Shown: positions 1 through 64,000 of the stretch, in pieces
Layout: every line of letters starts with the position of its first letter
Numbering within the stretch: position 1 is the first letter of the stretch
DNA from: an uncultured Planctomycetota bacterium
GTDB taxonomy: Bacteria; Planctomycetota; Planctomycetia; Isosphaerales; Isosphaeraceae
Assembly: GCA_963845755.1 (NCBI GenBank)
Contig: CAWJTV010000024.1
Location: 1-64,000 of the forward strand
DNA length: 64,000 nucleotides
Direction: 5' to 3'
The notes under the pieces: model-generated
The model's database searches: none
The model's input: the letters and a program-made list of their open reading frames with translations, nothing else
Told to the model about the DNA's origin: nothing
Made by a program: the position numbers and the translations under genes

Positions 1-273
1 GACCGTTTGGCCAAGGAAATCGAAGCCGTTCTCCAAATGCGTGATCCTGGTTTTCTCGTGGGAGAGTTCGAGACCCCGCTGACGTAGGAAGTGTTCCACG
101 AGAGGTCGGACTTCGCGTTGCAGGAGGATTCGTGAGGTGCTGGTGATGATGAAGTCATCCGCATAGCGGACCAGATGGACCTTGGCTTCGTCACGCCGAT
201 GGCCTCGGGTGCCAAAGCGTTGCTCCAACAACTGCTGGAGCCCATCTAACGTCCGATTCGCCAGCGAGGAGAA
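1..273 (-). pseudogene. ltrA: Group II intron RT/maturase, fragment 4 (end of RT4 to RT7), continues out of the window
   Basis: Minus-strand translation gives SP-LANRTLDGLQQLLEQRFG...KVHLVRYADDFIIT...LELSHEKTRITHLENGFDFLGQTV, including YADD and GFDFLG. There is a 1-nt deletion near 266. Confidence 0.92.
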
Positions 274-298
274 ATCACGCCCCCAACAATGTTGCAAA
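274..298 (+). repeat. Left terminal inverted repeat of the LSR element
   Basis: ATCACGCCCCCAACAATGTTGCAAA, the exact reverse complement of 2270-2294. Confidence 0.95.
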
Positions 299-430
299 AC
301 CGTCCCTGATCCCTGACTCTGTCATTTCCAGATCGCGGCTCCGACCGAAGTATGGGCAAGGATGGCAGCCCGGGCTCGATCCCCGTCCAAGGCAGGCTGA
401 CAGCCGCGGTCTTGGAGAGGATGAGTCAAC

Positions 431-643
431 ATGATTACATCTCAACGGAGGTCAGCCCTGAGCCCTCCCGTCACCCGCCATTTCGAGTTCACCCGGTTTC
501 AGGATGAGGTGATCGCGCTGGCATACCAGGCCTTGATCCCGGTCGTTTCTCGCCACCTGGAACGGTCGCGATCGCGATCTCACGACAACGAGCAGGCCAC
601 CACAACGATGCAGGGACTCCGATCAAAGGCCAGAGGAGCTTGA
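431..643 (+). CDS. Small hypothetical protein of the LSR element (candidate directionality or accessory factor)
   Basis: 70-aa ORF with GGAGAGG upstream. It ends 6 nt before the LSR ATG and its 3' end carries the LSR RBS (GAGGAG). Confidence 0.65.
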   Translation: MITSQRRSALSPPVTRHFEFTRFQDEVIALAYQALIPVVSRHLERSRSRSHDNEQATTTMQGLRSKARGA

Positions 644-649
644 CCAGCC

Positions 650-2294
650 ATGCTCAATCACGATCTCTGTGTGGGGACCTATGGCCGGGTCTCCGGGGAC
701 CAACAGTCCAAGGAGGACACGATCGCCAGCCAGCTTGAGGCGATCAGGCAGCGCGTCGCGAGCGACGGCTTGGTATGCTCCCCCGAGCTGTGCTTTGTGG
801 ACGATGGCTACACCGGGGATACCCTGGTCCGCCCGGGCCTCGAACGACTTCGGGACCAGGCCGCTGCTGGGACCATCGATCGCCTCTACATTCTCGATCC
901 CGATCGACTTTCGCGCAAATATGCCTACCAGGTTTTGATACTCGAGGAACTGGCCCGGTGCGGCGTTGAGGTCGTCTTCCTGCGCAATCCCCTGGGTCAC
1001 GGACCCGAAGAGAACCTGCTTGTGCAGGTCCAGGGCATGATCGCTGAATACGAGCGTGCCAAGATCATGGAGCGGTGTCGCCGAGGCAAGCAGTACGCCG
1101 CCCGCCACGGCTCGGTCAACGTGCTCAGCGGCGCGCCGTATGGCTACCGCTACATCGGCAAGCATGAGGGCGGCGGCGCGGCGCGTTATCAGGTCGTGGC
1201 CGACGAGGCGCGGATCGTGCGGAAGATCTTCGGGTGGGTCGGCCAGGAACGATGCTCGATCGGTGAGGTTTGCCGACGTCTGCAACGCGACGGCGTCCCC
1301 ACGCGGACGGGCAAATCGGCCTGGGACCGCTCGGTGATCTGGTCGTATCTCAGGAACCCTGCCTACAAGGGGACGGCCGGTTTCGGCAAGACGCACGCGG
1401 GCGCCCTCAAGCCGAAGCGGCTGCGCGCAACGCGGCCGTCCTGAGCAGCCCCGGCGTCCTGTCTCTCGGGTCGATACATCCACGCAAGAACAAATCTTCA
1501 TCGATGTCCCCGGTTTGGTGAGCGAGGAACTCTTCGGGATGGTTCAAGCTCAAATCGAGGAGAACCGGCAACGCCGGCGCGAACGGCTCCGTGGCGACCG
1601 CTATCTCCTCCAGGGGTTAGTTGTCTGCAAACGGTGCGGCTACGGCTGCTACGGCAAGCCGGTGAGCCGGGCCTCGGCCAAGGGGAAGGTCCCCTACGCC
1701 TACTACCGCTGCACCGGCTCCGACGCCTATCGTTTCGGTGGCCAGCGACTGTGTTGGAACAAGCAGGTCCGCACGGATGTCTTGGACGCCGCCGTCTGGG
1801 AAGATGTGCGTCATCTCTTGTCCGAGCCCGAACGGGTTCGAGTGGAGTACGAACGGCGGCTGCACGGGCCGGAGACAGGCCCAGACCGCGAGGTGAAGCA
1901 TCTCAACAAATTGATTGCGAATCTAAAAAAGATGATCGCTCGATTGATCGATGCCTACGGCGAGGGATTACTTAACAAGTCGGAGTTCGAGCCGAGGATC
2001 TTGGCAGCGCACGAGCGCCTGGCCAAACTGGAGGATGAGTGTCGGCAGCAGATTGACGAGGCCAACCAGGAAGCCGAACTGCGGCTGGTGATCGGCCAGT
2101 TGGAGGAGTTCGCGAGACGCGTTTCCCACGAGTTGCAAGAGCCGGACTGGGCCACGCGACGGGCGATCGTTCGGGCTTTGGTGAAGAAGGTCGAGATCGA
2201 CGAGCAGGAGGTCCGCATCGTGTATCGGATCAGTCCGTCCCCTTTTGAGGGAGGCCCCCAACAGGGTTCTTTGCAACATTGTTGGGGGCGTGAT
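650..2294 (+). CDS. Large serine recombinase (resolvase, recombinase, Zn-ribbon and coiled-coil domains); frameshift near 1425; no stop codon inside the element
   Basis: YGRVS catalytic motif, DDGYTG..RPGLERL, DRLSR, PYGY, LLQGLVVCKRCG..YYRC..C. ORFs 650-1444 and 1515-2573 join with one added base. The ORF reads through the right TIR (SLQHCWGRD) into flanking DNA. Confidence 0.9.
2270..2294 (-). repeat. Right terminal inverted repeat of the LSR element
   Basis: TTTGCAACATTGTTGGGGGCGTGAT. Confidence 0.95.
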
Positions 2295-2355
2295 GATCCC
2301 TCCTTGAGGTGTGCCTTCCGTGGTGGCGAAGAGAACTTGCTTCTCCAGGAAACCG
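2295..2355 (-). pseudogene. ltrA: Group II intron RT fragment 3
   Basis: Minus strand encodes GFLEKQVLFATTEGTPQGGI, which continues KWLKA from 3888-3910. Confidence 0.9.
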
Positions 2356-3887
2356 GTACCCGTTCATGGGGCGTGATAGCTGGAATTAGGCGGCCTCGAT
2401 CTTTGGTGGAGTCACCGGGACGAGGGAGGGGATCGATTGGTTGCTCCGAGCCGCTTCAAAGCACGATGTCAGGTAGCCCAGCACGTCTCGTCCCTGCTGC
2501 CGGCACGTGGCCACCACGGTCAACATCCGCTCGACGAACCGGCTCCCCTGCGCGCTGTCGGTCCCCCCGCTGATCCGCCGCCAGATCACGGCGTGCCGCT
2601 CGGCGCACTCCGCCGCATTGTTGTCGGGAGGCACCCCCTCGACCCGCGCGAAGGTCCACAAGCTCCCCTCCACGCGCAGGATCTCGGCGCACATCCCGCG
2701 CGTCCGCGGACATCCGCACCGCGCACCGTCGTCCAGCGCCGCTTTGACCTCGCGCCTCACCCGGGTCATCGTCGCGCGGAATCGCCCCCGATCCACCCGC
2801 TCGGCCTCGAGGCGATGCCACCAGCGGTACAACCGATCCGACAGCCTCAACAGTCGTCGGCCGATCGGTTCGGCCGCCCCGCCGCGGTCGATCATCGCCT
2901 GGAAATCGCGGCGGAGATGGCTCCAGCAGATCTGCCGGCCGGCCGCGGCGATCCAGTCGTAGGAACTGCAACGGTCGGTCACCGCGATCGAGCCGTCGTG
3001 CGTCCCCAGGACCGCTCGGGCCACCTTGGCGGTGCGGTTGCGGGCGATGGTGAAGACGGTGAACATCGCGGTCACCGCCGCCCAAAGCCAGGCCTTGGCC
3101 GCTCCTCCCGCCAGGAGGTCTCGTCGGCATGGATCACCTCCGCCGTGTGGACGGCGACGGCCAGCTCGTTATAGGGGGCCTCCAGCACGGCGGCCGATTG
3201 TCGCTCCAGCTTGGAGATCATCCCGGTGGAGATCGACAGCCCCAACAGATCGCCGGCGAGTTGCTGGATCTGCCGCTTGCTGAGGCGGTAGGCGCCGGCC
3301 AGGGTCGCCAGCACGGCCTGAGTGTACGGGCTGAAGTGGCTGGTGGAGACCCCCTCGGGGAGGGTCGCACACGTGGTCGTCCCACAGTCCGGACAAGCGA
3401 GCCGATGCAGCCGGTATTCGTCCACGAGTGGCTCGATCCGGGGCAGGTCGGCGACCTGATGGATCAAGGGTGTGGGATCCTCGCCGTGCAGCGCATGGCC
3501 GCAGCGACGACAGGCCCCGGGCCGACGATCGGTGGACGATCGGAGCTCCTCGGGAGGGACCAGGGCGCGGAACGCCTTGCGATGGCCGGGTTGTCCGCCG
3601 CGTTTGCGCCGCGAAGGCGGAGTCGGCGGCTTTCGTTTCAGGCCGATCGGGTCGGAAGAGGGGGGCTTGGAGGAATTCGTCGAGTTGAGTCCGAGCCGGG
3701 CCCGGAGATCGCGCACGGTGGTCTTCAACTCGGCGATCTCATCCCGGAGCACATTCCAGGCATCGAGGAGGGCGGCTTGCGCGTCCTCGGGCACGGTGCT
3801 CCAGAGTGGCTCAGGGATCGGAAGCTGCTGACTCATATACAGTAATACGAACTAACTGTACAAATTGTTCGGGGTGTGAACGGCTAC
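2356..3887 (-). mobile_element. IS66-family element, single-ORF ISBst12-like group
   Basis: Ends GTACCCGTTCA and GTAGCCGTTCA (inverted). 8-bp TSD GGAAACCG at 2348-2355 and 3888-3895. Length 1,532 bp. Confidence 0.92.
2386..3836 (-). CDS. IS66-family DDE transposase (frameshift near 3100)
   Basis: NSTNSSKPPSSD, GGQPGH, CxxC zinc motifs, HADET, QICWSHLRR and PPDNNAAE motifs across ORFs 3072-3836 and 2386-3075. Confidence 0.9.
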
Positions 3888-4417
3888 GGAAACCGGCCTT
3901 CAACCATTTCCTGAGCATGTCCTTGTCCATGGGGATGTGGTCCAGCAGCCAGTTATGGCTGATTTGATCAAAGCATGCTTTGATATCCCCTTCCAAAATC
4001 CATTTCGGACCGGTGGGATTCCTCAGGATCTTGTGACATTGATCCAGAGCATCGGCGCAGCATCGTTCCAACCGAAAGCCATAGGAGTGACCGTCGGCTT
4101 GAGATTCCGCGATGGGATCGAGACCGAGCAGGTGGAGGGCCTGCATAGCTCGATCGGCCATGGTGGGAATCCCGAGGGCGCGGCGGCGGCCGTTGCTCTT
4201 GGGAATGTACACCCTGCGGAGCGGTTGCGGCTGATAGCCGTGCCGACGCAAGGCGTTGAAGGCCCTCGTCTTGGCCTCCGGCGTGGTCCAGAGGATTCCG
4301 TCCACGCCCGGAGTTCTTGCACCCGAATTGCTGATAACTCGTAGAATGGCCAGAGCCCGGCCACTATATGAGTGAGTGAGCAGGTAAACCAGGGCTTTGA
4401 CTTTATTCCACCTGCCC
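3888..4417 (-). pseudogene. ltrA: Group II intron RT fragment 2 (RT0-RT3)
   Basis: GRWNKVKAL..TPGVDG..PLRRVYIPKSNGRRRALGIPTMADRAMQ..SYGFR..WILEGDIKACFDQISH..KWLKAG. Confidence 0.93.
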
Positions 4418-4523
4418 TGATTAGCGACAATTAGAATTCCCGCCCAGCGACAATCAGAATTCCCGCCTCCTCTCGCTTGGTTGTTCACTACGTGGTTTCC
4501 TCCTCGGTCAGGAGGCAACCACC

Positions 4524-6034
4524 ATGACCAAGGACATCCAGGTTCTCAAGCTTCGCCAGCTTCTCGGCGAGGGAATGCCGCTCTACCGTGCGGCTTGGAA
4601 GGTGGGTATGGACGCCAAGACCGCTCAAAAGTACCGAGACTCGGATCGCCTGCCCAGTGAATCGTGGACTCCCAAGACCTGGCGGACCCGGGAGGATCCG
4701 TTCCAGGAAGTCTGGCCGGAACTCCACGATCGGCTGGTGCTCAACCCGGGGCTCCAAGCCAAGACCCTGTTTGAGGATCTTCAGCATCGCTTCCCGGGCC
4801 GGTTCCCCGACGGCCAGCTCCGGACCTTGCAACGGAAGATCAAAGCGTGGCGGGCCACCGACGGTCCACCCAAGGAGGTTTTCTTCGATCAGATCCACAC
4901 GCCCGGCGCGTTGGGCGCCTCCGACTTCACTTCCCTGAACGATTTGCAGGTCACACTCGCTGGCCAATCGTTCGATCACCTGGTCTATCACTTCGTTCTG
5001 ACCTACTCCAACTGGGAGACCGGCACCGTCTGTTTCTCCGAAAGTTTCGAGAGCCTCAGCCAGGGGCTCCAGAACGCCCTTTGGGAACTGGGAGGGGTTC
5101 CCCAGACTCATCGCACCGATCGGCTCACGGCCGCGGTCAACAACCTCGGCGATCGGGACTTGTTCCAGCAACGATACCGCGCCTTGATGGCCCACTATGG
5201 CATGGCACCTCAAGCCATCCAGGCTGGTAAGGCCAACCAGAACGGAGACGCCGAACAGAGTCATAACCGGTTCAAACAAGCGATGGATCAGGCCCTGATG
5301 TTGCGCAGCGGCCGCGATTTCGCCGACCGAGCAGCCTACGAGCTGTTCCTTCGCCAGGTCTTCGCTCAGCGCAACAGCGGACGGATCCCGCGGTTCACCG
5401 AGGAACGACTGTTGCTGAAGGACCTCCCCTCGCGGCGGGTGGACGCCTGGCACCGGCGCCGGGTGCGGGTCACCCAGGGGAGTACGATCCGGGTTGGCTC
5501 CAACACCTACTCGGTGCCGAGCCGACTCATCGGTGAACAGGTCGATGTCCATGTGATGGCGGAATGCCTGGAGGTGTGGCACGGCGCGGCGCGATTGAAA
5601 GGGTCCCTCGGCAGCGCGGCCACAACAAACACGTGATTAACTATCGGCACGTGATCGACTGGTTGGTGCGCAAGCCGGGGGCGTTCGCGGCCTATCGGCA
5701 CCGGGACGCGATGTTCCCAACCGGCCGGTTTCGCCGAGCCTACGACGTCTTGCTGGCACAAAGCCCGGCCCGCGCCACCAAGGATTATCTCCGGATCCTG
5801 GAGTTGGCGGCGAAGGAGTCGGAAGTCGGGGTCGACGCCGTCCTGGGCCGGCTCTTGGACGGGAACATGCCGATCACCCCGACCGTCGTCACGGAGCACC
5901 TGGGTCACGACCTGGGCCTGCCTCGCGCGATGGAGGTGGTCGTCACGACGGTGGATTTGTCGATGTACGACCTGTTACTCGAGACCAGGGAGGATATTCC
6001 ATCAGTAAGCCAATCGATGTGCATGAGTCTCTGA
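4524..6034 (+). CDS. istA: IS21 transposase IstA (frameshift near 5590)
   Basis: WRTREDPF, LRTLQR, ASDFT, HRTDRLTAAV, NGDAEQSH, NTYSVPSRLIG; C-terminal INYRHVIDWLVRKPGAF in the next frame. Confidence 0.9.
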
Positions 6035-6795
6035 CGGACTGCCTTCGCGAGCTCCACCTGCCGACGATCCGGCAGGCGTACGAATCGGCGGCGGCACGAG
6101 CCCGTCAGGAGTTGACCAGTTACGAACGTTACCTCCTGGATCTGGCGGAGCGCGAGTGCGAGTCGCGGCGTTCCCACCGGGTCGAGCGGTTGTTGCGAGA
6201 ATCGAGGCTGTTCATGGAAAAGAACCTGTCAAGCCTGGACCTGAAGCGACTGCCGTCCAAGGCGGCGCAGCAGGTCAGAACTCTGCTCGAAGGCGATTTT
6301 GTTGGACGAAATGACAATGTGCTCATATTCGGGAATCCCGGCAGTGGCAAGAGCCACGTGGCGTGCGCGATCGGGCAGGAACTGATCCGCTCGGGGCGGA
6401 AGGTGATGTTCGCGACGTGCGCCTTGATGGTTCAAGATCTGTTGGCCGCGAAGCGCGACCTGAAGCTGCGCGGTTTTCTCAAGAAGATTTCCCGATATGA
6501 GGTGCTGATCCTTGACGATATTGGATACGTACAATACAGCCGGGACGAGATGGAGGTGCTCTTCAACCTGCTGGCGGAACGGTACGAGCGCGGGAGCGTG
6601 ATGCTGACGAGCAACCTGCCGTTTTCGGGATGGGAGGCGATCTTCAAGGATCCGATGACGACCGCCGCCGCCATCGACCGGCTGGTGCACCATAGCGTGA
6701 TCGTGGAGTTGAACGTTCCGAGCTACCGAGCCGAGCAGGCCAAGAAGTCGCGTCAAAAGCCGGTGGAACCGACAGACGCACGAGAGGAGGGATGA
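6019..6795 (+). CDS. istB: IS21 helper ATPase IstB
   Basis: Walker A GNPGSGKS, Walker B LILDDIGY, TSNLPFSGW, AAIDRLVHH. Confidence 0.95.
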   Translation: MHESLTDCLRELHLPTIRQAYESAAARARQELTSYERYLLDLAERECESRRSHRVERLLRESRLFMEKNLSSLDLKRLPSKAAQQVRTLLEGDFVGRNDNVLIFGNPGSGKSHVACAIGQELIRSGRKVMFATCALMVQDLLAAKRDLKLRGFLKKISRYEVLILDDIGYVQYSRDEMEVLFNLLAERYERGSVMLTSNLPFSGWEAIFKDPMTTAAAIDRLVHHSVIVELNVPSYRAEQAKKSRQKPVEPTDAREEG

Positions 6796-6928
6796 ACGAG
6801 GCGCAGGAATGGTTGATCCCAGAGGCGAGAGGGATGGTCAATTGGCCAGAATCCCAGGGGCTTGTACACTATGGCCGAGTAGGGAATTCTAATTGTCGTC
6901 GACAGGGAAATCTAATTGTCGCTAATCA

Positions 6929-7061
6929 TGCCCTCCCGAACCGCCTTCACGATACGCGCCTGGAGCCGACGAACATTGCGGTAGACCGCCTTCCAATTGA
7001 TGGAATGCCAGTCGGTTGCAAGGTCGGGAGCCGCACCAGCGGGCATTTCTGCTGCTGACAT
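6929..7061 (-). pseudogene. ltrA: Group II intron RT fragment 1 (N-terminus)
   Basis: MSAAEMPAGAAPDLATDWHSINWKAVYRNVRRLQARIVKAVREG with RBS-like AAAGGGAG upstream. It joins GRWNKVK across the IS21 TSD. Confidence 0.9.
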
Positions 7062-7799
7062 ATCTGCTTGTCTCCCTTTGTCGGTTGGCCAAGGTTCTCT
7101 CGTGACGGAAGACCAGAGGGAAGTCTGCCCCCTTTCGGGTAGGGTGATCTCGCCGGATGGCTCAACCCTTATCTGGTCGGTTACGGACCAGCTTTCGCTT
7201 TCTCCCTCCTCCTTTACCCGCCGCCCCATCGGCTTCTCTTGCGAGTCGCTTTCCCTTGCGGGGAGACGACGGGCTTACCACGTTTCGCCGATATGCCGGG
7301 GTGGGGAAGGTCGCAGCTATCCGCCGGTGGTCCGTCATCTGCGTCGAGAGATCGATGAGCCCTCGAACCTGACCACATGCCGTTTTGGCCCAAGCGTGTC
7401 AGCATCTTTCGCTTGTTCGCACTCACGACGTTTATCGCTGCTTCACCGAAGTTGACCTATCCACCTCATCCTGGCCCCCGACCGCCTTGATGCTCGCGGT
7501 CGCAGCGTCAGCTCACGCGTCGGCTGCCCTCTCGAGAGAGGAGGTTACGTTGTTCCGGGGCTTACTATCCCGGTAGGATCCTGTCGGCAGAACAACAGGT
7601 GCCGTCGGTCTTCTCCGAAGGCCTCGGCACAGCCACATCGACGACATCGTGTCGCACCTTCGAGAGTGCGGGAGAGCCGTCAAGTGGCACCATTTCTTCT
7701 GAGTTATTTGGCGCCATGGATGCAATCGCTGTTGCTGCGCATCCGCAGGGTGATCAGAGCTTCTGAAGACGAAAGGCCCTTCTTTGAGCCGAGACAACA

Positions 7800-7827
7800 A
7801 CGTCCGATAATGGAAGTTATGTTCGCT
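7800..7827 (+). other. dif-like tyrosine recombinase site (putative)
   Basis: ACGTCCGATAA-TGGAAG-TTATGTTCGCT resembles E. coli dif (GGTGCGCATAA-6N-TTATGTTAAAT). Confidence 0.4.
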
Positions 7828-8281
7828 AACGTCCGAATGTGGCGGATGTGAAGCCTGTGACGGCCGCCTCGGGACTTCGCCCGCCTGCAACTCGCCCGCC
7901 TGCCGCATGGACGGCACACTGGACAGTCTTGGGCGTCAGCGGAATCGGCATGCCGACCCACTTTCTAGAGAGCCTTGCGATTACAACCGAACAATGACCG
8001 AAGACCTTCCATTAGTTGTCCGGCGGCCAGGGATATCCATCCAGCGCGTCGAGCGCTCCATGCCTCTTGACCGACGTCCATTCGACATTCATAGTAACAC
8101 TTCGATCAACGTGGCCGAATTGGTCGATATACTTGGTTCAAGACCCGGTCGGCTAAGCGATCTGATCAGGTTCAACGCCTGTCTTCAGCAAGACTTATGA
8201 TCGAAACTCGGACGGCCCGCATCTCGATCGTCGGGACAGCGCCCCGCGAGCCGAGCGGCCTCGGGGAGTCCTCGCGGAACG

Positions 8282-9607
8282 ATGCGGATCCTGTTCGTCC
8301 ATCAAAACTTTCCGTCACAGTTCGGGCACATCGCCCGCCACCTGGTCCGGTCGAAGAGCTGGCAATGTGACTTCGTTTCGGAAACTCCCGCCGGTATCTG
8401 GGACGGAGTGCGTAAGATCCAGTACCAGACCAGTGGCGGTGCGCGCGCCACGACGCACTACTTCAGCCGAACGTTCGAGAACGCGGTCTGGCACGCCCAC
8501 GCCGTTTACCAGGCGTGCGAAGCAAACCCCGACCTGGCACCCGACCTGATCGTCGGGCACAGCGGGTTCGGCTCGACGGTTTTCTTGCCCGAGCTTTTCC
8601 CCGGCGTGCCGATTATCAATTATTTTGAATACTTCTACAGGCCGCATGGTTCCGACATGGACTTCCGGCCGGACTTCCCTCCCGAGCCGCGCGATTTCCT
8701 CAGGGCTCGGGCGCGGAACGGGATGATTCTGCTGGACCTCCAGACCTGCTGCGCCGGCTATAGCCCGACGCAATTCCAGCGCGATCTCTTCCCCGGCGAG
8801 TACCGCCCCAAGATCGAGGTTATCTTCGACGGCATCGACACCGAGGTGTTTTGCCGACGCCCGGACGCCCCTCGCTGGATCGCTGGCCGGGCGATTCCCA
8901 CCTCGACGCGCCTCGTGACGTATGTCAGCCGCGGGTTCGAGTCGATGCGCGGATTCGATATCTTCATGCGCGCCTCCCGTATCATCGCCCGGGAATACCC
9001 CGACGTCCTCTTCGTCGTCGTCGGGAGCGACCGGGTCTGCTATGGCGGCGATGAGAAGCACATCCGGCATGCGACGTTCCGCGAGCACGTCCTGGCGGGC
9101 GACGACTATGATCTGTCGAAATACCTCTTCACGGGGCTCGTTCCGGTTTCCACGCTCGTCGACATCCTGAGCCTCAGCGACCTGCACGTCTATCTGACGG
9201 TGCCGTTCGTCCTGTCGTGGTCGATGATGAACGCCCTGGCATGCGGCTGCACGGTCCTGGCCTCCGACACGGCGCCGGTGGTCGAGATGATCGCAGACGG
9301 CCAGAACGGCCTGCTCGTTGACTTCTTCGATGTCGAAGGGCTGGCGCGTCGGGCCGTCGACGTGCTGCGCGATCCGGTGTCGTTCCGCGTCCTGGGCGAG
9401 CGCGGCGCCGAGCTCATCGCGGAGCGTTACGCCCTCGGCGTCACATTGCCCAGACTGCTGGCTCTTTTCGAGCGGGTCGTCGGGGCGGCGGAGGCCCGTT
9501 GCGAGCCAGACCCGCAGGAAAAAAACCGATCTCCCAGTCCACAAACCGACCCGGCGCGCAGTCATTTTATCAGACGTTTCGGGGACCGGGGTACGTCGGT
9601 CGAATAG
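8282..9607 (+). CDS. Glycosyltransferase family 4 (GT-B)
   Basis: MRILFVHQNFPSQF, GHSGFG, YVSRGFESMRGF, HVYLTVPFVLSWSMMNALACG..SDTAPVVE..DGQNGLLVDF. Confidence 0.9.
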   Translation: MRILFVHQNFPSQFGHIARHLVRSKSWQCDFVSETPAGIWDGVRKIQYQTSGGARATTHYFSRTFENAVWHAHAVYQACEANPDLAPDLIVGHSGFGSTVFLPELFPGVPIINYFEYFYRPHGSDMDFRPDFPPEPRDFLRARARNGMILLDLQTCCAGYSPTQFQRDLFPGEYRPKIEVIFDGIDTEVFCRRPDAPRWIAGRAIPTSTRLVTYVSRGFESMRGFDIFMRASRIIAREYPDVLFVVVGSDRVCYGGDEKHIRHATFREHVLAGDDYDLSKYLFTGLVPVSTLVDILSLSDLHVYLTVPFVLSWSMMNALACGCTVLASDTAPVVEMIADGQNGLLVDFFDVEGLARRAVDVLRDPVSFRVLGERGAELIAERYALGVTLPRLLALFERVVGAAEARCEPDPQEKNRSPSPQTDPARSHFIRRFGDRGTSVE

Positions 9608-9754
9608 CTTTCCGAACTCCGCGGTGATCGACATCAGACCTTCCGAATCGCGCTCACTCGGCTGGCACATGCCGTCATGCCTTCGTATCCTAAATCTCAT
9701 CCACATGCCGTGGAGGGAGTGCCGGGCACCCAGGCTCGGCCTGGAGGATCGACG

Positions 9755-12647
9755 ATGAATCCACAACCCGAGCCGATGCCGACCGAGCTGTCGCAGAACC
9801 CGCACCCCGACCGGACGACGGTCCCGTCCGTTGAGCCTACCGCCGGCGAGACGAACGACAACGCATCGCTCACAATCGACGCGGCCGACGATGCCCAGGC
9901 GACCACGGTGCGCGAGGATGACGGTCGGAAGGTCGCCACCCCGTCACCGACCGTCACGCTCGGAAGTTGCGACACCTCGTTGTCTCCGCAATCCCTGGGT
10001 TTTGCGGTGAATCGCGACCCCGAGGCGACGGAAGAGGGCGAGTCGGCCGACGTGACCCGGGGGCTCACCACTTCCGAAGCGGCCCCGCGCGGCGGTACGG
10101 TTGACCCGGACCGGACGGTTGACGAGCTTCCGGACGATCGAACCACTCCAAGCACGGACGACGAGTGGATTTACACTCCGAAATCGAGCAAGCCGCGAGG
10201 TGCACCGGCCGGGCCGTACCTACCGGGCTACGAGATTCTCGAGGTGATCGGCCGGGGTGGCATGGGGGTCGTGTACAGGGCAAGGCAGGTCCGCCTCGAT
10301 CGCCCCGTCGCCCTGAAAATGGTGCTGGCCGGCGCCCACGCCTCGCCCGAGCAGCTCGCTCGGTTCTTCACCGAATCGCAGGCGGTCGCCCAGCTCCAGC
10401 ATCCGGGGATCGTCCAGATCCACGAGGTGGGCGAGCACGACGGACTCCCCTATTTCTCGCTCGAGTACGTCAGCGGCGGCAGCCTTGCGAAAAAGCTCGC
10501 CGGCAAGCCGCAGCCGCCTCGCGAGGCCGCCGCCATGGTGCGCGACCTCGCCATCGCCATCGGCGAGGCGCACCGCCACAATATCATCCACCGCGACCTG
10601 AAGCCGGCCAATGTGCTCCTGACCCCGGACGGCCAACCCAAGATCACCGACTTCGGCCTGGCGAAGCGATTGGACTCCGACTCGAAACAGACGCAGAGCG
10701 GAGCCATCATGGGAACGCCAAGCTACATGGCTCCCGAGCAGGCCTGGGGCCATACCCGCCAGATCGGCCCGCTCACCGACCTCTACGCCCTGGGCGCGAT
10801 CCTCTACGAGATGCTCGTCGGCCGCCCGCCGTTCCAGGGAGCCTCGGTCCTCGAGACGCTCGAGCTGGCCCGGACCCAGGAACCGGTCCCCCCGACTCAG
10901 CTCCAGCCGAAGATCCCCGTCGACATCGAGACGATTTGCCTGAAATGCCTTCAGAAGGAGCCGGCCAAGCGGTACCGCGACGCCGCCGCACTGGCCGAGG
11001 ACCTGCAACGGTTCCTCGACGGCCGGCCAGTCCTGGCGCGTCCCGTGGGGTCCACCGAGCGACTGGTCCGATGGAGCCGCCGCAATCCGAAGGTCGCCGG
11101 ACTCACCGCGACGGTCGCCGTTCTCCTGTTCACCGTCACCGTCGTGTCCAGTTACGCCGCCGTCTCGCAGGCCAAGGCACGCCGGCGAGAGAGCGAGGCA
11201 CGCGCGAAGGCCGAGAAGCTTGTCGAGCTCGCCCTCAAGCAGAACTTGAACGCGCTGGAGTCTCAGCGGGAAATCAGCATCTTGATCGTCCAGCGGCTTC
11301 GCAATTTCGCGGGCACGCAGGACCTCCAGGAGGAGCTGATCCAGGCGTCGATGAAAGGTCTGCACGCCATCACGGAAGTCATGGACAAGCTCGCTCCGGT
11401 CGGAGCCAAGGGGAAGGAGGAGACGGCCATCGCCAGGCGGACCCTTGCCGGGATCTACCAGTGCGCGGGGAGACTGAAGGACGATCACGGTCGATACGAC
11501 GAGGCGATCCGGTACTACCGCCAGATGGACGAGCAGGCCGAATCGTTCGCGGCCGACAATCCCGATCAGTTCGACGCCAAAAAGGTCCTGGCCAGCAGCA
11601 AGAGCACGATCGCCGAATTTGAGCTGAATCGGCTCGGCGACTCGGAGGCCGCGCTGAAGCACCACGAGCAGAACTTGAAGCTCCGACGGGAGATCCTGGA
11701 TCTTCAACCCAAGGACGATGAGGCCAAGCGCGGGGTCTGCCGGGCGCTCGGTTACATCGCGCGGATCTGGTTGAAGCTCGGCCAACCAGCCCGGGCGCGA
11801 GACCTCTACAAGGAAGAAGTGGCCCTGCGCAACCAGTTCGGATCCGAGCTGGCCGGGCAGGTCGAGATCCGTCGCGAAGCCGCCGGCCTCCAGGAGATGC
11901 TCGGTGACGCGAATGTCGCGCTGGGCGACAACCGCGCCGGCCGCGACCATCACGACCGCGCACTCGCGCTTCGCGAAGAAATCGCCCAGGACAACCCCAA
12001 TCTCACCCAGGCCCAGCGCGACCTGCTGCTGTCCTACAAGAAGATCGGCAACTTCCGCCTGCTGGAGGGCAAAGACCCGGCCGGGGCCCGGTCCCTCTAC
12101 GAAAAGGCGCTCGCCGAGTTCGACCGCCGGCTCCGGGACGAGCCGGAGAACGTCGTCGCGAAGCAAGACCTGGCCATCACTCACTACTACGTCGCGACGG
12201 CCGCTCTCCGGATGGGCGACCGCAAGGCCGCCTCGGAGCACTACAAGGCGTGCCTGGCGATCCGCGAGGGGCTGGCGGGCGATCCCAAGGCCAAGCTCAA
12301 CATCATCGACCTGATGATTGCCCGCGCGCTGCGGCCAGCATCAGATCGCGTCGAATACCGCGCAGGAGCTGATCACGAAGCCCCCGCTGGATTCGCGGAT
12401 CTACTTCCAGGCGGCCTGCGGCTTCTCCCTCTGCGCCGGGGCCGTGGCCGAAGAACCGGCCTCGCCGGAGACGAAGGCCCTCGTCGGCCGCTACACCGAG
12501 AAGGCTTTCCGGGCGCTGCGGCTGGCCCTCGGCGCCGGCTGGAAGAACGTCGTCGATATCGAGACCGATCCCGATCTGGACGCGATCCGCGGCGCGACTG
12601 GCTTCGAGGCCATCGTTGCCGAGTACCGCAAGGCCTCCGCCCGATGA
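9755..12647 (+). CDS. Hanks-type Ser/Thr protein kinase with TM segment and TPR C-terminus (frameshift near 12325)
   Basis: GRGGMGVVY, VALK, HRDLKPAN, DFGLAK, GTPSYMAPEQ. Hydrophobic segment follows RRNP, then TPR-like helices. The C-terminal ETDPDLDAIR lies in ORF 12318-12647. RBS GGAGG precedes 9755. Confidence 0.9.
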
Positions 12648-12684
12648 GCGGCCGCTCGGCCATGGCGGGAGAACCACGACTTCG

Positions 12685-13557
12685 ATGCGCCTTCTCGTTG
12701 CCATCCCTCACTTCTTCGACCTGACCCGCGAGGTTCATCACGCCCCGGGACACGGGTCGCTCTTGGGAGACCCGGCGCCGAGGATCGAGGCCCTCTCGGC
12801 ATGCGTGTCGGCCTTGCACCAACTCTTCGGCGGTCCGCAGGTTATCATCGACATCGCGCGGCGCGAGGCGAAAGCGGCGAACGACCGGTTGGCGGCGGCA
12901 AAGCTCGACGTGGTCGTCTGCACGACGAGGGGCCAGCACCTCCTCTCACGCCTGCCCCTGGATCGGGACGCCTTGCAACATCATCCGACCGACGCCGAGC
13001 CGCCACTGCTGGGATTCGAATGCCACGCCGCCCTGTATGAGCGGCTCGGGGACTACGATTTCTATGGTTATCTCGAGGACGACCTGATCCTCCACGACCC
13101 CTGGTTCTTCGCCAAGCTTGGCTGGTTTCAAGGCCAGGTGGGACCGGGCGCAGTGCTCTTACCCAACCGCTATGAGGTCGCCCGTGGCGGCGTCGCCTCG
13201 AAGGCGTACATCGACGGCGACCTCCCGCCCACGGTCACCGCGCCGTTCCAGGATATCGCCGAGGCCTCCGAGCTGAAGGGAACCTGCCTCGGCCACGAGC
13301 TGACCTTCCGTCGCCCGTCGAATCCGCACTCCGGCTGCTTCTTCCTGACCCACGGGCAACTCCGCGCGTGGGCCGCGCGTGGCGACTTCCTCGACCGCGA
13401 CACCCGATTCGTAGGCCCACTCGAGAGTGCTGCGACCCTGGGCCTGATGCGCGCCTTCCGGGTCTACAAACCGGCGCTCGAGGTGGCCAGCTTCCTCGAG
13501 ATCGAGCATGCCGGTACCGCCTTCATCGGCAACCTCCGCCACCGTGCCCCAACATGA
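12685..13557 (+). CDS. Conserved hypothetical protein, possibly a GT-A-like glycosyltransferase
   Basis: MRLLVAIPHFF start; YDFYGYLEDDLILHD (beta strand plus EDD); NPHSGCFFL; lies in a GT cluster. Confidence 0.6.
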   Translation: MRLLVAIPHFFDLTREVHHAPGHGSLLGDPAPRIEALSACVSALHQLFGGPQVIIDIARREAKAANDRLAAAKLDVVVCTTRGQHLLSRLPLDRDALQHHPTDAEPPLLGFECHAALYERLGDYDFYGYLEDDLILHDPWFFAKLGWFQGQVGPGAVLLPNRYEVARGGVASKAYIDGDLPPTVTAPFQDIAEASELKGTCLGHELTFRRPSNPHSGCFFLTHGQLRAWAARGDFLDRDTRFVGPLESAATLGLMRAFRVYKPALEVASFLEIEHAGTAFIGNLRHRAPT

Positions 13558-13592
13558 AGATCGCGGGAAGGAGCCGGCTCCGACCGTCCTAA

Positions 13593-14499
13593 GAGCGCTC
13601 GGAAAAAATGAATCCACTGGCACGCTGTCTGCTCTTGAGTCCTTCGGAGAGTGATCTCCCGAACCGAAGGAGGACCACCATGAAACCCCTTGTCTCCGAT
13701 GCGCTGTGGAAGTCGCCTGGAGCCCTTGCTGCCACCCCCGCCTCCGCGCCGCTTCCGCTTCCCGGGACGCAAACCCCTGGACTACCGCAAGATCCTCACC
13801 GGCATCTTGTTCGTGCTCAAGACCGGCATCGCCTGGGACGACTTGCCCGCCGACCTCGGCTGCGGCTGCGGCAAGACCTGCCGGTCCTACCTGCAGGCGT
13901 GGCAGCAGGCCGGTGTCTGGCGCCAGTTGCACGCCGTCTTGCTGGCCGAGCTCAACGGCGCTGACGCGATCGACTGGGAGCGGGCGCTGATCGACGCCTC
14001 CTTCGCCAAGGCCCCGGAAGGGGGCGAGGATACCGGCCCGAATCCGACGGACCGGAGCAAATCCGGCAGCAAGCACCACGTGATGACCGACGCCCAAGGC
14101 GTGCCGCTGGCGGCGACGGTGACCGCCGCCAACGTCCCCGAGATCACCCAGGTCTTCACGACGCTCGACGACATGCCGCCGGTGGGCGGCAAGCCGGGGC
14201 CGAAGCGGCAGAAGCCCGACCGCTTGCAGGGGGATCGGGGCTACGACTCGGAACCGGTGCGGCAGGGTTTGCGCGGCCGGGGGACCACGCCGGTGCTGGC
14301 GGCCCGCAATACGGAGCACGGCAGCGGTTTGGGCAAGTCCCGCTGGTACGTAGAGCGGACCATCGCGTGGCTGCACTCCTTCGGCCGGCTGCGCCGCCGT
14401 TTGGATCGGCTCACCGAGATTCAAGACGCGTTCCTCAAGTTAGCATGTTCCTTGATCTGTTTGAGGCTCCTGGGCCAGTGAACTCATTTTTTCCACCTC
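13593..14499 (+). mobile_element. IS5-family insertion sequence
   Basis: IR core GGAAAAAATGAATCCACTGG vs GGAAAAAATGAGTTCACTGG (18/20). TAA at both flanks (13590-13592 and 14500-14502). Confidence 0.85.
13680..14481 (+). CDS. IS5-family transposase (frameshift near 13710)
   Basis: MKPLVSDALW..LEPLLP..GILFVLKTGIAWDDLP, IDAS, GPNPTDR..GSKHH, GDRGYDS, RWYVERTIAWL. Confidence 0.9.
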
Positions 14500-14939
14500 T
14501 AAGGCGTTTCTGGCCGCTCCGAGGCACGACGACCGTGGCGACGGGGAGCGCGGCCCGGAGACACTCCTACGCCGGAACGTGGGGGCGCGGGTTCCCTACG
14601 CGCCACGATCGACTCTCACGCGAACCCGGGTTCGCGGCTCCCGCCTCCAAAAAACCAGAACGACATCGTAAACCCTTTGCGCCAGATTGGTTGCGACTGG
14701 CCCTATCCGCGGCAGCCGGCATCAGCCCGGGACTCTCTTGCTGGCGATGGCATCATCGGAGGTCGGACAGACATTCTACCAGATAGGAGCGTAGGTATGA
14801 CTTCCAGAATGGGAATCTTCCTTCTCATATAAACCCGGAGTCACCCGTTGCGAGTCAAACCCGCAAGAAAAAAACCATCTCCCTGTCCATAAACGGACCC
14901 GTGCGCAGTCTACCTAATAGGCGTTTTGGGGTTAGGGGT

Positions 14940-15000
14940 ATGCGCCAGGTAAATGAATATAAAATATAGATATTATGATTTATCAAATAAATCGAATCTG
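14940..15000 (+). promoter_or_regulatory. AT-rich putative promoter/operator region upstream of the giant protein gene
   Basis: Strongly AT-rich patch in GC-rich DNA containing the palindrome GATTTAT-CAA-ATAAATC (14977-14993). Confidence 0.4.
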
Positions 15001-15496
15001 TGTCCATGTTTCTCGAAATGACCTGGATTCGAGAAGAGTTATGTTAGGCAAAACGCGCTCAAGGAACAGGAAATACAACGCAAAGGAGAACCGGTCTCGA
15101 CGTTTTCTGAAAGCAACTTCTCCGAGAATCATTGTCAACGCGGACTCATACGTCTTGTTGCGAACGAATTCTGGAATTAGAGTGGCCCATCGGGCATCGC
15201 GAGAAGGATCCTGCCTGGGTCGCCGCCCGGACTCGTCACCGTCGAAGTTCGTTGACGGTGCTAGACTGATGTTCTCACACCGGACAGGCGAGTGCCGACG
15301 ACGTTGCGCCTGCGTGATGCGATCGCGTTTAATTAATCAAGACGTGTTCGCTTGTATGATCCAGGAGTGAGGCCGCTCTGACGCTTCCGTCCAGGTTTCG
15401 AGACGGCTTCGCGGATAGCTTCTGAGAGGGGACAGCTCAAGGAAAGCGAGCCGTCGCGAATTCTGTGAACGTGCGCAGGGAGAGCGCTCTACCTCG

Positions 15497-18400
15497 ATGC
15501 CGAAGAGATTCACCATGTCGATCTTCGATGAGTCGGGCTTCCGCGAACGCCATCAGGGCTGGCACCTCAGGGAAATGGGCCGCCGCAGGCGGGGCAGAGG
15601 CCGGCCGAGGCGCCCGCCCTTCCGGCCGGGATTCCTTGATCTTGAGCAGCGGTGGTTGATGGCGACGTTCGTCGTCACCAACACGTTCGATTCGGGCATC
15701 GGCTCGCTCCGGGGTGAGATTGGCCAATCCAACGGCTCAGGCCCGGGCCCAAACACGATCGACTTTGACATCCCCACTACGGACCCGGGATACAACGCGG
15801 GCACCGGGGTCTGGACGATCGCGGTTCAGTCGGCGTTGCCGGGCATCGCCGTGCCGGTCACGATCGACGGCACGAGCCAGACGGGATTCTCCAGCACTCC
15901 CGTGATCGATCTCGATGGCACGAGCGCGGGTACCGGAGTCAACGGGCTGGCGCTCGCGGCGGGGTCCAGTGGCAGCCAGATCGTCGGATTGACGATCGAG
16001 AACTTCAATAACGCCGGGATCGACGTCGCGTCCGGCAGCAATACCATCGGCGGTACGGCCGCTGGCGTTAATAACTTGATCAGCGCCAACACGGGCTTCG
16101 GCGTGATGATCGAGACCGCCGCCGCGACCGGTAACCTGGTCGAGGACAACGAAATCGGTACCAACCTCGCCGGCACGTCGGCCCTCGCCGACGGCGTGGG
16201 CGTCGAGATCGAGACGGGGGCGACCGGCAACACGATCGGCGGCACGACCTCATCGGCGCGAAATGTGATTTCGGGAAATACCTTCGCTGGCGTGGAGATC
16301 GATTCCAGTGCGAACGTGGTCGAGGGCGACTACATCGGCACCGACATCACCGGTGCTGTGGCGCTGGGCAACTACGAGGGGATCGACCTCACGGCCTCGG
16401 GCAACACGATCGGCGGCCTGTCAACGACACCCGGCACCGGTGCCGGCAACGTGATCGCGGGCAATGCCGGGGCTGGGGTGACGATCACCGGCACCAGCGC
16501 GACCGGCAACCTGTTGATTGGCAACCTCATCGGCACCAACGCCGCGGGCACCGGCGCCCTGGGAAACGAGCAAGTCGGGGTCGGGGCCGATGCTCCGGAC
16601 AACACGATCGGCGGCACGACCGCCGGCGCCGGCAACGTGATCGCGGGCAACCGGTTCGTAGGTGTCGTGATCGGAAGCGACACCGGCGTGACCGGCGTCC
16701 TGGTGGCCGGCAACGACATCGGCACCGATATCACGGGGACCGTCGCGATCGCCAACGGCCTGGGCGTGGGCGTCTACTCGCCTGGCAACACGATCGGCGG
16801 TTCCGTGGCCGGCGCGGGCAACGTCATCTCCGGCAACACCGGCGACGGCGTCGAGATAGCCACCGAGGCCACTCCAACGTCCGACAACCTCGTGGCCGGC
16901 AATCTGATCGGCATCACCGCTGCTGGAACCGCCGCCCTGCCCAATGGCACCAATGGCGTCGAGATCGACAATAGCGCCACGGACAACACGATTGGAGGCA
17001 CGACCTCGCTGGCGCGAAACGTGATTTCGGGAAACACCGGTTATGGTGTGGAGATCGATATCAGTGCGACCGGCAATGTTGTCGAGGGCGACTACATCGG
17101 CACCGACGTGACCGGCGACGTCGCGCTGGCCAATCCGATCGGCGTCTACATCCACTCGTCGGACAACACGATCGGCGGCACAGCGGCCGGAGCGGGCAAC
17201 GTCATTGCCGGCAACGCGGACGCCGTCCCCGTTTACGACCGTGCCCAGGTCCTGATCAGGAATAACGGCAGCACCGACAACGTCGTCGAAGGGAACCTCA
17301 TCGGCCTGGGGGCCAACGGCCTGGCGTTTTCCGGACCCGTCAACGTCGGCGTATGGCTCGACACCGGTGCCACGGGCAACACCATCGGCGGCACCACGGC
17401 TGCTGCGCGGAACGTGATCTCGGGAAACCTCGGTGGCGTTCAACTGAATGGCGACTCGGACGACGCCGTCGAAGGCAACTATATCGGCACCAACATCGCC
17501 GGTACTGCCGGGATTGGCAATGGGACTCCTGGTAGTGGTGTCACGGACGAGAATGGCACCGATGACACGATCGGCGGCAGCGTCGCCGGGGCCGGCAATG
17601 TCATCTCCGGCAATGCGGGGAATGGCGTTTACATTCTCGACTCGGGTGCGGCCGACAACCTCATCGAAGGCAACTTCATCGGCACGGACTATACGGGCAC
17701 CGTCAGGATCTCGAACTCCAATGATATCTTTTTCGATGATACAGGCGGGGGCAACACGATCGGCGGCGCGACCTCCGTGCCCGGCACGGGCACGGGCAAC
17801 ATCATCGCATACAGCGGGCACTCCGGCATCGCGATCGGCAACGATGCCGCCGGCGACTTGATCCTGGGCAACGCCATCATCGACAACGCGACCAACCCGA
17901 GCATCCCCGAAACGGGTGTGTCCCTCTCGGGCGACATCGACGCACAGGTCGGCGGCACGGGCGCCGGGGACGGGAACCTCATCTCGGGCAACAATGGCGA
18001 CGGAATCGGAGTCGCGGACAGTACGAACACCCTCATCCAGGGGAACCTGATCGGCACCAATGCCGCCGGCACCGCCGCATTTGCCAACAGCTACGATGGC
18101 GTGTTGATCGAGACGGGTTCCACGGGTACGACCGTTGGCGGGACGGCTGCGGGGGCCGGCAATGTGATTTCCGGCAACACCGAATACGGCGTCGAGATCA
18201 ACGGCACGGGGACGTCCAGCAACCTCGTGGCCGGCAATCTGATCGGCACCAACGCCGCAGGCACCGCCGCGATCCCCGATGACTTCGGCGTGGTGATCGA
18301 CTCCGGCGCCTCGGGCAACACGATCGGCGGCAGCACGCTTTCGGGCGCCGGCAACGTCCTCTCGGGGAACACCCTGGATGGCATCTATCTCGAAGGGAGC

Positions 18401-21400
18401 GCCGCGGGCGACAATCTGCTGGCCGGGAACGTGATTGGCACCAATGCCGCCGGGACCGCCGCGCTGGCCAACAAGAACGATGGCATCATCATCGAATCAA
18501 CCGGAAACACGATCGGCGGTACCTCCGCCGGGTACGGCAATCTCATCTCGGGAAACACCGGCTATGGGCTGGTCTTCAGCCTCGCAACGGCGAGCGGCAA
18601 TCTGGTCGAGGGAAACCTGGTTGGCACGGACGCCGCCGGCACCGGTTCGCTGGGCAACGGGATTGGCGTCGGGATCGTGTCGGCCAGCAATACGATCGGG
18701 GGCACGGCCACCGGCGCGGGCAACGTGATCTCGGGCAATCCCAACGATGGCATCCTCATCGAGAGCAGCGCCGCCACGGGCAACCTGGTGGAGGGCAACT
18801 TCATCGGCACCAACACCGTCGGCGGCGCCGCCATCGCCAACGGTGACGGCGTGATGATCGAGTCGGGCGCGTCGAATAACTCCATCGGCGGCCTCACGGC
18901 CACGCCCGGCACCGGCGCGGGCAACCTCATCTCGGGCGACACCGGCGACGGCGTCGAGATCACCGACTCCGGCTCGACCGGGAACGTGATCGCGGGCAAT
19001 CTGATCGGTACCGACGTCACCGGCACCGTCGCCGTCGCCAACGCGGCCGACGGCGTGGAGATCGCCAACGACGCCTCCGGGAACACGGTCGGCGGTACGT
19101 CGGCGCCGGCCCGGAACGTCATCTCGGGGAGTGACTTCGCCGGCGTCGAGATCGATTCCCTCGCGTCCGATAACGTCGTCGAAGGGGACTACATCGGCAC
19201 CGACGTGACCGGAGACGCCGCGTTGGGCAACCCGGTCGGGGTCTTGATCAGCTCGACCGGCAACACGGTCGGCGGGACCGCGTCGGGCGCGGGCAACGTG
19301 ATTGTCGGCAACGACGGCACCACAAACGCCTACGACGGTTACCAGGTCGCGATCAGCGCTCTCCTCAGCGCCGATCAGCCCACTCAGAACGTCATCGAAG
19401 GGAACCTGATCGGACTGGACGCCTCGGGCCAGGCGACCGCCGGCGCCACCAACGGGGGTGTGTTACTCGGCAGCGACGACGGCAGTCCTACAGACAACAC
19501 CGTCGGCGGGAGTACGCCCGCGGCCCGGAACGTGATTTCTGGGAACCTGGGCAACGGTGTCGAGATGGAAGGCGTCGGCGACGTAGTCGAGGGGAATTAT
19601 ATCGGGACCGATACGACCGGCACGATCGCGATCGGCAACGGTTTTGCAGGCGACGGCATCAACATCATCAATGGCTCCCACAACACGGTCGGGGGCAGAG
19701 CGGCCGGCACCGGGAACGTCATCGGCGGCAATCAGGGTCCGGGGATTTTGGCGAATGGTTCGAATGCGGCCTACAACCTCATCGAAGGGAACTTCGTCGG
19801 CACGGACGCGACCGGCACCATCAATTTGTCGAATGAGTTTGGGATCGAACTCAACCGGTCTGGGTTCGCGAATACGATCGGCGGCGCGACGGCCGCGCCG
19901 GGCACCGGCGCGGGCAATCTGATCGAATTCAACACCGGGTTCGGCATCGACATCGAGTTGGCCAGCGGCGCCGACGTAATCCTGGGCAACGCCATCACGG
20001 GCAACGGAGACGGGCCCAGCCTCGACCCGGGCATAAGACTTATCCTCAATACGGAAGCCATCTACATCGGCGAATCGAGCGCCGAAGATCGGAACGTGAT
20101 TTCGGGCAACTATGGCGGCGGTATCGCTCTTATTTCCAATAACGGTGCGGATGTCGAAGGGAACTACATCGGCACAAACGCCGCTGGTACGGCCGCCTTC
20201 GCCAATGCCGGGGACGGCGTAACTATCTCTGATGGGGCGGACAATACCATCGGCGGGGTCGGTAACGGCGCCGGCAACGTGATCTCGGGCAACACGGAGG
20301 ATGGCGTCGAGATCAGCGGCGTCGGCTCCGGCATTGCCGGCAACCTGGTGGTCGGTAATCTCATCGGCACCAACGCCACCGGGTCCGCCGCCATCGCCAA
20401 CGGCAAGGAAGGCGTCGAGATCGACAGCGGCGCCACGGACAACACGATCGGCGGCCTGACGGCGATGCCCGGCACCGGTGCCGGGAACCTCATCTCGGGC
20501 AACACGGGCGACGGCGTTGAGATTGACGGCTCCGGCATGATTGGCAACGTGGTCGCTGGGAACCTGATCGGCACCGACGTCACCGGAACCGTGGCGCTGG
20601 CCAATGGCGGCGACGGCGTGTTGATCAGCGGGGCTCCCTCGAACACGATCGGTGGGGCCACGGCCAGCAGCCGGAACGTCATCTCGGGAAACACTGGCGA
20701 CGGCGTCGAGATTGACGGCACCGGAACGACCGACAATGTGGTCGCGGGGAACCTGATCGGCACCGACGTCACCGGAACCGTCGCGCTGCCCAACCTCATC
20801 GCCGGCGTGGAGATCGACGCCGATGCCTCGGGCAACACGATCGGCGGCTCGGCCTCCTCGCCGACATCTTATGTCAATCTGATCTCGGGCAATGCCTTCG
20901 CGGGCGTCCTGATCGAGGGCTCGGGCACAGAGAACAACGTCGTCGCCGGCGACTGGATCGGGACCACCAGCAGCGGGGATTCCTCGTTGCCCGATGGGAC
21001 ATCGACGAGGAACTACAGCGCCTATGGGGCCGTCATCGGCGGCGGGGTCGTCATCGAAGGGGGCGTTCGGGCGACCGGATCGGCACGGATGGCGCCGCCG
21101 GCGACTCGGGCGAGCGGAACATCATCTCGGGCAACGACAATGATGGCGTTGACCTCTTCGGCACGGGGTCGAACGTGGTCGCGGGCAATTGGATCGGCCT
21201 CGGCCAGGATGGCGCCGGCTTGGGCAATGCCGGAGACGGGGTCCTTATCGTCGCGGGCCCCGCCGGCAACACGATCGGCGGCACGACCGTCGGCAGCGGT
21301 AACGTGATCTCGGGCAACGCGGATGGCGTCCAACTGATCGACGGCGCGGCCGGCAATCTGCTGGAGGGGAACCGGATGGGCACGGATGCCGCCGGGACCG

Positions 21401-24400
21401 CCGCAATCCCCAATCAAGATGCCGTGCTGGTCGGAGCGTCGGACAATACGATCGGCGGCACCGCGTCCGGGGCGGGGAACCTCCTCTCGGGGAACAACTT
21501 CGAGGGGATCTATATCTTCGCAGGAGTCGAATCGATCCTGATCCAGGGCAATTACATCGGTATCAATGTCACCGGGACCGCCGCGCTCGCCGACGGCCAG
21601 GAGGGGATCGATGATCACGGCCTGAACAACACGATCGGCGGGACGGCCATCGGGGCGGGGAACGTCATCTCGGGGAACGCGGACGAGGGAATCTACCAGG
21701 CCCCCGGCAGCGCCACGACGCTGATCCAGGGCAACCTCATCGGCACCAACGCCGCGGGGACCATCGCCATCCCCAACGGCGATCAGGGGATCTCTGAGTT
21801 CTCGGACTCAGATACGATCGGCGGGACGGCGGCGGGGGCGCGCAACGTCATCTCGGGCAATACGAATGATGGCATCCATCTCGACCCGGGCAGCCAGTCG
21901 GTCCTGGTCCAGGGCAACTACATCGGCACGAATGCCGCCGGGACCGCCGCCCTGGGCAACGGCATCGATGGGATCCTTGTCAACTCGTCCTCCGATACCA
22001 TCGGGGGCACCACGGCCGGCGCCGGCAACCTCATCTCGGGCAACACCGAAAACGGTGTCGAGATCGGCGGCGTGGGGACATCCGGCAATGAGGTCGCCGG
22101 CAACTTCATCGGCACCAATCCCGCCGGGACCGCCGCGATCGCCAACGGGGCCAACGGCGTCCAGATCGACACCGGCGCCTCGGGCAACACGATCGGCGGC
22201 CTGACGACCCCGGGGACCGGCGCCGGCAACCTGATCTCCGGCAACACCGACATCGGTGTCGAGATCACCGGCTCCGGCGAGACCGGCAACCTGGTCGCAG
22301 GCAACTTCATCGGCACCGACGTCACCGGCACGGCCGCGCTGGGTAACGGCGCCGACGGCGTGGAGATCGACACCAGTGCCTCGGGCAACATCATCGGCGG
22401 CACCACGGCCGCCGCCCGCAACATCATCTCCGCCAACCTCGAATCCGGCGTGGGTATCAACGACGCGAACGACAACCTCGTCGAGGGGGACTTCATCGGA
22501 ACCGACGTGACCGGGATGGTCGCGCTGGGCAACAACTCCCCGGCGGCCGAATTCGCCGGTGGTGTCTTACTCAATGATGGCGCCTCGGGCAACACCATCG
22601 GCGGACTCACCGCGACCCCGGGCACCGGCGCGGGGAACCTGATCTCGGGAAACACCTACAACGGCGTGTCGATGGATTCTGCCGGGCCGAACAATCTGGT
22701 CGCCGGCAACCTGATCGGCACCAATGTCACGGGGTCGGTTGCTCTCGGAAACGACAACGCTTACGGGAGCCTTGGCGGCGCGTTTGGCGTCGCCGTCGAC
22801 TACTCGCCCGACAACATCGTGGGTGAGCCGGGCGGCGGCAACGTGATCGCCGGCAACGGCCTCGGTGTGGTCAACGGCGCCAACGTCAGCCTGCTTGAAT
22901 CGAACGGGAGCGTGGTCCAGAGCAACATCATCGGCACCGACATCACAGGGACCGTCGCCCTCTCCACCAGCACCTACTACGGCGTCTACCTCGAGTTCGG
23001 GTCGTACACTGTCGGTGGACTCACACCCACACCGGGCACGGGATTGGGTAACGTCATCTCGGGCAATGGCGTCGCTGGCATTTTCGTTATCAACGATACG
23101 GTGGGTTCCACGACCGTCATCGAAGGCAACATCATCGGTGCCGATCCCACCGGCGAGCAGGCCGTGCCGAATGTCAATGCAGGCATCTACCTCAGCCAGG
23201 TCAGCCTGGTCACGATCGGTGGCACGGCGGCAGGCGCCGGGAACCTGATCTCGGGAAACAATTTTGAAAATGTCTACTCGTATGACGCCTCGAATAATGT
23301 GGTCGAGGGCAACCTGATCGGCACCGACATCACCGGCGAGAGCCGCCTGACGGGGTCGGGTCTTCTAAACGCACGCGGTGTGGTCCTCGCAGTCGGATCG
23401 ACCGATAACACGATCGGCGGCACGACGGCCGCGGAGCGAAATATTATCTCCGGCAACGCCAGTAATGGTATCTACATTGGTCCCGATCAAGCCCCGGGCT
23501 CGCCGACGGAATCCGGCAATGTTGTCGAGGGCAACTACATCGGCACCGACATCACGGGCACATCCGCGCTCGGCAACAGCAACAACGGCGTGTTCATCGA
23601 CAACGGCGCCTCGGGCAACACGATCGGCGGCACCGCCTCCGGCGCCGGGAACGTGATCGCGGCAAACGCCTCGGCTGGCGTCTCGATCAGCGGCTCGACG
23701 GCGACGGGCAACCTGGTCGCGGGCAATTTCATCGGCACCGATAAGACGGGCACGGCCGCGCTGGGCAACGGCGGCGACGGCGTATCGATCGACACGAGTG
23801 CCTCGGGGAACATCATCGGCGGCACCACGGCCGCCGCCCGCAACATCATCTCCGCCAACGTCCTGGCCGGCGTGCAGATCGTCGGCGCGAACGACAACCT
23901 CGTCGAGGGCGACTACATCGGAACCGATATGACCGGGACGGTCGCACTGGGCAACGCCTCGGCAGCCGGATTCTACACCTACGGTGGTGTGTTCCTCAAC
24001 ACGGGCGCGGCCGGCAACACCATCGGCGGACTCACCGCGACCCCGGGCACCGGCGCGGGGAACCTGATCTCGGGCAACTTCTTGGCGGGCGTGACGATGA
24101 ATCATGCGGGGCCGAACAACCTGGTGGCCGGCAACCTGATCGGCACCAATGTCACGGGTTCCGTTGCTCTCGGAAACACCAGTCGTTCGTACAACTTCGG
24201 TGGGTTTGGCGTCGCGGTCTACTACTCGCCTGACACCATCGTGGGTGAGCTGGGCGGGCGCAACGTGATCGCCGGCAACGGCCTCGGCATCGTCAACAGC
24301 GCTAACGTTGCACTGCAGCAGTCGAGCGGGACGGTGATCCAGAGCAACTTCATCGGCACCGACATCACCGGGACGATCGCGCTATCCACCACGACCTACT

Positions 24401-27400
24401 TTGGCATCGTGTTCCAATACGGGTCGTATACAATCGGTGGACTCACGCCGACGCCGGGCACGGGATTGGGCAACGTCATCTCGGGCAATGGCAACGTCGG
24501 CATCGCTAACTTCACCGGTGGTCTCAGCCAGATCGAAGACACGCCTATCGCCATCGAAGGCAACATCATCGGCGCCGATGCCACCGGCGAGAACGCAATG
24601 CCGAGTGTTGTTGGGGGCATCGCTCTCACATCAGTCAGCCTGGTCACGATCGGCGGCACGGCGGCGGGCGCCGGCAACCTGATCTCGGGAAACGGAATCA
24701 ATAATCGTGGGAACGTCTTTCTCGGGGACTCCTCGGACTGTGCCGTCCAGGGCAACCTCATCGGCACCGACATCACTGGCGAGACCCAACTGATTGGCGC
24801 GAGTGTTCAGCAGGCCGGTGGTGTGGTCCTCGCCGACGGATCGACCGATGACACGATTGGCGGCACAACCGCCGCGGCTCGGAATATTATCTCCGGTAAC
24901 GGCGAAGGAGAAGGCGGCGTTCCAGGCGTCTACATCGGCGTCGACCTGGACCCGAGCTCGACAACATCCGGCAGCGTCGTCGAGGGCAACTATATCGGCA
25001 CCGACAAAACGGGCACGGCCGCGCTGGGAAACGCCAGCGACGGCGTCGAGCTCGGTGCCGGCGCCTCGGGCAATACCATTGGCGGCACGGTCGCCGGCGC
25101 CGGCAACGTCATCTCGGGCAACACCATTGACGGCATCGAGATCGACGGCTCGGGCGCGACTGGCAACCTGGTCGCGGGCAACTTCATAGGCACCGATTAC
25201 ACGGGCACGGCCGCGCTGGCCAACGGCATCAACGGCGTGGGGATCGGCACGAGTGCCTCGGGCAACACGATCGGTGGCACCACGGCCGCGGCTCGCAACA
25301 TCATCTCCGCCAACGTCCGTACCGGCGTCGTGATCGACGACGCGAACGACAACCTCGTCGAGGGCGACGACATCGGCACCGATGTGACCGGGAAGGTCGC
25401 GCTGGGCAACGACTCCGAGCGAGCCCCATCCGCCGGTGGCGTCTTCCTCTACGATGGCGCCTCGGGCAACACCATCGGCGGGCTCACCGCGACCCCGGGC
25501 ACGGGCGCGGGGAACCTGATCTCGGGCAACACCTTTGCGGGCGTGTCGATGTTGGATGCGGGGCCGTCCAACCTGGTGGCCGGCAACCTGATCGGCACCA
25601 ATGTCACGGGGTCGGTCGCTCTCGGAAACACCGGAAACGTGTACAATTACGGTGGGTTGGGCGTCAGTGTCGACTACTCGCCCGACACCATCGTGGGCGA
25701 GCCGGGCGGCGGCAACGTGATCGCCGGCAACGGCCTCGGCATCGTCAACAGCGCCAACGTCGCCCTGAATCACTCGAGCGGGACCGTGGTTCAGAGCAAC
25801 TTCATCGGCACCGACATCACCGGGACCATCGCCCTCTCCACCACCACCTACTACGGCCTACTGTACCAATTCGGGTCGTATACAATCGGTGGACTCACGC
25901 CGACGCCGGGCTCGGGATTGGGCAACGTCATTTCGGGCAATGACGTCGGCGGTATTTTTGATTTCACCGGCGGTTCCAGCCAGATTGTGGCCACGGCCGT
26001 CGCCATCGAAGGCAACATCATCGGCGCCGATGCGACCGGCGAGCACGCGTTGTCGAATTTCAATGGAGGCGTCATACTCGCTCAGGTCAGCATGGTCACG
26101 ATCGGCGGCACAGCGGCCGGCGCGGCGAACCTGATCTCGGGAAACAATTTTGGCGGGAATGTCGGTCTGTACGACTGCTCGAATGATGTGGTCGAGGGCA
26201 ACGATATCGGCACCGACATCACCGGCGAGAGCCGCCTGACGGACTCGGGTGTTCAACCCGCCGGTGGCGTGTTTGTCGGAGACGGATCGACCGATAACAC
26301 GATCGGCGGCACGACCGCCGCGGCTCGGAATATCATCTCGGCGAACACCGATGCTGGCCTCTACATCGGAGTTATCAAGGTCGCGGGCTCTACATCATCC
26401 GGCAACGTTGTCGAGGGCAATTACATCGGCACCGACGCGATCGGCACAACCGCACTCGGCAACGGCGGCGATGGCGTCGTTCTCGGCGTTGGCGCCCTGG
26501 ACAACACGATCGGTGGCACGGCCGCCGGCGCCGGCAATCTGATTTCGGGCAATACGAACGACGGCGTGGAGATCGCCGGCTCCGGCGCGACCGGCAACCT
26601 TGTGGCGGGCAACCTCATCGGCACCGACCACACCGGGACGGCCGCGCTGGGCAACACCGGCGACGGGGTCGAGATCGACTCGGGCGCCTCTGGTAACAGC
26701 ATCGGCGCAACCACGGCCGGCGCCGGTAACACGATCGCCGACAACACGAATGACGGCGTCCAGGTCGTCGGCAATGGCACCACGGGCAATCCCATCCGGG
26801 GCAATTCGTTCACGGGCAATGGGGTCCTCAGCATCGAGCTGGGCACTAGCGGCGTGCCCTCGACGAACGTGCTCGGAGGCGCCGGGACCGGTCCCAACGA
26901 CGACGAGAATTACCCGGTCCTCACCATCGTGAGCTATACCCCCGGGACCGGGACGACCATCGCCGGCAATATCAACACGACGCCCAACACCCCGGTCTTC
27001 ATCGACTTCTACACCGACACCGTCGAAGCGACCAACGGTTATGGTCTGGGCCAGACCTACATTGGCAGCGTGACCGTCAACACGACGATCGACGGCAACG
27101 CCTCGTTCACCTTCCTGAGCCCGACCCTCCCGCCCAACGCGATCGTCACGGCGACGGCGACGGACCCGGGCAATACGTCGGAGTTCTCGCTCGACGACGC
27201 CGAGGACAATCCGCCGATCGCCGAGCTCGTCGCGCGGCCGAGTCCGGCGGGCACGCCCGCGACGACGTTCAACGAAGATCAGACCATCACCTTCGACGGT
27301 TCCGGCTCGTACAGCCCCGATGGCGACCCCCTGACGTACACCTGGGATTTCAACGATGGGACGACTCCCATCACCACGGCGACCCCGACGATCACGCATT

Positions 27401-30400
27401 CCTACGACTACGACGGAACCTATGTCGTCACCTTGATCGTCAATGACGGCCACGGCGGTATCGAGAGTACCGTTGACATCCTGACCATCGACAAGCTGCC
27501 GCCGGCGATCGCCTTCAATCCGCTGCCGCCCTCGCTCGCGGTCGGCTCGACGCTCAACCTGAGCGGCACGATCGACGACCCGACCCCCGACCTCGAGACC
27601 GTCGTCCTCGACTGGGGTGACGGTTCGGGCACCACAACCCTGAATTTGCCCGCGGGGAGCACGACATTTTCGGCCTCGCACGACTACGCCTCGCCGCTTC
27701 CGGGCGGCGCGACGACCGCGACGATCACCGCGACCGTGACCGACGCCTCGAACCCGGCCGCATCGCCTCAGCCCTCGCCGATCGGGCCGCTCACGCCCAC
27801 GCCCACCTTCGACGTCGGCGGCCTGAGCGGATCGACCTCCGCCACGCTGACGGTCTCCCAGCAGTCGCCGACGATCGCCGGTCTGAACCTCAGTCCGACC
27901 ACGGTCAACGTCAATGGCACGGTCACCCTCTCGGGAACGGTCGTCGATCCCAACCCGCTCGTCTCTCACACGTTGACGATCGAGTGGGGCGACACACCGG
28001 CCACGACCACCCTGTTCCTGCCCCCCGGCGACCTGTCGTTCTCAAGTACGCATCAGTACCTGAACACCCCCAACGACACGCTCTCCGGCCCGTATCCGAT
28101 CAGCCTGACAGTCGTCAACAGCAACGGCCTCACCGGCGCCGCGAACACGAGCGTCACCGTGGTCGACGTGTCGCCGGTGGTGCAGATCGAGAGCCTGCCG
28201 AACTCGACCACCGGATCGCTCGTCTCGCTGATCGCCAACGCGACCGAGCCGGGTCCGCTCAACCAGCTCACCTACCAGTGGACCCTCAGCGCCAACGGTT
28301 CGACGTACGCGACGGGGACCGGCCAGACCCTCACGTTCACGTCGGTCAACGGCGGAGTTTTCACCGCGTTGGTGGTGGTCACCGACCAGGATGGCGCCAC
28401 CGGCCAGGCGAGCGACCAGGTGGTGATCGGCCCGTCGGCCCCGAATAATACCGTCAGCTTCAATCCGGCCGGCGCCGGGCTGGTCACCATGACTGCGGAC
28501 GGCACGACGTCCAATCCGTTCGCACCCGGCAATGCGGTCATCTATTACGCGCGCGGCGCGACCAACGTCGTCGAGGCCGCACCCACGCTGACGACCCCGG
28601 TCGAGTTCATCGGCAGCACTGGCGGGACGAACACGCTGATCGGCGGGGCCGGCGACGACACGCTCGTCAGCGTCATGGGGGACGACTTCCTCGAAGGAAC
28701 CACGGGCAACACCGACTTCGTGCTCATCCTGGGCCATGATCCCATGCTCGTGGCGTCAACGGGCATCAACACCATCGATCTCAGCCAGACGCCCCAGAAC
28801 ATCACCCTCAACCTCAGCGACCAGGCGATCCAGACCGTTGACAGCGACGGGGATATCGTGGTTCTTCAAGGCACATTCCAGAACGTGATCGCCGGCCCCG
28901 GGGATGACACCCTCACAGCCGCCAACGGCGTCAACAGCTCGCTCATCGGCGGCTCCGGCAACGACATCATCTATGGTGGGACCTCCGGAAATGACTCGAT
29001 CGTCGGCGGCACCGGCAATTCGACGCTCCACGGAGGAGGCGGCAACGACATCATCTATGGCGGCACCTCCGGAAATGACTCGATCGTCGGCGGCACCGGC
29101 AACAACACGATCCACGGCGGTGGCGGCAACGACATCATCTATGGCGGGACCTCCGGCAATGACTCCATCGTCGGCGGGACCGGGAACTCCACGATCCACG
29201 GCGGAGGCGGCAACGACATCATCTACGGCGGAACCTCTGGCGACGACTCGATCGTCGGCGGGACCGGGAATGGCACGATCACCGGAGGCGGCGGCAACGA
29301 CATCATCTACGGCGGCACCTCCGGCGACGATTCGATCGTCGGCGGCACCGGGAACTCCACGATCACCGGAGGCGGCGGCAACGACATCATCTACGGCGGC
29401 ACCTCCGGAAATGACTCGATCGTCGGCGGCACCGGGAACAACACGATCCACGGCGGGGGTGGCAACGACATCATCTACGGCGGCACCTCCGGAAACGACT
29501 CGATCGTCGGTGGAACCGGGAACTCCACGATCCACGGCGGGGGTGGCAACGACATCATCTACGGCGGCACCACCGGCGACGACTCGATCATCGGCGGCAC
29601 CGGGAACTCGACGATCACCGGAGGCGGTGGCAACGACATCATCTACGGCGGCACGACCGGAGATGACTCGATCGTCGGCGGCACCGGAAATTCGACGATC
29701 ACCGGTGGCGGTGGCAACGACATCATCTACGGCGGGACAAGCGGCAACGACTCGATCGTCGGCGGAACCGGCAACAACACGATCCACGGCGGTGGCGGCA
29801 ACGACATCATCTACGGCGGCACCTCCGGAAATGACTCGATCGTCGGCGGAACCGGCAACAACACGATCCACGGCGGTGGCGGCAACGACATCATCTACGG
29901 CGGCACCTCCGGAAACGACTCGATCGTCGGCGGAACCGGCAACAACACGATCCACGGCGGGGGTGGCAACGACATCATCTACGGCGGCACCTCCGGCGAC
30001 GACTCGATCGTCGGCGGGACGGGCAATACGACGATCCAGGGCGGCGGCGGCAACGACATCATCTACGGCGGGACAAGCGGCAACGACTCGATCGTCGGCG
30101 GCACCGGGAACAACACGATCCACGGCGGGGGTGGCAACGACATCATCTACGGCGGCACCTCCGGAAACGACTCGATCGTCGGTGGAACCGGGAACAACAC
30201 GATCCACGGCGGTGGCGGCAACGACATCATCTACGGCGGCACCACCGGCGACGACTCGATCGTCGGCGGGACGGGAAACACCACGATCCAGGGCGGCGGC
30301 GGCAACGACATCATCTACGGCGGCACCTCCGGAAACGACTCGATCGTCGGCGGAACCGGGAACTCCACGATCCACGGCGGCGGCGGCAATGACATCATCT

Positions 30401-33400
30401 ATGGCGGGCCGACGGGAAGCGACTCGATCGTCGGTGGCACAGGCAACGACACGATCACGGGCGGTGGCGGCAGCGACATCATCTTCGGAGGGCCCGGCGA
30501 TGACTCGATCATGGGCGGGACCGGCTTCAACACGATCAGCGGTGGCGGCGGCGCGGATATCATCTCCGGCGGGCCAAATGACTGGCTGATCGAGACCGAC
30601 CCGGTCGGCAACACCACGACTCCGACCACGGTGACCCTGACCAACACCTCACTCACCATGCCGGGTTACGGGACCGACACGACCAGTGGCATCAGCAACG
30701 TCGTCGTCGGGCTGGGCGACGGCAAGATCGTGCTCGACGCCCATCAGGACACCCTGCCGCTGGTCCTGGTCGCCGGGACGGGCGACGACACGATCCTGGC
30801 GGGGTCGGGGGACGATACGTTGTATGCGGGCTCGGGAACCGACTCGCTCGTCGGCGGCGGCGGCAACGACACGTACGTCTTCGGCTCGCTGACGCAGGGG
30901 AATGTCACGGTCAACGATGGGTCGACCACGAACAATACGCTCGACTTCTCACTCTTCAACGCGGGGATCAATCTCGATCTCGAGGCCGTCGGGCCGCAGG
31001 TCGTGAGCCCGGGTCTGTTGACCCTGACCCTGACCAATCCGCAGAGCATCAACAAGGTCGTCGGCACGTCCTACCCCGACACGATCCTGGGCAACGGTCG
31101 GGATGACACCCTGATCGGCAACGACGGAGCCGACTACCTCAACGCCCGCGGCGGCGCCAGCCTGATCGAAGGTGATCAGACACAGGTCGTTTATCTCGAT
31201 TTCCTGTCCGGCCCGGTCGACTACTCGGAACAGACCACCCGGGACGCGATCCAGGCCCGCGTGGGCGCGATCTATTCGGCATTCAATTTCACCTTCACCC
31301 AGACACAGCCGATCAGCGGGCCTTACGAGACCCTGTTTTTCAACGTCCCGGGCGGCAGCCTCCTGGCCGGCGAGGCGACCGAGCTCGACTGGCGGAACCT
31401 CGACCTCGGAGGCTCGGCCACGGTCGACATCAGCCAGTTCCTCGGCGGAATCGACCAGCCGCCCGACACCTTGACGGATGTGATCAACATGTCGGCGACG
31501 ATCGCCGGCCACGAGCTCGGGCACCTCTCCGGCCTCGTCCACGGTGACGCGTTCGGCCCGATCGGCGCCGGTATCTACGCGAACCTGGCCGACAACCCGT
31601 ACCTCGACGGCTTCAACCCGGCCTACCCCGGCCCGGACGATGCGGTCGACACGCGGTATCACGTCATGGGGTCGCCGGCCTCGGTGGGCACCTCGCTTTT
31701 CGACGCCGCCAACGTCACGTTCTTCGGCGAGCGCGAGGACATCGCGATGGCCTTCGCCGACTCGGGCACGACGACCAACGAGCTACCCGGCGATCCCAAC
31801 ACCTCGGTCGCGACGGCCCAACCCGTGACCCTGGCACCGCTGAGCGTCCCGAACACGCTCCTGATCGGCCAGGGGACCGGTGATGTCTTCAACGTCACGG
31901 CCGCCGACGTCGTCGGCTCGATCCAGCTCGGGGCCGACGGGCAGAGCAATTCCGACTACTATGCCATCACCGCGACCGCGGGCGAGCTGCTCAACTTCCA
32001 GGTCCTGTCGCAGTCGCTCACCCGCGACGATGGGATCGCGATCGATTCCGAGCTGACGATCTACCAAGCCGACGGCAGCACCGTGGTCCCGTACTACGGC
32101 AGCCCCTCGGGCGCGTTCAACGACGACGGCTTCCAGGACGCCGACGCCGTCATCTACGACCTCATCATGCCGTACACGGGCACTTATTATGTGAAGGTCA
32201 GCACGTTCTCCGTCACCGACTCGCTCGGCATCGTTCATAATTCGGATATCGGTGACTATGAACTGTTCATGTATAGCTTCGCCACCTCGTCGTCCGACCC
32301 CACGCCGGCCGCGGACGGCGACACGCTCATCGGCGGCTCCGGACAGGACACGCTCATCGGTAGCTCAGCGAGCGATCTGATCGAGGTCGTACCGGGCGAC
32401 TCGGTCAGCTCCGGCTCGGGTGCCGACACAGTCGACGTGCTGCCGTACGACATCGCGATCGCCGACCCGCCACTCCAGGTCGGGAGCCCGGTCGGGCTGG
32501 ACGGCAGCTTCGTGGCATCGAACCCGGGCATGGCCTACACGTATGACTGGCACGTGGTCAGCAGCAACGGCCAGGTGATCGACGACGGCCTCGGGACGGC
32601 CGCGGTCAACGACGGCACGGGGACGACGGCGTTCCAGTTCACGCCGCGGGCCGCGGGCGATTATACCATCACGCTGACGATCACCGACGGATTCGGCGGC
32701 GTCAACCAGGCGACACTCGCCGAGACCGTCGGGACGATTACCCCCTTCACGACCCAGATCGGGACGGGCGCCAGCGAGCTCACAGGGACGTCCGGCACAC
32801 CGATCACGTTGACCGCGACGGCGACCGGCACGTATCCCGTCGCATCCTACTCCTGGGACGTGTCCGCCCCGGGTTCGACGACGCCCCCGGCGCCGGGCTC
32901 CGACTCCTCCTACACCTTCACCCCCACAGCCGCCGGCGATTACGACGTAACACTGACCGCGACCGATACGAACGGGGATGTCTCGGTGTCGACGCTCACA
33001 GTCATCGTCCCCTACGTCGCCCCCTCGGTGCAGATCGTCGGAGTACCGTCGAACGAGTTCGTGGCCGAAGGGTATTCGTTCTCCCTGGCCAGCGTCGTCA
33101 ACAACCCGACGCCGGGAGACAACCTCACGGAATCGTGGACGGTCACGGCCGACGACGGCTCCCAGTCGCCCTTTACCGAGTCGGGTCCGACCGTGACCTA
33201 CACGCCGGACGACATCGGGACTTACACCGTCACGCTCGATCTGTTCGATGCCAACAACCAGGTCGTTGCGTCGGTATCCCAGCAGATCATCTCGATTGGC
33301 GTCGCCCCGAACGCGACGATCTCGGGCGGACCGCAGGGAGGGACGACGACAGAAGGCACGTCCGTCTCCTTCTCGGGCGCCGCGAGCAGTCCGAGCACGG

Positions 33401-36246
33401 TCACCTCGGCCAAGGGCTTCTATTACTCGTGGAGTGTGATGCTCGGCGCCTACACCTACGTCGCCCCCACGACCCCAACGATCAACGACACGAGCTTCAG
33501 CTTCACGCCGGGCCAGGCGGGGACCTTCGTCGTGTCGCTCTCCGTCACGGACTATCACGGATTCACCAGCGTTGCTGCTACCGAGACGGTCGAGGTTGCT
33601 GCGGTCCCTCCGTCGGTGACGATCACGGGCCTGCCCGCCGGCAGCGTCAGCGAGGGAACGACCGTGGCTCTCGGCAGCGTCGTCAACAACCCCAGCGCCG
33701 TGCTCCAGAGCGCCGGGTTCGCGGAGGTATGGACCGTCCTGTTCGACGGGGCGACGTACGGACCGTTCAACGGCCCGGCGCTGAACCTCACGCTCGGTTC
33801 CGTCGGCAGCTATACCGTGGAGTTGACGGCCACGGACGCCGAGGGGGTCTCGTCCACGGCGACTCAGGTGATCACCGCCACGGATACCGCTCCGGTGCTC
33901 ACGCCATCGACCTCGCCAACGATGCAGCCTCCGCAACAGGCGACGATCACCGCGTACAATCTCGGCAGCGTGACGGGCCCCGGCCTCGACAATAATCCCG
34001 GGTTTGTCACGGTAGACTGGGGCGACGGCAGCCCCGCGACGACGTTCCAGATCTCGTCCCAGGGTTCGCTGGGACTTCAGGCTCACGCCTACGAACTGCC
34101 CGGCAATTACGAAGTGACCGTCACCGTGGTCGACATCTACGGTCTCTCCGGCTCCGAATCGTTCTCGACGACCGTGGCTCCGGTCGCACCCGCGCCGGAG
34201 ATCGAGGACGCCCCGGCCTCCCTGAACTCGGGTTCGTCCGTGACGCTGGGCAGCAGTGTCACCGACTTCAGCCAGGTCGAGACGGCTCTCGGCTATACGT
34301 ATGCCTGGAGCGTTCTGTTGAACGGCTCCCCGATCACGCTTCCGGGCAACCCAGCGACCAACGGCCCCAACCTCGATTTCACGCCGGAGGTCGGCGGTAC
34401 CTATACGGTCGAGCTCTCCACCACAGACGCCAGCGGCTCGATCGGCGCCGCGTCTCCGCAGACGATCGTTGTGAACAACGTGCCGCCGACCGCGTCGTTC
34501 AGCGGCCTCCCGGCGAGCAGTCTCCCCGGCACCGCCATCACCCTGACCGGATCGGCCACCGACCCGAGCACCGTTGACACCGCCGCGGGCTTCACGTTCG
34601 ACTGGACCGTAACCGGACCGGCCAAGGTCCTTTTCACCGGCACCAGCACGACCGCCAATCCCGGCTTCACGTTTACGCCCGTCGTCGCGGGCAGTTATAC
34701 CGTCGCGATGACGGCCGTCGACAGCAACGATCTCTCCGGCTCGACCAGCCAGACATTCAGCGTCCAGGCCGTCGCGCCCAGCTTGGGTACCATCTCGGCG
34801 CCTTCGACGGTGAACAGCGGCGTGGCATTCTCGGTTTCCGACACCTTCACTGACCCCGATCCGGATGTGACCCACACCGCGGTCTGGAACTGGGGAGACT
34901 CGACGACCTCGACCGGCACGGTCACCGAGCCCCACGGCTCGACGCCGGGACAGGTGAGCGGCTCGCATACCTACACGATGGCCGGCACTTACACGATCAC
35001 CCTGACGCTCACCGGCAGCGACGGCCTCACCGCCCAGGCCACCGCCCAGGTGGCCACCACTCAGTCGATCATCATCCTGGACCCGACGGCCGGCGGTGCC
35101 CTCTCGCTGTCTGGCAACGCGACCATCGATGTCTCAGGTCTCATCGCGGTCGACTCGAACGCGACCACGGCCGTTTCCGCCAGCGGCAACGCGTCGGTCA
35201 CGGCCTCCAGCATCCAGGTCGTGGGGAAGGTCCAGAAGAGCGGCAACGCCAAGTTCAACCCTGCGCCTACGACCGGGGCCAAGTCCGTGGCCGACCCGCT
35301 CTCCGGGCTGTCGCTGCCCAGCACGTCGGGCCTGACCAACCATGGTGCCGAAAGCCTCTCAGGGAACGTGAAGGCGACGATCCAACCCGGCATCTACAGC
35401 GGGATCGCTGTCTCGGGCAACGCCGCTCTGACCCTGGCCAGCGGAATCTACATCATCGAAGGCGGCGGGCTCACCGTCTCGGGCAACGGTAGCATCACCG
35501 GCTCGGGCGTGATGATCGTCAATGCCGGCAGCAGTTACCCCAGCAAGGGTGGAACGTATGGCAGCATCAGCCTCAGCGGCAATGGTACCTACAGCCTGAG
35601 CCCGGCGACCAGCGGGACCTACGCGGGGATCGTGATCCTCCAGCCCAAGGACAATACCAAGGCCCTCACCCTGAGCGGCAATGCCTCCGGGATGAGTGGG
35701 ACGGTCTACGCTCCGGCCGCCCAGTTGTCGGAGAGCGGCAATGCCCAGCTCGACGCGTCCCTGATCGTCGATATGCTGACGATCAGCGGTAATGGGACAG
35801 CCGACAGCCTGACGTTGGATTCTTCCGAGGGAATGGTCGCTTACAGCCTGGCGCAGCTCGGCTCGGCGTATGGCATGGACTCCGCGTCGCTAAACTCTGG
35901 GATGAAGAGCACCGGACTCGGTCTGCTCCTCCCAGACGACGTTGGGCTTGATGTCGGAGGGGTCTCAGTCCCGTCGGCCCCGGGTTCGGTTCTCGCGTCC
36001 GTGGATCTCGCGCTGATCGACGGGAGTATGGCCCTGGATCCGACGACCTCATCGATGAACCTGGTGGTCCGGATGCAATCGGACTTGCCCGGAGTGGAAA
36101 TGGGAAAGACCTCTCGAGCGAGCCACACGCCGCAAGGTCCGACCATCGACGCTGCCACCCTGGATTCCCTGCTCAGCGGTGGATGGCGTGCACGATCGTC
36201 CTGGATCGCCGACCGACCTCGTCCTTCGATCAAGAGGTTTCTCTGA
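15497..36246 (+). CDS. Giant (~6,900 aa) secreted/surface adhesin-like protein: LEPR-XLL-like N-terminus, parallel beta-helix repeats, PKD/Ig domains, RTX-like repeats, metzincin-type peptidase motif, PPC-like domain; frameshift near 21066
   Basis: RRRR..PGFLDLEQRWLMATF; dozens of NVISGN..GNxIGTD..GNTIGG units; DPLTYTWDFNDG (PKD); GGxGND repeats; HELGHLSGLVH at 31510-31542. ORFs 15497-21307 and 21175-36246 join by adding one base (IEGGASGDRIGTDG). Confidence 0.88.
22285..26592 (+). repeat. Three tandem ~1.43-kb internal duplications in the beta-helix region
   Basis: Homologous blocks start at 22285, 23707 and 25162 (next start 26593); periods 1422, 1455 and 1431 bp. Confidence 0.85.
28957..30550 (+). 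repeat. Tandem array of ~19 84-bp units encoding 28-aa RTX-like repeats
   Basis: GGCAACGACATCATCTA recurs every 84 bp (e.g. 29041, 29461, 29881, 30301); unit GGGNDIIYGGTSGNDSIVGGTGNNTIHG. Confidence 0.95.
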
Positions 36247-36325
36247 GAGGCTGTGTGAGAGGTTGTCTTGGCCCCGAATGAGGGCGGAATCGTATCGCTC
36301 GGGGCATGAGCCCGAGAACCCATCA

Positions 36326-38134
36326 TTACGCGACTGTCCCTTCGGGACTTCCCACACATCCCTTGGGACCTTGACCGGCCTGCACCGCGGCGATCGTGAT
36401 GATCCGGATCAGGTCATATTTCAACATCCAGGCGATCGTCGCGCGGGCCTTGTCATGGTCGATGCCGGCGTCGCGGAAGAGGATGTCCAGGTCGGCGACG
36501 AAGCAAGAAGGATCGGCCCGCTCGAGCGCGCGTCGCAGCAGGCTCGCGTCGGCGACGCGGCGATCGGCAGCGTGGTTTGTCAGCGGGAGGGTCAGCAACG
36601 TTTCCAGCACCATCGGTGCCCCCGGTGTCAGGGCGAGCTGGGTGGGACCGTGGGCGTCGAGCCAGCGAGTCGGGTAGCCGGCGAACGACCGCTCGGGCGG
36701 CGGGTAATGGGCCGGCACATCGCGATCGTCGCCGTCCCGGGCGCGAACTCGGGCGTAATCCTGACGCTGCGTCTCCTGATCGCGCCAGAGGGCCTCGTAG
36801 GCCGCGATCACGCGTGGCCATGCGAAGAGGTCGAGCGCCCGCTTGCGGGCTGCGGCGCCGAGCGACGCGCGGAGGGCTTCGTCTCCGACCAGCCGAGCCA
36901 GGGCCCCCCCGGCGGCGGCGACATCCACCGCGACGGTCTGGCTGACCTCGGCGAGGAAGTGGTCATAGTCGAGCTCACCGAACATCAGTCGAGACGTCGC
37001 CGCACCCGAGGCGCCGCGGACCATCGTGGCCGGCACCAGCAGACCGGTCCGGCCATCGTCGACCAGGTCGCGGTAACCGTCCCAGTCGGTGGCGACCACG
37101 GGCAGCCCACTGGCCATCGCCTCGACGATCACCAGGCCGAACGTCTCCTGGATGTTGTCGACGAGCGAGACGACCAGGTCCGCCGCCCGCCAGACGTCGA
37201 AACGCAGGGACGGGTCCATGCCGTTGACCCAGGTCACCGTGACGCCGGATGCAAAAGCGCGAGCTCCCTCGGCGAAGGCGTCGCGGATCGCCGGATTGGG
37301 AGCCCAGCCGGACATCAGCAGGCGAACGGTGCGGCCGGTCGCCTTCGCCGCCAGATCAACGCCACGAAACATCGGAAACGGGTGCGCCTTGGCGTGGTGC
37401 GCGAATCGTCCCACGAACAGGACGACGATCTCGTCATCGCCGATCCCCAGGGCCGTGCGCACCGCGGCGCGTTCCCCGGCTGTCGCGGGACGGAACCGTT
37501 CGGTGTCGACGCCCAGGGGAATCGTCTCCAGCCGGACGTTCCGCCCGGGCCTCCCGCCGTGCCGGTCACGGAGATACTCGGCATAGCGATCGGTGACCGA
37601 CCGCACCATCGTCGCAACGGCGCGCGACGTGCAGATCAACGCGTCGTGCGGCTCGAACGGCGCGGTGACGTACTCGCAGAGCTGTTTCACCGCGTTGGCG
37701 GAACAGAGCGTGTGGGTTACGCCAGAGAGTGCGAACGACCCGGCCCCCAGCCACTGGCGGGCCCAGGCGTATCGCGAATCGATCGGGAAGGGAAAGTAGA
37801 GTTGATGCGCCGGGGGTTGGTGAGCGAAGTCGTCGTGGAAGAACCGTTCCTCGAAGATCCGGAGCCGTCGTGTCCTCGACCGGCTCGAGGGGTGCTCGCG
37901 ACAGAACCGCTCGAGTGAGACCGCGGCGCCGCGGTGGCGAACCAGGACGGCCATCTCGGTCCAGGTTCCGTGCGTCAGGTACGCGTCGAAGAACGACCGC
38001 CCCGCAACTTGCCGGCCGACCAGGCCGGCGGCCCGGTCCCCGACGGACCCGCCGCGGACCGAGATCGGCTCGACGTAGGCGTCGTCATCGTAGAAGATCC
38101 CGATGTTGCACGGCCGAAGATCGGCGTCGATCAC
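36326..38134 (-). CDS. Glycosyltransferase family 4
   Basis: IPLGVDTERF, VLFVGRFAHHAKAHP, DNIQETFGLVIVEAMASGLPVVATDWDGYRDLV. Confidence 0.9.
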   Translation of the reverse strand: MIDADLRPCNIGIFYDDDAYVEPISVRGGSVGDRAAGLVGRQVAGRSFFDAYLTHGTWTEMAVLVRHRGAAVSLERFCREHPSSRSRTRRLRIFEERFFHDDFAHQPPAHQLYFPFPIDSRYAWARQWLGAGSFALSGVTHTLCSANAVKQLCEYVTAPFEPHDALICTSRAVATMVRSVTDRYAEYLRDRHGGRPGRNVRLETIPLGVDTERFRPATAGERAAVRTALGIGDDEIVVLFVGRFAHHAKAHPFPMFRGVDLAAKATGRTVRLLMSGWAPNPAIRDAFAEGARAFASGVTVTWVNGMDPSLRFDVWRAADLVVSLVDNIQETFGLVIVEAMASGLPVVATDWDGYRDLVDDGRTGLLVPATMVRGASGAATSRLMFGELDYDHFLAEVSQTVAVDVAAAGGALARLVGDEALRASLGAAARKRALDLFAWPRVIAAYEALWRDQETQRQDYARVRARDGDDRDVPAHYPPPERSFAGYPTRWLDAHGPTQLALTPGAPMVLETLLTLPLTNHAADRRVADASLLRRALERADPSCFVADLDILFRDAGIDHDKARATIAWMLKYDLIRIITIAAVQAGQGPKGCVGSPEGTVA

Positions 38135-38214
38135 GAGTTCCCCCGGTCCGATGTTCGTACTCTCAAGGCCGGCGCATCGATGGCCGACGACCGTCGGGTG
38201 ATATCATTCTAATC

Positions 38215-39540
38215 TCAGAGTCGCACCCGCACTCCCAGGCGCCCGAGCAGGCCCGTGACGGCGCAGACGAACACCGCCATCCCCATTGAGCCGGCAAGGA
38301 TCACCCACACCTGCGGTGAGCTCTTGTACTTCAGGACGGTATCCCCCAGTCCGGCCAGTGAAAGGGACTCGACGATGATCGGATGCAGGAAGTAGGCGAC
38401 CAGCGGATTGGCCCCGGCGGGTCGGACGAGGATCGACCAGCCACGATACCCCGCCATGTCGATGAATCGATAAAGGAGCATCCAGGTGACGCAGGTCAGC
38501 GCGGCAGACCAGAAGCACCAGGTCGGCGTCGCCGCGATCTTGTTGATGCCCTCAAATGGATCCGTGACGAGCCCGGCCAGCAGAAGGCCGACGGTGAACG
38601 TCGTGGCCCAGGAAAGCCGATCGCGAGGCGTCACGACATCGCTGTCGCGCCGGAGGATCGTTCCGAGCAGACAGCCAGCCATCGTGATCGCGGCCAAGGA
38701 GCCCAAGGCGTCGCCGAGGCTGACGTACTTGTCGATGCTCTTGACTCCCTCCGCCAGGACTTTGAGCGGCTGCACCGCCCCTCCCAGCCAGGGTTTGTCA
38801 TCCAGCCGCGTGAACAGCCCCCCGTGTTGCATCGCCAGGTGAAGGAGCATGAGGATCGCCAGCGCACCCATCAACCATTCGCGACGCCGGCCCACGAGCA
38901 GGGTGAGCGTGGCGACAGTCAGGTAAGCCCAGCCGATCAGCCCGAGGATTCCCCACCAGCCGGTTTGCATCCAGACCCAACCTTCAATGCGGCCGAGGAA
39001 GGGGACCTCGGAGGTGCCCGGCTCGCGACGATAGAGCGACAACAGAACAATGAGTCCCACGATGCCGAGCGCCTTGACGACGGTCAGCACGGTCCGTCTC
39101 GCGGTGTGCTCGCGAGGCACGTCGCACCACGCCAGAATGATCGCGATGGAAGCCAGCACGCCCCACAGAGGCTGGCCGCGCGTCTGGCTGTCCTCGCTGT
39201 TGTATACGATCACGCCCATGAACAGGAGCCCCGCAGTGCGAATCAGGATGTGGCCGAATAGGGCCCAGGTCGACTTCCCGGCCCCGCGCCCCCGTTCGAA
39301 TGCCAGGGGGATCGACACTCCGACGATAAACAGAAATGCGGGGAACACCACGTCGGCCAGAGTCATGCCGTCGGCGCTGGGAGGCTGAATGTGGTGCATC
39401 CACGACGGGGCACCGTGGCCCAGGTCGTTAACGAAGATCATGAGCAAGATCGTCAGCCCGCGCAGCACGTCGACCGAGATGATCCGCCCGCCCTCCGTCG
39501 GTGCCCTATTGCTCGAAACCTCGACGGATTCCATCGTCAT
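38215..39540 (-). CDS. DUF5009/HGSNAT-like membrane acyltransferase (NagX-like)
   Basis: RIISVDVLRGLTILLMIFVN, TLADVVFPAFLFIVGVSIP, GINKIAATPTW, GANPLVAY; multiple TM helices. Confidence 0.8.
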   Translation of the reverse strand: MTMESVEVSSNRAPTEGGRIISVDVLRGLTILLMIFVNDLGHGAPSWMHHIQPPSADGMTLADVVFPAFLFIVGVSIPLAFERGRGAGKSTWALFGHILIRTAGLLFMGVIVYNSEDSQTRGQPLWGVLASIAIILAWCDVPREHTARRTVLTVVKALGIVGLIVLLSLYRREPGTSEVPFLGRIEGWVWMQTGWWGILGLIGWAYLTVATLTLLVGRRREWLMGALAILMLLHLAMQHGGLFTRLDDKPWLGGAVQPLKVLAEGVKSIDKYVSLGDALGSLAAITMAGCLLGTILRRDSDVVTPRDRLSWATTFTVGLLLAGLVTDPFEGINKIAATPTWCFWSAALTCVTWMLLYRFIDMAGYRGWSILVRPAGANPLVAYFLHPIIVESLSLAGLGDTVLKYKSSPQVWVILAGSMGMAVFVCAVTGLLGRLGVRVRL

Positions 39541-40103
39541 CGAGAAACCCCCTTGCCCTTTTCAGACTGGCGATGACTCCCACTGGCCGGGCCCTAATAA
39601 CTTGGCCCGCCGATGCCCTTGCCGCCCCCCGCCGACCCGAACTCGTGCCGTTCATTGCGAGTGCAGGCGTGTTCATCGTACGGGTCGCCATCGCCGCATT
39701 GCTCCCAGATAAGGACGAATTAGTCTATCGCCTTCCTGGGAACAAGACAAAGGATGAAACAGCTTTAGACATGCGCTTCAGAAGGAGACGCCAGGATCCA
39801 CCACCGCTCGGGTCGCTCTCTCCAAACCATCGAAACTGGCTCTGATTTCCCGATCGGTGTCATTCGCGCCGTCATACCGCTCCGCCCGCCTCATCCCGTT
39901 CACAACAGCGCTCCCGCAGTGAAACACTCGGAGATATAATCTCCCGCCCCCACTTTGGCAAACGGATTGTCGCAGAACTCAAGAATCGGGCTGTTCGAAA
40001 TGCCGTTTGCGAGATCCGGTCATCCGGCTAGAATCGGGTAGATTGCTCGCATGTTGGGCTGCGTCACGGGTGGCCGTTCCTTCTCAACAGCCGTGAGGGC
40101 CTG

Positions 40104-40436
40104 ATGTCCACGACCATGATGGTTCCTGTCACAATCTCATCCGAGACTCGATCTTTCCTCGACCGACTCGGGCAGGCCGAGGATCTAGAGAAGATGATCG
40201 ACCGGGCCAGGCACATCGTGACCGGTCTTCAATCGATCGACGTCGTGCTCGACGCGGCAACGGAGGAGATGCCTCCGGGAGTGGTGCTCTGGGCCCACCG
40301 TGAGGATGTTGGCCCGGAGAGCGACTCGACGCATCGAGACTGGATCGAGTGGATGGCCGCAACATTCCCGCCCGAGGTTTGCCAGAACTTCACCCTGCTG
40401 TCGATCTATCCGCGGCTGTTATCCTTGGTCTCTTGA
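40104..40436 (+). CDS. Hypothetical protein
   Basis: 110-aa ORF with GAGG upstream and plausible composition. Confidence 0.55.
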   Translation: MSTTMMVPVTISSETRSFLDRLGQAEDLEKMIDRARHIVTGLQSIDVVLDAATEEMPPGVVLWAHREDVGPESDSTHRDWIEWMAATFPPEVCQNFTLLSIYPRLLSLVS

Positions 40437-40497
40437 CTTGCCCTTGGGCGTGCCAAGTACCGATGTTCCGTTCGCATTCACCCGAGTCGGTTGCCGC

Positions 40498-41587
40498 TCA
40501 GATCGCCGCCGCGATCGCCCGGCCGACCTCCTCGGTCGAACGCGGTGCCCCCCATGTCCCGTGTCCGCGGCCCTTGCTCGCAGATTTGTTCGATCGCGCG
40601 GAGGATCGCGTCATGGGCATCTTGATAGCGCGCCGCCTCCGCGCCGGGTGCCTGGCCGAGGAAGTCGAGCATCATCGCCGCGGACCAGATCTGGCCGATC
40701 GGATTGGCGATGCCCTGGCCGGCGATATCGGGGCGCTGCCATGGACCGGTTCGAACAGCGACGGGAACCGGCGCGTCGGGTTGAGGTTCGCCGAGGGCGC
40801 GATGCCGATCGTCCCGGTGCAGGCGGGGCCCAGGTCGGACAGGATGTCCCCGAACAGGTTGCTCGCGACGACCACATCGAACCAATGGGGGTTGCGGACG
40901 AAGTGCGCCGTCAGGATATCGACGTGGTAGCGGTCAACGCGCACGTCGGGGTATTCGCGCATCATCGCCTCGACCCGCTCGTCCCAGAACGGCATCGAGA
41001 TCGAGATGCCATTGCTCTTGGTGCAACTGGTCAGATGCTTCTTCGGGCGCGACCGCGCCCGCTCGAAGGCGAATCGCAGGATGCGATCGACCCCGGTTCG
41101 CGTGAAGATCGCTTCCTGCACGACGAATTCGCGCTCGGTGCCCGCGAACATCCGGCCGCCGACGGACGAGTATTCGCCCTCGGTGTTCTCTCGGACCACG
41201 AGGAAGTCGATGTCGCCGGGCCTGCGATCGGCCAGCGGGCATGGGACACCGGGCATCAGGCGCACCGGGCGGCAGGTTGACGTACTGATCGAACTCGCGG
41301 CGGAACTGGATCAAGGAGCCCCAGAGCGAGATGTGATCGGGCACTTTCGCCGGCCAGCCGACGGCGCCGTAGAAGATCGCGTCGTGCCGGCCGATCAGCC
41401 CCTTCCAGTCGTCGGGGAGCATGGCGCCGTGCTTCAGGTAATAGTCGCAGCTCGCGAACTCGAAGTGATCGAACGCGAGGTCGAGCTGGAACCGGCGTGC
41501 GGCCTTTTCCAGGACGCGCAATCCCTCGGGAACGACTTCCTTGCCGATGCCGTCACCTGGAATCACGGCGATCCGAAATGATCTCAT
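40498..41587 (-). CDS. ttuC: Tartrate dehydrogenase/decarboxylase (D-malate dehydrogenase family), frameshifted near 41270, 40735 and 40540
   Basis: [93 protein letters not shown]. Confidence 0.88.
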
Positions 41588-42322
41588 GGATATTCCTCCG
41601 GAGATGGCGGTGCCGCGCGGAGCCGTCGTGCGGCAGCCCGACGCCTGGTGCAACCACTCTTCATTGCAGGAGGGGGAAGTGATGGCCCGTGATCGGTGGG
41701 CAACACCCACCCGGACGCAGCCGGTGACTTCCGCTCTCCATGCCACGCTCAGTGACCAGGGTAATGCGAGGGCCCGGATGGGGCCAGGCCTCAATCTTCG
41801 GACTCGACCCCACCCCGGCAATCGTTCCTCAGGTTCCTGTTGTCGAAGGAAACCGATCTGGGTTCGTTCCGGCGGACGCGGCCAGTTCAGTACTCCTACG
41901 CCGTCGCGAGCCGTAAAGGTAGCCGACTGTCGAACACACCGGCTTGAAGCCGATGGCGGTTCTTCCCAACAATTCTCGGACAGAGCTCGAACGAACAAAG
42001 CCCGGGATTGCCCTCGGTTTTTTCGCAACATTGCGAAATGATATGCCTTGACTCATTGGCAGGATGCTATAGCGGGGCCAGACTGATCGGCGATCGGCCC
42101 GCGCGGTGCCACGAGGGATGGAGTGGCCCTGTTGAGTGATCCGCTAACTTTCCAGTAAATGTCACCTCCCGTGACCGACTGTCACGAAATCAGCCGAGCC
42201 GACAGTTTACGCGACTTGGAAATCGTGACCGGATACGAGAAATTGACTCGGGAAAACACCATCTTCGTGCCGATGGGACAACTGCGCATGCCGCATTCGG
42301 CCTTCGACCCGGAGCTTCCCAG

Positions 42323-42754
42323 ATGAGTCGCCTTATCCTCGTCGCCCTCACAACCCTCATCCTGCCGGGCTGTAGCGTGCTGGACCGCGTTGACATGACG
42401 ATTCAGCAACTCGATACGTCGAACCGTCTGCTGTCCAGGACGAACGAGCAGATGGTCTCCATGAATCAGCGGATGCTCGAAACCCAGGCGCTGATGATCG
42501 AGTCCAATCGCCACGTCGTCGAATCCAATCGCCTGGTGGCGGAGAGCATCAAGAACGTCATCCAATCCAACGCTAAAGTCGATAGATCGAATGAGAATAT
42601 GGACAATACAAATGAGAACATGAAAAAGACGCTTGCCGGAATGGCCGAGAGTAACCGGAACGTCACCCGCAGCAATGCGTTGATGACGGAGATGAATGAG
42701 AAGATGGGCGTGATGATCCAGACGATGCAGAAGATTCCGGGATTGAAACCGTAG
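42323..42754 (+). CDS. Putative lipoprotein with heptad coiled coil
   Basis: Signal peptide ending in LPGC; Asn recurs every 7 residues. Confidence 0.75.
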   Translation: MSRLILVALTTLILPGCSVLDRVDMTIQQLDTSNRLLSRTNEQMVSMNQRMLETQALMIESNRHVVESNRLVAESIKNVIQSNAKVDRSNENMDNTNENMKKTLAGMAESNRNVTRSNALMTEMNEKMGVMIQTMQKIPGLKP

Positions 42755-42779
42755 ACCGGACTCCACGATTCGAAATACC

Positions 42780-42805
42780 GAGGGCCGGAGCGAACCCCGG
42801 CCCTC
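42780..42805. terminator. Hairpin between convergent genes
   Basis: GAGGGCCGG-8N-CCGGCCCTC. Confidence 0.5.
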
Positions 42806-42830
42806 CGTTCAATGTCAGCCAGTTCGCGAT

Positions 42831-43034
42831 CTATGCGGTCGCGTCGTGAATCTTCTTCTTGGCAGCGTCGCCGGCCTCCTCGATCTTATTCCCGGCCTGG
42901 TGGGCCTTGTCCTTAACCCAATCCTTGGCCTCTTCCGCCTTCTCGCCGATCTCATGTCCCACTTCTTTCGCCTTGTCGGCGACTTTGTGGCCGGCGTCCT
43001 TCGCCTTGTCTTTGAATGATTCAGCCATCGTCAT
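42831..43034 (-). CDS. Small LEA/CsbD-like stress protein
   Basis: 11-mer K/D/E/A-rich repeats (KDKAKDAGHKV, ADKAKEVGHEI, GEKAEEAKDWV); RBS AGGAG. Confidence 0.75.
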   Translation of the reverse strand: MTMAESFKDKAKDAGHKVADKAKEVGHEIGEKAEEAKDWVKDKAHQAGNKIEEAGDAAKKKIHDATA

Positions 43035-43718
43035 CTCCTGACTGTAAGGGTATCCCTGGCGAAACTGGTTCCGTCGGGATAAGGAGCAAAGCGCGTGCCG
43101 TTGCGGCTTGGCTCAGCCAATCCCGATCGGTACGCCTGGGGTACTCTCTGATGACTCCTGATCCAACCGAATCGCGGTAAAACGTCGTTCGACTGGAGTA
43201 CACGAAGAGCACCTGGAGCAATTCAATGAGCAGATGGCCGTTCGCGTACAGCGCGGTGAACCGCTCCTCGCGTCGCGAGCCCGCGTCTGATAATCGCAAT
43301 TGTGTTAGGTTGCGTTCGATCGTAGCGAGTATGCCGCCTGTGACCTCGCGACGGTCTTTGGGTCGCTTTCGATGCCTACCAGGAGGGATAGGCCTTGCGA
43401 TAGCAGACGGACAAAAACCAACGGTCTACCGTGTCCGCTTGTCCAGAAGACGGTGCGCGGCTCCTGCGCCTTCGGTCACGAAAGGCGGAATTGTTGCGCC
43501 TTCCAGCCAACGCTGATGCGTCCGTCGCCGCTGGGCGCGGGCTTGCCTGGCGAGGAATTCGTGGCGTTGCCCCCCGAGTCCGCGAGTCTTCTCGCGGGGC
43601 GAGTGCGCCTTTGTACGCGGAAGGCGCAGCCGGAGCGGGGACGGCGTTAGGCGGGGGCACAGGGAATTATCTCCGGCAAAATCGGCCGGGAAGAATCCCC
43701 GCCGAGACGTCTTGCAAA

Positions 43719-43757
43719 TCCCCACTCGTGTAACCATACTAGTTACACGAGTGGGGA
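43719..43757. promoter_or_regulatory. Putative Rrf2 (HypR/SaiR/YwnA-type) operator
   Basis: Perfect 16-bp inverted repeat TCCCCACTCGTGTAAC-7N-GTTACACGAGTGGGGA upstream of the esterase-rrf2 operon. Confidence 0.75.
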
Positions 43758-43804
43758 CGTCCCCACGCCGAATCTCGTGCGAGGCCCCAACCACGGAGAT
43801 GGGC

Positions 43805-44707
43805 ATGAAGCGAGGCGTTTGGCTACTTGGACTGTCGCTGTCACTCGGGATGGCTTCGGCCTCGCCGGGGCAGTTGTTCAAGACTGCGAAGGTCCCTGAG
43901 GGCACGCGAGTGCATCGGAACCTGGAATACGTCAAGGGGGGGCACCAGCGGCAGAAGCTCGATCTCTACGTCCCCGAGAAGGCCGACGGCCCGCTGCCGG
44001 TCATCGTCTGGGTCCATCCCGGTGCCTGGATGTTCGGCGGTAAGGAGGAATGCCCGGCAATCCCCTTCCTCAGCAAGGGGTATGCCGTCGCTAGCATCAA
44101 CCATCGCTACAGCCGGCAGGCCCCGTTCCCGGCCCAAATCGAGGACTGCAAGGCCGCGATTCGCTGGCTGCGGGCTAACGCCAAGACCTACAACCTCGAC
44201 ACCGAACGCTTCGGTGTCTGGGGGGCGTCCTCGGGTGGGCACCTCTCGGCTCTCCTCGGGACCTCGGGCGACGTGAAGAACCTCGAAGGCACCCAAGGCG
44301 AGACGGGTCCGTCGAGCCGGGTTCAGGCGGTCGTCGATTGGTTCGGCCCGACCGACGTTGCAAAGATGGGCGGTATGCATGACGGCAGCGACTCGCCGGA
44401 GTCCCGCCTGCTGGGTGGTCCGGTGCAGGAGAACAAGGACAAGGCCGAGCGGGCGAACCCCATCGCCTACGTCTCGAAGGACGACCCGCCCTTCCTCGTC
44501 ATGCACGGCGACCGCGATAATATGGTGCCCTTCAATCAGAGCGAGTTGCTGTACGAGGCCCTGAAGAAGGCCGGCGTCGATGTGACGTTCAAGCCCGTCA
44601 AGGGGGCCGGGCACGGCACCCGAGAATTCGGCACCGAGGAGAGCATGAAGCTCGTCGAGGACTTCTTCGACAGGCACCTGAAGAAGGGGGCCGGAGCTTC
44701 ACGATAG
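43805..44707 (+). CDS. Secreted alpha/beta hydrolase (esterase/lipase, BD-FAE-like)
   Basis: Signal peptide, VWVHPGAW, GASSGG nucleophile elbow, MHGDRDNMVP, GAGHG. Confidence 0.9.
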   Translation: MKRGVWLLGLSLSLGMASASPGQLFKTAKVPEGTRVHRNLEYVKGGHQRQKLDLYVPEKADGPLPVIVWVHPGAWMFGGKEECPAIPFLSKGYAVASINHRYSRQAPFPAQIEDCKAAIRWLRANAKTYNLDTERFGVWGASSGGHLSALLGTSGDVKNLEGTQGETGPSSRVQAVVDWFGPTDVAKMGGMHDGSDSPESRLLGGPVQENKDKAERANPIAYVSKDDPPFLVMHGDRDNMVPFNQSELLYEALKKAGVDVTFKPVKGAGHGTREFGTEESMKLVEDFFDRHLKKGAGASR

Positions 44708-44741
44708 GCCCGGTCAGGTGATAGGGACCATCGGAGAGGCG

Positions 44742-45176
44742 ATGCTCAGTTCCAAGCTCACCGTCGGAATCCACATCCTGACCCTGCTGGCGTTGACGCC
44801 GGGCCAGGCCCAGACCTCCGAGTACATCGCCGGGAGCGTGAACACGAATCCGGTCGTGATTCGGCGGCTCCTCGGCCTGCTCCGCGAGGCGGGCATCGTC
44901 GAGTCCCAGGGCGGACACGGCGGCGGCTGGCGGCTCGTGCATCCCGCCGAGCGAATCACGCTCCTCGATGTCCTCCGGGCGGTCGAGCCGAAGGGCGACA
45001 CCATCGCCCTGCATCGGGGCGAGCCAAACCCGCTCTGCCCCGTGGGGCGGAACATCCAGGGTGTCCTTACCGGAGTTTATGGCGAGGTTGAGCGACGGAT
45101 GGATGAGCAACTCGCCCGGACGACCATCGCGGGCGTCCTGGGCTCGGTCCACAAGCAGGAGCGGGAACGGGCGTAA
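44742..45176 (+). CDS. Rrf2-family transcriptional regulator (YwnA/HypR/SaiR-like)
   Basis: SSKLTVGIHIL, TSEYIAGSVNTNPVVIRR, GGHGGG, ITLLDV, PNPLCPVGRNI. Confidence 0.92.
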   Translation: MLSSKLTVGIHILTLLALTPGQAQTSEYIAGSVNTNPVVIRRLLGLLREAGIVESQGGHGGGWRLVHPAERITLLDVLRAVEPKGDTIALHRGEPNPLCPVGRNIQGVLTGVYGEVERRMDEQLARTTIAGVLGSVHKQERERA

Positions 45177-45195
45177 GCCCCTTTTTTTGCCATCA

Positions 45196-45218
45196 TGTGT
45201 AACAAAAACGGTTGCACA
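45196..45218. promoter_or_regulatory. Second putative Rrf2 operator
   Basis: TGTGTAAC-7N-GTTGCACA upstream of the SnoaL gene, just after a GGGC-GTAA-GCCC hairpin and T7 run. Confidence 0.7.
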
Positions 45219-45244
45219 AGAGAGCCTTTTCAAAGGAGGAGACG

Positions 45245-46105
45245 ATGGGAGCGAGTCGAACCGGATTGGGTCTTGCGGCGATGCTCGTCGCCACGGCGGC
45301 GGCCCTCACGGGGACGGTCCGGGCTCAGGAGGGCAAGGCGGACACCGAGGGCCGCAAGCGGCAGGTGGTCGAGCTGCTCAAGAGCATCGAAACCGGCGAC
45401 GCGAAGCCGGTTGCCGTTATCAACCCGAAGAAGTACATCCAGCACAACCAAGCCGTCGCCGACGGCCTGGAGGGCTTCGGGGCTCTGCTCAAGCAGCTCC
45501 CGCCCAATTCGGCGAAGGTCAAGACCGTGCGAGTGTTCCGCGACGGCGATTTCGTCTTCACGCACACGGATTATGACTTCTTCGGCCCCAAGGTCGGTTT
45601 CGACGTCTTCCGCTTCGAGGACGGGAAGATTGTCGAGCACTGGGACAACCTTGCCGAGAAGGTGAAGCAGCCGAACCGCAGCGGCCACACGCAGACCGAC
45701 GGGCCGACCGAGGCGAAGGACCTCGACAAGACCGATGCCAACAGGACGCTGGTGCGGGCCTTCTACGAAGACATCCTGATGAAGGGCAAGAAGGAGAAGC
45801 TCGCCGACTACTTCGGCGACACGTACATCCAGCACAGCCCCGGCCTGGGTGACGGCGTCGAGGGATTCAGTCGGCTGGTGGGGATGGTCGCTACCCCGAA
45901 CAGCCCCATCAAGTTCGACAAGATTCACAAGGTGCTGGGCGAGGGGGAGTTCGTCCTGGTCATGAGCGAGGGGTCGTTCCGCGGGAAGCCCTCGGCCTTC
46001 TACGACCTGTTCCGGGTCGAGGGTGGCAAGGTCGTCGAGCATTGGGACGCCATCGAGGCCATCCCGCCCAAGTCGGAGCGGAAGAACGACAACGGCAAGT
46101 TCTGA
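45245..46105 (+). CDS. Secreted tandem SnoaL/NTF2-like protein
   Basis: Signal peptide; two repeats of YIQH..DG.EGF...FD.FR.E.GK.VEHWD; ends KNDNGKF. Confidence 0.88.
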   Translation: MGASRTGLGLAAMLVATAAALTGTVRAQEGKADTEGRKRQVVELLKSIETGDAKPVAVINPKKYIQHNQAVADGLEGFGALLKQLPPNSAKVKTVRVFRDGDFVFTHTDYDFFGPKVGFDVFRFEDGKIVEHWDNLAEKVKQPNRSGHTQTDGPTEAKDLDKTDANRTLVRAFYEDILMKGKKEKLADYFGDTYIQHSPGLGDGVEGFSRLVGMVATPNSPIKFDKIHKVLGEGEFVLVMSEGSFRGKPSAFYDLFRVEGGKVVEHWDAIEAIPPKSERKNDNGKF

Positions 46106-46409
46106 AGCCCGAATTCCCCTTCCTCTCCCTCGGAGATGCCCGCAATATCGCTCCGCCGAAGAGCCTTGCTTATGGCCGCCCTCGTCGCAGCCGGCCATAG
46201 GGAAGGCTCTTCGGACGGATGTCGGCCAAGGGAACATAAAGGCCGTTCCAGGACGGAGCGTTACCAGTGCGTGATTTGGGGCAGATCGCGCACCGCTGAA
46301 CCGACACTCACCGCCGAGTGTTGGTTTTTGTCCGTTTACTATCGCAACCCCGGATACGGAAACACTCCCCCTGCATGGTCGGCCTCGCGACGATGCCGCC
46401 GGTGGCCGA

Positions 46410-46560
46410 GGGTTTCGCGTGACCGACACCGGAGTCGGGATGGCGCCGAGCTCGCTCGCCAGAGCCTTCGACCTCTTCGCCCAAGGCGACCGGACGTTCG
46501 CCCGCTCCGAGGGTGGGCTCACGCTCGTCAAGAGCCTCAATGAGATGCGCGGCGGCGCCG
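46410..46560 (+). pseudogene. Histidine kinase HATPase remnant
   Basis: RVTDTGVGMAPSSLARAFDLFAQGDRTFARSEGGL-TLVKSL (G1/F boxes; the G2 GIGL is missing); no full gene. Confidence 0.65.
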
Positions 46561-46649
46561 CCACGGAGAGCGATATTGACGCAGGCCCGGCGGTCGGCGG
46601 GCCATATGATGATGGTCTTCACCGGCCCACCGCGAGGCCGCCTTCGCGC

Positions 46650-49646
46650 TCACGACGGCTCGATCGTTTTACCTCCCGGCGTAATCGTGAACTCCGTGGT
46701 CCCGATGAGGGCGCTGCCCGAGGCGCTGGTCACGCCCGGCAAGACCGTGAGCCGGCCGCCCGTCCGGAACGACTGGGTGCCGGCGAGCTCGAGCGTCACC
46801 GAATCGCTCGCAGGCGTGTACGTGACCGTGAATCTCTTGATCGGATGCACGACGCGATCGAGGCCCCTGTTGACCTTCTTGAACGTGACGGTTCTCAGCT
46901 CGTAATTCCCCGGATTCGACACGGCCGCCGCGCCGAGCGGACCGTTGAAGTCGAGCATGAATCCGACCAGGACCGCCTTGCCGACCGGTCTGCCATTCTT
47001 CTTCAGCTTGCGCTGGAAGACAGGCTGCTCGCCGATGATCATCGCGGGAGACGGTGTCGGTGTCGATTGCGGTAGTACGTTGACCTTGGTGGCTTGGCTG
47101 GCCGCCGTGACGGTTATGGAGGTCGTCGTCTGAGCGCCCGCGATGGCACTGTCGGTCACCGTCAAGGTATAGCCGGTGCCGGGCTCGCTCAGAGTCAGGT
47201 CGGAGAAAGTGGCGACGCCGTTGACGACCGTCACTGTCAGGGTCCCGCCCAGGATTGCGTCGCCCGGGTTGTTCCCCAGGGCGACCGTCACGATGCCGCC
47301 GCTGGCCGCATTCCCCAGGCGGTCCTCGACCTCGACGGTCAGGCCGAAGGGACTGCCGGCGACGACACTCGACGGCGGCTCGGTCTTGATCGTCAACTGG
47401 CTGGGGATCTCATAACCGGCGAGATCGGGAACCAGGAGGTTCGCGACCGGCGTGCCCAGCCCGGAGGCCAGGTCGTAGCCGGGTCCGGCGGGGTCGCCGT
47501 TGTTGCCGTAGAGGATGTCGTGGAAATCGGCGGCGGGGAGCGAGTAGAGCGCGGGCAGGGTCTGGGTGTCGCCGGTCAACGGCGTGCCGCCGGCAAGCAC
47601 CCGACCCTGGTCGGCGATCGCGATCAGGCCGGCCCAGATGGGAGAAGCGGCGCTGGTGCCGGCGTCCCCGAGCCAGCCGACCGCCGACGCCGAGACGGAA
47701 GAGCCGCTGAGCGTGCTCGTGAAAACGTCGTATTCCTGGGCGGCCCCGGAATCCATGGAGACGTCGGGCAGCGCGCGGGCATCGTCGGGATCCATGCTGG
47801 TGGGGACGACGCTGCCCTGCCACGCCGGCTCGGGCTCGACGGCGCTCAGGCCACCCCCGCCACCCCCGCTCGTCCCGCTCTGCGTCCCATCGCCCCAGGC
47901 GACTTCACCCGAGGGGCCGGTCCCCGGGTAGTCGCCGGCCGAGTCGATGACGATCGAGGTACCGCCGACGGAAACAATATTGGGCGAGGCGGCCGGATCG
48001 TTCGCAGCGATCTCGTAACTTCCGTCCTCGTAGATCCCGGAATCGCCCGCCGCGGCGAGGAAGGTAACGCCCGGCGTCGTGAAGTCCGAGTCGAGCGACT
48101 GCTCGTCTATCCCCGACGCGGCCACGGATGACTCGGGCTCGCCGTAACTCAGGGTGACGACCGAGACCCCCGGAAGCTTCGAGGCCTGCTGCATCGCTTC
48201 GATCAGGTTTTCAAAGGAAGCCGTCGGGTTGTTGGGCTCGTAGGCCGCATTGTAAACGATGATCGACGCACCGGGCGCGACCGCGTGCGCCCACTCGACG
48301 TCGAGCGAGGCCTCGCCGACGATGGCGTCGTTCTGCGTGGTAACGCCGTCCTGGTCCACGACCTTGAAGCTCGGAGGAGCCGGGATCCCGAAGAACTGGT
48401 CGAAGGTCGTCAGGTCGGCCCCGAGCGTGGGGTCGACCCCCTCCTCGACGATGGCGATCGTCTGGCCGGAACCGTCGCCGGTGACGGTCGTGCCCCCGGG
48501 CCCCGTGAAGCTGATCTGGTTGATCCCGTAAGCGTCCCGAAGCTGCTCGGGGCTGACCTGGCCGCTGAATAGTGACAGCTCGCCAGCGACGGTATACGTA
48601 TCCGAAGCCGCGTCGGTGACCGCAAGATAATTCGTCCCCCCCACGTCCTGGTAGGTGATCCCGGTCGGAATCTCTTCGGAGTCGCCGAGGGGATCGGCGA
48701 GGAAGGCCGTGAGCGCGGAGTTGATGTGCACAACCCCGGGACCACCGCCATAGAGCGACGAGGTCGTCGTGGCCAGGATGAAGTTGTCCTGCGAATCCAC
48801 CGTGATGCCGGCGCTGTCGATGTCGGGGACGCTCGTCAGGCCGAGCGTCGGGACGAACGGCGCGGGGCTGCTTCCCGTGTCGTAGAAGAGGTTGAATCCG
48901 ACGGGCACGTGGATCGCCGTGGTGGAACCCGCGGGTACGTAGGGCATCGTGGTGAGGACCGTCCCCTGCGAGTCGACGGCAACCCCCTCGGGTGAGGCCG
49001 AGCCTCCATCGCCGGCCGGAGAGGCGACCAGGACGGTGGCGACCCCACCCGATGACCCGTAGGTCAGCCGCATCACAAAATCCCAGTTGTTCGACTCGGC
49101 GGCGATCACGAGCGAATTCTGGTAGACGCCGAAATCGCCGTACGTCGCGCCGGTAAGGCTGATCTGGCCGCTGAGATCGACCGGGGCGTCCGTCTGGACG
49201 TCGAAGACTTTCGACGCATTCACCATGTCGTTCGGCAGATCGTCGTACTGGGAGGACGTTCCGCTGACCGGGTTGAAGACGAAGAGTTGACCGTTGGGCT
49301 GGAGCTCGAGGATGTCGCTGGAGCTCTCGATGGAGGGGAGCGAGGCCGACGAACCGACCGCGGTCAAGGCGCCGGGAAACGCGGATGCGCCGGTCGTGCC
49401 GAATACGCTGGCACTGACCAGGAAGCCGTTGGACGCGACCTCGGCGACCGCCTGCTGCTGGCCCGAGGACCGAGTGGTGCTGTCGTAGCTGACGAAGATG
49501 TCACCGGACGTGTCGAACGTGATACCGGCGATCCCCGGAAACGTCAGACTCAGGACCACTCTTTGCTCGAACTGCTGGAGGCACGGACGAAGCTGCCGGC
49601 CGCGTCGATCGCCACGCGGTCCGGGCGTGCGGGGGTGCGAAGCCAT
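46650..49646 (-). CDS. S53 (sedolisin/kumamolisin) family peptidase with planctomycete N-terminal motif and Ig-like C-terminal domains
   Basis: RQLRPCLQQFEQRVVLS; SPEQLRDAYGI; EASLDVEW; AAAGDSG; RALPDVS; GTSAASP; GYDLASGLGTP. Confidence 0.9.
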   Translation of the reverse strand: MASHPRTPGPRGDRRGRQLRPCLQQFEQRVVLSLTFPGIAGITFDTSGDIFVSYDSTTRSSGQQQAVAEVASNGFLVSASVFGTTGASAFPGALTAVGSSASLPSIESSSDILELQPNGQLFVFNPVSGTSSQYDDLPNDMVNASKVFDVQTDAPVDLSGQISLTGATYGDFGVYQNSLVIAAESNNWDFVMRLTYGSSGGVATVLVASPAGDGGSASPEGVAVDSQGTVLTTMPYVPAGSTTAIHVPVGFNLFYDTGSSPAPFVPTLGLTSVPDIDSAGITVDSQDNFILATTTSSLYGGGPGVVHINSALTAFLADPLGDSEEIPTGITYQDVGGTNYLAVTDAASDTYTVAGELSLFSGQVSPEQLRDAYGINQISFTGPGGTTVTGDGSGQTIAIVEEGVDPTLGADLTTFDQFFGIPAPPSFKVVDQDGVTTQNDAIVGEASLDVEWAHAVAPGASIIVYNAAYEPNNPTASFENLIEAMQQASKLPGVSVVTLSYGEPESSVAASGIDEQSLDSDFTTPGVTFLAAAGDSGIYEDGSYEIAANDPAASPNIVSVGGTSIVIDSAGDYPGTGPSGEVAWGDGTQSGTSGGGGGGLSAVEPEPAWQGSVVPTSMDPDDARALPDVSMDSGAAQEYDVFTSTLSGSSVSASAVGWLGDAGTSAASPIWAGLIAIADQGRVLAGGTPLTGDTQTLPALYSLPAADFHDILYGNNGDPAGPGYDLASGLGTPVANLLVPDLAGYEIPSQLTIKTEPPSSVVAGSPFGLTVEVEDRLGNAASGGIVTVALGNNPGDAILGGTLTVTVVNGVATFSDLTLSEPGTGYTLTVTDSAIAGAQTTTSITVTAASQATKVNVLPQSTPTPSPAMIIGEQPVFQRKLKKNGRPVGKAVLVGFMLDFNGPLGAAAVSNPGNYELRTVTFKKVNRGLDRVVHPIKRFTVTYTPASDSVTLELAGTQSFRTGGRLTVLPGVTSASGSALIGTTEFTITPGGKTIEPS

Positions 49647-50192
49647 GGCTGTCTCCTCGGCTCAGAACGCCATAATATCAATCGTGCTTGCAGTCATCAA
49701 GGCGGCGGAGCGAAATTTGGAGGTCCGAGAGCCAGGGAGAGATTTCCAACGGTGGGATCGTTCCAAAGACCTCGATCGGCGGCTTGAGAGTAGGGGCGGT
49801 TCTCCGTGGCCAACCCTGAGATGCCAGCGAGCGACGCTGGCCCGAGCCGTCGCCGGATGCCTGGCCGACCCCCGCGCGGACCGGTACGATCGTCAACCGA
49901 CCGTGCACCCGAGCTAATTTCAACGTTGCGGCATCCTGAATTATAAGACATCTTCTTCCCGAGAGGATCGAAAGTTGCGTGACGAGTTCGACCGACTCCA
50001 AGGAGTACGCTCGACGAGTCCGATGTCGGCTGACTCCTGGGGCGTGGTCGCGATGGAGACGCCTTAGACTTCTCGACGGTGGACGGCTACGATGGACCTC
50101 GAGCAAGAAGGCTGGAGATGCCGCATGCGGACCAGCTACAATTTATTGAACAAATAATCACTTATTCGACCGAAAGACCCAGGATCTCTGCC

Positions 50193-53561
<3,369 letters not shown>

Positions 53562-53563
53562 GG

Positions 53564-54619
53564 TCAGCGGAGTAGCCAGCGCGCCAGGTTGAGATAGAGG
53601 AGGATGGTGATCACGTCCGCCCCAGCCAGGGCGATCGGCCCGGCGGCGACGCGCGGTTCCTTCCGCAGCAACCGTAGCACGAACGGCAGGGCCGTGCCCA
53701 GCACCGCGGCACCGGCGACGCCTCCGGCGATGCCGCCCAGCAGGCAGAGGGCGACCCGCCCCTGGCCGAGCCAGACCAGCGCCACCATGGCAATCACGGA
53801 GCCGGCACCCAAGCCGAGCATCAGGCCCGTGGCCAGCTCGGTCGTCAGCTTCCTCGGGATCATCTTCCACGACGGCGGCTCACCGTGCAGCACCTGCAGC
53901 GCCAGGCTCACTGATTGGCTGCTGACGCTCTCCGCCAGGTTCAGCACCACGGGGATGAAGAACGCCAGCGCGACCACACGCTTCAAGTCTTCCTCGTAGA
54001 TACTGGAGAGGATCGCCGCCAGGATGCCGGCCACGATGTTGCAACCCAGCCAGGGGAAGCGTTGGCGGAAAGCCCGCACCGGCGAATCATCCAGCATCGC
54101 GCCGGCCTGGACGCCGAGGAGCTGGAACAAGTCGTCGCGCACCCTCCCGTCCTTGAGCTCGCTGATCTCGTCGGTGTACAGCTCGACGTCCACCACGCCG
54201 AGCAGGTGCCGCTCCTCATCCACCACGGGGAAAGCCAGGAAGCGGTGCTGGATGAAAAACTCGCACGCCTCCAGCACGGTCGTCCGGGCCGGCAGGGCGA
54301 CCACCTGATGCACCATGATCTCGGCTACTGGCTGTTCGGGCGATGCGAGGAGCAGGCGTCGCGTCGGCACCACGCCTTTGAGGTGGCCGTCCTCGTCCAC
54401 GACATACAGGTAAAGGATCCGCCCCTTCGGCGGGTGCCGGCGCAGGCCGTCCAGCGCCTGACCCACCGACTGACTCGCGAGTATCCGCGCGAAATCCTCG
54501 TGGAGGTGGCGGGCCACCGGGTCGTTCAACGCGGCCTTGGTCAGCGAGGTCGCCACAATAGCGTCTCCTTTCCTGGACCGAGTGTGCGCAGCCGCATCAG
54601 CGGAGTGTTCCTCACCCAT
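53564..54619 (-). CDS. mgtE: MgtE-family magnesium transporter (CBS pair plus TM domain)
   Basis: YLYVVDEDGHLKGVV, FPVVDEERHLLG, RFPWL, LAFFIPVV, P..AAGPIALAGADV. Confidence 0.85.
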   Translation of the reverse strand: MGEEHSADAAAHTRSRKGDAIVATSLTKAALNDPVARHLHEDFARILASQSVGQALDGLRRHPPKGRILYLYVVDEDGHLKGVVPTRRLLLASPEQPVAEIMVHQVVALPARTTVLEACEFFIQHRFLAFPVVDEERHLLGVVDVELYTDEISELKDGRVRDDLFQLLGVQAGAMLDDSPVRAFRQRFPWLGCNIVAGILAAILSSIYEEDLKRVVALAFFIPVVLNLAESVSSQSVSLALQVLHGEPPSWKMIPRKLTTELATGLMLGLGAGSVIAMVALVWLGQGRVALCLLGGIAGGVAGAAVLGTALPFVLRLLRKEPRVAAGPIALAGADVITILLYLNLARWLLR

Positions 54620-55180
54620 GACGCTGACGGGAAACCGACGACGTGTTTCGACGAAGGAGAGACGGCAGGGGCGTCACCAGCCACCGCCGTTGGTGATGAA
54701 GAGCCTGAGGAAGCACGCGTGTTCGGAAGTGGGCTCGAGATTCATCGGACCTCAATCAACCAGGCGGTCACCACGACCCAGGAGTGCCTGTCCCCACGAT
54801 CCACGCTCAATCCGAGTGTGTCGCACCAGAGACGGAATTTATCTTACGACCGAACTGTAGGGCTTGCAAGGAAAACGACAAAGATACATCCCCAGCAAGA
54901 TGGGCGATCTGTTCGGGTTGTGCCGGGGATATTCTCGGCGTGGAAGCCGCCAGGCGGCATGAGACTCTTCGCGATGAAACCAGACTACTCCATACATCAG
55001 GATTAACCAGTCGGACGATCGACCCTCAGTCTTTCCATCTTCCTCAATCGGTAAAGCCACCTGACGTCGGTGTCGATGATCCTTAAAGGGGCTCATAAGC
55101 CCGTTCTCAACCGTGTTAGACGGATCGAGTTCAATCCCCGTTGATGGATCTCCTAGATGAGAGGGCGCGGAGAACACCCG

Positions 55181-56299
55181 ATGATTTCGCGAATGATCCT
55201 GGTCGGCCTGGTCGCCGTTTTAGGTGTGTCACTCCCGAGCCGGTCGGAGTCCGGCGGCTGGTTGACCTCGGCTCACGATTGGGTCATGACCCAGCTTGCC
55301 GAGTGGGACACCTATACCCCCGAAGAAGACGGCTGCTTCATCGTGACGGAGGAACCCGACCCCTTACCACAGGGAGCAACCCAGGCCACGGCGCACGCGA
55401 ACACGACAGCCTCGTTCGCGTTCGACTTCATCCCGGTCGCCAACGATCTCGCCAAGGGGCTCGCCGATGAGCTGAACCGCCTGGCGAAGGGTCTGGACAC
55501 TCTCGCAACGACCAACGCCCTCGCGGAGTCGCCGTCGGATTTCGTGGCGGTTTCCTCGAGCGATTCCATCGAGTTGAAACTCGCAGTCGAACTTCGCCGG
55601 ATCGCCGAGGCATCAGCGAGCGTCGAAACTCTCTCCTCGAAAGCAACTCCCCGGCCTCGGGAAGCCGCCTCAGACCCAGCGATCGACGAGATCTTCGCGG
55701 ACAGCTCGCAAGTGTTCGCGCCGACGGAACTAGGGCGGGTCGCGGCGGTCGAGCCGCTTGTCCCTCAGCCTCGCGAAGCCGGCGCGGACATTGCGATCGA
55801 TGGGCTCTTCGCGGACGTCTCGCAAGTGTTCGCGCCGACAGACCAAGGGACTGCCACGATCGCCCAGCCCGAACCGGCCCCGATCGCAGCCCGACCGATA
55901 ATCGAGCTGGTCCAGCCGCTCCTGGACCTCGAGACGGATATCGCCGCGGAGTTGAATCGATTCGCCGAGGGAATCGCGATCCGTCTCGAGAATGCGTGGC
56001 CACGGCCGGTCCGGATCCGAACGTTCGAGCTGATCAAGGTCCCGGCGGATCTCGAATCGGGGATTGCCTATGAGTTGAATCGGGCATCCGAGGGCCTGGG
56101 AAGCATCCCTCCGGAAGCCCGAAAAGTCGGCGACGCCTTACCCCGGATTCCGGCGAGCGAACCCGTCGCTCATCTCGAGGGCAGCCCCAACCACGGCGAG
56201 GCGAGCATCGGGAAAGCCCTGAGTCTCTCGCGCGATGCCGCCTTTGCCTGGATGAACGTATTGACCGGGATGACACCGGTCACGATGACGTCGCGATAG
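55181..56299 (+). CDS. Secreted hypothetical protein with internal repeats
   Basis: Signal peptide; ELNR-A-G motif three times; two copies of PREA..D.AID..FAD.SQVFAPT. Confidence 0.7.
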   Translation: MISRMILVGLVAVLGVSLPSRSESGGWLTSAHDWVMTQLAEWDTYTPEEDGCFIVTEEPDPLPQGATQATAHANTTASFAFDFIPVANDLAKGLADELNRLAKGLDTLATTNALAESPSDFVAVSSSDSIELKLAVELRRIAEASASVETLSSKATPRPREAASDPAIDEIFADSSQVFAPTELGRVAAVEPLVPQPREAGADIAIDGLFADVSQVFAPTDQGTATIAQPEPAPIAARPIIELVQPLLDLETDIAAELNRFAEGIAIRLENAWPRPVRIRTFELIKVPADLESGIAYELNRASEGLGSIPPEARKVGDALPRIPASEPVAHLEGSPNHGEASIGKALSLSRDAAFAWMNVLTGMTPVTMTSR

Positions 56300-56316
56300 C
56301 CCGTTTTCGAGCGGCG

Positions 56317-56354
56317 AGGGGACTGGCGCCGAGTCTTCGAGGCACCTGTCCCCT
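56317..56354. repeat. REP-like palindrome/terminator between convergent genes
   Basis: AGGGGACTGGCGCC-10N-GGCACCTGTCCCCT (12/14 arm match). Confidence 0.55.
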
Positions 56355-56382
56355 TCCCGTCGCGTCGTCGGGGACGCACGGC

Positions 56383-57861
56383 TTACCCGGAGGACTCCGC
56401 CGTGCGTGCATCCGCTGGCTTCGGCACGACGAAGCTGGCCGCCAACCCGACGGCGAAGACCGTTGATGCGCCGACCAGGGCGAACCAGGGAAAGGCCAGC
56501 CGGGTGCCGAACTTGGCGTAGGTGACGGCGACGACACCGGCAAGCACTCCGATCATCGCCGCCTTCTGACCGACGCGACGGGTGAGGATTCCCAGCAGGA
56601 ACAGCCCCAGCAGGATACCCGAGACGAGTCCGGCGATTGCCAGCGCATTGTTCACCACATTGTCCTCCAGCAGGCGGGCGCCGAAGGCCACGGCGGCCAG
56701 GACGACGCCCCAGACCACCGTCATCACCCGCGAGACGCGCATCAAGTGCCGCTCGTCGCTGCGACCGGTGACCGGCCGGTACAGGTCGTTGACGATCGTC
56801 GAAGCCGCCGAGTTCAACGAACCGGCCAGGGTTCCCATCGCGGCGGAGAAAATGGCCGCGATCACCAGCCCGAGCACGCCAGTCGGCAGGTAGTGGACGA
56901 TGAAGTAGGTAAACACCTGGTCGGAACTGGCCACGCCGGCGCCGGTTGATCCCACACCGACCGAGGGTGGAAAGACCTGGTAGAACACCCAGAGGCTGAC
57001 GCCGATCAGGAGGAAGAAGGCGAACTGGGCCAGGACGATGAAACCGCTGGACACCAGCGCCGTGGCCGCCTGCCGCTGCGAGCGGGCCGAGAGATAGCGC
57101 TGGACCATGAGCTGGTCGGCCCCGTGAGTCGCCGTGTTCAGGACCATGCCGCCGATCAGCCCGGCCCAGAAGGTGTAAGGCTGAGTCAGGTCGGTCGAGA
57201 AGTCCAGGAGCCGGAACTTCCCGTTGGCCTGGGCCGTCTGGAACAACTCGCTCCAGCCGCCGGGGAGCTTGCCGGCCAGGATCATCAAGGCGACCAGCGC
57301 GCCGACGAGATACACGCTGAACTGGATGACGTCGGTCCAGATCACGGCCTTCATCCCTCCGAGGAAGGTGTAGACTACCGTGATCACGGCCACGGCGACG
57401 ATGGCCGCTTGGGGCGGCCAGCCGGTCAGGTGCTCGAGCACGGTCGCCGCCAGGAAGAGACGAAGGCCGTCGCCGAGCGAGCGGGCCACGAGGAACAAGA
57501 GCGAGGCCGTCGTCCGGGTCGGCCCGCCGAACCGGTCCTGCAGTAATTGATAGGCCGTGAAGATCTCTCCGCGAAAGTACGCCGGCAGGAGGATTGTGGC
57601 CACCACTACCCGCCCTAGCAGATAGCCGAACGCCAGTTGCAAGAACCGGAAATCGCCCCCATAAGCCACGCCAGGGACGCTCAGAAACGTGACGATGCTC
57701 GTCTCGGTCGCGACGATCGAGATCATCACGGCCCACGTCGGGATATTGCTCTCGCCGAGGAAATACCCCTTCAAGCCCTGGGATCGCGAGCCCAGCCAGG
57801 CCCCCAGCGCGGTGCATCCGGTGACGTAGACGGCGATCACGGCCAAGTCGATAGGGTTCAT
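56383..57861 (-). CDS. Sodium:solute symporter (probably amino sugar/anhydro-MurNAc uptake)
   Basis: YFLG..IPTWAVMISIVATETS..TFLSVPG, GGMKAVIWTD, GADQLMVQRYL; downstream of anmK. Confidence 0.9.
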   Translation of the reverse strand: MNPIDLAVIAVYVTGCTALGAWLGSRSQGLKGYFLGESNIPTWAVMISIVATETSIVTFLSVPGVAYGGDFRFLQLAFGYLLGRVVVATILLPAYFRGEIFTAYQLLQDRFGGPTRTTASLLFLVARSLGDGLRLFLAATVLEHLTGWPPQAAIVAVAVITVVYTFLGGMKAVIWTDVIQFSVYLVGALVALMILAGKLPGGWSELFQTAQANGKFRLLDFSTDLTQPYTFWAGLIGGMVLNTATHGADQLMVQRYLSARSQRQAATALVSSGFIVLAQFAFFLLIGVSLWVFYQVFPPSVGVGSTGAGVASSDQVFTYFIVHYLPTGVLGLVIAAIFSAAMGTLAGSLNSAASTIVNDLYRPVTGRSDERHLMRVSRVMTVVWGVVLAAVAFGARLLEDNVVNNALAIAGLVSGILLGLFLLGILTRRVGQKAAMIGVLAGVVAVTYAKFGTRLAFPWFALVGASTVFAVGLAASFVVPKPADARTAESSG

Positions 57862-58330
57862 GCTGGCGAGGTCTCTGTTGGCGCCGGGGGAAACTGCCGA
57901 AGCAAGGCGGGCGACTCAAGGATGGTGAGTTGGAGGAACTGCTGGCGAAATCCTTCATCATTCATCAAATCAAGACGGTCTCGATCCCAGGTCACGCGAT
58001 ACAATGCCTGAGAAGCGAGAGCCAGATTGAGGTAACGCTCGTCTTTCGGGTCGCGCTCGAGCTTGGGCACCTCGGGTACGTCGGAGTGCATCACGGCCCG
58101 GCCGAGGACGTCGCGCAGGAACGCCTCAAGCGCTTCATCCGTCAAGGCGGGAAGTTTCCGTCTGACCTTTGGGCGGCTCAGAACGTCGCTGACTTCGGCC
58201 AGGACCTCCGAGCTGATGTGCAGGGCGAGCCTGCAGTTCGAACAAGCTCGTAGCAGGCACAGGCTGGTCCCTTCTTATTGGCCAGTGCCTGGACAAACAC
58301 CTTGCAGTCGAAGACAGCCACAGGCGTCAC
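57858..58330 (-). CDS. PIN-domain toxin (frameshift near 58230)
   Basis: AVFDCKVFVQAL..ISSEVLAEVSDVLSRPK..RDPKDERYLNLA..VTWDRDRLDL; GTGA overlap with the antitoxin and ATGA overlap with the SSS gene. Confidence 0.8.
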
Positions 58331-58590
58331 GACGTCTTGCTCGGCCCACCATGTTTCTCCCGCCAAATGTCCTCCCGCACTTCTTCAACCAGGGCCGCTA
58401 GATCCTCATCGGTCCTCCCGCTCTGCTCGAAGTTGCGACGAACCGGGGCGAGGATGGCATCGAGACTCTCCGCCTGGATATCGCGATCGATCAAGCGATG
58501 GATATCGGGAACAACCTCCTGACCGACCTGGTCCGCTCGCTCGGCAAGCCGCTTCTCTTGCTCGGGACTGAGGCTAATCGTAATGGTCAT
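58327..58590 (-). CDS. Putative antitoxin (RHH-like N-terminus)
   Basis: MTITISLSPEQEKRLAERA; directly upstream of and overlapping the PIN gene. Confidence 0.75.
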   Translation of the reverse strand: MTITISLSPEQEKRLAERADQVGQEVVPDIHRLIDRDIQAESLDAILAPVRRNFEQSGRTDEDLAALVEEVREDIWREKHGGPSKTS

Positions 58591-58646
58591 CTGTCATCTA
58601 GCCGGGGTGCTCGGGTCCAAACCTCTAGGGTATCAACCGGCGGCAA

Positions 58647-59835
58647 CTAAGGAAACGACACCTTGCCGAGCAGCTTGGGCGCCGACGCGCCGGTGACCGG
58701 TGGGAGACATGCGGCCTGACCACGCAGTGTCATATCGGCCAGGACGGCGAAGGCCATCGCCTCGCGGGCGTCGGACGACACGCCGAATTCCTCGGATCGC
58801 CGGATCGGGACTGGAGCAAGGGCCCCGGAGATCCGTTCCATCAGGGCCGGATTCTTCACGCCACCCCCGGCCGCGATGACCTCCTCCACCGGCGGCCCGA
58901 TCTGAGCACACTGATGGAGTCCCAGCGCGATCGTCCGCGCGACGAACTCGGTGAGGGTCGCCATCAGGTCGGCGTCGAAGCCGTCGTGACGCTCGGCCAC
59001 CCGGGCGACGAACGCATCGCCGTACATCTCGAAGCCCGTCGATTTGGGCGGCCGGCGCACGAGGAAGGGATCATGATCCAGCAACTCGGCGAGGAGTGAT
59101 TCGTTGACGCGCCCGGCCTCAGCGAACCGGCCCTCTCGATCGCAGGGCAGTGTGCCGCCGGAGAGCCGGCGCGCCAGCCGGTCGAGCGGGGAATTGGCCG
59201 GCCCGGTGTCGAAACCGAAGACGCGGCGCCGGATCGTCGTCGAGCACGGTCAGATTCGCGATCCCGCCGAGGTTGAGGATGGCCCGCCGGCGCCTCGGCT
59301 CGTCCCGGGCTCGCCCGCCGAAGAGCACGACATCGGCGATCGGTGACAGCGGCGCACCCTCGCCGCCGGCTGCGATGTCGCGGGCCCGGAAGTCGGAGAT
59401 GACATAGCACCCCGTCCGGACTGCGATGATGTCGCCGTCGCCGACCTGGAGCGTTGCACGCAGTGCGCCGGTAACTCCACTGTGATGATAAACCGTCTGG
59501 CCGTGCGAGCCGATCAGGTCGATGTCGTGAGGCGAGAGTCCGGCCTCTGTGAGCGTCGCCAGGCAGGCCGCGGCAAACGCCTCGCCGACCATGACATGCA
59601 GTTCGGCGATGCCACGGACGTCGAGGTCAGCGATACCCATGACCCGGCGCTTGACCCCGGGGTCGTGCGGATGTTCGCGGTAACGGAGCAATTCGACCCC
59701 GACGTCACCCCCCTGCCCCGTCATCCGGCAGACGGCGACATCAATCGAGTCGGCGCTGGTGCCGGACATCAGGCCGACGACGAGGCGTGCGGGCTTATGG
59801 CTGCGTTCGAGGAGATCAGAGAACGGATGGGTCAT
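58647..59835 (-). CDS. anmK: Anhydro-N-acetylmuramic acid kinase (frameshift near 59225)
   Basis: GLMSGTSADSID, IGSHGQTVYH, DFRARDIAAGGEGAPL, LNLGGIANLT, FDTGPAN, PPKSTG, GGGVKN, AREAMAFA. Confidence 0.92.
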
Positions 59836-60519
59836 GACGAATAATCCCCGGTCCTGCTGGCATCGGTCCCCTCTCTCGTCCGTCGCGACGAAAGCGGAGA
59901 GTCCTCGGCGATCCCCACGGCGTCAGGGGGATGGTAGGACCGCCGGCTGGCGGCGCGGATCGTGGCACAAAGTGGCACACTTTATCATAAAATGGGAAAG
60001 TCCTCATCCTCGATCTCGTTGGCCGCAAGCGAGTTCGGGACGACCGCCTGCCGAGTCGGTACGCTCGGGTCTGGCGACCGGCCGTCGGCCGACGGCGACG
60101 GGTTCCGGTATCCTCTGACATCGCTCGATGGCGTCTCGAATGCGGCGGGGAAGTGATCGTTGCGAGCCCTCTAATGAACCCTCTATGATTAGTATGCCTT
60201 AACTTTGGAAATCCTTAAATGCACCTATGCTCGAAATTACGATTTTTATTACCCGAACCCTCAACAGGAGTGGGAATTGGGATTTTTTTCAAGAAAAAAA
60301 TGGCTGTGGACTGCGCGGGACCGCCGGCCTGGCCAGGGGCGGGAAAGCGGCGGACGACGGGGTGATCGGACCCGAGGGCCTCTCGAGGCCCACGCCCAGG
60401 CGGCCGCCGTGACGGGCACGGCCACCGGTGGTCTTCGGCGAGGACTCTCGAAGAGCGACACTTCTCGCGGAACACCACCAGTTTGGTGGACCCACGAGTC
60501 GGATCCCATGGCGACCCTT

Positions 60520-60722
60520 ACGCCGAAGACGTTGCGAGGCCGGCAATCCCGATCGCCCGGCGCTTCACTTCGGGGTAATGCGGATGCTCGCCCTGGGACG
60601 ATTACTCGCGCGCCCGCTACCAGGCGGGCCTGCGCCCACTGCCGGCACGCCAAGGTGTCCGGCCGCGCTCGCGGATGGGTCAACAGCCCCAGGGTTCCCG
60701 TGTCGAGGACGATCAGCCGCAT
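60520..60722 (-). pseudogene. Truncated PIN-domain toxin
   Basis: MRLIVLDTGTLGLLTHP..CRQW..GARVIVP, then the sequence degenerates. Confidence 0.6.
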
Positions 60723-60952
60723 GAGCCAAACCGCGGCCGGTCGGACAGCCGGTCTTCATCGACGACGCGCATGAGATAGTCCAGGGTCTCGTGCTGCTCG
60801 ACATCGTCTCCGATTTCCTCGATGGTTTCGAGGGCAGCCAGGGCGAGCGCGTTCCGCTGACGGATCTCATCCTCGGTGAGTCGGACAGCCTTGCCCCGAT
60901 CATCGAATGATCGCAGGGAGGGCGCGGTCGAGGTGGCCGTTGTCATGGTCAT
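60713..60952 (-). CDS. Putative antitoxin
   Basis: Small acidic ORF with RBS GGAG, ending EQHETLDYLMRVVDEDRLSDRPRF and overlapping the PIN start. Confidence 0.65.
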   Translation of the reverse strand: MTMTTATSTAPSLRSFDDRGKAVRLTEDEIRQRNALALAALETIEEIGDDVEQHETLDYLMRVVDEDRLSDRPRFGSCG

Positions 60953-61090
60953 TGTGTCTTCTCCAGCTCGTGCGAACGATCGTGCCTCCAGCAACCGATT
61001 CTACCACCTGGGTCGGGCAGCGGGCACTTACCCAAAAGCCGTAAGGAATCTGTTCTAGGGCATTGCTCCCCCCGAACCGTGCACTTATAG

Positions 61091-61123
61091 TCACGGAAGG
61101 CGCAAAGATTGCGACTTTCGTGA
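61091..61123. repeat. 33-bp imperfect palindrome, with related copies at 62937-62969 and 43476-43508
   Basis: TCACGGAAGGCGCAA-AGA-TTGCGACTTTCGTGA. Confidence 0.65.
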
Positions 61124-61340
61124 TTCAGGCTACTCCGGCGGCATGGGGCGGAGAAGGCCCAGATGCCCGGGAAATTGTGGCTCCCGGCCTGTCGGGGCCC
61201 GTGAGGGCACACGAGGTCGGATCGCGCCTTTCCACGCGGAAGACGCACTAGCCCCGGTCCCGTCGAAGTGAGCGGAGCCGCCCCGCGGCCGATCTCTACT
61301 GCCGGCCGCTGCCCATCACTATTGCCGGGATGTTTTCCTC

Positions 61341-62840
61341 ATGATCAGCACAAAATGGGTCCGCGTCGCCTCGCTATTCCTCGCATGGAACGGCGTCGCG
61401 ATCGTCGTCGCGGCCCGTGGGGCGGACAAGCCGAACATCGTTTTCATCATGGCCGATGACCTCGGCAATGCCGACCTCGGCTATCGCGGCGCCGAGATCA
61501 AGACGCCGAACATCGACAAGCTGGCCACGACAGGAGTCCGTTGCGAGTCCTTCTACGGCATGCCGGTGTGCACCCCCTCGCGGGCCGCGCTGATGACGGG
61601 CCGTTACCCGATCCGTCACGGGCTCCAGACACTCGTGATCTTCCCGAGCCACGGCTACGGTTTGCCGACCGATGAGCGCACCCTGCCCCAAGCCCTGAAG
61701 GCGGCCGGCTACCAGACCTACATGGTCGGCAAGTGGCATCTCGGCCATGCCGACCGGAAATTCTGGCCGCAGAACCGCGGCTTCGACCACTTCTACGGTA
61801 ACCTCGTCGGCGAGGTGGATTACTTCACCAAGGAGCGCGGCGGCCTGATCGACTGGCAGCGCAACGGCGAGTTCCTCAAGGAGGACGGGTACTTCACAAC
61901 CCTCATCGGCAATGAAGCGGTCAGGCTGATCGAGGCCCAGGACCCGGCGAAGCCGTTCTTCCTCTACTTCGCCTCGCTGGCCCCCCACGCGCCCTATCAA
62001 GTGCCCAAGGAGTACAGCGACCGTTACGCCTCCATCCAGGATGAGCAGCGGCGGGCCTACGCCGGCATGATCACGGCGCTGGACGATCAGGTCGGCCGCA
62101 TCGTCGCCGCGCTCGAAAAGAAGGGGTCGCGCCAGGACACGATGATCGTCTTCGCGAGCGACAACGGCGGAGCGACCAGCGCCCTCTTCGCCACGGGCGC
62201 GCGCTCGCCGGAAGACCGCAAGAAGAGCGGGGGCGTCGGCCTGGGAGAGAAGCCGCCCGCCTCGAACGGCCATTTCCGCGGCGGGAAGGGGTCGCTCTAC
62301 GAGGGTGGCGTGCGCGTCCCGGCGTTCGTCAACTGGCCGGGCAAGCTCAAGCCGGGTGTGGTTAATCAACCGGTCCACATGACGGACATCATGCCCACGT
62401 TGCTGGCGCTCGCCGGCGGAAAAGGGGCCGACGATCATCCGTTCGACGGCAAGGACATCTGGGCGACGCTGGCCGAAGGAAAGCACTCGGCTCACGAAGA
62501 GATCCTCGTCAACGTCGAGGCCATCCGGGGCGCCATCCGCAGGGGCGACTGGAAGCTCGTCCGGATGGCCACGTACCCGGGCAAGACGGAGCTGTACAAC
62601 CTCGCCGAGGACCCGGGAGAGAGGAACAACGTCGCCGATCAGCATCCCGAGATCGTCCGCGAGCTGGATGCTCGGCTGGTCGCCTTTGCTCGCGAGATGA
62701 AGCCGAGCGAGTGGATCAAGGCACAGCCCGCCTTCCTCGGCGCCCAGAGTTCCACCCTCTTCGATCCCGATTTCGACATCGAGGACGGCGGGCTTCCGAC
62801 CGAGAAGCCCGCCCTGCCGAAGAACGAGCCGAGGCGATGA
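61341..62840 (+). CDS. Secreted arylsulfatase (arylsulfatase B-like, Cys-type)
   Basis: KPNIVFIMADDLG, CTPSRAALMTG, GKWHLG, SDNGG, KGSLYEGGVRVP. Confidence 0.95.
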   Translation: MISTKWVRVASLFLAWNGVAIVVAARGADKPNIVFIMADDLGNADLGYRGAEIKTPNIDKLATTGVRCESFYGMPVCTPSRAALMTGRYPIRHGLQTLVIFPSHGYGLPTDERTLPQALKAAGYQTYMVGKWHLGHADRKFWPQNRGFDHFYGNLVGEVDYFTKERGGLIDWQRNGEFLKEDGYFTTLIGNEAVRLIEAQDPAKPFFLYFASLAPHAPYQVPKEYSDRYASIQDEQRRAYAGMITALDDQVGRIVAALEKKGSRQDTMIVFASDNGGATSALFATGARSPEDRKKSGGVGLGEKPPASNGHFRGGKGSLYEGGVRVPAFVNWPGKLKPGVVNQPVHMTDIMPTLLALAGGKGADDHPFDGKDIWATLAEGKHSAHEEILVNVEAIRGAIRRGDWKLVRMATYPGKTELYNLAEDPGERNNVADQHPEIVRELDARLVAFAREMKPSEWIKAQPAFLGAQSSTLFDPDFDIEDGGLPTEKPALPKNEPRR

Positions 62841-63234
62841 GGAGCATAGCGGTTTCGCCGTACTCGAGCGAATCACTCCGACCCGCTACCCGACGATCGC
62901 AAGGCCCGGTTCAGATGCACTCGACGCATCGGCATTGGTTCGAAGGCGCGATGATTGCGCCTTTCGTGCCTTTAGACGCAGGAATCGCATAGCATTCGAG
63001 AGATGCTAGGCGACCGATCGCCGCCTCCTGAACGCCACGTCTTCCCAGTTGAGCGAGACCGGTCTAGAGGATTCGGAGGATGCGGCGCGTCTCCTCGTAG
63101 CTCGGTTCCAGCTCCAATTAGTCAGAAAGGGTAGACGCTATCTCTCAGGCTGGCCCGCGACGGCGACGGGCCTGCTATCATGGGGTTGACCGGCGGGCAG
63201 GTCCGCCCGTTCCGTCGAAGGAGCTTCGGATCGC

Positions 63235-63609
63235 ATGAGCTACTACACGGACATCGAGTTCACCTTCCGCGACGGGGAACCCCCTGAGATCGAGGCGATA
63301 CTTGCCCGTGCCCGCCCCTATCTCGAATCCCACGAGCGGGGCTACTCCGTCGAGGATGTTCTGGAAGACTTGCAGCGTGGGCTCCAGGAGGAGAGGGGCG
63401 ACTTCAAGGGTATCTGGTCCGACGACATCGAGGGCCTGATGGCACATGTCTCCGCCGCCTTCCCGGGCGTCACTTTCTTCGTCCGTGGCATGGGCGAGGA
63501 GTACGCCGATATCTGGCTCCGCATGTTCAAGGATGGGGAAGTCGTCTTCCAGGTCGGCCCGTTCGAGGACGAACTCGATTCGGCCCTCAGCGACGGCGAA
63601 GACGAATAG
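63235..63609 (+). CDS. Acidic hypothetical protein
   Basis: 124-aa ORF with AAGGAG upstream and coding-like codon usage. Confidence 0.65.
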   Translation: MSYYTDIEFTFRDGEPPEIEAILARARPYLESHERGYSVEDVLEDLQRGLQEERGDFKGIWSDDIEGLMAHVSAAFPGVTFFVRGMGEEYADIWLRMFKDGEVVFQVGPFEDELDSALSDGEDE

Positions 63610-63722
63610 GGTATTCCCAATCTGACACCGGGCGGCTCCGAGGCCCTTACGCCGGTTTTCCGTTCCCTTGCGACTCACGCCCCGTGAGGCCCGGACATCC
63701 GGGAGGGCCGCGGGCAGATCCA

Positions 63723-64000
63723 TCACTTCGTCCCGGGCATCGCCGCGATCCACTGGCGCACCAGTGCCACGCTCTCCTCGTGCATCAGCCGCTTGCCCAG
63801 CTCGGGCATCATGACGCCCGGGTGAGTCGAGGCGATCCGGTAGGCGATGATGGATTGATCGGGCCGGCCGGGGACGATGTCGAACGCCCGCCCGCCCGAG
63901 CCGAGCCCGGCGGCCACGGGCACCTTGTAGACGCCGAAGCTGGTCGGGTTGCGCTGGGAAGCCAGCAGGTCGAGCCCGGAGTTGCGCGCCGGGCCTTCGG
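63723..64000 (-). CDS. 3' end of an SO2930-like c-type cytochrome gene (partial)
   Basis: EGPARNSGLDL..GVYKVPVAAG.GSGG..FDIVPG.PDQSI..YR..ST.PGVMMPELG..LMHEE.VALVRQWI. Confidence 0.7.
   Translation of the reverse strand, partial: EGPARNSGLDLLASQRNPTSFGVYKVPVAAGLGSGGRAFDIVPGRPDQSIIAYRIASTHPGVMMPELGKRLMHEESVALVRQWIAAMPGTK

Follow-up and report, generated by a model that had tools for sequence, protein, structure and literature searches.

A 2,021-bp unit at positions 274-2294 of the window, the 64,000-nucleotide stretch of DNA analysed here, is very probably an autonomous mobile element of insertion sequence (IS) size that moves by conservative site-specific recombination. It lies inside the reverse transcriptase (RT) gene of a group II intron, precisely within the best-conserved motif of that gene, reading ...GTPQGGI|ISP... 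about the point of insertion, and it appears to belong to a widespread and apparently unnamed family of parasites of a parasite. An earlier note on this DNA had read the unit as a site-specific parasite of group II introns, and the wider data support that reading, since all six copies in this genome adjoin RT motif 4 and in 47 of 80 related loci elsewhere an RT half meets the element at this motif. The anatomy of the element, its target site, the comparison of empty with occupied sites, insertion in both orientations and conservation across the family are all read directly from the data.

The features of the window are collected in Table 1. The inverted ends are 25 nt each and 100% complementary, and repeat and domain searches confirm the unit as first described, with a 70-aa open reading frame (ORF) and a large serine recombinase (LSR) between perfect repeats. 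These two genes are its only contents; its ORFs and Pfam domains include no transposase gene. Beyond the shared 2 bp (AT) there is no target duplication at the junctions. The observation that the end of the terminal inverted repeat (TIR) mimics the target half-site at 7/11 positions is correct by direct reading of the sequence.

Table 1. Features of the element and of the intron that carries it (window positions)
Feature	Positions	Strand	Basis or remark
Group II intron RT, C-terminal side of insertion (SP..LAN, YADD onward)	1..273	-	RVT_1 4.8e-13
Left TIR, attP half-site P'	274..298	.	Outermost AT 274-275 is the crossover dinucleotide position
Recombinase C-terminal tail codons (HAPNNVAK...SRSRLRPKYGQGW...)	276..434	+	Peptide conserved across elements
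Small conserved protein, 70 aa, candidate recombination directionality/accessory factor	431..643	+	Family with invariant R22, Y32
LSR gene: catalytic, recombinase, zinc ribbon, coiled coil	650..2294	+	Domains, fold
Predicted nucleophile Ser15 codon (YGRVS)	692..694	+	Alignment A2
Right TIR, attP half-site P	2270..2294	.	Terminal AT at 2293-2294
RT segment ending ...TTEGTPQGGI, directly adjoining right end of element	2295..2355	-	Sequence, junctions, empty sites
Nested IS66-family element in same RT gene	2356..3887	-	Domain search, copy alignment
RT N-terminal part (RVT_N and first half of RVT_1)	3888..4417	-	Domains read over 3811-4518
Nested IS21-family element	4418..6928	+	At least 8 other copies in genome
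Intron 5' part including ribozyme domains D1-D4	6929..7678	-	Rfam D1D4-7 match at 7474-7599

The targeted gene belongs to a genuine group II intron, whose protein carries RVT_N, RVT_1, GIIM and HNH domains and whose RNA matches D1-D4 and domain V/VI. In the intact copy L105 the parts follow in the order group-II-D1D4-7 (755-880), an ORF (1080-2987) with all four protein domains and Intron_gpII (3010-3086). In the window, bases 1-273 match RVT_1 positions 128-205, where the contig end cuts the RT, and are 98.9% identical to the intact copies on contigs C13, C17 and C45; the N-terminal part of the RT is 100% identical to the copies on C13, C38 and C45.

The genome holds six copies of the element with twelve ends and no solo end, although the copies on C24 (the window) and C16 are perhaps one locus assembled twice, which would perhaps leave five loci. 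Between them the copies occupy no fewer than four different RT genes, with both orientations represented. Five of the six separate an RT N-half from a C-half, and the copy on C6 lies between two N-halves. Uninterrupted intron copies in the same genome provide eight empty sites, every one of which reads as flank, 2 nt, flank. The three sites of family A read flank, AT, flank (TTEGTPQGGIISPALANRTL), in keeping with the earlier claim of a shared AT and no longer target-site duplication; that removal of the element restores the RT motif is borne out by the junction in the uninterrupted alleles, which reads GGIISP at three sites and GGIVSP at five. Another intron, with six copies reading GTPQGSVASPILAN and different DNA at the site, is never occupied.

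The exchanged dinucleotide is less uniform. The attB dinucleotide of family B is GT in 5/5 empty sites, and the two family-B copies have GT at the PQGGI-side junction and AT at the SP-side junction. The two junctions are unequal in half of the copies (GT/AT twice and AC/AT once, the latter on C6 with AC on one side), and between copies the TIRs vary solely at their two outermost bases, which are AT, GT or AC. Textbook serine integrases require matching central dinucleotides. A solved Bxb1 complex, to judge by its title, holds mismatched GT/TT dinucleotides in a pre-strand-exchange state. Either mismatches are tolerated by the present recombinase, or the copies with unequal junctions have had a more complex history. 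A crossover one bp off-centre, with a TC core, would explain the family-B junctions without a mismatch. It is rejected as a general rule by the targets of loci L036 and L098, which carry ATT, and by the metagenomic recombinase tails described below, of which 20 of 49 on the SP side begin with G, A or V rather than D, so that the first core base varies there too.

Relatives in other genomes show how general the target is. A total of 573 relatives are found in species genomes, and 80 of these loci, from other phyla, were examined. The 47 that break an RT comprise 15 same-strand, 14 opposite-strand, 2 N/N, 1 C/C and 15 one-sided loci, and they include one on the TOL plasmid pWW53. The earlier note had expected repeated independent insertion at these codons in diverse RTs, in either orientation, and this is seen. 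In 23 of the 80 loci there is no RT half despite ample flank. Insertion at unrelated sites with no RT bias had been named as the outcome that would count against a parasite of introns: non-RT sites are indeed occupied, by members of three coherent LSR clades and by some stray copies, but the bias towards RTs is overwhelming. The targets of related clades are other repeats, and the LSR phylogeny follows the class of target. The family is also present in familiar records, such as the Pseudomonas TOL plasmids and Singulisphaera.

Metagenomes give the same picture from the protein side. As had been predicted for LSR homologues, the C-terminal tails translate RT-motif flanks in 97 of 120 LSR clusters (80-100% identity), 48 of them as the reverse complement of PQG (null 0.13%) and 49 as SP in the +1 frame (null 5.9%); P0017, P0053 and P0098 were parsed at a later WG and are counted as 'other' or 'short' among the 120. 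Orientation is without bias in the loci (15:14) as in the tails (48:49). The ends of family 2 did not emerge from an exact-seed inverted-repeat search and were set instead by aligning copies.

The recombinase is a protein of ~550 aa with an N-terminal catalytic domain (residues 10-154). It matches Resolvase (PF00239, 7e-27), Recombinase (PF07508, 8.3e-12) and Zn_ribbon_recom (PF13408, 4.8e-11). Residues Y11, R13, V14 and S15 are invariant in all 45 rows of alignment A2, as are four cysteines (C327, C330, C355 and C369). The AF2 model of P0077 has long helices at 283-309 and 315-364. Foldseek returns 28 matches at E<=0.001 to solved serine integrases, with those of SPbeta, A118, PhiC31 and Bxb1 at the top, and a profile search against the PDB matches the catalytic domains of TP901-1 integrase and gamma-delta resolvase; a phmmer search of the PDB with P0002 gives no match at 1e-5.

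The recombinase frame is left open by the element itself. No stop lies within the element in 44/44 cases, and in the window the frame reads on to 2573. The TIRs lie within this frame, which continues across the joined ends into a tail of ~50 aa (..NNVAK..EF..SR.RLRP.YG.GF.GAPL..) that has no start of its own and is in the LSR frame only across that joint. The tail ends at a TGA (432-434) that shares bases with the start codon of the small ORF (ATGA). The peptide is conserved in elements with 50-57% LSR identity and is kept even in hosts with 35-43% GC, and its differences by codon position (0.46, 0.44, 0.70) show a third-position excess; in P0077 the tail (406-472) is modelled by AF2 with pLDDT <50. 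The same protein reads ...CWGRD-HAPNNVAK..., that is, the right end and then the left end with one AT shared. It is the one cluster of the 120 that spans joined ends, and a tandem copy is an equally possible source. Logan contigs from four soil-metagenome runs, compared with window 1-4600, include none that joins 2294 back to 274, although contigs cannot show absence. An 'opposite strands' joint at 299/2270 in run X1 was considered as a new inversion and is best explained by a copy of the C47 type, with a family-B N-half beside the left end. We infer that only joined ends allow the conserved tail to be produced.

The 70-aa protein is a candidate partner of the recombinase. By a loose tblastn search (E up to 10, with many weak matches), 59 of the 80 loci have a similar ORF immediately upstream of the LSR; 47 remained after the ORF filters, and 31 went into the alignment. 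The ORF of the window belongs to no Pfam family, the 31 aligned sequences have no match in Pfam or PHROGs (0/31 each), and a PDB profile search gave one match at chance level. Recombination directionality factors (RDFs) act at the base of the LSR coiled coil. A model of the complex of the LSR and the small protein scores 0.77, against 0.00 for the best of three controls. Of solved complexes, 116 of 157 attain this mark, as do 2 of 215 mismatched pairs; these counts apply only roughly here, as custom alignments were used. At least 98% of contacts are shared between the runs, with a partner pLDDT of at least 67, and the runs place residues 11-38 of the small protein against LSR 378-404 and 488-534, at the base of the coiled coil; modelled alone in AF2, the small ORF forms one helix only. 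Because LSR-RDF complexes have been solved (9dxd, 9tep), the pass may partly reflect likeness to them. The model supports RDF-like binding of the small protein at this position, and the protein may in this way bind the recombinase and bias its direction.

In the proposed mechanism, the LSR would excise the element as a circle, the inferred intermediate, in which the 25-bp ends join to a 48-bp perfect palindrome with a central AT. This palindrome, which would read ...GGGGGCGTG-AT-CACGCCCCC..., would be attP. The circle would then integrate into attB, the DNA that encodes RT motif 4, PQG(G/S)x(I/V/L)|SP(L/A)LAN, here PQGGIISPALAN-coding DNA, with strand exchange over the first two bases of the codon that precedes Ser-Pro. 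Since such an attP is symmetric, the element would insert in either orientation, and occupied introns could recombine with one another to give chimeras of two N-halves or of two C-halves. A target that is multicopy and itself mobile would explain why the family is spread over many phyla.

A more tentative proposal, which we regard as possible but rather doubtful as a whole, joins three features: an LSR gene split by integration as a direction switch, a mismatch-tolerant exchanged dinucleotide and possible carriage by retrohoming. The ~50-aa tail would be translatable only from joined ends, with its stop overlapping the start of the small LSR-binding protein. The tail-less enzyme with the small protein would excise and the full-length enzyme from the circle would integrate, so that the switch would be self-contained, without a host or phage factor. 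The central dinucleotide would go unrecognised and be swapped with each target, with mismatches tolerated, and the element could thereby follow Ile, Val, Leu and Thr codon variants across intron lineages. Loaded introns may in addition carry the element by retrohoming, with RT supplied in trans. Hitchhiking on intron RNA and the switching of intron mobility, both put forward in the earlier note, are speculative.

The integrity of the copies bears on whether the window copy, or perhaps every copy here, is a dead relic, which we consider unlikely. At least one frameshift in each of the six assembled copies would fit a relic, as would the IS66 and IS21 inserts in the same intron. The window LSR is in two frames (650-1444 and 1515-...), with two bases missing after 1422, and the RT frame after ISP is shifted by a 1-nt deletion near 266. 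Against decay, a metagenome contig has GC inserted after 1422 and so a single LSR frame; the deletion near 266 is absent from the C16 copy, from the empty sites and from a contig of run X4; and a frameshift of the IS66-family element near 3097 is likewise absent from a metagenome contig. Among the LSR frameshifts, evidence from an independent contig speaks against that at 1422 alone. Near-identical copies carry different indels, which are concentrated in a GCGCGC run. The ends of C24 and C16 overlap by 5.1 kb (window 1-5128) at 99.8% identity, and the difference of ~0.2% is assembly noise; as a contig-end overlap, C16 does not count as a retrohomed duplicate of a loaded intron. Intact LSR homologues of 549-784 aa are abundant. 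The LSR frameshift and the RT flank deletion of the window, neither of which is present in independent metagenome contigs, are probably assembly errors, apart from which its copy would be intact. With four near-identical copies that differ by 3-8 substitutions in ~2 kb, and a frame restored in the metagenome contig, the element is likely active.

Three other explanations deny the recombinase its role or the element its selfishness. The element could be intron cargo that entered domain IV once and spreads only by retrohoming of the loaded intron, its recombinase having no part in the choice of site. Within genomes, loaded introns of one family do recur (L034 and L037, with identical flanks and orientation), and intact RT copies in this genome could provide RT in trans; yet elements 95-100% identical are found in four or more unrelated RT genes, which belong to two intron classes (D1D4-7 and D1D4-4), the copies on C3 and C47 have opposite orientations in one intron family, an identical LSR (L033 = L034) is also found at a non-RT look-alike site, and the element is the sole difference between empty and occupied sites. 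Cargo is largely refuted by these facts and now hardly credible. Perfect TIRs and a 2-bp repeat (AT...AT) resemble some IS families, which would suit an ordinary TIR transposon with a 2-bp target duplication, moved by a DDE transposase in trans, with the serine recombinase as resolvase or passenger. We hold this to be exceedingly improbable, given the lack of a transposase gene in the element, the GT and AT that flank the family-B copies and so are no duplication, the position of the TIRs inside a recombinase frame that runs on across the joined ends, and the tracking of target class by the LSR phylogeny.

A domesticated switch that reversibly silences intron RT genes, as a defence that benefits the host, is very unlikely. 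The insertion breaks RT motif 4, which precise excision would repair, and the family is old and widespread; but the copy numbers, near-identical copies and off-target insertions are marks of a selfish element, the distribution is patchy (one other carrier among 400 sampled genomes of the phylum, a thin sample) and includes plasmids, and most introns in the genome are unoccupied, with 14 uninterrupted motif sites and one retron-like site against 5-6 occupied ones. The reading of an autonomous element moved by its own recombinase is preferred.

Full-text literature searches found no published description of this element family. If the preferred reading is true, group II introns have a dedicated DNA parasite in at least six bacterial phyla, and a new IS-like family is moved by a large serine recombinase. 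It would be a natural integrase with a conserved protein-coding motif as attB, which accompanies the retroelement everywhere; it may also slow the spread of introns and give rise to inversions between intron copies. The parts are compact (a 550-aa integrase, a 48-bp palindromic attP, a small partner and a frame completed at the junction), which makes direction control and central-dinucleotide tolerance of serine integrases directly testable and may be of interest for genome engineering.

Among known systems, Tn4451/Tn4453 (TnpX) and Tn5397 (TndX) are close in manner of movement. According to PMC5704250, the LSR is the sole element protein needed, with a circular intermediate, and Tn4451-type elements recombine over 2 identical bp without a long duplication, are at least 6 kb, carry resistance and mobilisation genes and use many GA-dinucleotide sites with low specificity. 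The present element would likewise be moved by an LSR, and the catalytic domain of TnpX is a sequence relative (2mhc, 1.7e-09). It differs in its 2-kb size, perfect 25-bp TIRs, small conserved partner protein, core of AT, GT or AC and one preferred coding motif, and is an element that works alike rather than a member. The joined ends of Tn4451 have reportedly been found to form a promoter, and Lyras and Rood are said to have described in 2000 that the circle alters recombinase expression; in the present element the joined ends complete a reading frame instead.

The phage serine integrases (SPbeta SprA/SprB, PhiC31 Int/gp3, Bxb1 and A118) share the domain order and fold, an inverted-repeat attP of ~50 bp, an attB within a gene and a small partner predicted at the base of the coiled coil. 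The present element lacks phage or island cargo, its attP is perfectly palindromic, core included, and so has lost polarity, and it inserts many times per genome into a multicopy target; its small protein has no sequence relative among the solved RDFs. IS607 transposases are small, with a DNA-binding domain N-terminal to the catalytic domain, and their elements are not known to have TIRs. The likeness to them lies in IS size and movement by a serine recombinase, whereas here the catalytic domain is N-terminal and followed by the Recombinase domain and zinc ribbon, and TIRs are present, so that the element is not a member; the catalytic domains of the archaeal ISC1904 and ISC1926 are distant matches only in a profile search.

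Targets within other mobile elements have precedents as well. Integrative mobilisable elements with serine recombinases use an attB in a conserved gene of another mobile element, for example traG of Tn5252-like ICEs, in the examples of PMC5704250. Those are larger mobilisable islands in conjugative elements, whereas the present one is minimal and targets the catalytic motif of a retroelement across many phyla. IStrons and twintrons also place one mobile element inside another, as outlined in PMC4227781 and PMC7049729; these are intron-transposon fusions or introns within introns, in which splicing keeps the host element functional, whereas the present element breaks the intron RT gene and moves as DNA.

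The unit that splits a reverse transcriptase (RT) motif in the window has the structure claimed in the earlier note: perfect 25-nt inverted repeats enclose a large serine recombinase (LSR) and a 70-aa ORF, and minus-strand translation of the two flanks gives parts of one RT. An intact copy of the interrupted intron elsewhere in the source genome has the complete order of D1-D4 RNA, ORF and domain V/VI RNA motif, and its ORF carries RVT_N, RVT_1, GIIM and HNH; the element has thus entered a genuine group II intron. The same intron also holds IS66-family and IS21-family inserts, a three-fold nested graveyard, and each insert has further near-identical copies in the genome (at least three and at least eight, respectively).

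Features of the window, the source genome (contigs C3 to C47) and related loci; a caret marks the junction
Feature	Position	Description
Inverted repeats of the element	274-298 and 2270-2294	25 nt each, perfect
Small ORF, 70 aa	431-643	Pfam: no family
LSR	between the inverted repeats	Resolvase, Recombinase, Zn_ribbon_recom
RT piece ending ...TTEGTPQGGI	2295-2355	minus strand
Remainder of RVT_1, SP..LAN through YADD	1-273	minus strand
IS66-family insert	2356-3887	same intron
IS21-family insert	4418-6928	same intron
5' ribozyme part of intron	to ~7678	Rfam group-II-D1D4-7 match at 7474-7599
C24 (window) and C16 copies		intron family A (GGI^ISPALAN)
C3 and C47 copies		intron family B (GGI^VSPALAN); element orientations opposite
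C22 copy		third RT (KGTPQGSP^ISPLLANIYM), D1D4-4-class intron
C6 copy	C6:31935-33955 (L108 3936-5956)	N-halves of two different RTs, face to face, flank the element
Family 2 copies (loci L007-L018)	C42:185878-187483, C11:827481-829086, C11:819791-821395, C18:9665-11271, C20:3537-5093, C13:234826-236434	non-RT target
L031, uncultured Planctomycetaceae MAG	1819-4460	element between a 334-nt inverted duplication
L096, gammaproteobacterial relative	2087-4170	perfect 76-nt terminal inverted repeats (usually ~25 nt)
L109, TOL plasmid pWW53	NC_008275.1 75913-83510	relative between RT halves

The window shows three frame faults, all of them probably introduced by assembly: the LSR is spread over two frames, the RT slips after ISP and the IS66 transposase is frameshifted. 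In independent metagenome contigs, GC follows 1422, which restores a single LSR frame, and an extra C is present after both 266 and 3097; the indels differ among the six element copies and are concentrated in the GCGCGC run at 1393-1425. Window positions 1-5128 overlap the reverse complement of C16:1-5129 at 99.8%, with differences that are mostly indels. These contig ends may be one locus assembled twice, and their 0.2% difference serves as a measure of the error level at contig ends.

The source genome (14.27 Mb, 49 contigs) has six copies of the element with 95-100% identity and exactly 12 element ends, none of them solo. All six copies adjoin RT motif 4, and the insertions in family B lie in opposite orientations, so that repeated insertion at the RT codons in both orientations holds within the genome. 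The uninterrupted alleles that had been predicted are also present: flank searches gave eight, three in family A (GGI^ISPALAN, flank-AT-flank) and five in family B (GGI^VSPALAN, flank-GT-flank). Insertion therefore adds the element minus two shared bases, which is the mark of a serine recombinase rather than that of a target-duplicating transposase. Another group II intron family, with the motif GTPQGSVASPILAN, has six copies in this genome without the ATC-(A/G)TC-TC string at the site, and none of the six is occupied; since an intron with different DNA at the motif is never entered, the DNA sequence rather than the protein motif is recognised.

The same target recurs outside this genome. Among the best 120 metagenome LSR protein clusters (80-100% identical), lengths vary from 438 to 784 aa because the reading frame continues past the end of the element, and the C-terminal tails are thus translated flanks. 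They give the reverse complement of ..PQG.. in 48 clusters (0.13% at random positions) and ..SP.. in the +1 frame in 49 (5.9% at random), as the earlier note had proposed for such homologues; one tail spans the right end and then the left end, and the remainder are 14 'other', seven too short and one without motif. Relatives are encoded by 573 stretches of one-genome-per-species contigs, and 80 of these were examined by tblastn with the intact RT of the source genome. An RT half ends or starts at the motif directly against the element at 47 of them, with RT and LSR on one strand at 15 and on opposite strands at 14, two N-half/N-half (N/N), one C-half/C-half (C/C) and 15 one-sided. The other 33 include nine without usable flank; tblastn found no RT half at 23 of the 80, and L043 has the motif on both flanks, each very short. 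The carriers belong to Planctomycetota, Chloroflexota, Acidobacteriota, Nitrospirota, Spirochaetota and Pseudomonadota, and include Pseudomonas, Paraburkholderia, a Ralstonia plasmid, Mycoavidus and the TOL plasmid pWW53, where RT halves were confirmed on both sides. The genome, species and metagenome tests proposed in the earlier note thus support its central interpretation, a site-specific element of the group II intron RT motif. The relative on pWW53 and pDK1 (NC_014124.1; LSR identity 52%) lies between ...GTPQGAV^ and ^ISPLLANIY, and appears in the PLSDB gene table only as fragments annotated 'recombinase family protein'.

Insertion at unrelated sites with no RT bias would be the opposing reading, and it holds only in part: non-RT targets exist, but 47 of the 80 loci are RT. 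In a quickly built LSR tree (73 rows, nine left out for stops or truncation, SH-aLRT support only), RT-targeting is scattered throughout, and the non-RT targets fall into three coherent clades, apart from some stray copies whose LSRs are identical to RT-targeting ones. At L033, L035 and L038, the LSR is identical or nearly so to RT-targeting copies, the sites have no detectable RT and the flanks loosely resemble the target (e.g. ..CCGCAAGACGGCGG^); these look like off-target insertions. One non-RT clade is family 2 of the source genome, with six copies ~100% identical over 2.0 kb and an LSR gene with 66-67% DNA identity to that of the element. The copies end in sequence similar to A(T/C)G(A/G)CCCCAACAG(A/T)GTGG and sit at a single position within a short repeat that is diverged and rich in hairpins (...GGGTTTCACCCGGGGCTGGGCTCC^TGCGGCCCTTCAGGCCGCC...); at about a dozen places this repeat is present without the element.

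The ends of the element, if joined, would form ...GGGGGCGTG-AT-CACGCCCCC..., a 48-bp perfect palindrome, and just such a right-end/left-end joint is spanned by the reading frame of the metagenome protein P0077. Only the two outermost bases vary among copies (AT, GT, AC), and close relatives differ, at both junction types, in the residue that these bases encode, which fits a central dinucleotide that would be unread by the protein and swapped with each target. A TC crossover, one base off-centre, was rejected as a general rule on the dinucleotide data of other loci and tails. In family B, where the target dinucleotide is GT, one junction retains GT and the other has AT; from this we infer mismatch tolerance followed by replication, unusual among such enzymes. 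If attP is symmetric and its core palindromic, insertion in either orientation and exchange between occupied introns are both predicted, and both are seen. Chimeras of N/N or C/C type occur at C6, L031, L069 and L027, and L036 and L098 share one flank and differ in the other. The C6 copy, with YNETLSGTPQGGI on the left and the reverse complement of GSPQGSP on the right, is the product expected from exchange or inversion between two occupied introns; its C/C reciprocal was not found in the assembly. At L031, the same RT N-half stands on each side with two mismatches, one of which falls on the first position of the junction dinucleotide (AT vs CT).

The joint may also complete the recombinase. 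None of 44 elements examined has an LSR stop codon inside the element. At the left end, coding begins with the first bases and with no start codon, and specifies a conserved peptide (..NNVAK..(L/I)EF.....SR.RLRP.YG.GF.GAPL..). This peptide is conserved among elements with LSRs only 50-57% identical to the query LSR, P0002, and is retained even in 35-43% GC hosts, with differences per codon position of 0.46, 0.44 and 0.70. The integrated copy encodes the canonical LSR domains in full; the extra tail, judged by its coding, could arise only when the ends are joined. The tail's stop in the window (432-434) and the ATG of the small ORF overlap. Look-alikes of the small ORF stand in the same position at 59 of 80 loci (loose tblastn, E up to 10); 47 passed ORF filters and 31 were aligned, forming a family with invariant R22 and Y32. 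Complex modelling supports binding of the small protein to the C-terminal region of the LSR, with a score of 0.77 against 0.00 for the best of three controls, a mark that 116 of 157 solved complexes attained, as did two of 215 mismatched pairs (rough counts, own alignments used). Contacts agree between runs by at least 98% and partner pLDDT is at least 67. Strand 13-19 of the small protein is predicted to meet LSR 522-526 and its helix to meet LSR 503-511 and 378-404, segments that flank the coiled coil. Because solved complexes of LSRs with recombination directionality factors (RDFs) exist, the result may partly reflect likeness to them.

Full-text searches of openly accessible papers gave no description of an LSR element targeting group II intron RT genes. 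The LSR survey PMC10083194 lacks 'reverse transcriptase' in its main text, and eight of its supplementary files lack reverse transcriptase, maturase, group II intron and RVT_1. The closest systems are the clostridial LSR transposons Tn4451 and Tn5397, phage serine integrases with RDFs, and serine-recombinase IMEs, which a table in PMC5704250 places inside conjugative-element genes. According to the same source, Tn4451 and Tn5397 exchange over 2 bp without need of an RDF, use many GA insertion sites and carry cargo genes, whereas the present element targets an RT motif and carries only the LSR and the 70-aa ORF. It is best filed as an LSR-driven mobile element of IS size, with a palindromic attP, a retroelement catalytic motif as target, a predicted RDF-like partner and a reading frame that would be completed at the joint.

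Follow-up and report, generated by a model that had tools for sequence, protein, structure and literature searches.

A compact transposon family whose large serine recombinase gene is predicted to be completed by joining of the element ends

Serine integrases are valued as genome-engineering tools for their one-directionality, and how their direction is set is an active question. Among transposons moved by large serine recombinases (LSRs), the clostridial elements Tn4451 and Tn4453 (TnpX) and Tn5397 (TndX) pass through a circular intermediate and recombine at a 2-bp core; elements of the Tn4451/Tn5397 type are 6–21 kb long and carry cargo genes. The Tn4451 circle creates a promoter for tnpX, with no coding continuation. 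Joined ends also assemble a junction promoter in IS911 and IS30, and some insertion sequence (IS) transposase frames without an internal stop use flanking sequence. For IS1239, variable transposase C-termini are mentioned in the abstract of PMC13630536. Among recombinase genes with attP inside them, the nearest known case is that of the myxophage Mx8 (intP/intX), in which, according to a passage of PMC6070905 citing Tojo 1996 and Magrini 1999, attP lies within the integrase gene and integration creates a new 3' end and an enzyme with modified properties. Multi-targeting LSRs use many sites that share a motif around a conserved core dinucleotide, and most members of the multi-targeting clade carry DUF4368 (passages of Durrant et al. 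2022, PMC10083194). Here, we define a roughly 2-kb LSR insertion-sequence family from one copy in the genome of an uncultured Planctomycetota bacterium. A literature search found no description of an LSR gene that crosses a circle junction, nor of this ~2-kb family.

The window (the whole stretch of 64,000 nucleotides that was analysed) holds the element near its start (Table 1). The joined ends, that is the right end, AT and the left end, make up a perfect 48-bp palindrome, and once they are joined the left repeat forms the first 8 codons of a tail that continues the LSR frame. The element has two genes only, the 70-aa ORF and the LSR, both on the + strand, and a scan of the integrated sequence 200–2400 for a sigma-70-like promoter or a terminator found none. 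Six copies are present in this genome, namely the one in the window and those on contigs C16, C3, C47, C6 and C22 (loci L002–L006).

Table 1 Features of the element in the window, and where the tail stop falls with respect to the small ORF across the family
Feature	Position	Strand	Description
Reverse-transcriptase ORF of a group II intron copy (target)	1..275	-	PF00078, E 6e-13; resumes at 2295-2385
AT core dinucleotide, left copy	274..275		Empty target copies (GAGAG-AT-GATCC) show one AT
IS-like element	276..2292		2017 bp; perfect 23-bp inverted ends; AT/AT flanks
Left terminal inverted repeat	276..298	+	23 bp, perfect; half of attP
Tail-coding region	276..434	+	52 codons in the LSR frame across the joined ends; TGA 432-434; no in-frame ATG/GTG/TTG
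Small ORF	431..643	+	70 aa; conserved, unnamed family; ends 6 nt before the LSR start
LSR, N-terminal part	650..1444	+	Frame 2; resolvase catalytic domain and start of recombinase domain; stop is frameshift-induced
2-base deficit in GC repeat	1422..1425	+	From copy alignment; splits the LSR frame in this assembly
LSR, C-terminal part	1426..2294	+	Frame 0; end of recombinase domain, zinc ribbon, coiled coil, last strands, right-repeat codons
Right terminal inverted repeat	2270..2292	+	23 bp; other half of attP
AT core dinucleotide, right copy	2293..2294		Filled site has AT on both sides
LSR read-through into flank, integrated state	2295..2573	+	92 codons beyond 2294, and stop 2571-2573
ATGA overlap of tail stop with small-ORF start			14 Planctomycetota-clade elements and one Acidobacteriota element
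Tail stop, Chloroflexota/Gammaproteobacteria group	F-E codons of the FEP motif		Lies about 50 nt into the small ORF, provided the upstream ATG is the start
Tail stop, one subfamily	6 nt before ATG of small ORF
Tail stop, Mycoavidus	19 nt before ATG of small ORF
Tail stop, Azospirillum	140-180 nt inside small ORF

Mobile elements lie nested together where the window begins. The pieces of the intron reverse-transcriptase ORF (1–297, 2295–2385 and 3814–4518, all on the - strand) are broken apart by the LSR element and by an IS66-family element, whose transposase (2389–3836, - strand) appears as two ORFs with DDE_Tnp_IS66, zf-IS66 and DUF6444 matches, a split that may be an indel artefact. Further on (4524–6792, + strand) lies an IS21-like pair, a protein with an integrase core and a Mu-transposase C-terminal domain followed by an IstB-like ATPase (E 5e-63). 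The genome holds many copies of two group II intron variants, both of which are targeted by the LSR element, and an RNA-library contig of metatranscriptome run X20 spans an empty target site (joint 266 to 2292).

Uninterrupted target copies on three contigs of the same genome (C45, C17 and C13) have a single AT where the filled site has two. The second intron variant has AC as its core in five empty copies, and its two filled copies, inserted in opposite orientations, each combine an AT junction with an AC junction, which would follow from a 2-bp staggered exchange of the attP AT with the target AC and later resolution of the mismatch; insertion in both orientations fits the palindromic AT core. 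Across 43 distinct insertions in other genomes the flanking dinucleotides are identical in 30 (AT 18, CT 8, AG 2 and CG 2). The left target arm is rich in G and the right one in C, and in this they resemble the element's own ends. Judged from empty and filled sites, the crossover is at the 2-bp core, as for serine recombinases.

The two parts of the recombinase gene match PF00239 (E 7e-27, 650–1441) and PF07508 (E 8e-12) on the N-terminal side and the zinc ribbon PF13408 (E 5.5e-11) on the C-terminal side, and the YxRVS motif, which has the active-site serine, is invariant in 24 aligned relatives. Catalytic, recombinase and zinc-ribbon domains, a coiled coil and exchange at a 2-bp core together identify the protein of the window as a large serine recombinase. 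DUF4368 gave no match in the LSR parts of the window (E ≤ 0.01), nor in an intact relative (L031) or in the joined recombinase P0025 described below (E ≤ 1). A point absent from an earlier note on this DNA is that the window LSR lies in two frames, 650–1444 and 1515–2573. The second is called as an ORF from 1515, and its frame is free of stops from 1338 to the right end, where the final codon inside the element (2292–2294) includes the core AT.

Intact full-length LSRs of 528–558 aa are encoded by 26 of the 36 distinct relatives, and the window LSR was aligned with intact relatives of 546–558 aa. Candidate cultured hosts of intact copies are Azospirillum brasilense ATCC 49958 (L094/L105), Ktedonobacter robiniae (L080), a Paraburkholderia strain (L097) and Singulisphaera acidiphila DSM 18658 (L032). 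Short-read contigs of all three DNA runs (X1, X2 and X5) have an extra GC behind 1422, which places both LSR parts in one frame. Indels occur at differing places of the LSR in all six copies of the genome, likewise in six copies of a sister family, and four of the element copies differ from one another by very few substitutions. This pattern, with the GC restored at 1422, suggests long-read assembly errors rather than decay, and the break near 1422 is most likely an assembly error or a lesion specific to this copy. We also weighed a programmed frameshift in the LSR and rejected it, given that the six copies are broken at different places, relatives are intact and short reads restore the frame at 1422.

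Relatives were collected by searching one genome per species with the longest intact LSR piece, and the best 80 of 576 stretches were examined; among these the hosts are Planctomycetota, Chloroflexota, Acidobacteriota and Alpha-, Beta- and Gammaproteobacteria. Several relatives are entire contigs of ~2.0 kb, as expected where multi-copy repeats collapse. Conservation of the repeat core ACAATGTTGCAAA is broad and extends to relatives of many phyla, and both ends were defined for 46 elements by the geometry of the window (core minus 10 nt). A Pseudomonas/Burkholderia clade has different, asymmetric ends and an unchanged layout. The sister family, 67% identical, is present in six copies in the window's own genome (L007–L012; contigs C42, C11, C18, C20 and C13) and has a short tail of 25 codons, in which LIPDTVI..SRLR is kept and YGxGF is absent. 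It adjoins GC-rich hairpin repeats of the CCCGGGGTTTCACCCGGGG type. In the records examined, plasmid homologues are annotated just as "recombinase family protein". Gene models of the family are systematically wrong at the 3' end, given that gene callers extend them into flanking DNA.

The earlier note, made from the letters alone, had stated that the LSR frame meets no stop codon within the element and runs on for 92 codons into the flank, and that joining the ends gives a 48-bp palindrome followed by 52 open codons that end in an ATGA overlap with the small ORF. Each of these readings is correct, and the absence of a stop extends to the whole family: the LSR frame is stop-free from the end of the protein match to the right end in all 46 elements, five of which are disrupted further upstream in the LSR, and the phase at the junction is identical in all 46 (phase 1, one base of the last codon plus the core dinucleotide). 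What follows in the integrated state is different at every insertion site and amounts to about 2 to 374 codons in relatives. As the note had proposed to check on homologues, the frame that continues from the junction into the left end is also kept open: of the 36 distinct left ends, 34 have it open over at least 29 codons (87 nt), against 2–23 for the other five frames. The two left ends that fall short are a sister-family tail ending at codon 26 and one copy (L058) interrupted by a stop at codon 8. Tails range from 25 to 110 codons, and one subfamily stops after 25–29 and is without the YGxGF part. The common pattern is roughly NNVAK, encoded by the repeat, then a hydrophobic stretch, then (I/V)xRxxLRPxYG(D/Q/E)GFxGAPL.

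Conservation at the left end could reside in the DNA only, in recombinase-binding sites, a promoter or a leader of the small ORF, with the open frame as a by-product of GC-rich sequence. Within the repeat the codons are indeed invariant at conserved residues, which implies constraint on the DNA over the first 24 nt, and the genome of the window is GC-rich, with long open frames common and many overlapping ORFs. Beyond the repeat, however, conserved residues use 3–5 synonymous codons each: Arg is encoded by AGA, CGA, CGC and CGT, Leu by five codons, both conserved Gly positions by all four codons, and Ile and Pro by three each. Eleven representatives were aligned without gaps and anchored on the repeat, an arrangement that favours no frame, and in the tail frame they have no stops and a mean amino-acid identity of 0.41, close to the nucleotide identity of 0.48, whereas the other five frames have 7–18 stops and amino-acid identities of 0.18–0.34. 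The ratio pN/pS is 0.67 in the tail frame (pS 0.76, saturated), and the two remaining + frames give 0.99 and 1.29; a value of 0.69 is reached in one minus frame, which, though, has stops in 7 of the 11 representatives. The frame is open in AT-rich members too (Francisellaceae-like and Mycoavidus). Constraint on the DNA alone is hence a very improbable account of the left end, and in these alignments the codon variety beyond the repeat would be explained solely by selection on the protein.

A protein-coding tail might still be a small gene of its own, started internally and made as a free peptide in both states of the element, with the run-in from the LSR incidental. In half of the left ends (18 of 36) a possible start codon (ATG, GTG or TTG) occurs in frame among tail codons 1–22, and gene callers list such ORFs in some relatives. 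Against this, no such codon precedes the motif in the window and 17 others, and ATG is found in just 4 of 36 left ends, at varying positions (16 to 64). Nor does a separate peptide account for the missing stop and the constant junction phase of all 46 LSR genes, or for a frame that is already open at the element's first base. We consider a separate peptide unlikely as the general explanation, and separate translation of the tail is possible in the lineages whose left ends have an in-frame start. The universally missing LSR stop, the fixed phase and the lack of a conserved tail start together identify the tail as the C-terminus of the LSR.

The tail motif has a look-alike inside the recombinase domain, the segment P-RLRPQRGxPEQPRR (columns about 259–275 of alignment A2; about 1405–1460 in the window), which resembles RLRPxYGxGF of the tail. 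MAFFT aligned tail fragments to this internal RLRPQRG segment, and the likeness may be a true internal repeat or a coincidence among sequences rich in Arg and Pro. A first alignment (A1) that included tail fragments was discarded, as the fragments fell on the internal RLRP segment.

On the sequence evidence, then, the full-length LSR can be encoded by joined ends only, either in an excised circle or at a head-to-tail junction, and every integrated copy encodes an LSR without the conserved tail that ends in arbitrary flank-encoded residues. Such joined forms were looked for in natural sequence. A protein collection searched with the window tail for longer proteins gave 32 matches, of which 31 are read-ins from ORFs that flank integrated copies, for example intron reverse transcriptases. 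The remaining one (P0025), from a metagenome contig of 1509 bp, is a recombinase of 472 aa with recombinase and zinc-ribbon domains, in which the tail is contiguous with the right-repeat codons. With one recombinase among 32 tail-containing proteins, the joined form is rare in assembled data, and a profile of 27 tails found, besides P0025, no joined recombinase among the 120 matches listed (135 at E ≤ 0.001).

At the DNA level, a pattern for joined repeats hit nine loci in metagenome contigs, eight of them unrelated palindromes and one a family member (L112). This contig of 2114 bp has a terminal direct overlap of 123 bp, as in a circle or tandem of a unit of roughly 1991 bp; its core is CG, as in the integrated relative L079, and its ORF passes the junction into the tail. 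The same pattern had no match in the genome of the window and none in 401 genomes of the phylum, and in viral contigs it hit once, by chance and with no LSR present. Window positions 1–2600 were also compared with contigs of three DNA runs and one RNA run; the joint of right to left end was not listed, and contigs drop rare forms. The RNA contigs covered the flanking intron only and left the element without cover. The joined form thus occurs in nature, in P0025 and L112, neither of which is from the window's genome; both could be head-to-tail tandems or assembly products, not circles.

Strong support for the proposal of the earlier note, that the recombinase gene becomes complete on circularisation, comes from the universal absence of a stop with its fixed phase, from conservation of the tail as protein and from the two natural joined sequences. 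The corollary of this proposal, that the LSR has one encoded C-terminus in the integrated state and another in the joined state, is borne out as well, and synonymous turnover and the lack of a conserved start indicate that the terminus of the joined state is under selection. The closed, translationally coupled loop of two genes fared less uniformly. The ATGA overlap (TGA 432–434 of the tail with the small-ORF ATG at 431), which may allow re-initiation, recurs in the 14 Planctomycetota-clade elements and one Acidobacteriota element and is not family-wide: outside the ATGA lineages the stop of the tail ranges from 140–180 nt within the small ORF to 55 nt ahead of a candidate start. In the sequences compared, the tail always ends within or adjoining the small ORF, and strict coupling appears as a lineage feature that does not define the family. 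The small ORF is itself conserved family-wide, with a basic N-terminus, the pattern FEPxRL....L..AY..L.P and an end at or overlapping the LSR start. It has no match to a Pfam or NCBIfam family, and a comparison with a protein atlas returned only hypothetical clusters, with scores below 0.9.

We consider it probable that the element is a ~2-kb LSR transposon with the attP core inside the recombinase gene, in which the tail is made only via joined ends and the activity or direction of the enzyme may be controlled by the state of the DNA. The recombinase would cross over at the 2-bp core between attP, formed by the joined repeats, and GG/CC-rich pseudo-palindromic targets, and the element would leave as a circle. 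A transcript begun in the left end could then go once around it, cross the junction and encode the tail-bearing enzyme, which would perform or favour integration. Integration would split the gene again and leave a tail-less LSR of different activity, capable of rare excision or nearly inactive, so that activity or direction would depend on the state of the element, possibly with the help of the conserved small ORF.

A more specific version, in which tail-less LSR, perhaps together with the product of the small ORF, carries out attL x attR and the tailed LSR made only from the circle carries out attP x attB, is tentative and we would not bet on it. As such a directionality device, the physical state of the element would select the isoform and replace the separately regulated directionality factor of phage serine integrases. 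The tail segment RLRPxYG, being like the internal RLRPQRG, might act by competing with that internal segment.

Several observations count against the split-gene explanation and its state-dependent control. The joined form is rare, the tail is variable in length and 18 of 36 left ends have in-frame starts. In addition, the RNA that spans the junction would form a 22-bp hairpin inside the ORF (about -48 kcal/mol, computed), which could hinder translation of the mRNA. The tail may also be fused to the LSR without any switching role, the stop having drifted past the attP core, the enzyme working equally with or without the tail and the conservation reflecting a minor stabilising function. The range from 25 to 110 codons and the subfamily without YGxGF would fit such drift, and so would the AlphaFold2 model of P0025 (mean pLDDT 70, long helices of the coiled coil at 283–363), in which the tail (residues 401–472) is unordered at pLDDT < 50, a value obtained without alignment depth for the tail. 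A prediction of the complex from a full-length LSR alignment and a tail alignment scored 0.27 against a mark of 0.32, with controls absent, and favours neither reading, and a comparison of the tail profile with solved structures gave two meaningless matches (E about 1.7). Dispensability is, however, hard to square with a motif kept from Planctomycetota to Chloroflexota, Pseudomonadota and Acidobacteriota at a pS of 0.76, and the arrangement is retained in every clade examined. We regard a tail without a switching role as unlikely, and state-dependent control of the LSR as the better hypothesis for the family.

If true, selection of the enzyme's form by the state of the DNA, in a family this compact and widespread, would offer a new and simple control of direction, of interest to students and engineers of serine integrases. 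The likeness to Mx8 is that the crossover core lies inside the recombinase ORF and that integration replaces the C-terminus. However, Mx8 is a temperate phage of 50 kb with a tyrosine recombinase and one or two chromosomal attB sites, whereas the element of the window has a large serine recombinase, is 2 kb long, multi-copy and multi-target, and has an arrangement conserved across many phyla. With Tn4451 and Tn5397 it shares movement by an LSR, a 2-bp core and multiple copies (six) at different sites; unlike Tn4451, it is a minimal unit of 2 kb and its junction completes the ORF itself. In its range of sites the window LSR resembles multi-targeting LSRs, but it is without DUF4368, and the passages of PMC10083194 on which the comparison draws do not describe an LSR gene that crosses its attachment site. 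As in IS911 and IS30, joined ends would alter expression of the transposase; these elements and the read-out IS have DDE transposases, and the residues that read-out IS take from their flanks are not conserved, whereas the family described here encodes a conserved protein segment beyond the junction. What appears new relative to the Mx8 and Tn4451 kinds is that the LSR gene itself crosses the circle junction.
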